NCBI GenBank assembly: GCA_965223545.1
Contig: OZ245006.1
Coordinates: 512,001-576,000 of the forward strand
Reading direction: 5' to 3'
DNA from: Planctomycetota bacterium
Lineage (GTDB): Bacteria; Planctomycetota; UBA1135; UBA2386
DNA length: 64,000 bases
This document shows, in pieces, positions 1 to 64,000 of this stretch. Made by a program: the position numbers and the translations under genes. Every line of letters starts with the position of its first letter. Position 1 is the stretch's first letter. The notes under the pieces are model-generated. The model did not search any database, was not told the origin of the DNA, and was given only the letters and a program-made list of their open reading frames with translations.

Positions 1-552
1 TCGGTGCGCGATCTGTACTCGCAGCGCGAGGCGCGGCTGGGGGACGCGCGCAGCGGCGCCCTGCTCGGCGCTTACCGAATCCTCGGGCACGACAGCGATT
101 CGCTGTGGCTGAGCCCCGACGCCCCACTGCTGCCAGCCATCCCCGGCCTGCCGCGAGAGGTGTTCATCGCCGCGCGCTCGTTCCAGCTGGTGACCAACGG
201 GGCACCGGGCTTCGGACCGTTCCGCGTCTCGCCCACGGGCCGCGCCGTTCCGATCGCCAACGCGCGCATCGGCTTCGCGTTCCACAAGGATCCGAGTCTG
301 GCGACGCGCACGGGGATCGACCCCAACCGCATGCCCCCCCAAACCGGCACGTTCCTGTACGATCTCGCCGATCCCGCCGTGCAGGAACAGGTGCGCACCT
401 TCGGCGGCGGCGCCGCGTTCATCATGTGGGACGTCGTGTTCAACACCGCGTTCTCGGAGGACGATCCGGGCCAGCTACTGCCCGGCGCACCGCTGACCCC
501 GTCGCTGCCGCGGCCCGAGCTGCGCATGCTCTCGATTCCCTACCGCTTCTGA
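1..552 (+). CDS. 3' end of hypothetical protein (starts before window)
   Basis: Frame is open from base 1 to TGA at 552 with GC3-rich codons; no recognisable motif. Confidence 0.7.
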   Translation, partial: SVRDLYSQREARLGDARSGALLGAYRILGHDSDSLWLSPDAPLLPAIPGLPREVFIAARSFQLVTNGAPGFGPFRVSPTGRAVPIANARIGFAFHKDPSLATRTGIDPNRMPPQTGTFLYDLADPAVQEQVRTFGGGAAFIMWDVVFNTAFSEDDPGQLLPGAPLTPSLPRPELRMLSIPYRF

Positions 553-609
553 TGACGAACGGGCGGCGCCGCTGACAGGATCTCGGCGGCGCTGGCCACT
601 GGACCGGTG

Positions 610-2049
610 ATGGCAAGCAGACCGTTGGCCCTCGCGGCGCTCGCCCTGATCGCTCTCTGCAGCTTCGCGTGGATGGTCGCGGCCAGCTACGGGACCGTGC
701 CGGTGCCGGACGCGGTCCGCCCCGACACGCCGTCGCCGACGGTGCCGGCCGCCGGCGCCGCGACCGAGCCCGTCACCGCGCCGGTACCGGCCGCTCCAAC
801 GCCGGCGCCCGCGACGGCACCGCCCCCCCGTGTCGACGTCGCCGACCTGCAGGCGAGCACCGTGCACGGGCGCGTCGTCGGGGCCGACGGAGATCCGGTC
901 GCCGGAGCACAAGTATCGTCCACGATCGATGGCGCCACCCATCGGGCGCGGACGTCGGCCGACGGGAGCTTCGATCTGGCCCTGCCCGCCGCGATCGGCG
1001 ACCGAGCCACGCTCTACGTCCAGGCCGCCGGCCACCGCCAGCTGCGCAAGCCGCTCGGCGAGCTCGCCGCCCACCACGAGGTCGGCGAGCTCCGGCTGCG
1101 CGCTGGTGCGGTGCTCAAAGGCCGCGTGGTCGACGCCAGCGGTGACCCGGTCCCGGCCGCGGTCGTGCGCCGCTTTGCCCCCGGCGCCGAACGGCTGTTC
1201 GAGCAGCCGCAGTGGGCGCGCATGGAGCGCGCCGGCCGGGTCGGGGCACAGGCGACCCGCACCGACGAGGACGGCCGCTTCGCCCTGCCGCACGTGTCGC
1301 TCGGCGACTACGTGCTGCGCGTCGTGCACGACGGGTTTCGCGTCGGCGTGCTGCGCGGCGACGCCCTCGCGGCGGGCGAGGTCCGCGACGGCCTGCTCGT
1401 CGTGCTGCGGCGCGGCCTCGCGATCCGCGGCCGAGTGACAGGGTTGCCCGATGCCCTGTCGAACGTCTGGCTGTTGGCGCAGGACCGATCCGCATGGCCG
1501 GCGCGCCAACCGTTGCCGGCCCCGTTCAGCAGCCGCGACCCCGCGAACCCCGCGAACTCTCTGCCGGGCATGACCCGGGTCGCGCTGGACGGCGATGGCG
1601 GGTTCGTCCTCGACCAGCTGGCGAAGAACGACAGCTTCACGCTCTGGGCCTTGCATCGCGATGCGAGCGGCCGCACCGCGCGCTGCAGCGACGTGGTCGA
1701 GGCCAGTGCCGGCGAGCACGGGGTCGTTCTGCGCTACCGCCGCGGCGTCACCATCGAGTTTCGCATCGTGGACGCGGTGACCGGCGAGCCGCTCGAGCGT
1801 GCCTCGGTGCGCGCCCGATTGACGCGCGAAGGACTGCTCGGAACGCTCGCGCCACCGCTGATGTCTCGCGGCCGCCGCGACTGGCCCGACGGCCGGGTGG
1901 CGATCACCCACGTGCACGTCGACGACGCTCGCGTGTTGCAGCTCGCGGTACGCGCCCGAGGCTACGCCGACTTCGAGCGCGAGGACATCGCGATGCCGGT
2001 AGCCGGCACGCTCGACCTGGGCACGATCCGCCTCACCCCGCGACGCTGA
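610..2049 (+). CDS. Membrane-anchored carboxypeptidase-regulatory-like (transthyretin-like beta-sandwich) repeat protein
   Basis: N-terminal hydrophobic helix, Pro/Ala linker, repeated GRVV..DG.PV..A.V ... TD.DG.F.L motifs. Confidence 0.75.
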   Translation: MASRPLALAALALIALCSFAWMVAASYGTVPVPDAVRPDTPSPTVPAAGAATEPVTAPVPAAPTPAPATAPPPRVDVADLQASTVHGRVVGADGDPVAGAQVSSTIDGATHRARTSADGSFDLALPAAIGDRATLYVQAAGHRQLRKPLGELAAHHEVGELRLRAGAVLKGRVVDASGDPVPAAVVRRFAPGAERLFEQPQWARMERAGRVGAQATRTDEDGRFALPHVSLGDYVLRVVHDGFRVGVLRGDALAAGEVRDGLLVVLRRGLAIRGRVTGLPDALSNVWLLAQDRSAWPARQPLPAPFSSRDPANPANSLPGMTRVALDGDGGFVLDQLAKNDSFTLWALHRDASGRTARCSDVVEASAGEHGVVLRYRRGVTIEFRIVDAVTGEPLERASVRARLTREGLLGTLAPPLMSRGRRDWPDGRVAITHVHVDDARVLQLAVRARGYADFEREDIAMPVAGTLDLGTIRLTPRR

Positions 2050-2294
2050 GAGCGCGGCCGTCGGCCGCAGCACGTCGGCCTTCGCACTTCCCACCACCCC
2101 CACCGTCACGGCGTGCGACTTTTGGGTTCCACGCGCCAGTGGCCCGAGAGCTGCTCGCCGCCGCCGGCTTGCGGCTGGACGAGATCGTGCCGACGGCAGC
2201 GCACGTCAGCATGCCCACGTAGCTGCGGCGTCCGACGGCAAGAATACGCGGAATCAGGCGTAACGACGCGGGCCCGGCGTCGACTCGTCCTCCG

Positions 2295-3457
2295 ATGACA
2301 CGCACCGCTCCTCTCGCCACCGCCCTCCTCCTATCGCTCGCGGCCAACGCCCAGAGCGTCCTCGTCGTCGACCTCCAGGGGGGGCCGGGGTCGCAGTTCA
2401 CGCAGATCCAACCCGCCATCGACGCCGCTGCGCCAAACGACACCATCGTGGTGCGGCCCGCGGTCGGTCCGGCGCCGTATCGAGGGTTTCGGGTGGACAA
2501 GCCGCTGCGCATCATCGGCGAGCCGGGCGCGCGCGTCGGCAGCTCCGCAACAGTCGTGCCGCTGGCGCGCGCGGCGATGGAAGTGCGCGGCATACCCGCG
2601 GGGTCCGCGGTCACACTCTGCGGCCTCGAAGAGGACTACGAGGACCCGTTCACTTGCGGACTGTGGATCGACGACAACCGCGGCGCGGTCTTCGTCGAGG
2701 AGCTGCTCCTGGAGTGCCCGTCCATCATCGAGGACTCCGATGCCGTGAGCTTCACGCGCACGCAGTTCGACAGTGTGTCGGTCTCTTCGAGTGGCGTCAC
2801 GTTCACCGATTGTTCGGCCGCCGGTGCTCAAACGGCGACGACGCTGACGACCCCGGCAATGCGTGTGAGACAGAGCGCGGTGACGATCGCCGGTGGCCGC
2901 TGGACCGGCGCCGACGCGATCCCCTCGTGCTGCACAGAGGGCCCGGCGATCACCATCGACGCGGGCACTCGGCTGACCGTGACCGGCGACACCACCACGC
3001 TCGTTCAGGGAGGGCAGAACCCGATCTATGCGGGCGCCTCGGCGATCGCGACCACCGGCGGAGCGATCCTGCTCGACCCGGACCCCGTGCTGGTCTCGAG
3101 TGGCGGAATGCCGGTGATCTCCGGCAGCGCAACCGTACAGCACCAGCGCGTGCCCTACCTGCTCACCGAGGTCGCCTCCGGTGTGCTCTCGACCTCGCTC
3201 TACACCTGGATCGGCTCCCAGGTCTGGCTGTTCACCGGCGAGCTCAACGCCCCGGTGCAACTGGCGACCGGTATCGCCGACCTTTGGATCGCGACCCCCG
3301 TCCTGCTCGCCGCCGGACAAGTGCAGCGCCGGGTCCACCACGACCGGATCCCGATCCCGAGCTGCCCCGAGGCACCGCGCTCCCACTCCAGTACGCGGTG
3401 GTCAACGGCCGCGAGCTGACGCTCTCGAACGCGGTCGGCACGACGCTGGTGCCGTAG
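2295..3457 (+). CDS. Secreted beta-helix-like hypothetical protein with an apparent 1-bp frameshift near 3361 (pseudogene or sequence error)
   Basis: Signal peptide (..AANA|Q) and FTQIQPAIDAA motif. The plausible C-terminus LPRGTALPLQYAVV...LTLSNAVGTTLVP lies in another frame ending at 3457. Confidence 0.65.
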
Positions 3458-3621
3458 CGGGCAGCCGCACACCACTGCTCTTAGCCCCAGTGGCGCCGCG
3501 GGTTCCGCGGCGCGAGGCGCCGAGCGCCACAGACCACCGCTGGCTTGGCGACAGCGAGGGGGAGAATCTCGGGCCGCGGTCTGCGACGCTGTTGCGCTGT
3601 CCCACGCCTTCCTCGAGACCC

Positions 3622-5055
3622 ATGATCGACCCCCTCCACCAGGACTGGAACGCCCGGCTCGAACGCGCCGAATCCCTGCTCCCGGTCATCGGCCGCCTGT
3701 ATCGCAACCACGGCATCGTCACCAAGGTGTTCGGTCGGTTCCTGCTCAACGCGAGCCCCGCCGAGATCTTGAAGATCCACAAGTCGGCGCGGCGGGTCAC
3801 CGGCGAGGCACTGTCGGTGCACGACACCGGCATCATCCTCGACGGCCTGGCGGCATTGGCCCCGCCCGGCATCCTGCGGCTGGACGTGGGCAAGCTCGCA
3901 GTGCGATACAAGGCGTCCGGCAGCGGTGATGTGACCGCGTTCTTGCGCGACGCCCTCGCCACCTATGAACCCCAACGCCTGCCGGCGCGCGAACGCCCGC
4001 AGGACATCGTCCTCTACGGGTTCGGCCGCATTGGCCGGCTGGTCGCGCGCATGCTGCTCGACAAGCAGTCGGCGGGCATGCGGCTGCGATTGGCCGCCAT
4101 CGTCGTCCGGCCGGGCAAGGGCGACGACCTCACCAAGCGCGCCAGCTTGCTGCGCCGCGACTCGGTGCACGGCCCGTTCCAAGGCTCGATCTCGGTCGAC
4201 CGCGAGCGCAATCAGATCCTCGCCAACGGCGTCGCCATCCAGGTGATCTACGCGCGCAATCCCGAGGAGATCGACTACACGTCCTTCGGCATCCACGACG
4301 CGGTGGTCATCGACAACACCGGGGTATGGCGCGACGAAGCCGGCCTCGGCAAGCACCTGAAGGCCAAGGGCACCAAGCGCGTGGTGCTCACCGCGCCGGG
4401 CAAGGGTGACATCCCCAACATCGTCTACGGCATCAACCACGACGCGATCACCGACGAGCAGGCGATTCTCTCGGCGGCGAGCTGCACGACCAACGCGATC
4501 GTGCCGGTGTTGAAGCTGATCCACGATCGGTTCGGCATCGAGCAGGGCCACATCGAGACCTGCCACGCCTACACCAACGACCAAAACCTGATCGACAACT
4601 ATCACGACAAGCCGCGGCGCGGCCGGGCGGCCCCGCTCAACATGGTCATCACCGAGACCGGCGCGGCCAAGGCGGTGGCCAAAGCCCTGCCCGAGCTCGC
4701 CGGCAAGCTGACCGGCAACGCGATCCGGGTGCCGACCCCGAACGTGTCACTGGCCGTCATGCAGCTCTTCTTGCGCGACGCGACCACGGTCGAAGAGCTC
4801 AACGATCACCTGCGGCACGAGAGCCTCAACGGCGAGCAGCAGCTGCAGATCGAGTACTCGGTGTCGCCGGACGCGGTCTCGAGCGACTTCGTCGGCTTCG
4901 ATCACCCCGCCATCATCGACGCACCGGCGACCATCGTGACCGGCCGCCACGCCATCGTCTACGTGTGGTACGACAACGAGCATGGGTACAGCCGCCAGGT
5001 CGTGCGGCTCGTCGAACGCGTCTCCGGCGTGCGACCGCCGACCTTCCCCCGCTGA
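3622..5055 (+). CDS. gap: Glyceraldehyde-3-phosphate dehydrogenase, long form with N-terminal extension
   Basis: YGFGRIGR nucleotide-binding motif, catalytic ASCTTN, RVPTPNVS, WYDNEHGYS. Confidence 0.95.
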   Translation: MIDPLHQDWNARLERAESLLPVIGRLYRNHGIVTKVFGRFLLNASPAEILKIHKSARRVTGEALSVHDTGIILDGLAALAPPGILRLDVGKLAVRYKASGSGDVTAFLRDALATYEPQRLPARERPQDIVLYGFGRIGRLVARMLLDKQSAGMRLRLAAIVVRPGKGDDLTKRASLLRRDSVHGPFQGSISVDRERNQILANGVAIQVIYARNPEEIDYTSFGIHDAVVIDNTGVWRDEAGLGKHLKAKGTKRVVLTAPGKGDIPNIVYGINHDAITDEQAILSAASCTTNAIVPVLKLIHDRFGIEQGHIETCHAYTNDQNLIDNYHDKPRRGRAAPLNMVITETGAAKAVAKALPELAGKLTGNAIRVPTPNVSLAVMQLFLRDATTVEELNDHLRHESLNGEQQLQIEYSVSPDAVSSDFVGFDHPAIIDAPATIVTGRHAIVYVWYDNEHGYSRQVVRLVERVSGVRPPTFPR

Positions 5056-5069
5056 AAGTACGGAGCCAG

Positions 5070-5310
5070 TCCTGCCCCGACAGATTTTGTCGGCCCTTCA
5101 GGGCAGGAAACTAGCCGCTGAGGAAGGGGGCGGGGAACGTGTGAGGGGCCCGGCAGCTACGCCCCCAATAGCCACTGGAGCACGTTTGCCCCAGAGCCAG
5201 TCTGGGTCCGAGTTGGCCATCCTTCACTGGTGAGGGGCACGTCGCCGTGCCCACTCCCGCAGGTCAGATTCGTTTGATCGCCGCCTCGGGCCGGGCCCAC
5301 CACAACAAGG
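5070..5310 (+). ncRNA. Candidate IS110 bridge RNA (structured non-coding left end)
   Basis: Stem-loops at 5071-5107, about 5132-5192 and 5235-5252. GAGCCAG (5194-5200) matches the left flank plus core; CAGGTCAG (5260-5267) matches the right end plus core. Confidence 0.6.
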
Positions 5311-5320
5311 AGGATGAAGT

Positions 5321-6703
5321 ATGGCTCGGAAGGGCAGAACGAGGAAGGGCAAGAAGCCCGCAGCGGAAGTATTACCAGTCGTGAAGCCCAACGCCGCCGG
5401 AATCGACATCGGCAGCCGCGAGCACTGGGTGTGCGCAGCAGCACCCGACGGCAGTCGTCCGATCAAGCGATTCGGAACGACGACGCCCCAACTAGAGGCG
5501 CTCGCGGACTGGCTGGAGGAGCTCGGAGTGCGATCCGTCGCGATGGAGAGCACCTATGTCTACTGGATTCCCGTCTACGAGCTACTCGAGTCGAGAGGCT
5601 TCGAGGTCATCCTCGCGAATGCCCGCGAGGTGAAGAACGTGCCGGGCCGCTCCAAGTCCGATGCCAGCGATTGCAGTTGGCTGCAGAAGCTACACACCTA
5701 TGGCCTCATTCGCGCTTCGTTCCGGCCTCCGAAGGACATCTGTGCGTTGCGGACCCTGCAACGCCATGCCGCGTCTTTGATCGCGCAGCGCACGCGCCAC
5801 ACGCAGTTGATGCAGCGGTCACTGGATCAGATGAACGTGGCGATCCATCGCGCGGTAACGGACATCACCGGCAAGACCGGCCTCGCGATCATCCGCGCGA
5901 TTCTCGCTGGTGAACGCGACCCTCGAGCGCTCGCCAGACTGCGTGATCCGCGCTGCAAGATCTCCGAGAAGGAGCTCGCGGATCACTTGCAAGGGACCTG
6001 GATCGAGGAGCACATCTTCACTCTCGCTTCGGGCTTGCGGATGCTCGAGCACACCGACCACGAGATCGAGTCGGTCGAGAAGCGATTGATGGCGATGATC
6101 GAGGACCTGCAACCGGAGGAAGCCAAGACGGCCGACGTCCCCGAGCATCCAGACCCCCGCAAGGAGAGGAGCATCCGAACGAAGGGCGGCCGGGAGCTTC
6201 GCGATGCCCTCTGCCGGCTCGTCGGGTGTGATCTCACGCGAATCGACGGTATCAGCCCGAGCACGGCCATGATCGTGCTCACCGAGGTCGGCTACGACCT
6301 CGATGCTTTCCCGACCGAGAAGCACTTCGTCTCCTGGCTACGCCTGTGCCCACGTCAAGCCGTCTCGGGTGGAAAGCGCATCAAGAAGCACCGCAACAAC
6401 ATCGCGGTCAGCAGGATCGCCACGGTCCTCCGGATGGCCGCCCTGTCCCTCCAACGTACTCAGACAGCTCTCGGCGCACACTTCCGCAAGATCGCCCGCG
6501 CGAAGGACGGCAACGTCGCCATCTTTGCCATCGCCCGCAAACTGGCCCTGCTCATCTACCGCATGCTGAAGTTCGGCCAGGACTACGTAGACGAAGGCGC
6601 CAAGGCCTACGAGGAGCGCTTCACCCAGCGACGCATCGTCGGACTCCGACAGAACGCTAAATCCCTCGGGTACAAGCTCATACCGATCGTCGAGGCTGGG
6701 TGA
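5321..6703 (+). CDS. IS110-family recombinase/transposase
   Basis: DEDD RuvC-like motifs GIDIG, AMEST, KSDASD; C-terminal domain with IDGIS, AVSGGK (catalytic Ser) and AIARKLA; AGGAGG RBS. Confidence 0.95.
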   Translation: MARKGRTRKGKKPAAEVLPVVKPNAAGIDIGSREHWVCAAAPDGSRPIKRFGTTTPQLEALADWLEELGVRSVAMESTYVYWIPVYELLESRGFEVILANAREVKNVPGRSKSDASDCSWLQKLHTYGLIRASFRPPKDICALRTLQRHAASLIAQRTRHTQLMQRSLDQMNVAIHRAVTDITGKTGLAIIRAILAGERDPRALARLRDPRCKISEKELADHLQGTWIEEHIFTLASGLRMLEHTDHEIESVEKRLMAMIEDLQPEEAKTADVPEHPDPRKERSIRTKGGRELRDALCRLVGCDLTRIDGISPSTAMIVLTEVGYDLDAFPTEKHFVSWLRLCPRQAVSGGKRIKKHRNNIAVSRIATVLRMAALSLQRTQTALGAHFRKIARAKDGNVAIFAIARKLALLIYRMLKFGQDYVDEGAKAYEERFTQRRIVGLRQNAKSLGYKLIPIVEAG

Positions 6704-6865
6704 GTTTCAGGTCAGGCTCCGTTTCATCACTCCCCACCCCACCCACCCCCGCGCCGGGGTGGCGCTCCTACCGCCTCCCACCGCCATCGGTAGAATTTCC
6801 GGTCGCGAATCGGTCGAGCACGCGGATCAACCTCTCGCACCCGTTCATCCGCCGCTCTTCTCTCC

Positions 6866-9346
6866 GTGCCGAACGATCCCCCCGCGAACCCTCCGCAGCG
6901 CAACCGCGACTGGGTGCGCACCAACCACGGCCTCGTGCGCCGCTGGGCGCGCCGCATCGCCGGCCGCGACCGGTCCGCCGCCGACGATCTCGAGCAGGCG
7001 GCATTGCTGTCGATCCTGCGCACCGAGCACCTGCCCGCGGAAGGCGCCGAGGCCGCCTGGGTGGCACAGGTGCTGCGGCGGCAGCGCGCCGCGACCGCCC
7101 GCAGCGAGCAGCGCCGCCACCGCCTGGAAGCCGAGGTCGCCGGTGACGGCGAGGAAACCGCCGCCGTCGAGGTCGCCGAGTGGCAGATGCTGCGGCGCGA
7201 GGTGCGCACTTGCGTGCAGCGGCTGCGCGAGCCCTACCGAACGACACTGTTGTTGCGCTACTACGAGGGGTTGCCGCCCCGCGCGATCGCCGCCCGACAA
7301 GACGTCGCGCTACGCACCGTCAACAAGCGCATCGAGCGCGGCCTGAAGCTGCTGCGCAGTCGCCTGGCGGGCGCGCAGCGCCGACCGTGGAAAGCGATCT
7401 TGCTCTGGCGGCCGTGGCGCAGGTTGGTGCCGGCCGGCGCGGTGTTGAGCATTGTTGCCGTGGCCGCTTCGTGGCCACTCTGGCGTGCGGACAGCGCCCC
7501 GACTGGTCCCCGAGCACCCAGCGCAACCGCCAGCGGCGGCGATCCCGCGCCGGCCGCGGCGCGCGGACCGTCCACGTCCGACCGCGTCGCGACGACTGCA
7601 AACGCGGCGAACCGACCCGACCAGGAGACCGCGACGGCACGGACGCTGCGCGGCCGCGTCGTCGACCTGACCGGCGCCCCCCGCGCGGGCATCACCGTGC
7701 GGTTTGCCGCCGGCCGCATGCTGCACGACCCCATGGGCAGGGCCACTTTTGTCGGGGCCGAGCCCGCGATCGCGACCGAAGTCGACACCGATGCACAGGG
7801 CCATTTCTCGCTCCCCGTGCCAACCGGCGCATCGGGCCGAGTGCGGACGTCCGGCACCGACACCGCCACGCTGCTCGGCCTGTCGGTCGGCGCGGACGCG
7901 GCGCTCACCGACGAGGTCGAGCTGGTGGCCGGCGACGCGGTCACTGTCCGCGGCCGAGTGCTCGGCAGCCGCGGCCTGGATTGCGTCGTCGCGCTGCCGC
8001 TACCGCGCCAAGCCGCGGCGGCGCGGCTCGCCCGCAACCGCCGCCTCGCCCTGGAGAACCCATGGGTCCGCTGCGACCGCGACGGCGCGTTCGCGTTCGA
8101 CGCCGTCGCCCTCGCCGAGGGCCAGCACATCACCGTCCAGGCCGCCGGCCTGCCCGAGCAGAGCTTCGCGCTGACCGGCCGCGACCCGCAGGACCTGCGC
8201 CTCGCGCTGCGCGAGACCGCGCTCCCCCTGCTCGGCGGCACCGTCCTCGACGATCGCGGCCAACCGCTGGCGGAGGCGCTGGTCGGCTGCGGTGACGTCC
8301 GCGTCCGCACCCGCGCCGACGGCTCGTTCCGCATCGCCGTCTCACCTCGCGCGGCCGAATGCTGGGCGCTCGCCGACGGCTGGAGCGCGGACCGGCTCCC
8401 GCTGCGGCGGGGTGAGCCCGACGACGTGATCGCCGCCGGAGTTCCCGTGACCCTGCGTCTCACCGAGACCGCCGCATCGATCCGAGGACTCGTACGCTGG
8501 CCCGACGGGACGCCAGCGGCCGGGGTCGCAGTCTTTGCCGAGAACCCAGTGATCGCCGGCGACAGCCCCTCGAGCCTGTTCCTCGAGACTTACCTCGGCG
8601 GCGGGGGCCCGGTGCCGCAGCGCGTATTCACCGACGCCCGGGGCCGCTTCGAGCTGCCACACCTGCTGCGCCGCAACTATCGGCTGGCGGCGATCGACCC
8701 GAAGACCCTCGCCAAGGGCCTCGCACCGCGGACGCCGGCCGGCAGCACCGGTGTCGAGGTCCAGCTGGATTCCAAAGACCTGGTCGCGGTCGAAGGGCGG
8801 CTCTCGTTTCGCGACGGCGCGCCGGCCTCCGGCACGGTGCTGCGCCTGCGGCGCGTGATGCTGCTGATCCCGTTTCCATCGGGGCAGAGATTGGGCGCGA
8901 CCCTGCCCGGCCCCACGGCGACCACCAAAGCCGACGGCAGCTACACCCTGCACGCACCCCGTGGCGCGGACCTGCTGGCAACGGTGGCCGATCCGGACCT
9001 GTTCGCCGACACCATTCCGATCGACACCAGCAACGGCCCGGTGCACCGAGACCTGGTCGTCAGCCGGCGGTTGCCGCTCTGTGTTCGCGTCACATCGTCG
9101 GCACTCGATGCCGACAGCTTCGAGCTCCTCGATGGCAACCGTCGCCTCCCCCTGTGGGAGGACGCGCCCGACAACTCCAACAGCTTGCAGCGCCTCGGCC
9201 CCCGCGCGGAGTTGGTCCGCGGCCAACCCCGCTGGGTCATCGGCCTGGACATCGCCACGGCGATCGTCTTCTTCCGCGGCGACGAGGAGGTCGCGCGGCA
9301 GCCGGTCCAGCTGCGGGCCGGGCAGGACAACGTGCTCGACTTCTGA
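6866..9346 (+). CDS. ECF sigma-70 factor fused via a TM helix to carboxypeptidase-regulatory-like repeats
   Basis: ADDLEQ region 2, LREPYRTTLLLRYYEGLPPRAIA...TVNKRIERG region 4, TM segment, GRVVD repeats. Confidence 0.85.
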   Translation: MPNDPPANPPQRNRDWVRTNHGLVRRWARRIAGRDRSAADDLEQAALLSILRTEHLPAEGAEAAWVAQVLRRQRAATARSEQRRHRLEAEVAGDGEETAAVEVAEWQMLRREVRTCVQRLREPYRTTLLLRYYEGLPPRAIAARQDVALRTVNKRIERGLKLLRSRLAGAQRRPWKAILLWRPWRRLVPAGAVLSIVAVAASWPLWRADSAPTGPRAPSATASGGDPAPAAARGPSTSDRVATTANAANRPDQETATARTLRGRVVDLTGAPRAGITVRFAAGRMLHDPMGRATFVGAEPAIATEVDTDAQGHFSLPVPTGASGRVRTSGTDTATLLGLSVGADAALTDEVELVAGDAVTVRGRVLGSRGLDCVVALPLPRQAAAARLARNRRLALENPWVRCDRDGAFAFDAVALAEGQHITVQAAGLPEQSFALTGRDPQDLRLALRETALPLLGGTVLDDRGQPLAEALVGCGDVRVRTRADGSFRIAVSPRAAECWALADGWSADRLPLRRGEPDDVIAAGVPVTLRLTETAASIRGLVRWPDGTPAAGVAVFAENPVIAGDSPSSLFLETYLGGGGPVPQRVFTDARGRFELPHLLRRNYRLAAIDPKTLAKGLAPRTPAGSTGVEVQLDSKDLVAVEGRLSFRDGAPASGTVLRLRRVMLLIPFPSGQRLGATLPGPTATTKADGSYTLHAPRGADLLATVADPDLFADTIPIDTSNGPVHRDLVVSRRLPLCVRVTSSALDADSFELLDGNRRLPLWEDAPDNSNSLQRLGPRAELVRGQPRWVIGLDIATAIVFFRGDEEVARQPVQLRAGQDNVLDF

Positions 9347-9409
9347 GCAGCGCACGCAGCGCCGCCCGGCCGCGTCGATGTCAGTACGGGTTGTTGATCT
9401 GCGCGTTCG

Positions 9410-10100
9410 TCAGACACACGTAGGCGCCATTGACCCAGTCACGGGCCTTGCAACCGCCTTGTGCCAGCCGGCCATCGAAGCCGACGGCAAGTACTTGTTG
9501 CCGTTGAGCACGCTGCCACCGCTGGCGTTGTCGAACTCCACCCCGTGGCCGCCGAGCTGAAAGGTGTTGGGGTCGGTCCAGACCGTTCCGCAGCCGGAGG
9601 CGGCGACGTTGGCGTGCAGACCCGTGCCATGGATCACGTTGCCGCGGACATAGAGCCCGCGAGTAGAGAACCCACGAGCGTCGAGCCACGTGCCGGACGG
9701 AGTCCAGGCGACGATGCCTCCCTCGGTGTCGTTCGCCGACCACGTATCCGCGCGCAGATCGTTGTTCTCGACGTAGATGGGACCGAAGTGGCCCGCGCTG
9801 GTGACACAGAACGCATCGTCGCGGTACGCATCACTCCAGAACGAGTTGCCGCGCACGTAGCGCGGTGCCGCGACCCGGCGCCCCCACGTAGCTCGGCGTG
9901 GTCAAGCTCGGGTGAATGCGGTTGACGATCTGCAAGCCGGTGCTGCCTGCCGGCCCGGTTCCGGTGTTGTCGATCACGATCAACGAAGGATCGTACGCCT
10001 TGATCGAACCCCGGCGAATCCACGTAGATGTAGTGCTCTTCTGCATCGGTGCAGACGTTCTCCCGGAGATCCCAGCTCGCGAGATAGCCGCGAAACCGGG
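9410..10100 (-). pseudogene. Frameshifted remnant of a right-handed beta-helix-like protein
   Basis: Coding-like segments in two frames joined near 9860 (..LIVIDNTGTG..; VRGNSFW..IYVENNDL..LYVRGNVIHG); no clear start. Confidence 0.4.
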
Positions 10101-10540
10101 CCCGGTGAGTACTTCGCCGGGGTCATCGGAGACGGAAACAGCGTGGAGCCCTGCGCCTGCGCGGCGGCAGGCAACAGGCTCGCGGTCGCCAAGGCGCGGC
10201 GGATCGCGTGTGAAGAAAAGACGCATCGGTTCTCCTGCTTGCCAAAGAGAGAGTCGAGTTCGATTGGACAGGGAAGAACCGTTCGCAGTCGCAGCCACGG
10301 ACGATCAAGAAAGGCGCGGCCACGAGGCGCGGTCCGAAAGTCGCGGTCGCGAGATCGAGCCCCGCGGCATCTTGTGGCCACGCCGGCGGATGCCCACCGA
10401 GACCGCGCGCAAGCACCTTGGCCGCAGTGCCTTGCATTTGAACACATGCTGGCCGGACCGAGGGCGAATCGCGCTCCGCGCACGGCTGGCACGGACCTTG
10501 ACCACGCCCGGTTCGACTCACGCTTTTCTCCGCAAACCAC

Positions 10541-12058
10541 ATGCGACACCTCTCCATCCTCGCTTCTCTCACCGCCGCGACGCTCTGTCTGCCGGCCCCA
10601 CGCGCACAGACTTGGCAGCACTACCCCACCCCGACCGCGGGCGATCGCGAGGGCATCCGCGACGTCAGCGGCACCTCCGCCGCTGACGTGTGGGCCGTCG
10701 GCTCGCGGACCTTCGGTCTCTTCCTGCCGCGCACATCGACCCTGGTGTTTCGGTTCGACGGCACCGCATGGTCGGAGGTGCCGTCGCCCGACGCGGTGGT
10801 GCACCCGCCGGGAAGCCGCCAGTACAACGAGCTCTTCGGCGTGACCACCTTGCCCGCGGGGCGGGCACTGGCAGTCGGCGCTGCCGACTTCGACACCCTC
10901 GCCTCGCAGGCGATCGGCATGGTCTGGGACGGTCAGGCCTGGAACTTGGACCTGCCGCCGGCCCGGCCCGGCGGCAGCGGTTTGAACGCGGTCGACACCA
11001 CGCCCAGCGGCAACGCGTGGGCCGCCGGCTGGCGGTGGAGTCTCGGCTACACCGCGGGCTACCTCGCCCGTTACGACGGCAGCGGCTGGCGCACGCTCGA
11101 GGCGCCTCCGGTGGGAACACGGCGGCACGTGTTCGGCGGTCTGCACGCGGTGAGCGACACCGACATCTGGGCGGTCGGCTCGTGGGGCAACACGACCGGC
11201 GACTTCAACGTGCTCGCGCAACACTTCGACGGCAGCGCGTGGACGACGTTCTCGATTCCGACTCCGGGAGGCCTCGACCAGCTGCACGACGTCTTCGCCA
11301 TCGCCGGCGACGACGTGTGGGCGGCGGGCGAGTACTACTCGTTGACCGAGTTCCGCCGCTTGCCCCTGCTCCTGCACTACGACGGCAGCGGTTGGACGCG
11401 CGCTGCGCTGCCGCCGGTCGGGCCGGGATCCGCCGACCTGCGCGGCATCGTCGCGCGGGGACCCAACGAGGTCTTCGCGGCCGGCACGCACGCCGACCCC
11501 GCCGGCCGCGCCCGCCCCTACATGCTGTCTTACGACGGCGCGGTGTGGACGCAGGTCACCCTGCCGGCGTTGGCCGGCAACAGCGAGGTGTTCTCGTCGG
11601 TCAACGCCACCCCCGACGGCGACGTATGGGCCGTCGGCAGCTACTTCAACGGCACCATCGCCGCGGGACTGACCGAGCGCCTGGCCGCCGGCGGCAGCGC
11701 CACTCCGCTGGCCGGCACCGGCTGCCCCGGCACCGCGCCAACTCAAGTGTCCGGCACCTTGGCGCTCGGCCGCGCGGTGACGGTGACCAACGCCAACCCC
11801 TGCGGTGCGGGCGCGGGCTTGCTCGCGTTCGGCTTGCAACCCGCGGCCATCGGCGTCGGCGGTTGCAGCGGCCTGCGGTGCAACTTGGGCACCGTGCCGC
11901 TCGCCGTTCTGTCCGCGCCCGGCCGCGCCACGCTCGGCTTCACGGTGCCCGACGATCCGGTGTGGATCGGTCGGCGGCTCACCGTGCAAGGCGGTTGTTT
12001 CGGTGCCACCGGACCCTGCCTACAGCTCGACGCCGCCGTCGAGATCTCCCTCCGGTGA
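10541..12058 (+). CDS. Secreted protein with DVWAVG / FDG..W repeats (beta-propeller-like) and shared C-terminal domain
   Basis: Signal peptide (..PRA|Q), about 7 repeats, C-terminal GTGCPG...Q...AVEISLR domain. Confidence 0.85.
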   Translation: MRHLSILASLTAATLCLPAPRAQTWQHYPTPTAGDREGIRDVSGTSAADVWAVGSRTFGLFLPRTSTLVFRFDGTAWSEVPSPDAVVHPPGSRQYNELFGVTTLPAGRALAVGAADFDTLASQAIGMVWDGQAWNLDLPPARPGGSGLNAVDTTPSGNAWAAGWRWSLGYTAGYLARYDGSGWRTLEAPPVGTRRHVFGGLHAVSDTDIWAVGSWGNTTGDFNVLAQHFDGSAWTTFSIPTPGGLDQLHDVFAIAGDDVWAAGEYYSLTEFRRLPLLLHYDGSGWTRAALPPVGPGSADLRGIVARGPNEVFAAGTHADPAGRARPYMLSYDGAVWTQVTLPALAGNSEVFSSVNATPDGDVWAVGSYFNGTIAAGLTERLAAGGSATPLAGTGCPGTAPTQVSGTLALGRAVTVTNANPCGAGAGLLAFGLQPAAIGVGGCSGLRCNLGTVPLAVLSAPGRATLGFTVPDDPVWIGRRLTVQGGCFGATGPCLQLDAAVEISLR

Positions 12059-12114
12059 GTCGCGCCAGGACGCGGCCACAGCCTCCTTCTTCGATCCGCA
12101 AAACCGAATCACCA

Positions 12115-13485
12115 ATGACCCGCACTCCAACCAACATTCTCGGCGGTCTCTTGCTGCTCGGCAGCATCGCCGCGCAAGGTCCTTACTCCGTCACCGCCTT
12201 GCCCCAAGGCGCGCTGCCGCGCGACATCAACGACGCCGGCCAGATCACCGGCTTCATCAACGGACCGCAATCGACGACGCGCGCGTTCTTGTTCGACCCG
12301 GCGACCGGCTTGACCGACATCGGCGCTCTCCCCGGCTTCCCGAGCGCGGCGGCATACGCGCTCAACGACGCCGGTCAGGTCGTCGGCAGCTCGTGGCCGG
12401 CGGTGATCGCCAGGCCGGGCCACGCGTTTCTGTTCACGCCCGGCGCCGGCATGATCGACCTCGGCGAGATCTCGGGCCCGACCAGCGAGGCGCGCTGCAT
12501 CGACAACCACGCCAACATCGGCGGCAACGCCGACGCGTTCGCGTTCAGTCCACTCGCGTTCTACCGGCCGGCGGGCGGTGCGATGGCGGTGGTGCCGGGA
12601 CTCGGCGGCAACGTCGAGGACCTCGCCGACGCCGGCTGGATCGTCGGCGCCGACAGCTACGTCACGCCCGGCGGGTCGACGGTCCGGCTGCCGCCGAGCC
12701 CCTCGACGCCACTGCGGCTGGCGCGCGCGGTCAACGACAGCGGCCAGATCGCAGGTGAGATGTCCGACGCCTCGGGCTCACCCAGCTACGGTTTCCGCTA
12801 CGACCAGGGCAGCGGTCAGCTGACCAACCTGGGCTCGATCTCGCGCTTCGGCGGCATCACCGACATCGATTCGAAAGGCACCGTCGTCGGAGCCGCCAAG
12901 CTCGGCACGCGCGTCGACTCCGACGCGTTGATCTCGTTCGGCGGCGGCCCGCTGCAGCCGGTGGACGGCTTGCTCGTGCCGGGCTCCGGCTGGGACATCC
13001 TGACCATCAGCGCCATCAACGAGCGCGGCCAGATGGTCGGCACCGCGCGCTTCGCGCTCGGCGCCGTGGTCGGCGTCCGCCTCGACCCGGTGCAGAACAA
13101 CCCCGCGTCCAGCACCCTGACGGTCCAGGGCTGTCGCTCGGGGACCGCGTACTTCCGCGCCACGCCTCCGGTGCTGGGCCGCCCGTGGATCACCGTCCTC
13201 GCGGCCGCAACAGCCGCCCAATCCGGCGCGACCGCGCTCACCGCAGGCCACCACCCTCCCCTGTCCTGGCCGGGCGGCTGCGCCACCTGGCTCGGCGGAG
13301 CCGCGTCCGCGGTCTGGACCCCGTTCTCGACCAACGCCGGCGGCAACACCACGCGCTCGCTCCTCCTCCCCGACGTCGCCGCGTGGGTCGGCCTGCCAGT
13401 CACCGCCCAAGCACTGCTGATCGAGCCCACCACCCCCGCCGGTTGGACCGCAACCCAGGCCGCGCAACTGACCCTCGGGCGCTAA
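12115..13485 (+). CDS. Secreted HAF-repeat-like protein with shared C-terminal domain
   Basis: Signal peptide (..IAA|Q); INDAGQITG, RAFLF, HAFLF, MIDLG, AINERGQMVG repeats. Confidence 0.85.
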   Translation: MTRTPTNILGGLLLLGSIAAQGPYSVTALPQGALPRDINDAGQITGFINGPQSTTRAFLFDPATGLTDIGALPGFPSAAAYALNDAGQVVGSSWPAVIARPGHAFLFTPGAGMIDLGEISGPTSEARCIDNHANIGGNADAFAFSPLAFYRPAGGAMAVVPGLGGNVEDLADAGWIVGADSYVTPGGSTVRLPPSPSTPLRLARAVNDSGQIAGEMSDASGSPSYGFRYDQGSGQLTNLGSISRFGGITDIDSKGTVVGAAKLGTRVDSDALISFGGGPLQPVDGLLVPGSGWDILTISAINERGQMVGTARFALGAVVGVRLDPVQNNPASSTLTVQGCRSGTAYFRATPPVLGRPWITVLAAATAAQSGATALTAGHHPPLSWPGGCATWLGGAASAVWTPFSTNAGGNTTRSLLLPDVAAWVGLPVTAQALLIEPTTPAGWTATQAAQLTLGR

Positions 13486-13577
13486 CGGAAGTACCGAGTC
13501 TGACTCGATTTTCTCGCTTCCCACCCACCCCACGGAATGAAACGCCAAGGGACGGTGTCCCTGAAGGCGGAGCCCCC

Positions 13578-14312
13578 GTGCACCACCGCCCCACCCTGCC
13601 GAGCGCTGCGCGCTCTCCCGTTTCGCCGGTCCTCGCGGTCTTTCTGGTCGGCGCTGGCACGACCAGCTGCGCCGCGCCGCCGGCCGACACCGTCGCGGTC
13701 GAGACCTGGGGCACGATGCGCGCGGCCCTGCGCCAGGGCGACGCGGTTGCACGCGTCAGCCTGGCGGGCCTGCAGTCGCACAGTGCGATCGCGGTCGGCG
13801 CGCTGGCCGACTTGGCAGGCGAAGTCACCATTCTCGACGGCCGCGTCCTGGTCGCGGTGGCCGAGGGTGGAGAGTGCCGCGTCTCCGACGCGCCCCCCGA
13901 GGCGGCCGCGACGCTCCTCGCCCGCGCCGAGGTCCCGGCTTGGCGCGCGCTGCCGCTGCCCGACTGCTCGAGCTACGACGCACTCGAGGCCGCCATTGGC
14001 GAGGCTCTCGATCGCTGCGGGTTCGATCGCCGACAACCGACGCCAGTGCGCATCCGCGCGCGGACGCCGCACATCGAGTTCCACGTGGTCGCCGGCGCGT
14101 GCCCGATCGCCAACCCCACCGGCCCGCCGCCGTGGCGGTTTGCCGGCGCGCTCGAACAGGTCGAGCTGGTCGGCTTCTACGTCGAGGCCGCGGCCGGCAC
14201 GTGGACGCACCACGACCGGTGCACGCACCTGCACGTCGTCGCGCCCGAGCGCATGGGCCACCTGGACGCAGTGGCGACACGCGATGCGGTGCTGCTTGTG
14301 CCGCGCCGTTGA
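13578..14312 (+). CDS. Alpha-acetolactate decarboxylase-like protein, probable lipoprotein (start uncertain)
   Basis: WGTMRAAL, GALADLAGEVTILDG, LVGFY, THLH...MGHLD metal motif; lipobox-like GTTSC. Confidence 0.65.
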   Translation: MHHRPTLPSAARSPVSPVLAVFLVGAGTTSCAAPPADTVAVETWGTMRAALRQGDAVARVSLAGLQSHSAIAVGALADLAGEVTILDGRVLVAVAEGGECRVSDAPPEAAATLLARAEVPAWRALPLPDCSSYDALEAAIGEALDRCGFDRRQPTPVRIRARTPHIEFHVVAGACPIANPTGPPPWRFAGALEQVELVGFYVEAAAGTWTHHDRCTHLHVVAPERMGHLDAVATRDAVLLVPRR

Positions 14313-14642
14313 CAGGGCGTGGTGCGGGCCAACCTCATTCGCCGACTGCCACGGCCGCGACCAACACGCAGGCGACGACGAGGTGCGCCGCCCGCAGGCC
14401 CCGCAACCAGGCGAGCCCGCGGCGCGCGGCGGACAACAAGAAGGCGGAGACGATCGGAGGATTGCGCATGCGAATCGGTGGGTTTGTCGGAGATACGACC
14501 TCGCGCAACGCTCGTGCCGCACGCGAACCCCGGAATCCGCGTCCGGGCCTCGAACGATCAGCGCGGCGGCGTGTCCCCCCCGGGACGTCCAGGGCACCCC
14601 GCCCGGGTATCCGTCCGTGCTGACGGCTAGGATGCAGACCCC

Positions 14643-16196
14643 ATGCGGTGGTCCGGACCACGAAGGCTGACGCGCCGCGAAGTGCTGGGCGCAGGAGCAC
14701 GCGCTGCCGCCGGCATCTCTGCCGCGTCGGCCATCGGGCGCATCGCGCTCCAAGGGCGCCCCGCCGGCGAGTCGCCCTCGGCGCGGGTCGCCCGACTCGT
14801 CTTGCAGACCCCGCGCGAGGACGTGCTCGAGGTGCTGGCTCGCGAAGTGCGCAACCGCGGCCTCGACCCCGTCGATGTCACCGCCGGCCTGCACCGCGCC
14901 AGCGCGCTCCGGCTCATCCCGACGCGCTACCTCGGCAGTGAGTTCCACGCCCTGCTGATGGCCCACCCGATCGCGGCCACCGCCGCGCTGCTGCCGCCCG
15001 CGCGGCGCTGGGAACCGGTCTTGCTGGCCACCGACTACTTCAAGAAGGTCGAGGCCCTGCACCTGGCGCGCGGCGCGGCGACCGCTTTCGAGGCCCTGCC
15101 CAGCTCGGCGGAATCCGATCCCGACCGCGCGCGCACTCGCCTCATCACGGCTCTCGACGACTGGGACGTCGCCGCCGCCGAGCGCGCGGTGCTCGCCTTC
15201 GCCCGCGCCGCGGGCAGGGCCGCCACGTTCGACCTACTGTTCCGCTACGGCGCACGCGACCTCCGGCAGATCGGCCACAAGACGATCCTGGTCGCCAACG
15301 CCTGGCAGGTCACCGCCGTCGTGGGTTGGGCCGAATGCGCCCCCCTCCTGCGCTCGGTGATCCGCGGCCTGCTGCTACACGAAGAGGACAATCCCAACGG
15401 CCGCGACTCGCCGTTCGACGCGCCGTGGCGTCAGAGCCGCGAGGCACTCGGCGACCTGTCGCCAGAGTGGCTGCGCGGCACGACCGACCGAACGCACGAC
15501 ATCCTCGGCGCCCTGCGCGACGAACCCATTTCCGACGTGCCGCACCGGATCGCGCATCTGCTCGATCAGGGTGCCTCGACCGACGCGTTTTGGACCGCGT
15601 GCTCCTGCGCCGCGGCAGAGCTGCTGTTCCGCTGGCCCCACAGCCTGGTGACGCTGCACGCCGTCACCACGATGCATGCCCTGCGCACGGCGTTCGACAG
15701 CGCCAGCACGACCACCACGCGCCAGCTTCTCGTTATGCAGGCCGCCGCGCGGCTCACCGGCTTCCGCGACGAGGCGCACCGGCTGCTCGGCGACCCCAAC
15801 GTGCCCCTTCGCATCGAGGACCTCGAACCAGTCGACGACCCGCAGGCCGACCCGACCGTCCCCGCCGCAGAGCAGGCTTCGACCACGGAGAACGCCGGCC
15901 GCATGCTCGCGGTCGCGCGCGCCCGCGACCATGGCGCACTGTGGCGCGCGCTCGTGCCGAAGATCACCGCGCACGCGCTCGACATCCACGACCTCAAGCA
16001 CCCGATCGCGGTCTACGAAGACGCGCGCCGCATCCTGCCTGGCTGGGCCGACCGCTACCTCGCCCTGTCGGCGCGCGACTTTGCGCCGACCCCCGGCGAA
16101 CCCACCGACGAGCACCGCACGCACGCCCACAAGCTCTGCCGTGACGAAGCGTGCAGCGCGCGCGTGCGCGCCGCGCTCCGCGCGATCCGCGGCTGA
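14643..16196 (+). CDS. Tat-exported alpha-helical hypothetical protein with recurring His motifs
   Basis: LTRREVLG twin-arginine signal; EFHAL, IGHKTI, LHAVTTMHA, IHDLKH. Confidence 0.75.
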   Translation: MRWSGPRRLTRREVLGAGARAAAGISAASAIGRIALQGRPAGESPSARVARLVLQTPREDVLEVLAREVRNRGLDPVDVTAGLHRASALRLIPTRYLGSEFHALLMAHPIAATAALLPPARRWEPVLLATDYFKKVEALHLARGAATAFEALPSSAESDPDRARTRLITALDDWDVAAAERAVLAFARAAGRAATFDLLFRYGARDLRQIGHKTILVANAWQVTAVVGWAECAPLLRSVIRGLLLHEEDNPNGRDSPFDAPWRQSREALGDLSPEWLRGTTDRTHDILGALRDEPISDVPHRIAHLLDQGASTDAFWTACSCAAAELLFRWPHSLVTLHAVTTMHALRTAFDSASTTTTRQLLVMQAAARLTGFRDEAHRLLGDPNVPLRIEDLEPVDDPQADPTVPAAEQASTTENAGRMLAVARARDHGALWRALVPKITAHALDIHDLKHPIAVYEDARRILPGWADRYLALSARDFAPTPGEPTDEHRTHAHKLCRDEACSARVRAALRAIRG

Positions 16197-16287
16197 CCGT
16201 CGCCACTCCGCGCGTCGCCGTCGCGCGCCACGCGAACGGTGAGGGCTTGCGCCCACCACCACACTCCGCTACGGTCGGCTCCACGCT

Positions 16288-16430
16288 CTCCGGGGTTTCG
16301 GAAGTGAGGTGCAAAGCCTCCGCGGACCCGCCGCTGTGAGTGCCGACGAAAGTCACAACTGCCACTGGCGCAACCGCCGGGAAGGCGTGGCGAGTAGGAC
16401 GACGGCACAAGCCAGAAGACGGCCCCGGCG
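16288..16430 (+). promoter_or_regulatory. Cobalamin (B12) riboswitch
   Basis: GGAAGtgaGGTGcAAAgCC..CGgaCCCGCCGCTGTGA core, GCCACTG...CGGGAAGGC, 3' AGCCAGAAGAC box, closing CCGGGG/CCCCGG stem. Confidence 0.9.
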
Positions 16431-16472
16431 CGTTTCCCAAATCACTCACCCTCTCGAGGAATGGAGGCAGAG

Positions 16473-17480
16473 ATGCTGTGGCCCCTCCGCGCCACCGTGG
16501 CGCCGTCGTGGATTCTGTGTTCGTGCGTGCTGTTCGCCGCCACCGCCGGCGCGCAGTCCCGCTTCGCGTCGCGCGTCGTCTCGTTCGACGACAGGGGACA
16601 GGCCGGTGGCGGCGTGTTCCAGCCGACCAATGTCTTGGGTGCGCCCGACGGAGCAGTGCACTCGCTCGGCATCGGCGGCAACGTCGTGGCCGGCTTCGAC
16701 GTCATCATCGCCGACGGCCCCGGCGCCGACCTGATCATCGGCGAGAATCCGTTCCGCTCGACCACCGATCCCCGCCAGTCGTTCGCCGAGGCGGTGTTCG
16801 TCGAAGTCAGCTCCGACGGAGTCAACTTCGCGCGCATTCCGAGCTTCTACTACGGCCCCCCCACCAGTCCCGGGCCGTTCGGCTTCATCAACGTCGGCGA
16901 CTACGACGGCCTGGCCGGCATCTCCCCGCTCAACTCGAGCGCCAGCGATCCGCTCGACGTCGTCGACGCCGGCGGGGATGCCATCGACCTCGCCGATCTC
17001 GCCAACGATCCACTGGTGCGCGCCGGCCTGGTCAACCTGCGCTTCATCCGCGAAGTGCGCTTGGTCGACGTGCGCGACGGCATCGACCGGGACAGCCGCG
17101 GCGTGACGATCCACGACCCCGGCAGCGGCAGCGCCGACATCGACGCCATCGCGGTCGTGCACGACACCGTCAGCGTGGGGCGCCGCGGACCCGAGGTCGA
17201 CGTCGTGGTCCCCGCCGACGGCGCCTTCGAACTCGCCGTCGACGACCCCGACGGCGTCGGCGACCTGGATCCGACCTCCGTGCGCATCGCGTTGTTCGGC
17301 GTCGAGCTGCCACTCTCGAGCATCCTGCCGCTGATGACCGTCACCCGGCTGGACGCCACCGGCTTCACGCTCAAGCTGAAGTTCGCCCTGCCACCCGGCT
17401 TTGCCCTGCGCGTGTCCGCCTCGGCCAAGGACCGCGCGGGCAACCGCAGTGGTGACAGCCGCTCGCGCCCCCTCAACTGA
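16473..17480 (+). CDS. Secreted/cell-surface protein under B12 riboswitch, candidate cobalamin-binding protein
   Basis: GGAGG RBS, signal peptide (..AGA|Q); SLGIGG..GFD..DGPGADLIIGENPF..FAEAVFVEVSSDG..GGDAIDLADL..DIDAI motifs. Confidence 0.75.
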   Translation: MLWPLRATVAPSWILCSCVLFAATAGAQSRFASRVVSFDDRGQAGGGVFQPTNVLGAPDGAVHSLGIGGNVVAGFDVIIADGPGADLIIGENPFRSTTDPRQSFAEAVFVEVSSDGVNFARIPSFYYGPPTSPGPFGFINVGDYDGLAGISPLNSSASDPLDVVDAGGDAIDLADLANDPLVRAGLVNLRFIREVRLVDVRDGIDRDSRGVTIHDPGSGSADIDAIAVVHDTVSVGRRGPEVDVVVPADGAFELAVDDPDGVGDLDPTSVRIALFGVELPLSSILPLMTVTRLDATGFTLKLKFALPPGFALRVSASAKDRAGNRSGDSRSRPLN

Positions 17481-17498
17481 CCCCAGCGAGGCCACCCC

Positions 17499-18242
17499 AT
17501 GGTTCCTCTTCCGGCCCCGCGCCCGGAATCCGCCACGCCGGTACTGATGTCCTGGAGCGGTGGCAAGGACAGCGCTTTGGCACTTCACGCTCTGCTGCGC
17601 GATCCGCGCTGGGAGGTGGCCGGTCTGCTCTGCGCCATCGCTGGCGAGTTCAACCGCGTCAGCCACCACGGCGTGCGCGCCGATCTGATCGAGGCGCAAG
17701 CGGACGCCATCGGTCTTCCCCTGACGCGAGTGGTGGTCCCTGCCGGGGCAGCCAACTCCGTCTGGGAAGAGCGGATGCACGCCACGCTCCTGGACTGCCG
17801 GGCCCGCGGTGTTCGACACATGGCGCACGGCGACCTGCACTTGCAGTGCATCCGGGACTACCGCGAACGCCACCTCGCCGAGGTCGGCATGCGAGGCGTG
17901 TTTCCGCTGTGGGGCCGCGCACCCGACAGCGTGCTCGACGCGTTCCTCCGGCTCGGGTTCCGCGCGCACCTGTGCTGCGTCGAAGCCAGTCTCGGCGCGC
18001 GATACGCCGGGCACGCCATCGACGACACGTTTCGGCGAGCCCTGCCGCCAGGCGTCGACCCATGTGGTGAGCGCGGCGAGTACCACTCGTTCGTCTGGGA
18101 CGGGCCGATCTTCAACCACCCCGTCGCGGTCCGCCGCGGCGCCACCGTCGAGCGAGATGGGCGCTGGTACACCGATCTCTTGGCCTGCGACGACTCGTCC
18201 GCCGACTCTCCCCACTCCGAACCCAACAAGAGGCCATCATGA
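17499..18242 (+). CDS. Adenine nucleotide alpha-hydrolase, diphthine-ammonia ligase (Dph6/MJ0570)-like ATPase
   Basis: PP-loop SWSGGKDS, GDLHL..IR.YRE, FPLWG, DPCGERGEYHSFVWDGPIF. Confidence 0.9.
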   Translation: MVPLPAPRPESATPVLMSWSGGKDSALALHALLRDPRWEVAGLLCAIAGEFNRVSHHGVRADLIEAQADAIGLPLTRVVVPAGAANSVWEERMHATLLDCRARGVRHMAHGDLHLQCIRDYRERHLAEVGMRGVFPLWGRAPDSVLDAFLRLGFRAHLCCVEASLGARYAGHAIDDTFRRALPPGVDPCGERGEYHSFVWDGPIFNHPVAVRRGATVERDGRWYTDLLACDDSSADSPHSEPNKRPS

Positions 18243-18826
18243 ACTCGTCGATCTCCAACCACCTGGCACTGATCAGCATTGCAGCGGTCGCCGCCGCGAC
18301 GCGCCTGCTGCCGCATCCGCCCAACTTCACCGCCGTGACGGCAATCGCGCTGTTCGCCGGGGCACGGGGCACGGACCTGCGCACGGCACTCGCGATCCCG
18401 CTTCTGGCGATGCTGCTCGGCGATGCCGGCCTGGCCGTACTGCACTACGGAGCGTCCGCGTTCGCGTCGGCCCCCTGGGTCTACGCCAGCGTTGCCGGGG
18501 TGGCGTTGCTCGGCCGCGCGCTGCGACGTAGCCGCCCGTACCGTGTCGTCTTGGTCGGCGCCCCGCTCGGCTCGCTGCTCTTTTTCGCGGTGACCAACTT
18601 CGGCGTCTGGTGGGGCGGCGCTCTCTACCCGCGCACGACCGAGGGTCTCGGCACCTGCTTCCTCGCGGCGCTTCCGTTCTTGCGCAATCAGTTGGCGGCG
18701 ACCCTGCTCTTCACGGGCTTGGCGCTGGCGGCGTGGGAGATCGCCGGTCGCCGCGGCCGGATCTCTGTCGGCGCACGCCTCCGACCTCGCGAAGCCGCTG
18801 ATCGCCGTGGGCAACACTTGGACTGA
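18239..18826 (+). CDS. BtuM/DUF6580-like membrane transporter (solitary S-component type)
   Basis: RLLPHPPNFT.V.AIALF and FFAVTNFGVW...YP.T..GL..C..AALPF.RNQ motifs; about 6 TM helices; ATGA overlap with the upstream gene. Confidence 0.8.
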   Translation: MNSSISNHLALISIAAVAAATRLLPHPPNFTAVTAIALFAGARGTDLRTALAIPLLAMLLGDAGLAVLHYGASAFASAPWVYASVAGVALLGRALRRSRPYRVVLVGAPLGSLLFFAVTNFGVWWGGALYPRTTEGLGTCFLAALPFLRNQLAATLLFTGLALAAWEIAGRRGRISVGARLRPREAADRRGQHLD

Positions 18827-19069
18827 GGTCACGCCGTGCAGCGCGCCCCCTCGAGCTCGCCGAGCACGTCAAGCGCGGAGTCCGCGCGGCCGCCGGCACG
18901 CCGATCGACTTCGACAGTTTCGTCGCGGCGAACACCCGTCCCGACGACGAGGCAAACACGTCGCGACCACGGTACTTTGATTTTCTCGTGCGGCCGGACA
19001 CCCTCCCCCACGCACTGAGTGTGGCGCTCGCCTGCAGAGCTCCGCTCGGCCAATCGCAACTCGAATGCA

Positions 19070-21427
19070 ATGCACGATCTGAATCCCCTTCGGTATCCCG
19101 CCCACTTGCTCGCGGTCTGTGGCGTCGTGAGCGCGGCGTTCGGCCAAAGTCTCCCCAACGGCGGCTCGATCCAAGCCGCGATCAGCGTCGCCGGGGAGAC
19201 CGACACGTACACTTTCTCGGCGAGCGCCGGCCAAAGCTTCCGTATCCGCGTCGCCGACATCGCCGGCTCCCCGCTGCGGCCGACGCTCAGCGTGCTCGAC
19301 CCAGCGGGGATCCTCGTCGGCAGGAGCAACTCGCCCGACGTAGCCAACGTCGCCGCCACTGCTGCAGTGACCGGAACGTTTACGGCCGTAGTATCCGACG
19401 GCAACACGCAGAGTCAGACGGGTAGCTACGAGATCTTCTACGCGCGCGCGCCCGGCGCCAACGAGGGGGGCCTCCTGCCCAATGGCGGCTCGGTCACGGG
19501 CACGATTCGCCGTGGCGACCTCGACTCGTTCACTTTCGCCGCACAGGCCGGGCAGAGCTTCCACCTGCGGCTCGCGGATCTCGGCGCCACCGCCTTGCGC
19601 CCGATGTTCACGGTCCACGATCCGTCGGGCGCGGTCGTCGCCGGCGACAATGCACCCTCCGTCGCCTCGGTCGTCGCTACCGCGCAGGCCAACGGGACCT
19701 ACACCGTGATCCTGGGCGACGGGAACACCAATCCCGCGGCGACCGGCAGCTATCGGCTCTACTACGCCCTCGCCCCCGGCGCGAACCAGGGCGGCGCGCT
19801 GCCGAACGGCAGCTCGGTCACGGGGCGGATCGACCTGGGTGACCTCGATACTTTCACGTTCGCTGCGGTGGCCGGCGAGACGGTCTCGCTGCGACTCGCC
19901 GATCTCGGCCGCGGCGCGCTGCGCCCCACGCTGACCCTGTACGACGCCTCGGGCGCGAGCGTCGGCGGCGACAACGCCGTCACGGTCGCGGCGATCACTC
20001 GGACGGCACCGAGCACCGGTACCTACACCGTCGTGGTCCGCGATGGCAACACCGAACCCACCGGCACGGGCGACTACGAGCTTCACTTCGTCAGGGTGCC
20101 GGGTGCCAACGAAGGCGGCGCTCTGCAGAGTGGCAGCAACGTCCTGGGAACCGTGAGCCTCGGTGACCTGGACACGTTTACCCTGAGTGCTACGGCCGGC
20201 GAGGTGCTCGTCCTGCGCGTCGCCGACTTGGGGGCGACGGCCCTCCGACCGACGATCACCCTGTACGACCCGACGGGCGCCAGCGTCGGTGGCGACAACA
20301 ATCCCTCGGTCGCCGCCCTGTCCAAGGTCGCGGCGGTCAGCGGCACCTACACCGTCCTGATCCGCGACGGCAACACCGAGCCCAACGGCACCGGGTCCTA
20401 CCAGCTGGCGTTCCTGGCGACGACCGGCGCCGTGAGCGGCGGCACGCTGCCAAACGGCGGCGCGGTGACCGGCAGCCTCGGCCTGGGTGAGCTCTTGTCG
20501 TTCAGCTTCAACGCCAACGCCGGTGAGTCGGTGCAGCTGCGGGCTGCCGACCTGGGGGCGACCGGGATGCGACCGACGCTCGTGCTCTACAGCCCGATGG
20601 GCACTGCGCTGGCTTCCTCCAACAACCCGCTCGTCGCTGCGATCCGCAGCTCCACTCCGCTCAGCGGCCGCTACACGGTCTTGTTGGCGGACGGCAACAC
20701 GACGCCGAACGGGACCGGCGCGTTCAAGCTGCACTTCACGCTGGCACCCGGCGCCAACGAGGGCGGCGCCCTGATCGACGGCGTCACGACGTACGAAGCG
20801 ATCGAGCGCGGCGACCTCGACTCCTATCAGTTTGCAGCGACGGCGGGAGATCCTGTCGCCATCACGTTCACCGACCTGCAAGCCGGCGCGCTGCGCCCGG
20901 CGATGAACCTGTACGACCCGACCGGAGCGCGGATCGCGGGAACCAACGCGACCACCGCGGCCAGCATCAGCCAGACGCTAGCACTCACGGGCGCGTACAC
21001 CCTCGTGGTCTTCGACGGCAACACGACTCCTTCGGCGACCGGTCCCTACAGCCTGGTGCTCGACAACGCGAACGCGACCCTCGCCGCCGGTTGCCCGGGC
21101 GAACCCCCGCCCACGCTGCAAGGGACTCCGTCGGTGTCGACCGGCTTCGCAGTCCAGCCCCCGGCGCTCACGACGCCGTGCACCGGTCCTGCCGTTCTGG
21201 TGTTCGGCGCCTGCGCGCCGGCGCCCCTACCGTTGGCGGCAGGCACGTTCTGCACCGGGCCGTGTGGACTCGGCGTGTTTCCGGTCGGAGGAGCGGTCGC
21301 GGGGCCCCTCGCGGTGCCGCCGCTGCCGGCCTCGGTGGTTGGCCTCTCGTTGTGCGTGCAATCTGTGTGCGCAGTCGGCCCCTGCCTCGGGCTGTCCTCC
21401 GCCGCGCGGATCGTGGCAGTGCCGTAG
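19070..21427 (+). CDS. Secreted protein with six tandem PPC-like (~107 aa) beta-sandwich repeats and shared C-terminal domain
   Basis: Signal peptide (..AFG|Q); six repeats of GDLD.FTF...G....LR.ADLG...LRP...LYDP.G...GTYTV...DGNT. Confidence 0.88.
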   Translation: MHDLNPLRYPAHLLAVCGVVSAAFGQSLPNGGSIQAAISVAGETDTYTFSASAGQSFRIRVADIAGSPLRPTLSVLDPAGILVGRSNSPDVANVAATAAVTGTFTAVVSDGNTQSQTGSYEIFYARAPGANEGGLLPNGGSVTGTIRRGDLDSFTFAAQAGQSFHLRLADLGATALRPMFTVHDPSGAVVAGDNAPSVASVVATAQANGTYTVILGDGNTNPAATGSYRLYYALAPGANQGGALPNGSSVTGRIDLGDLDTFTFAAVAGETVSLRLADLGRGALRPTLTLYDASGASVGGDNAVTVAAITRTAPSTGTYTVVVRDGNTEPTGTGDYELHFVRVPGANEGGALQSGSNVLGTVSLGDLDTFTLSATAGEVLVLRVADLGATALRPTITLYDPTGASVGGDNNPSVAALSKVAAVSGTYTVLIRDGNTEPNGTGSYQLAFLATTGAVSGGTLPNGGAVTGSLGLGELLSFSFNANAGESVQLRAADLGATGMRPTLVLYSPMGTALASSNNPLVAAIRSSTPLSGRYTVLLADGNTTPNGTGAFKLHFTLAPGANEGGALIDGVTTYEAIERGDLDSYQFAATAGDPVAITFTDLQAGALRPAMNLYDPTGARIAGTNATTAASISQTLALTGAYTLVVFDGNTTPSATGPYSLVLDNANATLAAGCPGEPPPTLQGTPSVSTGFAVQPPALTTPCTGPAVLVFGACAPAPLPLAAGTFCTGPCGLGVFPVGGAVAGPLAVPPLPASVVGLSLCVQSVCAVGPCLGLSSAARIVAVP

Positions 21428-21509
21428 CCGGGCCAGCTCGATTCGGGGAAGGATTGGCGAGTCCTCGGCGGCGACCGCGGCAACTCGATCGCGCTTCCAG
21501 CGAATCCCG

Positions 21510-22700
21510 ATGCTCCGACCCAACCATCTCGCCGCCTCCTCCGCTCTCCTCGTCGCCTGCGCACCCGGCCAGGGGCCGACTCCAACCGCGCCACCCGCCG
21601 ATGCTCTCCAGTCGATCGCGACTGCGGCAGTCGCCCGCGGCTACCCAGGGATCGTGCTGGCGGGCAGCATCGCCGGCGGCCCGCTCTACACCGCGGCCGC
21701 GGGAGTCGAGGACCGCGCCCGCGACACGCCGATGACCGCCACCTCGCTGTTCCACGGCGCCAGCACCACGAAGATCTTCACCGCGGCCGCCGCGCTGTTG
21801 CTGGTGGAGCGGGAGCAGCTGCGGCTGGACGCGCCGGTCACCGAGTACGTCGCCGCCGAGATCTGTGACGGAATCCCGCACATCGACCGGATCACCGTGC
21901 GCCACCTCTTGCTGCACCGCAGCGGGATGTACTCCCCGCAAAAGGACCCTCGCTTCTTCGCCAAGTTTGGCCACCAGTTCGGACCGGACGGCGAGCACCG
22001 CGGCTTTCGCACGCCGCCCGACCTCATGCGCACCGCCGCGGACCCAGACAACCCGCCGCTGTTCGAGCCGGGACAGGGACAGAACTACAACGCCCTCAAC
22101 TACGTGATGCTCGAGCTCGTCCTCGAGGCGGCGAGCGATGAGGCATTGCCCGCGCTGGTCCGGCGGTTGATCCTCGAGCCGCTGGGCTTGGAGTCGACCT
22201 ACTACCTGTCGACCGATCGGGGGCGGCCGCGCGCCCGCGGCTACACGGTCGACTCGCCGCGCATCCGCCAGATGGGGCTCCACCCGTCGCTGCGGCCCGA
22301 CGCCGACGGCTTCGTCGACACCACCGACTACCAGGACGAGAGCAACGGCGGCTCCGGCATCATCGTCAGCATGCCCGACCAGGTCCGGTTTGCCCGCGCC
22401 GCGGTGGACGGCACGCTGCTCTCGGACGCGTCGACGGCGCTCCTGCTCGCGGTGCTCGAGAAAGCGGAGTCCGGCAAAGGCGGCATGCAGCTCGGCATCC
22501 TGCGCGCCACCAAGACGCCGGACGGCGTGATCGCCTTGGCGCTCGGCAACGGCTTCGGCACGCACGCCGTCTGGGCCTACCACCCGGAATCCAGCGCGAT
22601 CGTCGCGGTCGGGATCAATCAGTACGGCCGCTGGACCGAGCCCAACGACATCTTGGGCACGATCGTGCCCCAGGCACTGCGGGCCGTGCGGAAGCCGTAG
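21510..22700 (+). CDS. Serine hydrolase (beta-lactamase/D-Ala-D-Ala peptidase family), lipoprotein
   Basis: Lipobox LLVAC; SxxK (ASTTK), LLLHRSG, YNALNY, ILEPLGL. Confidence 0.88.
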   Translation: MLRPNHLAASSALLVACAPGQGPTPTAPPADALQSIATAAVARGYPGIVLAGSIAGGPLYTAAAGVEDRARDTPMTATSLFHGASTTKIFTAAAALLLVEREQLRLDAPVTEYVAAEICDGIPHIDRITVRHLLLHRSGMYSPQKDPRFFAKFGHQFGPDGEHRGFRTPPDLMRTAADPDNPPLFEPGQGQNYNALNYVMLELVLEAASDEALPALVRRLILEPLGLESTYYLSTDRGRPRARGYTVDSPRIRQMGLHPSLRPDADGFVDTTDYQDESNGGSGIIVSMPDQVRFARAAVDGTLLSDASTALLLAVLEKAESGKGGMQLGILRATKTPDGVIALALGNGFGTHAVWAYHPESSAIVAVGINQYGRWTEPNDILGTIVPQALRAVRKP

Positions 22701-22816
22701 AGCCGCGGGAGGACGCCAAAAAGATCCGAGCGGGCCTGTTGCACCCCGCGTCGCGCGGCACTGGCAAGGGCAAGAACGCCGCAGATTGGCGTTTGCCCAA
22801 GAATCCCCGCGAAACG

Positions 22817-25168
22817 ATGCGACAAGCCCTTCATCACCCCCTCTCGTTGGCACTCGCCGCGGCTCTCGTGCCGGGCAATCTCTGCGCGCAGTCCGAAGCT
22901 CAGCCGAGTCCTCGGGATGTCCATGCGGCGGTGGTCAACGCGTCCCACCGAGTGCCGATCCACACCCAGCCGGACGATCCGATCGGCGGCGCCTACGGCA
23001 CCTGGACGTCGCGGCAGAGCTACAAGGCCAGCTTCCACGGCGATCCGACGTTCATTCCCGTGCTGGGCAAGGAGCACCCGCACAATCTCGAGTTCCGCTG
23101 GCGGACCACGTCGGTGCGCCGCGGTGAGGAAGAGCTACTCGAGCCCGGGAAGCGACCGGTGCGCAGCTACACGGACGACCGGTACGAGTACCGCTACGGG
23201 CGCGTCACCGAGGCGTACGACGTGCTGGACGACGGCCTCGAGCAGACCTTCGTCCTCGAGACTCCTCCCGGCGGCACGGGCGACCTCGTCGTCACCGGCC
23301 AGATCTCGACTCCGCTGGTCGGCACCGACCGCGCTCCCGCGCACGGTGCGATCGCGTTTGCCGACGCGAGCGGTGCGGAGATCGTGCGCTACGGCGCCGC
23401 CTTCGCCCTGGATGCGGACGGCGTCAAGCTGGACTTGGAGACGGCGCTCGCGGGAACCGAGATTCGCCTCGTCGTGCCCGACCGCATTCTGCGAGAGGCG
23501 CGCTACCCGCTGATCTTGGACCCGCTGATCAGCAGCACGGTCCTTCAGTCCAGCAGCACGGCGTCGTACTTCGACACCGACATCGGCTTCGACCGGGACA
23601 ACAACGAGTACCTGCTGGTGTACTCCCGCTGGGTCTCGGGCAGCGACTACGACCTGTTTGCGTGGATTCACCACCGGTCGTTCCTGACACCCGGCTCGGT
23701 GGTCTTTGCCGACGTGACGTCGAGCTGGTCGTCGTCCGAGGGCTGCGTGGCGAGCGTCGATCAGCCCCGCAAGTACGTGTTCGCGCTGACCCGCGATTTC
23801 GGCGTGTCCGGTGCCGCGATTCGGTATCGCGTCCACCAGGGTGGCGACCGCACGCTCCACACCACCGTCAACTTCATCGATCCGCCCTCCGGCATCACCG
23901 ACCACCACCCGGACGTCGGGGGCTCGCTTTGGGCCCGGGGGTTCTCGCGCGCCATGATCGTGCTGCAGCGCACCAACTTGCCCATCGTGACCGGGCAGAC
24001 GAGTCAGGTCATGGCGGTCCCCATCGACACGGCCACCACGCTGCCCACCCAGAGTCCGGAGTTCGCGGTGCAGCCGATCCCCGGCGCACCCTTCACCTTT
24101 CCGATCACCGCACGGCCGGCGATCAACAAGGTCGGCTCCTTCAGCCGAACCGGCGGCACGTGGGTGGTCGCCATGCAGCAGACCTACCTCGGATCGATCG
24201 CGCCGCAGCGCTGGGCGATCGCGGCCCGGCAGATCCACAGCGATGGAACGCAGAGTCCGAACGCCTGGCAGCTGCCGGCGACGTCGGGCACGCCGGAGCA
24301 CACGATGGGCCCGAAGATCGCGGGCTTCGGCAATCGCGGCGCCTACGGCCACTACGGGGTGGTCTACACCGCGACCCCCGACAGTGGCGCACTGCCGGGT
24401 CAGCCGTGGGGCCGCCGGGTCATGTTTGCCCGTTTCGATTGGGTGGATGGTGGCGCGATCCAGCAACAGAACGTGCGCCAGATCGACTCCACCACCACCG
24501 GTTCGTTCGTGGTCGGCGATTGCAGCTACGACCGCAGGACCACCTCGCACTGGGCCATCACGTACTCGGGGCCGGCCGGCAACTCCGTCAACCGCTTGGG
24601 CAACTGGGGCCATGTCCTGGAGAGTCACTCCTACGGCTCCCCGGGGACGTTCCTCGAGCAGTACAACCCCGGCGGCATCGTCTGGGAAGACAACGGACAG
24701 TTCATCTCGACCTGGTCGAAGAGCGGCGCCAACGGCGGTGAGTTCGTCGTCTACAAGCAGACCTACCGCATGCCGCAGGCGCCGGTCCTCGCCGGCACCG
24801 GCTGCTCGACCGCAACCCTCGAGTGGAGCACGGCGTACGGAGGGCGTGGGCCGTGGACCGATCAGCAGATCGGCCACGGCCGCACGCAAGTCGAGCTCAC
24901 CGGGGCCCCTCCCGGAGCCCTCGCCATCCTCCTCCTGTCGCTGTCCCCTCCGATCCAGCTTCCCCTCAGCGGCTCCGGCATCGCCCAGGGCTGCAACCTG
25001 CTGCTCAGCTCCTACGTCGTGATCCCCGGCCCCACGGCGCCGGGGGTCTGGCCGTTTCCGTTGCCCGGCAACTATCCTGAAGCGACCTACAGGTTCCAGG
25101 CCTGGCACACGGACGGTGTGGGGTTGATCCGCGGGACGCAACGCCTCGAGGTCGAGCTCCTCCGCTGA
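22817..25168 (+). CDS. Large secreted hypothetical protein with shared C-terminal domain
   Basis: Signal peptide (..LCA|Q), GLEQTFVL...YG.A.A.DADG...YPLILDP N-terminal domain, GTGC...FQAW...TQRLEVEL C-terminus. Confidence 0.85.
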   Translation: MRQALHHPLSLALAAALVPGNLCAQSEAQPSPRDVHAAVVNASHRVPIHTQPDDPIGGAYGTWTSRQSYKASFHGDPTFIPVLGKEHPHNLEFRWRTTSVRRGEEELLEPGKRPVRSYTDDRYEYRYGRVTEAYDVLDDGLEQTFVLETPPGGTGDLVVTGQISTPLVGTDRAPAHGAIAFADASGAEIVRYGAAFALDADGVKLDLETALAGTEIRLVVPDRILREARYPLILDPLISSTVLQSSSTASYFDTDIGFDRDNNEYLLVYSRWVSGSDYDLFAWIHHRSFLTPGSVVFADVTSSWSSSEGCVASVDQPRKYVFALTRDFGVSGAAIRYRVHQGGDRTLHTTVNFIDPPSGITDHHPDVGGSLWARGFSRAMIVLQRTNLPIVTGQTSQVMAVPIDTATTLPTQSPEFAVQPIPGAPFTFPITARPAINKVGSFSRTGGTWVVAMQQTYLGSIAPQRWAIAARQIHSDGTQSPNAWQLPATSGTPEHTMGPKIAGFGNRGAYGHYGVVYTATPDSGALPGQPWGRRVMFARFDWVDGGAIQQQNVRQIDSTTTGSFVVGDCSYDRRTTSHWAITYSGPAGNSVNRLGNWGHVLESHSYGSPGTFLEQYNPGGIVWEDNGQFISTWSKSGANGGEFVVYKQTYRMPQAPVLAGTGCSTATLEWSTAYGGRGPWTDQQIGHGRTQVELTGAPPGALAILLLSLSPPIQLPLSGSGIAQGCNLLLSSYVVIPGPTAPGVWPFPLPGNYPEATYRFQAWHTDGVGLIRGTQRLEVELLR

Positions 25169-25513
25169 CGATGCGGCGAGGCCGACGAAAGCGGGCATGG
25201 CTCGCTTCCGATCCGCCACAGTGAGCGGACGCGAGAATCCGCGCAGCGCTCCGGTGGCGCCCGGCAAGTTGAGCCTCAGGGTCCGCAAGTCTTCGCGCGG
25301 CGACAACCTTTCGGAAGGCTCGATGCCGCTAGAACGTCGACAACGCAGCTCCCGGAGGCTCGAAGACAACACTGGCCTCTGGGCTCAGGGCGGCCGCCGG
25401 CGACCGCCGGACCCGCGACCGACGCTCGGGTCGCGGAATGCTCCGTGTTTGATACCGTTGCGGCCTCGGCCGCGCTGAGGCGTCTGTCTCAGTCTTGCCT
25501 CGCGAGTCCTCCC

Positions 25514-26251
25514 ATGGCTATTGCGCTTCGCTCTGCGTTCGCTCTCACCGCCTTCGTCGTCTCCGCTCCACTCCATGCTCAGGCCTGCGGCACGACGATC
25601 CGTGCCACGGCGTCCGGCACGTGGAACGCGAGCAGCTCGCCCTACTGCGTGGTCGAGGACACCGACGTCGGAGATCTGGTGATCGAGGCTGGTGTCCAGG
25701 TGATCGCCAGCCCTGGCGTCGTGATCCTGGTCTCCGGCACCCTCGACGTGCGCGGAACCGGGAGCAATCCCGTGCAGTTCGCCGCGGCGAACCCCAGCCT
25801 CGGGTGGCGAGGGCTCCACCTGCGAAACGCGCCGCCGGCCATCCTGCGGCACGCGCGAATCCAGGATGCAACCGAAAGCGGAATCCGAGCCGAGGAGACG
25901 AGCTTGGTCCTGAACTCCTGCGGGGTGATCGACTGCAAGAGCCCGGCGCGCGGCGGTGGAGTCCACGCAACGGGAAACGCACATGACCTCACGATCGTCG
26001 ATTCTACGATCGCGCGGAACGACGCGCAGCTCTCCGGTGGCGGGCTGTACGCCAGTCTCGGGCGCGGCGTGCTGACCGTCGAAGGTACCGATTTGCTCGA
26101 CAACACGGCCAACGACAACTTGGCCGCCGCCAACATCCGCGGCGGCGGCGCGTACGTGCTCGGCACCGACCGCGCGGTCTTTAGGCGGTGCGAGGTGCGA
26201 AATAACAGCTGCTACACAGAATCTGCCGCGCCACCTACGGATCGTTTCTGA
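25514..26251 (+). CDS. Secreted right-handed beta-helix (Pmp-like GGG repeat) protein, probably 3'-truncated at the island edge
   Basis: Signal peptide (..LHA|Q), SPY.V...V..GT...PV.F...W.GL motif, GGGVHA/GGGLYA/GGGAYV repeats; ends abruptly as composition shifts. Confidence 0.7.
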   Translation: MAIALRSAFALTAFVVSAPLHAQACGTTIRATASGTWNASSSPYCVVEDTDVGDLVIEAGVQVIASPGVVILVSGTLDVRGTGSNPVQFAAANPSLGWRGLHLRNAPPAILRHARIQDATESGIRAEETSLVLNSCGVIDCKSPARGGGVHATGNAHDLTIVDSTIARNDAQLSGGGLYASLGRGVLTVEGTDLLDNTANDNLAAANIRGGGAYVLGTDRAVFRRCEVRNNSCYTESAAPPTDRF

Positions 26252-26293
26252 TCGCCCAGGGCTTCGAACTCCCAGAAGTGTCGCGCTTTCTTG

Positions 26294-27845
26294 GGGTGTG
26301 AGTTCGTTTGCACGTGACGATCACGCGGCATCCCGGCACTCCAGGTAGGTAGTCCAGAAGACGTCCCAGCGTTCGGACAGGACGTGAGTCCGGAGGTTCA
26401 GAACGAGCTGACCGCCTTCGCGAGTCCAACGCATTCCGCTGCGCTTGATCCTCGCGCCGACCACCGTTTTGCAAGCTGCCTCAACTGGACCGCTTCCGAT
26501 CGGTAGTCCTCGCGCACGGAAGCCCGCATAGTCCATCAGCGCCAGGTTGCGGCGGAAGTACTTGATGACTCGCCCAACGACCTTGTAGCGCTCGGTTCCC
26601 TTCCTCAGCTTCAGCTTCGACCGGTAGTACAGCATCGAGCGAATCGCTGCGGCGGCACCTCCGGCGGTGTCACGTAGCCGCTCGTAGTTCCTGTCGTACC
26701 ATCGCCGACCGGGCACGCTCTTCTTGCCGAACAGCGCCTCGGCCGCCTTCGAGAGGTGCTCGGTCGCGTGGTAGAAGTCGAGGATGAGCGTGGCCATGAG
26801 AAAGGACTGGAGCTTCTCGGCTCCGGTCCAGATGGAGGGCTTGCCATCGCAAAGGAAGACGATCTCGCGTAGTTGCCGGTTCTTCAGCAACGGTCCCACG
26901 ATGCCGTTCTGCTGCTCGAGGAGCCGCGTCATCCCGGACTCGGGCATCCTGGCGAGGTACCTCGTATCGAGGCGAACAGGCTTGTTGTCTTCGTTTCGGG
27001 AGTAGATCGAGATGCTCGCGACACCGGCCTCCTTCCACGCTGTCGGCGTCATGTCGTCCTCGCCGTCCCGAATCCCGGGGCGTTCGGGCTTGCGCCCGGT
27101 CTTCGTGCCCTTCTCCCGGAGCGGAACGGTGACGCCACCCCAGCTCTGCACGAGCACGTCGCCCTGCGTGCTCAGCGGCGCCTGCTTGCGCATCGCCGAC
27201 TCGATCTCCTTCTCCGCTCGTTCAGCAAACGCACCGACGTACTGAACCACGTGCTGGATGGCGGTCGCAGACGGACGGTGTGGCAACATCTTGCCGAGCA
27301 GCGTCTCGACTTCTCGCGGAACGAGGTGGGCAGCCGAGAACGCACACAGCTCCTCGACGTCGGGAGTCATCGGCCGGCCGACCATGCCGCACCGCACGTC
27401 GAGTGGCACAACGCCGTCGCCGCCGCGATCCGGCTGGAAGTACCGGCGCGGCACCTCGGCAAGTCCGAACGGCGTGATCCACTGCTTCTTGGACTCCACC
27501 TTGAACCGGTGCTGCTGACCGCCGTGCTCGACGGTGTTCTCCGTCTCCTCGTGCCTGAGCAGAATCTCCACGAACGCCTGGAGAGCGGCGCTGTTGATCA
27601 CGGCCTTCAAGTCGCCGATGAACGCCACGAAGGTCGAAGGCGTGAGGCCCGCGCCATCAAGGTCCCGTACCAAATCCGTGAGTCCGGTGCGGAACTGCCG
27701 CACGACGTCGTCTATCATGCGCATCGCGAGGTCCCTCCCTGCGTTGTGCTAACCGTTGGTCTGTCAAACCGCTTAGCGCATCGTAAGGGAGGGCGTCGCG
27801 TAATCGGGCCCGGGTACAACTCCGCGTTAATCCGAACTCACACCC
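26294..27845 (-). mobile_element. ISKra4-family insertion sequence
   Basis: 13-bp perfect terminal IR GGGTGTGAGTTCG; 8-bp target duplication CTTTCTTG at 26286-26293 and 27846-27853. Confidence 0.9.
26321..27724 (-). CDS. ISKra4-family transposase
   Basis: CDG, LDFYHATEHL, GLPIGSGPVEAACKTVV..R.KRSGMRWT motifs. Confidence 0.9.
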   Translation of the reverse strand: MRMIDDVVRQFRTGLTDLVRDLDGAGLTPSTFVAFIGDLKAVINSAALQAFVEILLRHEETENTVEHGGQQHRFKVESKKQWITPFGLAEVPRRYFQPDRGGDGVVPLDVRCGMVGRPMTPDVEELCAFSAAHLVPREVETLLGKMLPHRPSATAIQHVVQYVGAFAERAEKEIESAMRKQAPLSTQGDVLVQSWGGVTVPLREKGTKTGRKPERPGIRDGEDDMTPTAWKEAGVASISIYSRNEDNKPVRLDTRYLARMPESGMTRLLEQQNGIVGPLLKNRQLREIVFLCDGKPSIWTGAEKLQSFLMATLILDFYHATEHLSKAAEALFGKKSVPGRRWYDRNYERLRDTAGGAAAAIRSMLYYRSKLKLRKGTERYKVVGRVIKYFRRNLALMDYAGFRARGLPIGSGPVEAACKTVVGARIKRSGMRWTREGGQLVLNLRTHVLSERWDVFWTTYLECRDAA

Positions 27846-27992
27846 CTTTCTTGGCCACTCGTCAGTGTCGATCACCGAAGGCTGGTATTACGGTCTCCGA
27901 CCGTCGCGCTACGCAAGTCGCGTAGATGCAGCGTTCTTGAACGGCTACCTGTAGGCTCACCGCGAGCTTGACAACCCCAAAGGCAGGCACTC

Positions 27993-28733
27993 ATGACGGC
28001 TGAAACCTGGTGGCTCCCCAAGAACAGCAAGGCGAAGGACTGGCCGATCTGGCGCTACATGGATCTAGCGAAGTATCTCGAGCTGCTTCGCTCGGGCAGC
28101 CTCTGGCTAACGCGTTGCGACCGGTTCGAAGATCCGTGCGAAGGCAGATACAACAAACCTACGGTCGAAGCCATGGTCGCAGACTTCTCTCACATAACAC
28201 CAGACAAAGGCCAAGGCATGCGACAGATGAGCAAGCGGTGCGAAGAGGATCGCGAATCAACCTACATCAACTGTTGGCATTGCAGTTCGTATGAGTCTCT
28301 TGCCATGTGGAGGCTCTACGCTCAGAACTATTACTGCATCGCGATACAATCGACGTTCGACAAGCTCAGGTCCGCACTTCCCGATTGGACCGCGATCACC
28401 TTCGTCCAATACGTGGACTGGGAGAAACAGGCGTTCTCCGACTGCCAGCTGTCGCAGTGCTTGTTTCGGAGCAAGCGATTGGAGTTCGTCCACGAGCGAG
28501 AAGTGCGCGCAATCTACATGAGTGCTCTGCACAGGCCCAAGGGGGGGCCTGTTGTTGCCGAACACCCCCACGGGCTGCCAGTCGAGGTTCCCCTACCCGA
28601 CCTGGTTGACTCTGTTTGGTTGGGGCCAAAGACACCGGAGTTCGTGCGGCTTGCCGTGACAGCCACCACGGAAGCGCTCGGATACGACTGGGCCGTGACA
28701 ACCTCCTCCCTGTTGGACGAACCCAGCCCGTGA
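27993..28733 (+). CDS. DUF2971-like hypothetical protein
   Basis: IWRYMD...L.L...D.FEDP.EG...YINCWH...ESLAMWRLY...IAIQST...KR.EF.HEREVR pattern; AT-richer than the flanks. Confidence 0.7.
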   Translation: MTAETWWLPKNSKAKDWPIWRYMDLAKYLELLRSGSLWLTRCDRFEDPCEGRYNKPTVEAMVADFSHITPDKGQGMRQMSKRCEEDRESTYINCWHCSSYESLAMWRLYAQNYYCIAIQSTFDKLRSALPDWTAITFVQYVDWEKQAFSDCQLSQCLFRSKRLEFVHEREVRAIYMSALHRPKGGPVVAEHPHGLPVEVPLPDLVDSVWLGPKTPEFVRLAVTATTEALGYDWAVTTSSLLDEPSP

Positions 28734-28994
28734 AGCAACTTCGAGCCCCGCCGACCGAATGATTTACGCCGACTGTCGGGCCTGATCGTTCAAGGACGCA
28801 ACCCGCTTTGCAACCCTAGTGTTGCGCCTTGGCCGAGCCAAGACAAGTTCGCCAGCGGCCGGCAGATCGTCTGGTGAGCCCGCAATCAGGCCAGCTCGCT
28901 GCAACCCACGTAGGTAGCAGCGGATCGTGTCCCGGCCGTAAGCGTCCGGTGACGCCATGGCGGCCAGCGGTTGAAGAGCGACCGCCGACGCGTC

Positions 28995-30548
28995 TCAGCA
29001 GGACTGGCCGGCAGCGCGTGCCTTCGCCCAGCCCCAGGGCGTGAGTTCGGCGATGCGCGACGACGGCGTGGTGGCGACAGCGACCAAGACGTCCTCGAGG
29101 TAGCGCTCGACGTTGACCTTCGCCAGCTTGCAGCTGAGCACGATCGAGTAGAGGCGAGCTGCCACGTTGCCACCCTTCTCGCTGGCGAGCGTCATCCAGT
29201 TCTTCCGGCCCGTCACGACGTGGCGCAGGTCACGTTCGGTGTCGTTGTTGTGGATCGGCAGCCGGCCGTCGTCGAGGTGCGCGAGCAACGGGTCCCGCTG
29301 CCGGATGGCGTAGCTCACCGCCTTGCGAAGCAGTTCGTTGCCCGCGGTCGCCGGATCCTCCTGGAGGCCGAACACGATCTCGTAGAGGCTGTGGAGCACC
29401 GCTTTGGATCTGCGGCTACGAACGGTCTCACGCAGTTCGATGAGGGCTTCACGGGTCAGGTTCCGATCCTTCGCTCGGGACAGTACGGCGCGCTCGATCC
29501 AGAAAAGCCTCTGGATCGGTCGCAGCGCCAAACCAGCCCGTGATGCACCAGCAGTGAGCGCATCCCGAAACTTCCGACGGGCGTGCGCCCAGCAGCCAGC
29601 CCGCGTGATCGCGTTCTGCTGCGCTTTCGGGTTCACACCGTCGTAGCCATCGGTCAACAATGTCCCGGACCACGCGCCGAGAAAAGCGTTGGGCCCCTTC
29701 GCGGATCGATTGTCCCTGAAGTCGGCCACGACCATCTCGTTGGGGCTGCCGCGAGCGTTCCGCCAGGCCCAGAGCACACCGCGCCGGGTGCCCTTCTGGC
29801 CTTCCAGTCGCACCCTGATCGGGGTCTCGTCGGCTTGAAGAACATCTTCTTGAAGCAGCTGGCGCCGCATCTCGGCCAGGATCGGACGCGCCGCGATCTC
29901 GTCGAAGCGCGCCAGCATGTCCCACATGGTCTGCTTCGGGACGTGCGCCCCGAAGCGGCGGAAGATCCCCTGCAGGCGGTTCAGCGGCAGGTGGTCGCCG
30001 TACTTCGCTGTGACAAGATGCGCGTAGACGGAGGGCTCGTACTTCGCCTTCTCGACGACGCCGGCAGGCATCGACGCCATCTTCATCCTGTGCCCGTGCG
30101 GGCACGCGTACTTGTTGCGCACGTAGCGCTTCACGACCAACCGCGCTGGGATGATGTGGCCACGCTCGGTGACGTCAGTCCCGATGCAGTGCATGGCCTC
30201 GCCGCACTCGGGGCAGCAGCGCTCCGCTTCCGGCACGTCGACCTCGACGACATGCCGATCCAGGTGCTCGGCGAACTGACCGCGACCGTGACCGCGCTTC
30301 CGCTTCTTCTTCGGGTCAGGCTTCGCGAGTTCGCTCGACTGCTCCGCTTCCTGCGCCTGCTTCTGCAGCTCTTCGAGCTGCGCGACGCCGGCCTCGAACA
30401 ACAGCAGTTGGTTCGGATTGATGTGCTCGCGGCGCCGTCCGAACGTGCGCTGCTTCATCAGTTCGAGCTGCCCGCGAAGGCGCTCGATCTCGGCGCGCAG
30501 CTTGACGATCGTCGAGTTGGCTTCGTCGAGGTCCGTGAGCGGCGTCAC
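28995..30548 (-). CDS. tnpC: IS66 transposase TnpC
   Basis: Leucine zipper, CPECG zinc finger, KYGDHLPL.R, ADETP, CWAHARRKF, NNDTERDLR. Confidence 0.95.
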   Translation of the reverse strand: MTPLTDLDEANSTIVKLRAEIERLRGQLELMKQRTFGRRREHINPNQLLLFEAGVAQLEELQKQAQEAEQSSELAKPDPKKKRKRGHGRGQFAEHLDRHVVEVDVPEAERCCPECGEAMHCIGTDVTERGHIIPARLVVKRYVRNKYACPHGHRMKMASMPAGVVEKAKYEPSVYAHLVTAKYGDHLPLNRLQGIFRRFGAHVPKQTMWDMLARFDEIAARPILAEMRRQLLQEDVLQADETPIRVRLEGQKGTRRGVLWAWRNARGSPNEMVVADFRDNRSAKGPNAFLGAWSGTLLTDGYDGVNPKAQQNAITRAGCWAHARRKFRDALTAGASRAGLALRPIQRLFWIERAVLSRAKDRNLTREALIELRETVRSRRSKAVLHSLYEIVFGLQEDPATAGNELLRKAVSYAIRQRDPLLAHLDDGRLPIHNNDTERDLRHVVTGRKNWMTLASEKGGNVAARLYSIVLSCKLAKVNVERYLEDVLVAVATTPSSRIAELTPWGWAKARAAGQSC

Positions 30549-30578
30549 TCCCTCTGATTAACACAAACCGGAGACGGA

Positions 30579-30959
30579 TCAAGTCACGGCCAGTCGTTGC
30601 AGCACCTGATCGCGAACTTCTCTGCGTCGCGCGCCACGGAGGTCGATGCCGTCCAACAAGAGCGCGAGATCGCTACTCGCAATCTCGAATCGGCTGTTGT
30701 TCTCAGCCGAGCGATCGAAGACCTGAAAGCGGCCGCTCGTCAGTCGCTTCGCCAGCACCCAGTAACCGGACGGCTCCCACACCAGTGCCTTCATCATGGT
30801 CCGGCGCTTGTTGAAGAAGAGGAAGAGGTGACCAGATTGCGGGTCGTGGTCGACCACGTCGATGACCGCACCGGACAGACCACTGAAGCTCTTCCTCATG
30901 TCCACCGGCTTCCGGCAAACGAAGATCTTGACTTGCGGCGAGGGCGGAAAGCTCAGCAT
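30579..30959 (-). CDS. tnpB: IS66 accessory protein TnpB
   Basis: PVDMRKSFSGL...LFLFFNKRR..MKALVWE..G.W...KRL..GRF. Confidence 0.95.
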   Translation of the reverse strand: MLSFPPSPQVKIFVCRKPVDMRKSFSGLSGAVIDVVDHDPQSGHLFLFFNKRRTMMKALVWEPSGYWVLAKRLTSGRFQVFDRSAENNSRFEIASSDLALLLDGIDLRGARRREVRDQVLQRLAVT

Positions 30960-31297
30960 GGCAGCAAGACTCCGAGCAGCCGTCGGAGCGTCGCCTCGTC
31001 GAAGTCGCGCTGCACATCGACAACCGCGCCCGACGGCACCCGCAACTCAATGGCCGCTGCTCGTCGCGGCGATGGGGCCGCAGCGACCACCAGCTCCCCG
31101 AAGTCCGACACCGCCGGCGCGGACGTGGGCGCCGCCGCAGCTCGGGCTTGCCGCCTTGCCCAGTAGATGCGGTTTGCGTTGACTCCACGCCGGCGCGCGA
31201 ACTCGGCGACCGTCACGCCTGAGTTGTCCAGCTCTTGAAGCAGCTCGCGCATCTCCGCCCGAGCCCACACGGGGATTCTCTTCGTCATCCGCCGCAT
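30953..31297 (-). CDS. tnpA: IS66 accessory protein TnpA
   Basis: SG.TVAEFARRRGV....YW HTH, IELRVPSG...LRRLL. Confidence 0.85.
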   Translation of the reverse strand: MRRMTKRIPVWARAEMRELLQELDNSGVTVAEFARRRGVNANRIYWARRQARAAAAPTSAPAVSDFGELVVAAAPSPRRAAAIELRVPSGAVVDVQRDFDEATLRRLLGVLLPC

Positions 31298-31532
31298 CCT
31301 GCCGATCCGCCAGCGGCTTTCGAGATGCCTTCACCGGACGCTTACTCCCGGCCCATCCGAAGTTGTCGGGCGATCTCGCGCGAGCTCGCTCCCATGCGGT
31401 GCGGCCGCACCATCTCCTGAATCCGGTGCATGTCGGTCCTCCGTGCGCCCATCCAACCCTCCGTTGCTGTTGAAGCTTCGGAGGATGGCAGAGCGACGCA
31501 GTCCGACCCAAGCAGGAGACCTGAGCGTTGCG

Positions 31533-31649
31533 GTGGACCAGCTTGCCCGAACTGGCGTGGCCCAGCTTGCCCGGACTCAACCTGCCTTGGCTACGCCCTC
31601 AGTTGGACCAGCTTGGCCGAACTGCAGGTGGACCAGATACCCCGAGCTG
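31533..31649 (+). repeat. Four ~22-bp direct repeats (GTGGACCAGCTTGCCCGAACTG-like), probable IS21 transposase-binding sites
   Basis: Copies start at 31533, 31557, 31603 and 31628, adjacent to the TGACA terminus. Confidence 0.75.
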
Positions 31650-31771
31650 TGACACGAGCTCCGCTCGAGACAAACACCGGAGGGCGGTTCGAGCGGAAAT
31701 CCCGACGCCGCGCTTGAACTCCGGCGCTGCGACGGTTCGATGCTCCGCGGGAGCGGGGAGAGAGGAAAGCC

Positions 31772-32857
31772 ATGCCAGAACAGCCGAGCGATCGCCCGTC
31801 TTCGCCGCCGACTCCAGAACCCGGCGGTCAAACCACGGCCCACGACTTGGAAGCGCCATCGCTATCGACCGATGAGCGCGAACTGATCCGTCGACTTCGC
31901 GATGAAGCCACAGATGTGAAGGATTGCTTCACGCGGTTTTCGTTCCAGGCATTGGTGTTTAGTTCGGTTGTCTTGGGGGCGATCGCAAAACTCCAGCCCG
32001 AAGAGCCCGTGATGGGGCTTGCTGCTCTACCCGTCATTGTCCTTCTCCTCGCCGTATCGAGAATCGGGACGTATAAGTATGCGACAGCAAACCGTCATTT
32101 CGCCTACGAGCTGCATTTGCACAGGACCCTTCGATCGCAGGATGCAGAACGCGGATGGCAATCTCGGATGCGCACAATAGGCTGGGAAGAAGCTATGCGT
32201 GCATGGCGTGTCGTCCAGGCAACTGCGTTTGACCACCTATTCTGGACCAAGCCCCTGATCCCGAACTGGCTCAAGCGAATTCACCGAATTGAGAGGAAAA
32301 GAAAAGCGGAAACTGAAAAGAAATACTTCTGGTTCGAGCCAGACCAACTGATCAACCAACAGGCTTCGTATCATGCGGGAAGCTACCTAAAAACGATGCA
32401 TACGGTGCTGCATTCACTTGTGTTGGCCTCGCTAATCCCTCCCATAGTAACCATGGTGCAGGTCTATCCAGACTTTGCTACCAAACCGTGGCAAGTCGCT
32501 CTCGTTCTAACGGGATTTGTTGCGATCGTGATCTTTGTTGTGCTCCGAATGTGGAAGATCGCTACCCGCCGCAAAATGCTGGAAGGAGGATTCCTTAGCA
32601 TTCATTCATGTGCGGTCATGTGGGAAGCGGTCGTTTTGGCTCACTACCGCGCGCTCGAGAAAGATGCTGAGGCGCAAAGTGTGTCTCGACATCCACACCA
32701 AGACTATACTCGTCACCTTTCTGAGCAGGCGATATCACTTCGCAAGAACATCTACAACATCCATGACTGGGTTCGCGCAGCAACATCGGACTATCCCGAG
32801 CGTGGATTCGAGATCGAGCCTCAGAAGAGAAAGCCGAAGCGAAAAGCGGACGCTTAG
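31772..32857 (+). CDS. Hypothetical membrane protein (about 4 TM helices)
   Basis: 361-aa ORF, GAGGA RBS, two N-terminal and two C-terminal hydrophobic helices, AT-rich codons. Confidence 0.8.
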   Translation: MPEQPSDRPSSPPTPEPGGQTTAHDLEAPSLSTDERELIRRLRDEATDVKDCFTRFSFQALVFSSVVLGAIAKLQPEEPVMGLAALPVIVLLLAVSRIGTYKYATANRHFAYELHLHRTLRSQDAERGWQSRMRTIGWEEAMRAWRVVQATAFDHLFWTKPLIPNWLKRIHRIERKRKAETEKKYFWFEPDQLINQQASYHAGSYLKTMHTVLHSLVLASLIPPIVTMVQVYPDFATKPWQVALVLTGFVAIVIFVVLRMWKIATRRKMLEGGFLSIHSCAVMWEAVVLAHYRALEKDAEAQSVSRHPHQDYTRHLSEQAISLRKNIYNIHDWVRAATSDYPERGFEIEPQKRKPKRKADA

Positions 32858-32918
32858 CACGGCCGGCTTGCGGGCCACGCCCGATTACTCTGTTGGTGAA
32901 AGAACGAACTTTCCAAGG

Positions 32919-33191
32919 GCAAGCGTCCGGTGAAGGCATCTCGAAAGCCGCTGGCGGATCGACAGGATGCGGCGGATGACGAAGAGAACCCCCGTGTGGG
33001 CTCGTGCGGAGATGCGCGAGCTGCTTCAAGAGCTGGACACCTCAGGCGTGACGGTCGCCGAGTTCGCGCGCCGCGCGCCGGCGTGGTGTCAACGCAAACC
33101 GCATCTACTGGGCAAGGCGGCAAGCCCGAGCTGTGGCGGCGCCTACGTCCGCGCCGGTGGTGTCGAACTTCGGGGAGCTGGTGGTCGCCGC
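32919..33191 (+). mobile_element. Degenerate IS66 left end plus frameshifted, truncated tnpA (inverted relative to the intact copy)
   Basis: Near-identical to the reverse complement of about 31075-31345; terminal GTAA mutated to GCAA; indel in tnpA. Confidence 0.9.
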
Positions 33192-33446
33192 AGACTGGAC
33201 ACACGCTGCCTCTGACGCGGAATACCGTCTCCCTCTACTTGGCCGAGCGACGACAGCCGGAGGTATGTGGCGGCTTTCTCTGCCTTCTTGAAGGCTAACT
33301 CCCGGTAGTAACGAGGAAGCGGGCCAGAACTGTCGCCGCTTCCCAAGAAGCGTTGACGGTCGCCCCGACAGTGATACCACGCGATCAGGGCGTGGGCTTG
33401 GGTCCGAAGGAGACTTGAGGCCGGACGGCCGAGACGAGCAGTATCG

Positions 33447-34697
33447 CTACCGCCGTCTGGGCGGCGAGTCGCTATCGGCTCTGCGCTGATCGAACAGGTC
33501 TTGCTGGACCGTGGTCCCGGTGCCACCCGAGGACGATTCGCCTCTCGGAGCATGAGAAACTGGCTGCACGATCACCGAAACCCCCGGCAGGACCTCGATT
33601 GAACTCGCGTGATGCTTCGAGTCCTCCGATGCCACTCGACCCGTCATCCGATACTCCTCAAAGTTCGAATCACAGTCCGGGTAGTCATCCAGTGACACCT
33701 TACGCTGTAGCTCCCTGAGCAGCAGGTGGCGGAGCGGACCTTGGTCGGCGAGGACGAACTTCCCATGCAGCCCCGCCAGCAGGCCATACCATGGAAGCGT
33801 CTGATACAACGCCGACGGCATGACCAAGTGAGCATGATCGAAGCTGCCTGGGCTGACTCGACTCAGCAGATAGGCCCCGATGAACGCCGTCGCCAGACTT
33901 GGCCTCACGCCCCTAAGCGCGTCCAGAGCACGTTCAACATAGGCGACCCGGGACTCTCTGGAACCGGCTGTGTCGCGGTGAGCGTGCCGAAGCCAGTCAT
34001 GCCCTTCCGTCAGACGCTCCCAGGTCGATCCGGACACCTCCCCACGGCGACTCACCTCTTGGCACGCAGTTCGGATCCCAGGATCAACCGGCGCGTCCAG
34101 TGGAATACCCTTCGGTAGAAGTCCAGCGATCGCAGCCCACGGAGCGAGCAACGGCTCGGCGATGCGCCCTGAGGCGTCCGACCGCCGCCGCGTTTGCCGC
34201 CACGCTTCGCTCACCCTCGCAGCCGGAAACGCTGCCCCATAGACCGCGATACCTCGCGCTATCGCGAATGCATGGGTCGCACGATGCGCGAGAAAAGACA
34301 ATCGAACCCGATCACTTCCGGGACCGGCGAGCATTCTCAGCTCGCCGAGGACAAGCCCTATGCAGGCATTCTGTGCTGCGCCGAGCCCCGGAAAACCGGC
34401 CGCACCCTGACTGAGGGCCGCGTCACTTGATGAGATGACCCGACAGAACGCGGAGAGTGGTCTTGCTCCGCCGACATAGGTGCTCGACCACGCCAAAAAA
34501 TCCGTCAGCCACTCATCCTGGACCACGATGGCAGCGGGCCATTCGAAGTGCTTCTTCGGTGAAACGCCCCAATAAATGCCAGCCAGATCACCAGAGACGG
34601 GCTCAAGCTTGCTGGTTCGACGAAGCTCAAGGTCGCCGATTTCGCGATCCTCCAGGACATCGACGAGTCGGCGGCGATTCAGTTCTGCCACCCACAT
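33447..34697 (-). CDS. Hypothetical protein (416 aa), third gene of the kinase-helicase operon
   Basis: ATG overlaps the helicase TGA (TGATG at 34699-34695); long ORF without a recognisable motif. Confidence 0.8.
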   Translation of the reverse strand: MWVAELNRRRLVDVLEDREIGDLELRRTSKLEPVSGDLAGIYWGVSPKKHFEWPAAIVVQDEWLTDFLAWSSTYVGGARPLSAFCRVISSSDAALSQGAAGFPGLGAAQNACIGLVLGELRMLAGPGSDRVRLSFLAHRATHAFAIARGIAVYGAAFPAARVSEAWRQTRRRSDASGRIAEPLLAPWAAIAGLLPKGIPLDAPVDPGIRTACQEVSRRGEVSGSTWERLTEGHDWLRHAHRDTAGSRESRVAYVERALDALRGVRPSLATAFIGAYLLSRVSPGSFDHAHLVMPSALYQTLPWYGLLAGLHGKFVLADQGPLRHLLLRELQRKVSLDDYPDCDSNFEEYRMTGRVASEDSKHHASSIEVLPGVSVIVQPVSHAPRGESSSGGTGTTVQQDLFDQRRADSDSPPRRR

Positions 34698-35866
34698 CAG
34701 GACAGACCTCCGCCGAAGACGTCGTCCAGACTCGGCGGCTTCCGGTCTGGATTTGCAACTCGCCCAACGGCTTCTCCGAAGAACCCTATCAAGGAGCCGG
34801 AGTGGTAGATCGAGAGGGTCGATTGCGCCCTCGTCACAGCAGTAAATGCGGCATTTCGGGGCATCGGTATCCCCCGAAGGGTCTCCGCAAGCGGCATGTG
34901 AAGACAACGAAACTCACAACCCTTGGCGGAGTGGATCGTCGCCACGTAGACCTGCTTGCCAGACTCGAACGAGATATGGCTATCTTCGTCCTGCGACGAA
35001 ACCTGACCTGCGAAGGCAGATGCTTCAAGCGCAGTCCGAACCTCCGCCAGAGACTGCTTCTTCGGCAGGAGGACACCGATGATCTCTCCTGGATACGCTC
35101 GAATCTGCAACTCGATTCGAGCCACCATGGCCGCCAACTGCTCTTGGGAAGTTGCCATCTTCTCCAAGTGCAACTCGCTCGGGTTCTCCTTCTCGTCGTA
35201 GTTCGAGCAATCAACAAGTGGCGGGAAGCTACCCGCGACCTTTGCCAATCCATCCGCGACTGCGCAGATCTTCCGACCGCAGCGATGGTGATGCTGAAGT
35301 TCGGACACGGAGGGCGTCAAACTCCGCAGATCCTCGTCAGTCGCGTTGCCTTGGTAGATCTGTTGTCGGGAGTCAGCGACAAAGAACAGCCTCTCCGCCA
35401 GACGCTTGAAGAGCGCAAGCTCTTCCGGTCTGTAGTCCTGCGCTTCGTCTACCAAGATCGCGCTATACGAATCCTCCAGGTTCCGAGCAGCCACAAGCTC
35501 TTCGAGCTGGCCCAGGAGCTTGCGCCGTGACTCATCGAAGCTGTCCTTGTCGGTGCTGTTCGGGGTCACGCCGTGCTCAGCGAGGAACTTCCTTTGCCAG
35601 TAGCCGTAGGTCTGGACCTTGTCAGCGGGAAACTGATATCGGTCACCGCCGTAGGAAATGAATTCCTTCAAGGTCCGAGTGAACGTGAGAATCAGTATGT
35701 TCTCTCGACCTGCGAGGAACAGATAGTTCGCTCTCAGCACCAGGAGATTGGTCTTCCCCGAGCCTGGAGGACCAAGCACAAGGTGGTCTCCGTCAACCGG
35801 AAGGGCGATCACTTGGCGCTGCTCGTCAATCAGCTCCGACTTTCCGACCCACCAAGACCCCTTCAT
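34697..35866 (-). CDS. Compact superfamily-1 (UvrD/Rep-like) helicase/ATPase
   Basis: Q motif DEQ, Walker A GPPGSGKT, LTFT, Walker B VDEAQD, ADSRQQIY, TIHSAKGCEF, FTAVTRA. Confidence 0.9.
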   Translation of the reverse strand: MKGSWWVGKSELIDEQRQVIALPVDGDHLVLGPPGSGKTNLLVLRANYLFLAGRENILILTFTRTLKEFISYGGDRYQFPADKVQTYGYWQRKFLAEHGVTPNSTDKDSFDESRRKLLGQLEELVAARNLEDSYSAILVDEAQDYRPEELALFKRLAERLFFVADSRQQIYQGNATDEDLRSLTPSVSELQHHHRCGRKICAVADGLAKVAGSFPPLVDCSNYDEKENPSELHLEKMATSQEQLAAMVARIELQIRAYPGEIIGVLLPKKQSLAEVRTALEASAFAGQVSSQDEDSHISFESGKQVYVATIHSAKGCEFRCLHMPLAETLRGIPMPRNAAFTAVTRAQSTLSIYHSGSLIGFFGEAVGRVANPDRKPPSLDDVFGGGLS

Positions 35867-37219
35867 CTACGCTTCCTCCCCGTCGGTTTGTAGGAACGGC
35901 GTGAGTTCGCCTTCTTGGGTCTGTGCCGCGTCGATCGTGAGCAGGACACGGTGGAACATCTCCTGCGATAGCGCGCTCGGATCAACCGGACTCGCGAACT
36001 GGATACCAACTCCACTGCCTTCTGCCGAATCGCTTCGTGATGCCGAGGCAGTCACGGTCGCCACCTCGTCGGACGACGGATCCGCCTCCAGGCAGAATCG
36101 AACAGTGATCTTGAACGGAATCCTGTGGACCTCGGAAGCCGCCAAGTCGAGTTCGATCCGAAAGCGTGCTTCGGACTCGCGAGATTGACGAATCACGATG
36201 GGAGGAATCGACGACTCCGCTGTGCACAGATCTTGGAGCCTGGCCTTCGCGTGCGCGACCGACCGCTCGAATCCTGCCTGCGACCCATAGCTCGGCTGCG
36301 GCTCCGCCACACCTGAAACCCGACTGCGAATCCGCTGCCGCAGTCGCTCCGTTGAGGGGATGGTGTCGCGATCTCTTCGAGAGAAATCTGACCACGACAC
36401 CAGTTGCAGGCGCTGCTCCGGGTCTTTCAGGAGGCAGTTGCGAGCGACCTTGACGAGTCCCGGGTCAAGACCCTCTGGGAACGTAGGAACCACTGTCCTC
36501 ACAGCCTCTACCATCTTCGCGTAAGGGCTGAACTCACCGAACAGCGGCTTCCGAACGAGCAGGTCGTGGAGCAACGCGCCAAGCTGATAGAATGTCAGGG
36601 CAAGACCGCCACGGGGAGTGTCTTGCTCCTCACGCACCAGAAACTCGGGCGAGCTGTATTGAAGCGTGCCGATGAAGTCATCGCGACTCGTCGAGGGATC
36701 GGCATCAAGGATCCGAATGACGCCCAGGTCGAGGAGAACCGCTTGCGAGTAGTCCGGGCTGAGGACGACGTTGGCTGGTTTGATGTCTCGGTGAACAATC
36801 CCCCGGTCGTGCAGGAAGGCTGCGGCAGACGCTACCTGCTCAATGAGTGCCGGGACGGACTCAACCGGCACTTCGCTCAGTGATCGCTGGACGTTGGTCC
36901 AGCCCTCAAGCAGCTCGGTCACGACGTAGAGGTGATTTGTCGCCCCACACTCCCCACCATCCAGCACTCGGATGAGGTTCGGGTGAGACTCCCCGACAAG
37001 CGTCAGTTCTCGTTGGATACGGTCGAGCTGCTGACCCCTCCCGTATTCCTCCACCAGCTCCGGTTCGAAGATCTTCAACGCGGCCTGCTCACCAGCGTCG
37101 TTGGTGGCTACGAAGACGGCGGCAGACTTTCCGTTGTCGAGATACCCGGTTATCTTCCAGCCACCAACTGGAGCACCTTGCAGTTCGGCCTGGAGTGCTA
37201 TTGCTCGCGCTTCGTTCAT
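35867..37219 (-). CDS. Cytoplasmic Hanks-type Ser/Thr protein kinase with unknown C-terminal domain
   Basis: GKSAAVF, AALKIF, HPNLIRVLD, HRDIKPANV, DLG, GTLQYSSPE; no TM helix. Confidence 0.92.
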   Translation of the reverse strand: MNEARAIALQAELQGAPVGGWKITGYLDNGKSAAVFVATNDAGEQAALKIFEPELVEEYGRGQQLDRIQRELTLVGESHPNLIRVLDGGECGATNHLYVVTELLEGWTNVQRSLSEVPVESVPALIEQVASAAAFLHDRGIVHRDIKPANVVLSPDYSQAVLLDLGVIRILDADPSTSRDDFIGTLQYSSPEFLVREEQDTPRGGLALTFYQLGALLHDLLVRKPLFGEFSPYAKMVEAVRTVVPTFPEGLDPGLVKVARNCLLKDPEQRLQLVSWSDFSRRDRDTIPSTERLRQRIRSRVSGVAEPQPSYGSQAGFERSVAHAKARLQDLCTAESSIPPIVIRQSRESEARFRIELDLAASEVHRIPFKITVRFCLEADPSSDEVATVTASASRSDSAEGSGVGIQFASPVDPSALSQEMFHRVLLTIDAAQTQEGELTPFLQTDGEEA

Positions 37220-37874
37220 CGTGAGTCCAACCGAAGTCGGTGGACGAGACTGCCCACCGTGCAGGATGGGCGCGGAAGATTCGACATCGTTCCACCGGAT
37301 CAGAACTGCGTTTCCAGGCGCGCAGGGCCATGGACTTCGACACCTGGTGGTTGGCGCTTGACGCCGGGTGGCACTTCAGCAGTCCGCGAGAGACCCAGCA
37401 AGACCGACGCTCAAGAACCCGGACATTCTCGCCGACTCCATCCGTGCCACCCGAGAGCACCCGAGGCCGCAACCTCTTGCGTTGTCGAGATTTCGCGGAG
37501 CCACCGGCAACGGAACGCCGCCCGCTTCTCCGGCTCCACGGCGGCCCTACTCACCCCTGGGTGCGGCAAGAGCGAGAACCCGGCGACTACGACGTGGGGG
37601 CGATGCGGCCGGTCGCCGCGACAGTCCAAACTTTGATTCTCGCCTGGCTCAAGAGTCAGGTTCATGCGATCGCCTGAGGGCGAACTGGCGGTCGGTCCGC
37701 GAGGGCGAAAACGGGCGAAGGATTTCTCCCAGAAGTGCACCCAGGTGCTCTCGGAAGCGCCCGACTGAAACCTCGTGCACCGGCTTGCAACCGTCCCCAA
37801 GCGGCCGTAGCTTGCGCTCCGCTCGGCGCTTCAGGGCGCTTGAGCCGCTTCAGCGGGTCTCCCTGCGAAGTCGT

Positions 37875-37950
<76 letters not shown>

Positions 37951-38280
37951 TTCCCCGAACTCAGGAGCGCGCGATCCGGTTCTCGTGAGTCCTCTCGCCC
38001 GCCCGTGGTGCCTTCCGCGTTGGTGAGCCCCGACGCCCCGTGACGTCGAGCGGCCCAGGACTGGGCCGTCCATTGCTCCCTACCGTTGGGGTCAGTGCCC
38101 GCGGAGCGGCATTCCAATCGTCGGGCCGTCCTCTTCGAAAGTAGCGGCACCGTACGCTTCACGAATACACCGCACGCACATACCGGTCGGCGCTCGATCC
38201 CACCCGCCCCACCGGATACCTGCCTCTTGACTTCGCCTGCCCAGGGCGCCGCCACACAAACGCTACGGTATCCTGCCGCC

Positions 38281-40140
38281 ATGCGCCTTCAGTCCGCGAC
38301 GCTTTGGCACCTCGCCACCGTATGCCCCCTGACTGCGCTCCCCGCGCAGGGCCTCGACGTTGTCGACACCTTTGGCCGAAGCGCACTCTCCCCAGGCCTC
38401 GTGGTGGTCGACTGGGAAGGGCACATCGCCAACCCACTGGTGCGGATCCAGGTGGTGCCTCCGGCGACTGCGACCTTCCCGGCTACGGCGACGGTGACCG
38501 CTGATCACCAGCGCCTCTACTTCAACCGACCGTCGACCGTTGGCGCGAACGGTCCGGGAAAGACGCTTTCGTTCTCGGACGCTACGCCGCGCTCCCTGCA
38601 AATCGCGATCTTCCCCGACCGGGATGCCGTCGACGAAAACTACAACCTGCATGTCGACTTCCGTGACGCGACCGGCGCGGCGGCGATGGCAGACGTGACG
38701 CTGCACGTCCTCGACCAGGACCTGGCACGAGGCCACGAGGTCGACGTGACCTTCGACTACTCCGAGGACAAGAGCGGGTTCTTCGGCACGACCGAGCGGG
38801 GCATTACCGAGACCGCGGTGCGAGAATGGACCTACTTCCTCGCAGATCCCGGCCTCGATCCCGTGGCGGTTGGTGCCGAGCGCCACTTCGTCTGGAATTG
38901 GCCGCTCGCCTGGACCGGGGGTGGCACCACCACCGTGTGGAACTCCGTCCCCTACACCGGATTTCACCTGTGGGTCTACGGCATCGCAACGCCGCAACTG
39001 CGGTCTGGCGGTGAGCCGTCGAACTGCTGTCTGCAGTCCGTCAACGGCGCACCACTGTCAATACGCCGCTCTGGCGGCGTCGAGATCGAGACCCAGGGCA
39101 ACTACAACCGCCTGGGTTGGTTTCGCACCGCCAGCGCCGACGACTGGTGGGTCAGCGGCAACCTCGGCAACGAACCCAACGATCTGTTCTCGATCGCCCA
39201 CCACGAGTTCGGCCACGCGCTGGGGTTCGACGCACGGTACCCGCTGTTCGGCGCGGCAAAGACCAGCGGTAGCCTGAGCAGCCCCGCGATCGTGGCCTAC
39301 TATGGCGGCGCGGTACGGATCGACGCGAGCAGCCACTTCGCCGGGGCAGTGGATCCGGCGAGTGGGCGGGGCGTGTTCGGCAACGAGTATCGTGGCCGGG
39401 TGCCGGCGCGCCGCTGGCTACCGACCAAGCTCGACTTGCTGATGCTCGAGGCCGTGGGCCACACGCTGCGCCCGACCACGCCACTCGCCCCGCTGGTAGG
39501 CACCGCGGCGGCGCTGCCGCAGGGGGCAGTCGGGATCGCCTACCGCTCGACCGTGCAGGCCACCGGAGGCGTCCCGGCCTACGACTTCACGATCGATACC
39601 GGAGCGTTGCCGCCGGGTCTGACGCTCGATCGGTTTGCGGGCATCATTGGCGGCACCCCCACCGCGGCCGGGAGCTTCGCCTTTTCGGTCCGGATCGCCG
39701 ACAGCGGAACCGAGCCCGACCAGCTGGTCAGCGGGCGCATCGACGTCATCACACCACAGTGCCAAGCCGCTTGGACTACCTACGGTGCGGGCACACCCGG
39801 CACGCTGGGCATCCCCACGGTGAACTTGGTCGGTCTCCCACAGCTGGGCCAACCCGTCACGCTCCAGTACGGCAACTCGGCCGGCACCACCACCCAAGGC
39901 GCGCTGCTGTTGGGTACCCAACGGACGACCACCGCTCTGCTCGGCGGAACGCTGCTCGTGCCGCCCTTGACCACTTTGCCAATCCCCGTACCGGTGCCGG
40001 GCGGCGGCGTGGTGCTGACGGTGCCGGGTGACCCGATGTTCGACTGCAGCCGCGTGATGCTGCAGGTCGTCGAGCTCGACCCCGGCGCCACGCAGGGCGT
40101 GTCGTTCAGCCGCGGCGTTGAGCTCACGCTCGGCCAGTAG
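38281..40140 (+). CDS. Secreted zinc metalloprotease with putative Ig domain and shared C-terminal domain
   Basis: Signal peptide (..LPA|Q), HEFGHALG, ATGG..PY...GALPPGLTL...GTPT Ig motif, YGAG.PG...LQ....DPG...SRGVELTLG. Confidence 0.88.
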   Translation: MRLQSATLWHLATVCPLTALPAQGLDVVDTFGRSALSPGLVVVDWEGHIANPLVRIQVVPPATATFPATATVTADHQRLYFNRPSTVGANGPGKTLSFSDATPRSLQIAIFPDRDAVDENYNLHVDFRDATGAAAMADVTLHVLDQDLARGHEVDVTFDYSEDKSGFFGTTERGITETAVREWTYFLADPGLDPVAVGAERHFVWNWPLAWTGGGTTTVWNSVPYTGFHLWVYGIATPQLRSGGEPSNCCLQSVNGAPLSIRRSGGVEIETQGNYNRLGWFRTASADDWWVSGNLGNEPNDLFSIAHHEFGHALGFDARYPLFGAAKTSGSLSSPAIVAYYGGAVRIDASSHFAGAVDPASGRGVFGNEYRGRVPARRWLPTKLDLLMLEAVGHTLRPTTPLAPLVGTAAALPQGAVGIAYRSTVQATGGVPAYDFTIDTGALPPGLTLDRFAGIIGGTPTAAGSFAFSVRIADSGTEPDQLVSGRIDVITPQCQAAWTTYGAGTPGTLGIPTVNLVGLPQLGQPVTLQYGNSAGTTTQGALLLGTQRTTTALLGGTLLVPPLTTLPIPVPVPGGGVVLTVPGDPMFDCSRVMLQVVELDPGATQGVSFSRGVELTLGQ

Positions 40141-40815
40141 CGGCGCACAGCGATGACGCCGCGCCTTCCTTGTGCTCACTTTGTTGCAGGACGACTGCCT
40201 GCGAAGACAGCCCGACCGACTGGTGACGCTGGGTCCGGGCGCCGAATATCTCCGCGACGGTGGCCGCGACCCGCGGGCCCCGGTGCGGCTTGAGCTTGTC
40301 CTCCGGCAGGCCGGGCCCCTCGCCGTCGATCGCCTTCACCATCGCGCGGCAGATCGCAGTGCCCTACGACTCGTCCTCGCCGACGTACTCGCGCCCCGAT
40401 GCCCCCCGCACGACGAACCTGGGCGGCCACTGCGATTCGTCGCGGGTGGTCGTACCGGGATGCCGCTGCTCCATGACCAACGCCACGCCCGGGGCGGCGG
40501 GCGGATTCTCCGAGAACCTGGAGAGAGCGCTCGACTGACGTGACGCGCTACAGCTCGACGCGCGTGATCAGGTTCCAGGCTGCCGCGCGCGTTATCCGCA
40601 CAAGCCGACGGTGCCAAGCCTCCGGTTCGCAAGACCGATCATCACGAGGTCGGCGTCCGTCAACGAGTCCTTGTCGCCCTGCTGCTGTCGGTCAGTCTCC
40701 GCGAGCGTGTCGCCTCGGCGTTCCTTCGTCCGTTTGAGGCGCGCACCAGAGTCACGGCCACAGGGCGGAACTCTGAGACCATGGCCCGGGGGCCGCGCCT
40801 TGCGCAGCAACCGCC

Positions 40816-41439
40816 TCACTCGCGGCCTTCGAGCCGCGCCAGCAGCGCGAGGCTGGCTCGGCTGACGAGATTGCGAACCGAGTCCACGGTGCGGCCCATG
40901 CGCTCGGCGATCTCTGCTTGACTCAGGCCAACGATGCGCGCGAGCAGCAGTGCTTCGCGCTGGGCCTCGGGCAGACCGTCCATCGCCGCTTCGATGCGCT
41001 GCGCCTCTTCGTCGGCGATCGCGTTCTGGCTCGGGCTCGGCTCGAAGCTGCAAAGGCTCACGTAGATCCCGACCGAGGTCCGCCCCTGCCCAGCGCGCAC
41101 CTCGCGCCCGGGGTCGCGCCGCTGCGCGCGGTGAAACTCGCCTTTCTGCCGGACCTTGTTGAGCGCGGCCGTGAACAGCCAGGCGCGGAAACTCCCGGCC
41201 CCGCGGAACTCGAACTTCGGCAGATCCTCGAGGACTTCGCGGCAGATCGACTGCACGAGGTCCGACCCCGACTCGCGCAGCCGGAGGCGCGCATCGCTCT
41301 GCAGCCGGACGAATGCGCGCAGGTCGTCGAGGTGCTCACCAATGAGCTCATCGATGGCCCCGGGCCGCTGCTGCTGTGCGGCAACGAGCAACATCTCGGT
41401 GCGGTCGTCGGATCGGCCGGTCCGCGGAGAGTCTTGCAC
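40816..41439 (-). CDS. ECF sigma-70 factor, kinase-associated type (GTG start inferred)
   Basis: RESGSDLVQS region 2, FRAWLF, PSPSQNA, LPEAQREALLL...GLSQAEIAERMGRT..SVRNLVSRA. Confidence 0.9.
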   Translation of the reverse strand: MQDSPRTGRSDDRTEMLLVAAQQQRPGAIDELIGEHLDDLRAFVRLQSDARLRLRESGSDLVQSICREVLEDLPKFEFRGAGSFRAWLFTAALNKVRQKGEFHRAQRRDPGREVRAGQGRTSVGIYVSLCSFEPSPSQNAIADEEAQRIEAAMDGLPEAQREALLLARIVGLSQAEIAERMGRTVDSVRNLVSRASLALLARLEGRE

Positions 41440-41546
41440 GCGAAGATTGTAATGTAGCCGAGCACGCTCCGACTCTCGTCTGTTGGAGTCCACCCAGCTC
41501 CGCACGCAAGGCATCGAAGGCGCCCTGACGTATCCTGCTCATCGCG

Positions 41547-44813
<3,267 letters not shown>

Positions 44814-44868
44814 GTCCGGATTCCGAGAATCCGCGAGAGGACCGACGGCGGCTCCGACTCTCGCCCGA

Positions 44869-47484
44869 ATGCAGACCAGACCGCATCCGACCGGGGCCTT
44901 CGCGGCCGCTCTCCTCGGCACCCTGCTGGGGTTGCCCGTCGCTATCCTGCCGGGCCAGCAGCAGTTCGACGCACTGGGCAAGCGACACCTGCCCGCCACG
45001 GGCGGGGGGCCAACCGTCGTCGTCGACGTCGATGGCGACGGCGACCAGGACGCTGTGATCCTCGACATCGTGTGCCGGAACGACGGCGAAGGCGTGTTCA
45101 CGGCCGCCGGGCGCCTGCCGGCCATGCCCCCCTTCGTCGGAGATCTGGCCGCGGGTGACGTCGACGGCGACGGCGACGCGGACATCGTGGTCGCGGTCGG
45201 ATCCGGCCAGCAGAACTTGCTCTACGTCAACGACGGCACCGGCGCGTTCACCGCCGCCGCGCCGGCGCGCATGCCGGTCGCCCTCGACAGCTCGAACGCC
45301 GCAGCGCTCGACGACGTCGATCGCGACGGCGACCTCGACATCGTGTTCGGCAACGCGCCCGGCCTGCCCGCCAACCCGCAGAACCGGCTGTATCTGAACG
45401 ACGGTGCCGGCGTCTTCACGGACGTGACCGCGGCGCGGATGCCCGCGATCCAGGACAACACGGCCGCGGTAGTCGTCGTGGACGTCGACGGCGATGGCTC
45501 TGGCGACATCGTCGTCGCCAACAACAACGAACAGACCCGCCTGCTCCTGAACGACGGCGGGGGGTTCTTTGCCGATGCCACGGCCACGCACGTGCCCCAG
45601 GACACCGGCGCCCAGGCCATCGCGTGGGCCGATGTCGACGGCGACAACGATCCGGACCTCGTGCTGGCGCGCGGGCAGACGCCGCTCCAGAACCGGCTGT
45701 ACCTGAACGACGGCAGCGGCATCTTCACCGACGGGACGGCGGCGCGGATGCCCGTCGACGACGACTGCACGTACGCCGTGGCGCTCGACGACGTCGATCG
45801 CGATGGCGATGTCGACGTCGTGTTCGGGAACTACGGTCAGGACCGGCTCTACCGCAACGACGGCAGCGGGGTCTTCGTGGACGCCACCGCGACCCACCTC
45901 CCGGACGACCAGTCGGGGACGGGCGTGCTCGTGTTCGGCGACGTCGACAGCGACAGCGACGCCGATCTGCTGCTCGGCGATCGGCTGTACCTGAACGACG
46001 GCGGTCGCAGGTTCGTCGACGCCACGGCCGGGCACGTCCCCAGCACAGAGGAGTACTTGTTGGCCGCGGTGCTCGACGATCTGGACGGAGACGGCGACCT
46101 GGACCTCGTCGGCGGGGGCGGATCTCGAAATCGGCTGTATCTCAACGACGGCCGCGGCACGTTCACGGATGTCACGGACGCGAGGTTGCCGCCCGACTCG
46201 GGGATCGCGCCCGTGGCGCTCGGCGACGTCGACGGTGACGGTGACCTGGACCTCGTCGCTGGCGGCGGCCCCTTCTCTGGCTCCGGCACCGGCCAGACAC
46301 GGCTCTTGCTGAACGACGGCAACGCGACGTTCACGGACGCGACCGCGGCACGGATGCCCGTCGACAACGACGCGACCGCCTCGGTCGTGCTGGAGGACGT
46401 CGACGCGGACGGCGACCTCGACCTCGTCCTCGGCAACACGAGCTGGTCGAGCAGCGGCCCGGGCGTCCAGAACCGCCTCTATCTCAACGACGGTAGCGGT
46501 ACCTTCGCCGATGCCACCCCCGGGCGGATGCCGCCGGACACGGACCGGACGGCGGTCGTCGTGCTCGTCGACGTGGAGGGTGACGGGGACCCGGATCTGG
46601 TGTGCGGCAACGTGGGACATTACTGGGGGCAAACGGGTCCGGACCGGCTCTACCTGAATGACGGCAGCGGCTTCTTCACCGAAGCCACCGCGGGGCGGCT
46701 GCCCGCGGTCTCGTTCGGAACCACCGCCATGGTCTCGGCCGACGTCGACGGCGACGGCGATTTCGATTTGTTCGCGACAGGCTCCGACTACGCCTTCTAC
46801 CAGCCGCTGTCGGAGCAGCTCTACCTGAACGACGGCAGCGGGGCGTTCACCGATGTCACCGCGTCCCGACTACCCGGGACCGCCGGCGGCGGGCCCGCTG
46901 CGGCCGGGGACGTCGATGGCGACGGCGATCAGGACTTCGTGCTGGGAGGCGACCCGAAGGCGCTCTACCTGAACGATGGCAACGGGTTCTTCTCCGACGC
47001 GTCCTCACCGCGCATGCCGGCACGCCGCTCCTCCTCGGAGTACTTCGCGGCGTGCGCCCTCGGCGATGTGGACGGCGACGCCGACCTCGACATCGTGTGG
47101 GGTGGCCAGCGCTCGCTGGTCCTGGACTTCAACCTTCAGCGCCAGCTCGACGCGCCACTGCTGATGCGCAGCGGCCGCACCTACACCCTAGAAGTCTACG
47201 CCCGCTACGGCCCGCCGAGCGTGGCCGATGTCGCGGTGCCGTTCATCTCGACCGGCACGGCCCTGATCCCCCTGCCGCCACTCGGCACGCTGGGCCTCGA
47301 CCCCACGCAGATGCTGGCGCTCCCCGTGTTCGTCATCCCCCAACCGGCTGGCGTGGGCTCGGTGAGCCTCTCGGTCCCGAACCTGCCGGGTCTGGTCGGG
47401 GTCACCATCTACTCCCAGGCGCTGCTGATGCAGGACCCATACGCGCGGCGGCTGACCAACGTCGCGGCCGACGTGATCCTGTGA
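44869..47484 (+). CDS. Secreted FG-GAP/VCBS repeat protein (14 DxDGDGDxD repeats) with shared C-terminal domain
   Basis: Signal peptide, 14 DVDGDGD.D / RLYLNDG.G.F.D.T repeats. Confidence 0.92.
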   Translation: MQTRPHPTGAFAAALLGTLLGLPVAILPGQQQFDALGKRHLPATGGGPTVVVDVDGDGDQDAVILDIVCRNDGEGVFTAAGRLPAMPPFVGDLAAGDVDGDGDADIVVAVGSGQQNLLYVNDGTGAFTAAAPARMPVALDSSNAAALDDVDRDGDLDIVFGNAPGLPANPQNRLYLNDGAGVFTDVTAARMPAIQDNTAAVVVVDVDGDGSGDIVVANNNEQTRLLLNDGGGFFADATATHVPQDTGAQAIAWADVDGDNDPDLVLARGQTPLQNRLYLNDGSGIFTDGTAARMPVDDDCTYAVALDDVDRDGDVDVVFGNYGQDRLYRNDGSGVFVDATATHLPDDQSGTGVLVFGDVDSDSDADLLLGDRLYLNDGGRRFVDATAGHVPSTEEYLLAAVLDDLDGDGDLDLVGGGGSRNRLYLNDGRGTFTDVTDARLPPDSGIAPVALGDVDGDGDLDLVAGGGPFSGSGTGQTRLLLNDGNATFTDATAARMPVDNDATASVVLEDVDADGDLDLVLGNTSWSSSGPGVQNRLYLNDGSGTFADATPGRMPPDTDRTAVVVLVDVEGDGDPDLVCGNVGHYWGQTGPDRLYLNDGSGFFTEATAGRLPAVSFGTTAMVSADVDGDGDFDLFATGSDYAFYQPLSEQLYLNDGSGAFTDVTASRLPGTAGGGPAAAGDVDGDGDQDFVLGGDPKALYLNDGNGFFSDASSPRMPARRSSSEYFAACALGDVDGDADLDIVWGGQRSLVLDFNLQRQLDAPLLMRSGRTYTLEVYARYGPPSVADVAVPFISTGTALIPLPPLGTLGLDPTQMLALPVFVIPQPAGVGSVSLSVPNLPGLVGVTIYSQALLMQDPYARRLTNVAADVIL

Positions 47485-47722
47485 CGCGCGCGGGCGTGCT
47501 GGGGGCACGGGCGTCTGCGCTCAGCGTGGCCGTCCGGTCGCATCTCCCGCACAGACTTCTTCGAGGAGGGGGTTGACCGACGCCGATGACCTGATACACA
47601 TCTCCGCCCTTTATCCCATGAAGCACACGCCGTCGACCCCTGCCGCATGCAACGTGAGCACACTCACGTCGGCGCTGTCGTGCGCGCGTCGTAACGGGAT
47701 TCTCGGGGCGTTCGGCCCGTGC

Positions 47723-47800
47723 ATGGCGGCTTCGCAGGTCGCCGCGTCGCCGGTCGTCGTCGTACTTCTTTCGGTTATCGACCCCGGAGGGGTGCGGTAG
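47723..47800 (+). CDS. ilv operon leader peptide (an in-frame ATG at 47618 is an alternative start)
   Basis: MAASQVAASPVVVVLLSVIDPGGVR*: run of Val/Leu/Ile codons directly before the attenuator hairpin. Confidence 0.8.
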   Translation: MAASQVAASPVVVVLLSVIDPGGVR

Positions 47801-47828
47801 GCAACGCGGCTGATCCCAGCGCACGTAG

Positions 47829-47871
47829 AGAGCCCCGCACTCCTCCGAGGAGTGCGGGGCTCTTTTCGTTT
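47829..47871 (+). terminator. Attenuator Rho-independent terminator of the ilv operon
   Basis: 16-bp stem AGAGCCCCGCACTCCT/AGGAGTGCGGGGCTCT followed by TTTCGTTT; GGGGTGCGG at the leader end can pair with the 5' arm (antiterminator). Confidence 0.9.
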
Positions 47872-47923
47872 GCCCCGGGATCGCCGTTCGCGCGACGCAC
47901 CTGCTCGAACCAGCAGACCAGCG

Positions 47924-49638
47924 ATGAACAGCAATGCGATCAAACTGGGCCCCGAACGGGCTCCCGCCCGCGCCATGCTCAAGGCCACCGGCCTCGACGA
48001 TGCAGCGATCGACCGACCGTTGGTCGCGATCGTCAACACGTGGACCGAAGTCACGCCGTGCAACCTGCATCTGCGAGACCTCGCCCCTCACGTCAAGCAG
48101 GGCGTCCGGGACGCCGGTGGCACGCCGCTCGAGTTCAACACGATCGCGGTGTCCGACGGCATCGCGATGGGCACCGACGGCATGCGCGCGTCGCTGATTT
48201 CGCGCGAGGTAATCGCCGATTCGATCGAACTCGCCGTGCGCGGGCACAGCCTGGATGCCGTGATCGTGCTGGTCGGCTGCGACAAGACGATCCCGGCCGC
48301 GGCGATGGCGCTGGCGCGACTCGACCTGCCGGGCGTGATCCTCTACGGCGGCTCGATCGCGCCAGGAACATTCGACGGTCGCGACGTCACCATCCAGGAC
48401 GTGTTCGAAGGGGTCGGCGCGTTCGCGGCCGGCGCGCTCGATCGCGACGGGTTGCGACGGCTCGAGGACAACGCATGCCCCGCGGCCGGCGCATGCGGCG
48501 GGCAGTTCACGGCCAACACCATGGCGCTTGCACTGACCATGCTGGGCCTGTCGCCGATGGGCGCCAACGACGTGCCGGCGACACACCCCGACAAGGCCCC
48601 AGTGGCCCGCCGCTGCGGGGAAATCGTCATGCGCGCGTTCGCCGAGTCACGCAGCGCGCGCGCCCTGATCACCGAGAGTTCACTGCGCAACGCCGCGACC
48701 GCGGTGCTGGCGACCGGCGGCTCGACCAACGCCGTGCTCCACCTGCTCGCGATCGCCGGTGAAGCCGGAGTCGCCTTCCCGATCGACACGTTCAACGAGT
48801 TGTCCGAACGCACGCCGGTGCTCACCGACCTGAAGCCAGCAGGCCGCTTCACCGCCGTCGACTTCCACGCGGCCGGCGGCACACCCGAACTGGTGTCGCG
48901 CCTACGGGCCGCCGACCTGTGCACCGACACGCCGACGATCACCGGCGAAACGCTGTTCGAAGCAACCGCAAGGACGGACCTCAACGCCGATCGACGGCCA
49001 CCAGCACAGCCCGTGTTCCGCGACCTCGACGGGGCGCCAGAACGCGGCCTCGCGATCCTGTTCGGCAACCTCGCCCCTGACGGGTGCGTGGTCAAGCTCT
49101 GTGGCCACACGGTGGATCGGTTCGCGGGACCCGCGCGCGTTTTCGACGGAGAAGAACCCGCGTTCGCCGCCGTGCAGCACGGCGAAATCGCACGCGGTGA
49201 CGTGATCGTCATCCGCAACGAGGGACCGCGCGGCGGCCCGGGCATGCGCGAGATGCTCTCGGTGACCGCAGCGGTCATCGGCCGCGGCCTCGGCGAGCAC
49301 GTCGCCCTGATCACCGACGGTCGCTTCAGCGGCGCCACCTACGGCCTGATGGTCGGCCATGTCGCACCGGAGGCCGCGGCCGGCGGACCGATTGCCAGGT
49401 TGCGCGACGGCGATCGCATCACGATCGACGTGACCGAGAAGCGCCTCGCGACCGATGCCGTCCTCACTGCTCGCGCCTCGACGCTGCCCACCCGGCCGGA
49501 GCCGCCTGGCGCGCTGACCAAGTACGCCGCGCTTGTGCAGTCCGCCGCGATCGGTGCACCCACCAGCACACCGAACACGACTTCCCCCGCTACCTGCGGC
49601 AGTTCCCCCTCCCAACGCCAAACGACCGGAGAATCACG

Positions 49639-49642
<4 letters not shown>
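47924..49642 (+). CDS. ilvD: Dihydroxy-acid dehydratase
   Basis: [52 protein letters not shown]. Confidence 0.97.
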
Positions 49643-50663
<1,021 letters not shown>

Positions 50664-50667
<4 letters not shown>

Positions 50668-52424
50668 ACCCGCAACTCGCGCGCAACCGTGAACACGACG
50701 CCTCGGCGCACGCCGGAGCGAACGACATCGGCGCGTCCACGGCCAGCGACAACGAAACCGGCGCACAGGCGCTCGTGCGCGAACTCGAGGCGCTCGACGT
50801 GCGACGCGTGTTCGGCTACCCGGGCGGCGCGATCATGCCCGTCTACGACGCGTTGCTCGACAGCGGGATCGAGCATGTGCTGGTGCGGCACGAGCAGGCG
50901 GCGGCACTGGCGGCATGCGGGCAGGCACGGGTGAGCAACGACGTCGGCGTCTGCATCGCGACGTCGGGCCCCGGCGCGACCAACCTGATCACCGGCATCG
51001 CCGACGCGTTTGCCGACTCGGTGCCGCTGGTCGCGATCACTGGCCAGGTGCCGACGGCGCTGATCGGCACGAACGCGTTCCAGGAGGTCGACATCTTCGG
51101 CATGACGCTGCCAATCGTGAAGCACAGCTTCATGGTGCGCTCGGCGGAAGACGTGCGTAATACGCTGCGACGCGCGTTCGCGATCGCGCGCTCAGGGAGG
51201 CCGGGGCCCGTGCTCGTCGACCTGCCGAAGGACGTGGCGCTGGCCTGCGTGGGTCGCAATCCGTCGCCACGCGAAGGCGATGCGACGTCGCCGAACGCGT
51301 CGCCAGAACCCGGCCTACTCGAACGAGCGACCCGGCTGATGCGAACGGCCAACCGACCGATCGTCTACGCCGGCGGAGGCATCGTGCGCGGCGAGGCGAC
51401 CGCGGCGTTCCGCGGCTTCGTCGAGCAACTCGGCGCACCGGTGGTGACCACGTTGAACGGCATCGGCACGCTGCCGAGCGATCACGAGCTGCTGCTCGGC
51501 ATGCTCGGCATGCACGGTTCGCGCGCGGCGAACGTCGCCGCGCAGGAAGCGGACCTGCTGATCTGCCTCGGCGCACGCTTCGACGATCGCGCCACCGGGC
51601 GGCTCAACGCGTTCGCGCCACGCGCGCGCGTACTGCACGTTGACATCGATCGCGCCGAACTCGGCAAGCTGAGGCAGGCGCATCTGGCGATCGCGGCGAA
51701 CGTGCGCGACTTCCTGACCCACGTGACAATCGACCGACCGGCGATCGAAGCGTGGCGACGGTCCTGCCTGCACCGACGGGATGACGACGCGCAGCACGTC
51801 AGCAGCCACGGCGACTCGATCGATGCCCCGAGCTTCCTGCGCGAGCTAACCGGGCGCGACCCCGGTCGCTGGATCGTGACCTGTGACGTCGGCCAGCATC
51901 AGATGTGGGTCGCGCAACACGCTCGCTTCACCGAACCGTGCCAGCACCTGTCGAGCGGCGGCCTCGGCACGATGGGGTTCGGTCTGCCGGCCGCGATCGG
52001 CGCCGCGCTCGCGCGTCCGGACCGTGACGTGATCACCATCTCGGGCGACGGCAGCTTCCTGATGAACGTGCAGGAGCTGGCGACGGTGCGCCGCTACCGG
52101 ATCCCACTCAAAATTGTCGTGCTGGACAACTCCGCGCTCGGCCTGGTGAGGCAATGGCAGACGCTCTTCTACGAACGGCGACACAGCGAGATCGACCTCT
52201 CCGACAACCCGGACTTCGTCGCGGTCGCCGAGTCGTTCGGCATCCCGGCGTTGCGCTGCGCGCGGCCAGCCGACGTGCCCGGGACGATCGACGCCCTCGA
52301 GTCGACCAATGGCCCGCTGCTCGTGCACGTGCCGATCGACGCACGCGCGAACGTGTGGCCGCTGGTGCCGCCCGATCATGCGAACGACCAGATGCTGGAG
52401 GAGCCGCCATGCGGAGCATACTGA
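50664..52424 (+). CDS. ilvG: Acetolactate synthase large subunit (AHAS II / IlvG-like)
   Basis: FGYPGGAIMPVYDAL, RHEQ, TSGPGATN, DVGQHQMW, GDGSF.MNVQEL, LGLVRQWQ. Confidence 0.9.
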
Positions 52425-52699
52425 AGCTCGTGTTCGACGACCAACCCGGCGAGCTCCTCCGGCTGCTCGGGATGATCGAGCGTCGCCTGTTTCGCATCGA
52501 AGCGTTGCGCACGGAGCCGGTCGCGACGAGTGGCATGACGCAGGTCACGGTCGAGCTGAGCGGCACCAACACCCCACACGTCCTCGCCAGGCAGCTCGCC
52601 GTCCGTGAAGGCGTCGAGGCCGTCACCACGACCCTACTGACCGCCAACCGTTCCGCGATCCCCCAGCTTCGCTCCGCAGACTCCACACCCACGCCATGA
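52409..52699 (+). CDS. ilvM: Acetolactate synthase small ACT subunit (IlvM-like)
   Basis: 96-aa single ACT domain (LLRLLGMIERRLF...VLARQL) overlapping the large-subunit gene. Confidence 0.75.
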   Translation: MRSILKLVFDDQPGELLRLLGMIERRLFRIEALRTEPVATSGMTQVTVELSGTNTPHVLARQLAVREGVEAVTTTLLTANRSAIPQLRSADSTPTP

Positions 52700-53712
52700 G
52701 CACCGCCTCCTTCGGAAACATCACGACCCCGCACATGCTGCGCCAACGCCATCGCGGCGGCCGCTGGCATGCCCCCGAAATCGTGCCATTCGGCGAGATC
52801 TCGATGTCACCGCTCGCCAAGGGGATCAACTACGGGCAGAGCGTCTTCGAAGGTATGAAGGCCTACCGCTCGACCGATGGCGATGTCGCCCTGTTCCGTC
52901 CGCGCGATCATCTGCGACGGCTGCAGCGGTCGGCCGCGCGGCTGTGCATGCCCCCGGTCGACATCAGCACGCTGCTGCCTGCGATGCTCGAGCTGATCCG
53001 GCGGGACGATGCCTTGGTCCCGGCGCATCCCGGCTCGCTCTACGTACGCCCCGTGCTGTTCGCATCGGAGGCTACGCTGATGCCGTGCGCGGCGGACGAG
53101 TTCGAGCTGGTCGTCGCGTTGTGCCCGGTACAGGACTACATCGCCGCACCCGACGGCCTGCGGCTGGCCACGTGCAGCGACTACGTGCGCGCCGCGCCCG
53201 GCGGCACGGGGTCGATCAAGTGTGCGGGCAACTACGCCGCCGCGATGCCAGCCATCGAACGCGCCCGCCGCGACGGATTCGACGAGGCGCTGTGGCTCGA
53301 CGCGGTTGAGCGGCGCTGGCTCGAGGAGGCCGGCTCGATGAACCTGCTTTACGTTCGTCACGGGCTCCTGTTGTCACCGCCCGACAGCGACACCGTGCTG
53401 CCCGGCATCACGCACGCCAGCTTGTCTGCGCTCGCGCACGAGAGCGGCCTCGAGGTCGGTCGGGAACGGCTGTCGATCGACGCACACGACTGGCACGACA
53501 TCGAGGAGGTGCTGGCTTGCGGAACGGCCGCCGGCCTGATGAGCGTGCGCGAGGTCGTGCACGACGGGGCGCGGCTGTTCTCGCGAGAGTCTCCTGGCCC
53601 CGTCTATCACGACCTCGCCAACCGGCTCACCGCCGCACGATTTGGTCACGACGGTGACCCGCGTGGCTGGCGTGTAGGGGTCGGTTCGCACTCGAATGCG
53701 CTAACCTGGTGA
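52696..53712 (+). CDS. ilvE: Branched-chain amino-acid aminotransferase
   Basis: YGQSVFEGMKAY, SLYVRP, KCAGNYAA, EEAGSMN, LPGIT, CGTAA. Confidence 0.93.
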   Translation: MSTASFGNITTPHMLRQRHRGGRWHAPEIVPFGEISMSPLAKGINYGQSVFEGMKAYRSTDGDVALFRPRDHLRRLQRSAARLCMPPVDISTLLPAMLELIRRDDALVPAHPGSLYVRPVLFASEATLMPCAADEFELVVALCPVQDYIAAPDGLRLATCSDYVRAAPGGTGSIKCAGNYAAAMPAIERARRDGFDEALWLDAVERRWLEEAGSMNLLYVRHGLLLSPPDSDTVLPGITHASLSALAHESGLEVGRERLSIDAHDWHDIEEVLACGTAAGLMSVREVVHDGARLFSRESPGPVYHDLANRLTAARFGHDGDPRGWRVGVGSHSNALTW

Positions 53713-54578
53713 CCCTCGGGGTGACCATCCCTCTGAAGCGCGCCCCAGCATCGGCTCAACCCATGGTGACCTCTCCCGTCTCCCCCGTCCGATTCGCGTC
53801 TCGGCCAGCGTCGACGCAAACGGCGGCAACTGTGGACGGCTACAGCATTCTGGAGTGGCCGCGCGAGGTTCCACCCCCCGAAGTCATTACGCCAGCTCCA
53901 GGCGCGCGGCTGGTCTTCATTCTGAAAGGCGCGGCAACGGCGCCAAGAACTCGGTCCGCTTGGCCATCCAAACTGGCAATCGCCCAGCACGTCGCGCCGA
54001 TCGCGATTCGAAGCAGCGCCGCGCTGCGAATCCTCGAGGTGAGGCTCCGCCCAGGAGCTGCGCGTGCACTGTTCGGTATTGATCCCCGCAGATCCCCCAT
54101 CGTTTCCCCAATGGAGACTTGGCTCGGTCGCACACTGTTCGGGATCGAGCAATCGCTGCACGCGCACACGGACGACGAGGGCAGGCTGGCCGCAGTGGCG
54201 TCCGCAGTTGAGGCGATAGTGGCAACCTCGCGCCGAACCGTTCCGCCTTTGGTCGAGGAGGCAGTGCGGCGACTCGATCAGACCCCCGCCTCCTCGATCT
54301 CGAAGCTCGCTCGCGAGCTGGACGTCCACGAGCGCAAGCTCGAGCGGCAGTTTCTCGCCTGGACGGGCTTGCCGCCCAAACGGTATGCCCGCCTGTCCCG
54401 ATTCCTCGGGTTCGTGGCAGAGCTGAAGCGCTGCGCAGGGAGAACGCTGGCCGAGCTGGCCCACCGCCACGGATTCAGCGATCAGGCTCATCTGTCGCAC
54501 GAAGCACGGCGCCTCTTCGGTGCGACTCCGGGGACTCTCCGGCACGATGCACCACGCTATCGATCGACCCGGCACTGA
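53709..54578 (+). CDS. AraC-family transcriptional regulator (start uncertain)
   Basis: C-terminal ERKLERQF..WTGLPPK.YARL.RF...LAELA...GFSDQAHLSHE.RRLFG.TP. Confidence 0.8.
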   Translation: MTLGVTIPLKRAPASAQPMVTSPVSPVRFASRPASTQTAATVDGYSILEWPREVPPPEVITPAPGARLVFILKGAATAPRTRSAWPSKLAIAQHVAPIAIRSSAALRILEVRLRPGAARALFGIDPRRSPIVSPMETWLGRTLFGIEQSLHAHTDDEGRLAAVASAVEAIVATSRRTVPPLVEEAVRRLDQTPASSISKLARELDVHERKLERQFLAWTGLPPKRYARLSRFLGFVAELKRCAGRTLAELAHRHGFSDQAHLSHEARRLFGATPGTLRHDAPRYRSTRH

Positions 54579-54849
54579 GCCTCGGGGTCCGCGAATCTTC
54601 GAGCGGCGACAACACTTCCGAAGGCCGGTTGACGTCACGAGTTCCATACCGCAACTCCCGGACGCTGAGAAGCAACACTGGCGTCTGCGCTCAGCGCGGC
54701 GGCGGATGTGTCAGAACTTCCAACCCGCTCCGGCAGGAGCGGCATCCGTGCTTGGTTGCGGCCCCAGCCGCGCTGGGAAGTGACCCGCGATTGGAACGCT
54801 GTCGGATCTCTACAAGACCTGCGCCCGACCAGCTTGTAGAGATCGCGAC

Positions 54850-55908
54850 ATGTCACCCTCCAGTCGTTTCGTGGCCTGCATCCTGGCCGCCCTATCACCC
54901 TGTGCCCATGGTCAAGACCTGACCCATGAACTCGACAAGCACTTCGAGAACCGCGCAGCCGACGGGTTCTCAGGCGCGGTGCTCATCGCCGAAGGCGACG
55001 ACGTGCTCCTTCGTGCGGGGTACGCCGGGTCAGACGTGGCAGAACATGCCCGCATCACTCCGCAAACCGGTTTCGACATCGGCTCGCTGACGAAGGTCTT
55101 CACCGCCGCGGCGATCTACAAGCTGATCGCGGAGGGTAAACTGACGCCGTCCACGACGCTGGCAGACGTCTTCGGCGACGTACCGGAGGAGAAGTCCGAA
55201 ATCACGATCGCGCAGCTCGTGCGACATACGTCCGGGCTGCCGGATCTCGTCGACGCTCGCGCCCGCGAGACGCGCTACGAGGTGGCCTACGACGAAGAGC
55301 TCGTCGAACGCGATGAGCTCGTGCGACGCGTGATGGCGACTGAGCTGCGTTCGAACCCAGGTGAGACGCGACGCTATTCAAACCTCGGCTACAGTCTCCT
55401 CGGGGTCGTGATCGAGGTCGTCGCCGGTCGTCCCTACGAGGAGTACGTTCGCGAGGCGATTCTCGTCCCCGCCGGGATGAACCGCACTGGCTACACTTCG
55501 GTCGAGTGGGACAAGGCCGACCTCGCAGTGGGGTCTCTCGATGGCCAGCCGTGGGGCACACCGCTCGACCGAGCATGGCTCTCCGACGGCCCATCTTGGA
55601 ACCTCCGAGCCGCTGGGGGAATGATCTCCACCATCGACGACCTGCATCGTTGGGTACGCGCACTCGAGGAGGGAACGCTGCTCCCTCCCGGCATTCAAGA
55701 CGACTTTCTCCAAGCGATGGGAGTGCGAGCGAACTCTCGCGGAGTGCGAAGCATGGGGCCTGCAGGCTCGAACGGGATCTTCAGCGCCGTCTATCTCTGG
55801 CGCATCGAGGAGCGTCGACTCGTGATCATCCTGGCCAACGTCGACGCCCATCCCGCGGAGGACGAGATTCGCGCACTGATGTCCGCTTGGCGGCGGAGAC
55901 GCAAGTGA
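54850..55908 (+). CDS. Secreted serine hydrolase (beta-lactamase family)
   Basis: FSGAVL, FDIGSLTK (SxxK), LVRHTSGL, YSNLGY, AAGGMIST..DL. Confidence 0.9.
   Translation: MSPSSRFVACILAALSPCAHGQDLTHELDKHFENRAADGFSGAVLIAEGDDVLLRAGYAGSDVAEHARITPQTGFDIGSLTKVFTAAAIYKLIAEGKLTPSTTLADVFGDVPEEKSEITIAQLVRHTSGLPDLVDARARETRYEVAYDEELVERDELVRRVMATELRSNPGETRRYSNLGYSLLGVVIEVVAGRPYEEYVREAILVPAGMNRTGYTSVEWDKADLAVGSLDGQPWGTPLDRAWLSDGPSWNLRAAGGMISTIDDLHRWVRALEEGTLLPPGIQDDFLQAMGVRANSRGVRSMGPAGSNGIFSAVYLWRIEERRLVIILANVDAHPAEDEIRALMSAWRRRRK
55656..55758 (+). repeat. 103-bp direct repeat, copy 1 (inside the serine hydrolase gene)
   Basis: Matches 57420-57522 with 4 mismatches. Confidence 0.92.
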
Positions 55909-56381
55909 ACGCCGCGACGTCCAGGGCGGGAAGATCGCAGCCAGTGCTCGCCGACACGCCAGCGCCACCCGGATCGCTTCCACGGCGGCATCCGTGACTG
56001 GACGCGGCCGAGCCGTGTGGTGCTGAATCCACAGGAGTTGGGGCAGTGCCGAGAAGCCGGATGATGAGCAGTGAGCAGGCGACACGATACCCCCGGGCGC
56101 CCTCCTCCTAGGCAGCCTCGCCGGCGGTTGTGTAGAGGCCCGAGCAGGTACTCGGCGAGGTCCGGCGGACAACGCTCCCCGGAGCAAGCAGATGCCCGGC
56201 GTCGCCGCCATCATCGCTGCTGCGCCGCAGCGACTGACGCACTGACGCACAGGAAGGAACACACTCAGGCGGCAACTACCCTGACTCAGGGGGGTGGAGC
56301 CTCCCGGAAACAACGACCTTTTCGTTGAAGCTCTTCACCGTCTGGCTTCCGCGTGGGGACAGGAGCGGAGGCGCCTCATCG

Positions 56382-57305
56382 TTAGCTCTCGCTGCGGCGA
56401 TCGATCTCCGCGATCGGGAACGCCGAGCCCACGAGGTCCTCGGACACGGACCAGAGTCTCGACGCCACGTCTTCCTGTTCTGAGTACTCGGTTCGGGAGG
56501 CGCGGCCAGGCGGACCCTTCAGATCCATGAACCCCTGAGGGCCATAGTAACCGCCACCCTTGACATCAGGAGAGAGGGCCGCATGCAGAGGCGATCTTGC
56601 CGCGCTCTCGTTCGAATGCAGGATGAAGGGCTTAAGAAGCTTGAACGTGTAGTACACGACTCTCGACATGTCGTCGAAGAGACCAGAGTCCGTGCCGCCG
56701 GGGTGCGCGGCTACGGAAATGAGGCTGCGTCCGGCGCGCTTGAGACGCCGGTCGAGTTCGATCGCGAACATGAGGCAGGCGAGCTTGGATTGCGCGTAGG
56801 CAAAGTCCTTCGCTGGGGGGTTGTCGCAGTTGAGGTCTTCAAACGCGATCTCGCCCTTCTTGTGCGCCAGACTACTCAATGAGACCACGCGCGAGTCGGG
56901 CCTATCCGGTAGCAAGTCGAAGAGGAGAGACGTAAGCAGAAAGTGGCCAAGGTGGTTCGTGGCGAACTGAAGCTCGATCCCGTCGTCGTTGCGACGCCCC
57001 GAGTAGTCCAAGACCCCCGCATTGTTCACGAGGATATCCAGCCGGTCGTGTTGTTTTCGGAAGCTCTGGGCAAATGCGCGCACGGATGGGAAGCGACTCA
57101 AGTCGAGCTCGGCGACCTCCAGAACTGCCGCCGGGACGCGCTCTTGCGCCATCTTCATGGCAACGCGGGCCTTGTCTAGGCTCCGACATGCCAGGACGAC
57201 TCGGAGGCCAGCCCTGGCCAATCCAATCGTGGTCTCGTACCCGACTCCCGAGTTGGCACCCGTGACAATCGCCACCTTCGTTCGCTCGCTGGATACGTCG
57301 CTCAT
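56382..57305 (-). CDS. Short-chain dehydrogenase/reductase (retinol dehydrogenase-like)
   Basis: VTGANSGVG, LVNNAG, FATNHLGHF, SLSS, YAQSK, AAHPG. Confidence 0.93.
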   Translation of the reverse strand: MSDVSSERTKVAIVTGANSGVGYETTIGLARAGLRVVLACRSLDKARVAMKMAQERVPAAVLEVAELDLSRFPSVRAFAQSFRKQHDRLDILVNNAGVLDYSGRRNDDGIELQFATNHLGHFLLTSLLFDLLPDRPDSRVVSLSSLAHKKGEIAFEDLNCDNPPAKDFAYAQSKLACLMFAIELDRRLKRAGRSLISVAAHPGGTDSGLFDDMSRVVYYTFKLLKPFILHSNESAARSPLHAALSPDVKGGGYYGPQGFMDLKGPPGRASRTEYSEQEDVASRLWSVSEDLVGSAFPIAEIDRRSES

Positions 57306-57419
57306 TCTGGATCCTCGGTAGTGCTCGACGTCGCGCAGACGTTCGGCCGGACTGCGCACCGAGTCAAGGATTAGCGCGAACCCATCGAACATCGGCGCGG
57401 CGTTCTGAACGGGAGCGGG

Positions 57420-57522
57420 ACGCGCACTCGAGGAGGGAACGCTGCTCCCTCCCGGCATTCAAGACGACTTCCTCCAGGCGATGGGAGTGGGAGAGAACTC
57501 TCGCGGAGTGCGAAGCATGGGG
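57420..57522 (+). repeat. 103-bp direct repeat, copy 2 (intergenic)
   Basis: Matches 55656-55758 with 4 mismatches. Confidence 0.92.
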
Positions 57523-57545
57523 TTTGGCGAACCTCGCGAGCCACG

Positions 57546-58577
57546 TCACTCCCCGCCGCGCTGCCGGCCTCCCAGCCCTCCCGGCGACGGCGGGTACACA
57601 GTTGGCTCGCCGATGGTGAGACGGGGTATGGGACGCAATCCCGCGTCGGCCAGCGTGACGTGCCACGTCTCCGAGAGCCACAGTTGGTGAACGTGTGGGA
57701 GCACGGGACGGACCGAGAGGTAGACCTCGGGGCCGGCCGCGACGGCGAAGCCGGCCTCCTGGAAGCGCAGCAGGGTGAACACATCCGAGGTCCAGAAGCG
57801 CGTGTGCACCGGTGCGCGCGTGTCGACGAGGATGGCGTGGAGAAGCGCGCGGACCGAGTCCGCATTCTCGGGCTCCACGGCCCAGTCGAGGATCAGACGA
57901 ACGCCGCCCGCGTCGCGGGTGATCGCCACGCCGGTGCGTTCGCCGGCCCGCCAGGCCTGCCAGAGGCGATCGGTGCGTCCCGGCGCCGCCGCCCGCCAGG
58001 CGTCGAACACACCGTTGTGGCGCACGCCGCACTGGCCGACGCCGAGCGCGCTGGCGGGCCCCCGGCCGTCGCCACCCCGCGTGATGACGGTCCCGTCCCC
58101 GCCGAGTTCGGGGACGGGTCGATCGGCCGGGCGCCGCAGATCGATGGACGTCGCGACAGCGTCGTGCCCGCGGGCGCGTCGCAAGTGCCACCAGTCGGCC
58201 TCGTCCCACTGGCCGAAGACGGCGCCGAGGCGCTCGCGGCGCTCGAAGGTCTCCCGGAACAAATCGTCGAGGGCGGCGAAGAGGCTGTGCACGCCGCCGG
58301 TGCGGTAGGCCGGTTCGATGAAGCAGCTGTGGAAGCGACCGAAGAGCGACGGCTCGCCCTTCACGAGCATGGGGACGTGCGTCACGCCCAGGTGCGCGAT
58401 GATGCGCCCGTCCGGGTCGGCGGCGAGGACGCCCGAGGAGCCGTGCGGGTTGTCTCGGAACGCGTAGGTGACGTGCTGTCGGATCCGGCGGGCATCACCA
58501 CCGGTGGCCCTCGCGAACCCGTCGCCGATGCCGGCCCAGTCTTCATCCGTCGCGATGCGAAGCTCGAACTGCCCCAT
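57546..58577 (-). CDS. GNAT-family acyltransferase-like protein
   Basis: Paralogous to the adjacent GNAT (NP.G...GRIIAH.G...EPAYR.G; C-terminal W..TLAD). Confidence 0.75.
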   Translation of the reverse strand: MGQFELRIATDEDWAGIGDGFARATGGDARRIRQHVTYAFRDNPHGSSGVLAADPDGRIIAHLGVTHVPMLVKGEPSLFGRFHSCFIEPAYRTGGVHSLFAALDDLFRETFERRERLGAVFGQWDEADWWHLRRARGHDAVATSIDLRRPADRPVPELGGDGTVITRGGDGRGPASALGVGQCGVRHNGVFDAWRAAAPGRTDRLWQAWRAGERTGVAITRDAGGVRLILDWAVEPENADSVRALLHAILVDTRAPVHTRFWTSDVFTLLRFQEAGFAVAAGPEVYLSVRPVLPHVHQLWLSETWHVTLADAGLRPIPRLTIGEPTVYPPSPGGLGGRQRGGE

Positions 58578-58611
58578 CAGCGTCGTTGCGCCCCAGTCCG
58601 GAGGAATCGCA

Positions 58612-59610
58612 TCAGAGGATGTCGAGGTCGGCCAGCGTGTAGTACCAGTGCTCGCGCAGAAAGCGCGGCTCGAGCTGCGGCGCGAACGGAATCGCCATCA
58701 TCATGTAAGGCGACGGACGGACGCAGAATCCCCAACCCTGAAACGCGCCGAACCAGGGCGAGGACGTCGGGCAGACGAACGCGACGTTGGCACGGCCAAG
58801 CCGAGCGTAGTGCGCACGCACGGCAGCCTGCAGCGACCAGGCCGCGGCGTGGTCGGCGGGGTCGCAGAGCCAGTCCACCAGGACGCCGACGTCGTTCTCC
58901 ATGAGGCGCGCGAGGCGGTGCACGGCGTAGGCGCGGAGCGTGCCGTCGGTCGCACTCCGGGCGAAGGTGATCCGGTACGGCGAGGCCGGCGCGTCCAGGA
59001 AGCGCCAGCGAAGGAACCGCGCGTCTCGTCGCGTCATGCAGCGGTAGCGCGGCAGCAGGCGCTCACAAAGGGCGGTCACGTCGTCGTCGACGCGCGTCAC
59101 CTCGTGGACCTCGACACCGGTGCCGGCCGATCCCGACGACTCGCCCCGCGACACGAGCAGCCACTGTTGACGCAGGATCCGGTAGTCTGCATAGCGGCTG
59201 CCGATGCGATAGCTGCGCTGATTGGGGAAGCCGAACATGACGGCGGTGCCGCCGGGGATGCCGTACGTCGAGTTGTAGGCCTGGGCCAGGCGGACGAAGA
59301 CGCCGGGGTTGCGCAGCCCGCGGCGCACCGCGGGGTCCGTGCACGCATCGCAGCCCTGCGCGAACGTGAACGACTCGTTGTCGGCGCGGACGTCCAAAGG
59401 AACGCCACCGAAGTGCCCGACGATGCGCCCCTCGCCGTCCTCGGCCACGAGTCCCTGGAAGCCGGCCGGGTTGCCACGGTACTTCCAGTGCCACCACGCC
59501 GCCCCGAACTCGGGCGTGTCGTCGCCGCCAAAGGCGGCGTTCACGAGACCCGCGATGGCCTCGGCGTCGTCGGGGTTCGAGCGGCGCATGATGAGTTCCG
59601 CGTTCGTCAC
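58612..59610 (-). CDS. GNAT-family acyltransferase
   Basis: W.WKY..NPAG, GRIVGH, D..TDP..RRG, FGFPN, RDARFLRWRF...P...Y. Confidence 0.85.
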   Translation of the reverse strand: MTNAELIMRRSNPDDAEAIAGLVNAAFGGDDTPEFGAAWWHWKYRGNPAGFQGLVAEDGEGRIVGHFGGVPLDVRADNESFTFAQGCDACTDPAVRRGLRNPGVFVRLAQAYNSTYGIPGGTAVMFGFPNQRSYRIGSRYADYRILRQQWLLVSRGESSGSAGTGVEVHEVTRVDDDVTALCERLLPRYRCMTRRDARFLRWRFLDAPASPYRITFARSATDGTLRAYAVHRLARLMENDVGVLVDWLCDPADHAAAWSLQAAVRAHYARLGRANVAFVCPTSSPWFGAFQGWGFCVRPSPYMMMAIPFAPQLEPRFLREHWYYTLADLDIL

Positions 59611-60818
59611 GGTTCGTACCGCCGCAGCACCAGGCTCGCATTCGTCCCACCGAAGCCGAAATTGTTCGTCATGACCGTGGACAGGCCGGCGGCGTCCCGG
59701 CGCTCGGCGACCAGCGGCAGGTCGTCGAGCTCAGCGGCGGCGTCGGTCGCGTTGATCGAGGGTGCGACAAAATCGTGCTCGAGCATGAGCATGCAGTGGA
59801 TCGCCTCCAGCGCGCCGGCGGCCGCCAGGGTGTGGCCTCCCATCGACTTGGTCGACGAGAACGGCGGCACGCCGCCGCCGAAGACCGTGCGCAGCGCGTC
59901 GACTTCCCTGAGGTCGCCGAGCAGGGTACCCGTGCCGTGCGTGTTCACGTAGTCGATGGGCGTGTCGACCGTGTCCAGCGCCAGCCGCATGCAGCGGACG
60001 GCGCCCTCCCCCGAAGGCGCGACCATGTCTTCGCCATCCGACGTGGCGCCGTACCCCACGAGCTCGGCGTGGATCCGCGCCCCGCGTGCCAGGGCATGGT
60101 CGAGAGCCTCGACCACGACCATGCCCGCGCCCGCCGACATCACAAAGCCGTCGCGAGCCCGGTCGTAGGGTCGCGACGCCTCTGCGGGGGTCTCGTTGAA
60201 GCGCGTCGACAGCGCGCCCATCGCGTCGAACCGGCAGGCGATGGTCCAGTCCGCCTCCTCGCTGCCGCCAGCGAAGACCACGTCCTGCTTGCCCCACTGG
60301 ACCTGCTCCATGGCGACGCCGATGCAGTGAGCGCTCGTCGCGCAGGCCGACGTGACGCCGTAGCTGAGGCCCAGGATGCGGTACGCCGTCGCGAGATTCG
60401 CGGCCACGCTGCTGGCCATGGTGCGTGGCGCGGCGAAGGGGCTGACCCGGCGCAACCCACGGCGGCGCAGGGCGTCGACGCTCTCGACGAGGCTCGCTGC
60501 CGAGGAGGCGCCCGCCGCGGCAACGACGCCGATGCGCGGATCGGAGATGGCGTCGGGCTCGAACCCCGCATCGTGCAGGGCCTCGCGCATGGCGATCCAA
60601 GCATAGACCGCCGCCGTGCACATGTGGCGACGGGAACGTCGGTCGAGGGGCGCTTCGACGTCGACGAGGCCCGAGACCTGCGAGCGCAGGCCGACCTGCC
60701 GGTACGTCTCGTCGAAGACGATGCCCGAGCGGCCGGCGCGCAACGAGGCGAGAACCTCGGTCACCGAGTTGCCCAGACAAGAAACCGCACCCATCCCGGT
60801 GATGACGACTCGTCGCAT
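59607..60818 (-). CDS. fabB: Beta-ketoacyl-ACP synthase I
   Basis: MRRVVITGMG, TSACATSAHCIG, SRPYD..RDGFV, NTHGTGT, KSMGGH, NNFGFGGTN. Confidence 0.92.
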   Translation of the reverse strand: MRRVVITGMGAVSCLGNSVTEVLASLRAGRSGIVFDETYRQVGLRSQVSGLVDVEAPLDRRSRRHMCTAAVYAWIAMREALHDAGFEPDAISDPRIGVVAAAGASSAASLVESVDALRRRGLRRVSPFAAPRTMASSVAANLATAYRILGLSYGVTSACATSAHCIGVAMEQVQWGKQDVVFAGGSEEADWTIACRFDAMGALSTRFNETPAEASRPYDRARDGFVMSAGAGMVVVEALDHALARGARIHAELVGYGATSDGEDMVAPSGEGAVRCMRLALDTVDTPIDYVNTHGTGTLLGDLREVDALRTVFGGGVPPFSSTKSMGGHTLAAAGALEAIHCMLMLEHDFVAPSINATDAAAELDDLPLVAERRDAAGLSTVMTNNFGFGGTNASLVLRRYEP

Positions 60819-60824
60819 TGCCGA

Positions 60825-62357
60825 TCACGCGGGTAGATGCCCAGCGCTCCACGCGACGTCACCGTCCGCCGTCCGCGGCAGCTCTTCGAGGATGTAGACG
60901 CGCCGCGGTTGCTTGTAGTGGGCCAGCCGCGCCCGGCAGAACGCCATGAGCGTGGCTTCCTCGACCGGGCCTCGCAGCGTGACCGCTGCGACGATGCGCG
61001 CCATCCCCCGCGCATCCTCGACGTCGGTGACCGCGCTCTCGGCGACCGATGGGTGCGACTCGAGCACCCGGGAGACCTCCTTCAACGACACCTTCCAGCC
61101 GCCGACGTGCACCACGCCGGGACGGGTGCGGTGCAGGCGGAGGAGCCCGTCAGCGCCGAGGCAACCGATGTCACCGGTCCAATAGCGGCCATCCCGAAAC
61201 CCGCCCGTGTCGCGTCGTGTCGCCACTCGAACGTAGCCCGCCGCGGTGGCCGCCCCACCGATGACGACCTCGCCGCGACTCCCAGCGGGCAACGTCTCGC
61301 CGTCCGGGCCGACGATGCTCAACTGCACGCCGCGCATGGCTCGTCCGACGGAACTCGGGTGCCGGGCCGACTCCGAGGGGTGACACAGGGAGATGCCGCC
61401 AGTTTCCGACGACCCGTAGTGTTGGCAGATCGTCGCGCGGAACCGTTCGGAGAACGCCTCGGCGACGTCGACGGGGAGCGGCGCCGTACACGAGAGCAGA
61501 TAGCGGGTCGCCGACAGGTCCGGGGCGGGGTCGACGCGAGTGCGGTTCAACAGCTGGTACATGGCCGGCACGCCGAGGAACACCGAGACCCGCCCGCCGG
61601 CGAGCTCGCCGAGGATCGCCTTCCAGGCGGGGCGCCTGCGGATGGCGAGCGAGGTTCCCGCGAACAACACGGGCAGGAGCCCGAGGTCGAAACCGTAGGA
61701 GTGCGCGAGCGACACCGGCGCCAGCACGAGGTCCGACGCATCGAGGCCGAGGGTCTCCACGACGTTGGCGGCCGCCGCGCACACGTTGGTCGCGGTCCAG
61801 AGCACGGCCTTGGGCGCGCCCGTCGAGCCGGAGCTGAACTTGACCAGGGCGGGGTATGAGCCCACATCGCGAAGTCCGAAGCGCCGGCGCACGTCGAGGA
61901 CACTGGGGACCGTCGATCGGAGAAGCAGAAGCCGCAAGGTCTGGCCGCTGCCGGGATCCGTCAGGTCGTGCTCGGATTCGACGTCGAGTCGCGCCGCGGC
62001 CTCGGCGGCGTGCTGCGGCAGGGCGAGGACGAAGTCGGGTCGAACGGTGGCGGCGATCGTCCGGAGCTCGGATTCCCGGTAGCGCGTCGACACGAGTGCC
62101 GCCGTGGCGGGGAGCTGGGCGAGTGCCAGGAAGGCGGCGACGAAGGCGCCCGAGCTCGGCAGCATCAGTAGGCCCAGCCCGTGCTCGCGCACCCCGGCCG
62201 CGCGCATCGCGATCGCGAGCTCCAAGGCGCGCTCCGCCAGCTGCCGTCGGCTGCAGGTCGCGTCGGGGATGTCCAGCGCGGGCGCGTTCGGATCGGCGTG
62301 CACCGTCCGCTCGAACGTCTCCCAGAGAGTGGTCGCGTCCCGTGCGACGGAGCTCAT
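60825..62357 (-). CDS. Class I adenylate-forming enzyme (acyl-CoA/acyl-ACP ligase-like)
   Basis: FSSGSTGAPK, LAHSYG, HYGSSETGG, WTGDIG, GGWKV, YKQPR; GGAG RBS before ATG 62357. Confidence 0.88.
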   Translation of the reverse strand: MSSVARDATTLWETFERTVHADPNAPALDIPDATCSRRQLAERALELAIAMRAAGVREHGLGLLMLPSSGAFVAAFLALAQLPATAALVSTRYRESELRTIAATVRPDFVLALPQHAAEAAARLDVESEHDLTDPGSGQTLRLLLLRSTVPSVLDVRRRFGLRDVGSYPALVKFSSGSTGAPKAVLWTATNVCAAAANVVETLGLDASDLVLAPVSLAHSYGFDLGLLPVLFAGTSLAIRRRPAWKAILGELAGGRVSVFLGVPAMYQLLNRTRVDPAPDLSATRYLLSCTAPLPVDVAEAFSERFRATICQHYGSSETGGISLCHPSESARHPSSVGRAMRGVQLSIVGPDGETLPAGSRGEVVIGGAATAAGYVRVATRRDTGGFRDGRYWTGDIGCLGADGLLRLHRTRPGVVHVGGWKVSLKEVSRVLESHPSVAESAVTDVEDARGMARIVAAVTLRGPVEEATLMAFCRARLAHYKQPRRVYILEELPRTADGDVAWSAGHLPA

Positions 62358-62434
62358 CGCCCCACTCCGCTGGTGCCGTTGACACGACGCCGGCAGCTCC
62401 ATAGGGTCGCCGCAGGGTGACGGTTGAAGACCTG

Positions 62435-63130
62435 ATGAAGCATTCTGCGGCCCGGGTGAAGAAGCTCTACGGAGAGACGCTGCCTCCCGCGTACGACGAC
62501 CGCCCGTCGTTCCGTCACCGGGTGCTGCGTGCGGCGAAGATGGTCGTCGGCAACGCACTGTACGACTTTCACGCGCAGTCGGTGCGGGCCATCGAGGCCG
62601 TGGGGCTGAACACCGGCGACCGGGTGCTCGTGTTCTGCTGCGGCACCGGCCGGGAGTTCGCCGCCATCCGGGAGCGGATCGGCGTCGAGGGGACCATCCT
62701 CGGCGTGGACTTCTCCGCCGCGATGCTGGCCCGGGCCCGGTACGGCATGCGACGCGAAGGCTGGACCAACGTCACCCTGCTCGAAGCCGACGTCACGGAG
62801 TTCGAGCCGCCGGACGGGACGTCCTTCGACGTAGGCCTCTGCACCTGTGGGATGTCGATCGTCCCCGGCTGGGCGGCGGCGTTCGACGCCCTGGTCGGCG
62901 CGGTGCGGCCCGGGGGCGGCGTGGTCGTGGGCGACCTGCAGCTGGCGACGGGCGTCCGGGCGCTGCTCAATCCCCTCGTCGCGTGGTGGACCCGACCGTA
63001 CGGCGGGTCGCTCCAGGGCCACGCCAACACGCGCGCGCTGTTCGAGCGCATGGAGCGGGAGCTCGACGTGATCGCGACCGGCGAGGACGGCCACGGAACC
63101 TATCGGTTCTGCGCGGCGCGCAGAACCTAG
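62435..63130 (+). CDS. Class I SAM-dependent methyltransferase
   Basis: GDRVLVFCCGTG, GVDFSAAMLARA, EADV, FDV, VRPGG.VVVGD. Confidence 0.85.
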   Translation: MKHSAARVKKLYGETLPPAYDDRPSFRHRVLRAAKMVVGNALYDFHAQSVRAIEAVGLNTGDRVLVFCCGTGREFAAIRERIGVEGTILGVDFSAAMLARARYGMRREGWTNVTLLEADVTEFEPPDGTSFDVGLCTCGMSIVPGWAAAFDALVGAVRPGGGVVVGDLQLATGVRALLNPLVAWWTRPYGGSLQGHANTRALFERMERELDVIATGEDGHGTYRFCAARRT

Positions 63131-63141
63131 GGCGCGGCGGG

Positions 63142-64000
63142 TCATGAGACTTGCGCCGCCCGCAGGTCGCGGGCGAGCCAGCGGGGGACCACGCCGCAGA
63201 GCACCTCCTTGACCTGTCTCTTCGCGGCGTCCCCGAGCTCGCCCTCCGCGCCCCGCATGCACTTGCTGAGCGCATCGCTGGCGAGGCGCGCTTGCTGCAG
63301 AGTCAGGCCCCAGCTCATGTACTCGACGATGCGCATCTCGTTCGAGAGCTCGAGCCCGGCGTCCAGCACTTCGGCGGTCCCTGCGGCGACGAGGGCGGCG
63401 GCCTGGTCGGAGTCCATGGTCTCGTGCCGCCACTGCAGGCCTTCACCGCGGAGGCCGAACGTCTCCATGGCGCGACCGCGCACGGGAGCCTTGTCGACCA
63501 GGTAGAACTGGCCCAAGGCGACCGAGTCCGGGCGCGTGTCGAGCAGGAAGTCCAGCGTGTTGCGGAACGACTCCTCGGTCTCGCCCGGGTAGCCGACGAT
63601 CATGTTGATGTGAACGAACAGGCCGTGGCGTCGCGCCACGGCCAGGCCCTCGCGCGCGTCAGCGACGTCGTGTCCCTTGCGCATGAGCTTGAGGATGCGG
63701 TCGTCGCCGGACTCGACCCCGAAGAAGCAACCCCAGCAGCCCGCGCGACACATGAGCGCGGCGAGCTCGTCGGACAGGTCGTCGACGCGGCTGTAGCACG
63801 ACCACTCGAGGCCGAGATCGAGCTCGATCATGAGCCGGCAGACATCGAGCGGGTAGTCGCGGTAGCCCGGCGGACCGTCGGTGAAGTTCGAGTCGCCGAC
63901 CCGGTAGCGGGTGATGCCGAGTTCGGCATTGCGCACGAGCTCGGCGCGGACTTCGTCGAGCGGACGGACCACCTTGCCGCGGTCGTAGGCGCAGTAGAAG
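63142..64000 (-). CDS. Radical SAM protein (class B / B12-associated type), 5' part outside the window
   Basis: FYC (end of CxxxCxxC) at the window edge, DSNFT, RVD, AGC...FFGVESG...ILKLMRKG, IVGYPGET. Confidence 0.88.
   Translation of the reverse strand, partial: FYCAYDRGKVVRPLDEVRAELVRNAELGITRYRVGDSNFTDGPPGYRDYPLDVCRLMIELDLGLEWSCYSRVDDLSDELAALMCRAGCWGCFFGVESGDDRILKLMRKGHDVADAREGLAVARRHGLFVHINMIVGYPGETEESFRNTLDFLLDTRPDSVALGQFYLVDKAPVRGRAMETFGLRGEGLQWRHETMDSDQAAALVAAGTAEVLDAGLELSNEMRIVEYMSWGLTLQQARLASDALSKCMRGAEGELGDAAKRQVKEVLCGVVPRWLARDLRAAQVS

What the first reader, a model, noticed from the sequence alone, without database searches (positions are those of the whole stretch)
5070..5310. 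IS110 left end contains sequences matching both its own target and donor junctions: a readable candidate bridge RNA
Seen: a 250-bp structured non-coding left end. GAGCCAG at 5194-5200 equals the left flank plus core (5063-5069). CAGGTCAG at 5260-5267 equals the element's right end plus core (6708-6715). Each match lies just 3' of a stem-loop, and ACTG at 5226-5229 is complementary to the predicted circle junction CAGT. Established: IS110 recombinases use a bridge RNA with target- and donor-binding loops. Inference: these are guide segments. Having the longer guides on the 3' side of each hairpin may differ from the IS621 arrangement. I could not find a perfect right-target guide.
Basis: partly seen in the sequence, partly recalled or inferred. 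Interest (0 to 1): 0.72.

Follow-up and report, generated by a model that had tools for sequence, protein, structure and literature searches.

The report
Guide RNA reading folded donor DNA
This jumping gene carries an RNA guide of a known kind, but one of its four guide segments reads a spot inside the element's own end, which suggests that it recognises its donor as a single DNA strand folded back on itself rather than as a normal double helix.

Summary
The left end is a real four-guide bridge RNA of an IS110-family element (5070-6715, core AG; 23 genomic copies, all at one position of a REP-like palindrome). A right-target guide exists (AGCC, 5170-5173; z 11.7). ACTG is a conserved motif, not a guide. 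Read on the other strand, the RNA has IS621 order, core CT and handshake.

New: the third guide (5219-5227) ignores the DNA beside the core. It covaries with a site about 25 nt inside the left end (5094-5100), next to a variable-length hairpin and about 13 nt before a 6-bp inverted repeat that pairs with the right end (89 elements, 5.35 vs 3.53 of 7; 17:0 in independent pairs). Both donor guides thus read the bottom strand. Best model (0.6, inferred): a fold-back single-stranded donor, attC-like. ISPpu9's published ends fit the geometry, but mutating its hairpin did not abolish circles. No expression data. One earlier scan note describes a twin-loop IS110 RNA elsewhere, not this feature.

The parts
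5053..5067 (+). Left half of the REP-like palindromic target, starting at the stop codon of an upstream GAPDH-like gene
   Evidence: Same motif left of 23 of 23 copies; 85 empty copies in the genome; Pfam Gp_dh_N/C for ORF 3181-5055
5068..5069 (+). Core dinucleotide AG at the left junction (CT on the bottom strand)
   Evidence: IS621 core is CT
5070..5076 (+). 7-nt spacer between core and hairpin (inferred displaced strand of the folded donor); its first two bases match the handshake of guide 2
   Evidence: Core-to-hairpin distance has modes 8 and 7 nt; guide 2 position 8 equals the first left-end base in 80 of 89, wobble in 6 more
5077..5093 (.). Variable-length DNA hairpin, 6-bp stem and 5-nt loop here
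   Evidence: Found without using guide 3 in 77 of 89 homologues (56% in shuffles at that score; 52% vs 18% at the stricter score). 17 of 23 genomic copies carry A5080G plus a 1-nt loop deletion
5094..5100 (-). Site X: bottom strand complementary to guide 3 (6 Watson-Crick pairs plus 1 U.G over guide positions 2-8)
   Evidence: for this copy; covariation
5107..5112 (+). Left arm (GAAACT) of an asymmetric subterminal inverted repeat, 37 nt inside the left end
   Evidence: 6/6 complementary to the right-end arm in 69 of 92 and at least 5/6 in 89 of 92; different-sequence arms reach 6/6 in 3.5%; 25 arm-pair types
5140..5304 (+). Predicted bridge RNA core: three-way junction carrying a target-binding loop (about 5161-5207) and a donor-binding loop (about 5208-5289). 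Ends not mapped
   Evidence: Consensus fold of 40 homologues; 23 of 31 pairs with two-sided changes, 95% of cells paired; no Rfam family
5167..5175 (+). [quoted passage not shown]
   Evidence: z 11.7 at that register only;
5194..5202 (+). Guide 2: 7 nt identical to left target plus core, then a 2-nt handshake (TC) matching 5070-5071; IS621 RTG+HSG equivalent
5219..5227 (+). Guide 3: identical to site X, so it pairs with the bottom strand about 25 nt inside the left end; no match beside the core
5260..5269 (+). Guide 4: identical to the right end plus core; IS621 RDG equivalent on flipped strands
5308..5314 (+). Shine-Dalgarno-like AGGAGGA
   Evidence: Sequence
5321..6703 (+). 460-aa IS110-family DEDD recombinase (D29, E76, D114, D117, S349 align with IS621 D11, E60, D102, D105, S241)
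   Evidence: PF01548 and PF02371; alignment to IS621 8wt6; IS621 residues
6703..6708 (+). Right arm (AGTTTC) of the subterminal inverted repeat
6709..6715 (+). Right-end donor half read by guide 4, ending in the core AG (6714-6715)
6716..6730 (+). Right half of the REP-like target
   Evidence: GCTC follows 22 of 23 copies

Best explanation
An IS110-family element whose left end encodes a four-guide bridge RNA, with the DNA polarity flipped relative to IS621, so the bottom strand (core CT) is the one exchanged first. Shown by covariation: guides 1 and 2 read opposite strands of the target, as usual. Guides 3 and 4 both read the bottom strand of the element's ends: guide 4 beside the core, guide 3 at site X. 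Inferred: at the end-to-end junction the bottom strand folds back on itself. The inverted repeat closes one arm, the hairpin forms the other, and between them lies a mismatched bubble of about 14-15 nt (spacer, core, 5 nt) against about 13 nt (X plus 5-6 nt). That is the size of IS621's 14-nt donor site. X thus stands in for the missing complementary strand, so a copied-out single-stranded circle (or a locally extruded strand) is a full-match donor. One strand exchange would follow, with replication finishing the product, as recalled for integron attC sites.
For: Guide 3 has no signal beside the core (z at most 1.9 over five registers, n 86). It matches X in 89 non-redundant elements anchored on the inverted repeat, not on the guide: 5.35 of 7 vs 3.53 +/- 0.10, maximum 3.90 in 5000 permutations; other guides 2.7-3.3. 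In the clade at 49% identity or more (n 33) the score is 6.42 vs 4.66, and position 4 follows all four bases (A/A 14, G/G 7, T/T 6, C/C 4, one G/A). Of 31 disjoint close pairs, 17 favour the own guide, 0 the swapped one, 14 tie. X abuts the hairpin (0 or -1 nt in 42 of 77) and hairpin length varies while the flanking distances stay fixed. Both bubble sides fall in 12-16 nt in 50 of 72, and they are not complementary beyond a 7th repeat pair. Hairpin mismatches are A.C on the top strand (G.T on the bottom) 15 times vs G.T 5 times, unlike the RNA stems (24 G.U, 10 A.C; Fisher p 0.002). The handshake lies on the bottom strand (80 of 89), as IS621's lies on its first-exchanged strand. Six loci at 30-36% identity show X at 5-7 of 7 (2 of 720 permutations). 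ISPpu9's published ends have AG, 6 nt, hairpin, 13 nt and a 6-bp repeat matching the right end; its left box lies upstream of the mapped start site, the junction has no promoter, and a MITE keeps both boxes. IS621 and CazIS110 excise single-stranded circles, and CazIS110's single-stranded donor is about 20-fold worse at the LD-RT junction, the defect that a surrogate strand would cure.
Against: No experiment, no RNA data and no circle were seen: the junction 14-mer is absent from the genome, and contigs of four runs show no joint (contigs cannot show absence). In ISPpu9, mutating the left-box inverted repeat still gave correct minicircles by end-point PCR; ISPpu9's kinship rests only on end geometry. 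In this element, 17 of 23 copies have a top-strand G.T (bottom A.C) in the hairpin. Three other strand tests gave no signal: folding energy (bottom lower in 34 of 89), GNA triloops (3 top, 4 bottom), and wobble direction of guide 3 mismatches (37 vs 43). There is no replichore bias (11 of 23 vs 55 of 85 empty sites, p 0.16). Below 49% identity the match is partial (4.71 of 7). The G.T/A.C counts are small and not corrected for kinship. 40 of 157 parsed loci were dropped for lack of a junction match.
Confidence: 0.6

Rival explanations
1. Guide 3 does pair with X, but as a separate docking or control site (end recognition for excision, or autorepression of left-end transcription). Catalysis uses guide 4 alone as a half-match on ordinary duplex DNA.
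For: It explains the covariation. Half-match recombination is reported for IS621. ISPpu9 circles survive mutation of the hairpin. Many X sites resemble a -10 hexamer by eye.
Against: It does not explain why spacer, X and the inverted repeat together reproduce a 14-nt donor bubble while hairpin length varies, nor the end-to-end repeat covariation. No sigma-70 site was found here. In ISPpu9 the start site is about 84 nt inside the end, so X is not the -10 box, and the junction has no promoter.
Confidence: 0.2
2. The same pairing occurs, but on a double-stranded supercoiled circle in which the RNP extrudes or loops out the junction; no free single-stranded intermediate is involved.
For: It has the same geometry and covariation. 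The strand-asymmetry evidence is mixed, and there is no replichore bias. CazIS110 prefers duplex donors.
Against: The arms are short (6-7 bp and 5-8 bp) around a mismatched bubble, so extrusion from a duplex would be costly (inference). A.C exceeds G.T on the top strand.
Confidence: 0.12
3. The guide 3/X identity is not DNA pairing: it is shared ancestry, a local duplication, or an RNA switch in which both segments compete for one partner.
For: Kin share sequence. Registers 11-15 nt were allowed. Distant members match only 4-5 of 7.
Against: Permutations had the same freedom and fixed registers also show the excess. The count in independent pairs is 17:0. The match stops at 7-8 nt. No covarying complement of guide 3 exists in three left-end or right-end regions. 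ISPpu9's box lies upstream of its start site.
Confidence: 0.05
4. One reading: a canonical donor loop in which ACTG (5226-5229) pairs with the top strand across the circle junction.
For: The 4-mer is complementary in this element.
Against: The same motif follows guide 1. Its first base is complementary to the donor in 18 of 89 homologues, and there is no top-strand signal beside the core.
Confidence: 0.03

Closest known systems
IS621 / ISCro4 bridge RNA (Durrant 2024 PMC11208160; Hiraizumi 2024 PMC11208158, 2026 PMC13626964)
   Same: DEDD plus catalytic-serine recombinase, RNA in the left end, target loop before donor loop, dinucleotide core (CT on the bottom strand here), handshake after the core-pairing guide, short right-side target guide, REP target.
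   Different: 460 aa vs 326 aa and remote (E 7.5e-11). DNA polarity is flipped relative to transcription. The two donor guides read the same strand at sites about 25 nt apart, not opposite strands across the core. There is an asymmetric 6-7 bp subterminal repeat and a left-end hairpin.
IS1111-group seekRNAs (ISEc11, ISKpn4, ISPa11; Siddiquee 2024 PMC11187229)
   Same: The top-strand target match lies 5' of the bottom-strand match; there is a subterminal inverted repeat.
   Different: The RNA is upstream of the gene, and the transposase is 460 aa rather than 330-350 aa. The left repeat arm sits 33-43 nt inside the end.
ISPpu9 / MITEPpu9 of Pseudomonas putida KT2440 (PMC12288879, PMC8450116)
   Same: AG core, REP target, circles joined at AG, 43-bp left box with a conserved hairpin, 16-bp right box, long structured 5' leader. 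Its Table S2 sequences give the same spacer-hairpin-13 nt-repeat layout.
   Different: In the parts I read, the authors left the hairpin unexplained and mapped no guides. I could not obtain its protein or leader, so kinship and a guide 3/X match are untested. It has antisense and MITE RNAs that I did not look for here.
ISPpu10 target stem-loop (bioRxiv 10.64898/2026.03.19.712850)
   Same: A DNA stem-loop beside a guide-paired site matters in an IS110 system.
   Different: That stem-loop is in the target and its donor guides read opposite strands. Here the hairpin is in the donor and repositions a guide's partner.
Integron attC sites (folded single-strand substrates; PMC11641012 listing only, rest recalled)
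   Same: Works like: the proposed substrate is one strand folded into an imperfect hairpin.
   Different: Tyrosine recombinase, no RNA guide; no homology claimed.

Membership tests
IS110 family | DEDD RuvC-like domain plus Tnp domain with catalytic serine | tested here: met
   PF01548 E 1e-26, PF02371 E 6e-14; D29, E76, D114, D117, S349 align with IS621
IS110 family | Site-specific insertion at a shared core without target duplication | tested here: met
   23 filled and 85 empty sites
IS110 family | Circular intermediate | tested here: inconclusive
   No junction in the genome or in contigs of 4 runs; contigs drop rare forms
Bridge RNA (IS621 type) | Two-loop structured RNA in a non-coding end | tested here: met
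Bridge RNA (IS621 type) | Target loop pairs with both target strands across the core | tested here: met
Bridge RNA (IS621 type) | Donor loop pairs with opposite strands on either side of the core | tested here: not met
   Guide 4 met; guide 3 has no signal beside the core and matches the same strand at X
Bridge RNA (IS621 type) | Handshake dinucleotide after the core-pairing guide | tested here: met
   Guide 2 position 8 (80 of 89). Position 9 and guide 4's handshake show no clear covariation
Bridge RNA (IS621 type) | RNA is expressed and bound by the recombinase | not testable with these tools
   No RNA holder listed
IS110 group | Long non-coding end upstream of the gene | tested here: met
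   251 nt left vs 12 nt right
IS110 group | Bottom-strand target match 5' of top-strand match; no or short subterminal repeat | tested here: not met
   Order reversed relative to transcription; 6-7 bp covarying repeat
IS1111 group | Downstream non-coding end and 330-350 aa transposase | tested here: not met
IS1111 group | Placement within the IS1111 transposase clade | not tested
   No tree with ISfinder references was built
ISPpu9-like clade | AG core, left box with hairpin, 16-bp right box | tested here: met
   Compared by eye with Table S2
ISPpu9-like clade | Transposase similarity to ISPpu9 | not tested
   Sequence not obtained; one search gave one unrelated match

The most novel reading that the evidence does not exclude
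A widespread long-transposase branch of IS110 (members down to about 30% identity, probably including ISPpu9) is an RNA-guided recombinase for folded single-stranded DNA. The element encodes, inside its left end, a surrogate complementary strand that only meets the core when the bottom strand folds back, so the copied-out single-stranded circle is directly a full-match donor and is inserted by one strand exchange.
Probability: 0.55. Interest if true: 0.87.

Novelty: new variant of a known kind. Interest (0 to 1): 0.76.

Why it matters
Whether IS110 circles are single- or double-stranded, and whether transposition is cut-and-paste or copy-and-paste, is disputed in 2025-2026 papers. A guide that can only be satisfied when one strand folds is evolutionary evidence on that question and makes it testable with a few oligonucleotides. 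It also gives design rules for a branch of bridge recombinases that standard pipelines would mis-specify: one published pipeline rebuilds the donor from about the first 23 nt of the left end in fixed register, which cuts off X and the inverted repeat. If the model holds, it would be a programmable integrase for single-stranded cargo. It would also account for ISPpu9's unexplained 43-bp left box.

Tried and rejected
Rfam: three matches, all far below gathering score. No sigma-70 promoter or terminator in 4980-5340. Viral contigs: no relative. No RNA holder listed. No circle joint in contigs of X1, X4, X5, X7 (4 of 24 listed runs). Class and phylum searches found relatives in 4 of 200 and 5 of 400 other genomes.

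Parsing: an HMM parse was off by one column and lost most loci, so it was replaced by a matrix chain that agreed with the regex parse in 68 of 70. The score cut (above 0) lies below the null maximum of 15, so weak parses were kept only if both junctions matched at least 6/7.

Rejected: ACTG as donor guide; a 3-nt core; a bulged right-target guide (register -1 suffices); X as a fixed-spacing -10 box; a covarying RNA partner for guide 3.

No signal: strand preference by folding energy, GNA loops and wobble direction; replichore bias.

Hold-out of 7 later loci: 5 gave both junctions, with guide 3/X scores 5, 5, 2, 5, 6. The 2 (L217) came from a tie in picking the repeat; by eye it is 6/7. L216 and L220 did not parse. 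For the distant group, the first script misplaced three junctions and was re-anchored on the repeat. That pattern was written after looking at the sequences, so it is not blind; L219 and L223 are close kin; L226 lacks its left end; L220's short spacer may reflect truncation by another element, so my notebook remark on it is withdrawn.

Five motifs were not found in 6 of 7 Durrant supplements, so no ISfinder name was obtained that way. ISPpu9 DNA was not obtained. No structure or complex prediction was run.

Full report
**Element.** The window holds an IS110-family element from 5070 to 6715 with a 460-aa recombinase (5321-6703; PF01548 and PF02371) whose DEDD and serine residues align with IS621. 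The genome has 23 full copies in six near-identical versions and one 114-bp remnant. All 23 have the same left flank and 22 the same right flank; 85 empty copies of the same palindrome fix the ends. The left 7-mer alone occurs 1969 times in the genome and the 10-mer with three right-hand bases 104 times, so the right side contributes to site choice.

**Observation.** The region folds well (z -3.5), and both long matches together arise in 32 of 20000 resamplings.

**Homologues.** I gathered loci from genomes, metagenomes and plasmids. Of 197 examined, 171 had a full-length gene, 165 had enough upstream DNA to parse, and 157 scored above zero. Of these 117 had both junctions (25 dropped for no left match or a short contig, 15 for no right match), 92 were non-redundant and 89 had the inverted repeat at 5/6 or better. 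The RNA is a three-way junction with two internal loops; 23 of 31 pairs change on both sides. It carries four 9-nt segments, the first three followed by TGG.

**Three ordinary guides.** Guide 2 matches the left flank 7/7 in 28 of 45, and guide 4 the right end in 49 of 58, against 0.3% for swapped guides (window searches, so not circular). [quoted passage not shown] The core is AG. Guide 2's eighth base equals the first left-end base in 80 of 89. In IS621 the handshake follows the guide that pairs with the first-cleaved strand and the core is CT. Relabelling the strands therefore gives IS621's order exactly, with the bottom strand first exchanged (inference). The order relative to transcription is the IS1111 order, though the RNA is upstream.

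**The odd guide.** Guide 3 shows no pairing beside the core. Every left end reads: core, 6-9 nt, a hairpin of variable length, 12-14 nt, then a 6-mer complementary to the 6-mer before the last 7 nt of the right end. The first 7-8 nt after the hairpin (X) are identical to guide 3. Anchored on the repeat, own guides score 5.35 of 7 against 3.53 +/- 0.10 (maximum 3.90 in 5000 permutations). The result holds within the close clade (6.42 vs 4.66, n 33, 16 different 7-mers) and the distant one (4.71 vs 3.40, n 56). In 31 disjoint close pairs it is 17 to 0 with 14 ties. Later loci gave 5, 5, 2, 5, 6 in five of seven that parsed, and six loci at 30-36% identity gave 5-7 (2 of 720 permutations, not blind). 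Identity to the top strand means pairing with the bottom strand, the strand that guide 4 also reads. No covarying complement exists in the RNA.

**Mechanism (inferred).** Written 5' to 3', the bottom strand of the joined ends is: repeat arm, 5-6 nt, X complement, hairpin, 7-8 nt, CT, 5 nt, repeat arm. Folded, it is an imperfect hairpin with duplex beyond each guide site and a mismatched bubble of 14-15 against 13 nt (both sides 12-16 nt in 50 of 72; not complementary). This has the topology of IS621's opened 14-bp donor, with X replacing the second strand. IS621 releases mainly single-stranded circles and CazIS110 copies out one strand, but their left donor guide needs the absent strand; CazIS110's single-stranded donor is about 20-fold worse at that junction. 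This branch would have solved that in cis. Completion by replication after one exchange is an analogy to integrons, recalled rather than sourced; only a listing on folded attC sites was seen.

**Evidence on strand and state is mixed.** For: top-strand A.C 15 vs G.T 5 in 66 stems, against 10 vs 24 in RNA stems (p 0.002). Against or neutral: the commoner version of this very element has a top-strand G.T (17 of 23); energies, GNA loops and wobble direction show nothing; there is no replichore bias; no circle or RNA was found.

**ISPpu9.** Its supplement lists a left box of AG, 6 nt, hairpin, 13 nt and a 6-mer complementary to the right box, which ends with 7 nt to AG. It circularises at AG and needs both boxes and the transposase. 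It forms no junction promoter, and its start site lies about 84 nt inside the end, so the box is DNA-level. However, mutating the hairpin left circles detectable, so the stem is not essential for excision; insertion was not scored for that mutant in the text I read. I could not get its protein or leader.

**Literature seen.** Durrant 2024 PMC11208160: passages, section 12, supplement search with one file unreadable. Siddiquee 2024 PMC11187229: abstract, passages, sections 6 and 13. Hiraizumi 2024 PMC11208158: passages. Hiraizumi 2026 PMC13626964: abstract, passages, discussion. 10.1101/2025.10.25.684509: first fifth and passages. 10.64898/2026.08.31.748434: first sixth. 10.64898/2026.03.19.712850: abstract and passages. 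10.64898/2026.10.21.760802, 10.64898/2026.08.14.744561, 10.1101/2024.06.21.599552 and 10.1101/2025.05.14.653916: passages. PMC12288879: passages, sections 16, 17, most of 18, first third of the supplement. PMC8450116: passages and supplement search. Eight searches showed no description of same-strand donor guides or a fold-back donor. Figures were not visible (notably Durrant Extended Data 10c and the 2026 preprint's Fig. S12), bioRxiv supplements are closed and most subscription journals are not held, so prior description is not excluded.

**Verdict.** Bridge RNA: about 0.95. Guide 3 pairs functionally with X on the bottom strand: about 0.9. Fold-back single-strand donor: 0.6. It is a member of the IS110 family, but it fails the IS621 feature of opposite-strand donor guides and fits neither named group cleanly. 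New variant of a known kind; interest 0.76.

Noticed in passing
PMC12288879 supplement Table S1/S2: A primer within the ISPpu9-associated small RNA Ssr9 shows the guide-2 context (CCC, then a 7-mer, 2 nt, TGG), and its 7-mer equals the last 7 nt of the ISPpu9 right box. Ssr9 may be the bridge RNA of MITEPpu9, aimed at the parent element's right end, which would explain why it sits directly downstream. Inferred from primers only.
   Followed up: partly
L012, L092, L113, L119, L138, L183: In 6 of 92 homologues the left flank is itself an element right end, and guide 2 matches it: these elements target the ends of sibling elements and build tandem arrays.
   Followed up: partly
G000:C1:988112-988240: Remnant joining about 114 bp from the start of the gene directly to an intact right end, without the left end.
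   Followed up: no
G000:C1:4826215-4829708: Two copies about 170 bp apart have identical left flanks and one has a non-REP right flank, suggesting a one-ended or half-match event or a duplication.
   Followed up: no
window 5053-5069 and 6716-6730: A REP-like palindrome family with 85 empty copies; 11 of 23 insertions have a second REP half within 50 nt. No REP-associated transposase was sought.
   Followed up: partly
L026, L055, L134, L198-L212, L214, L218: A subclade uses an AA core with an A-rich guide 2. By eye, several of these (L026, L055, L214, L218) interrupt the reading frame of another transposase gene.
   Followed up: no
plasmid collection: One family member occurs on about 60 Citrobacter and 18 Enterobacter plasmid records, so cultured hosts carry the branch. 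Its RNA was not examined.
   Followed up: no
window 6866-9346: ECF-type sigma factor fused to carboxypeptidase-regulatory-like repeats directly downstream.
   Followed up: no
window 5163-5178, 5190-5205, 5216-5230: Guides sit between a CC-rich motif and TG, recalling the box motifs of TIGR arrays and C/D RNAs (recalled, not tested).
   Followed up: no
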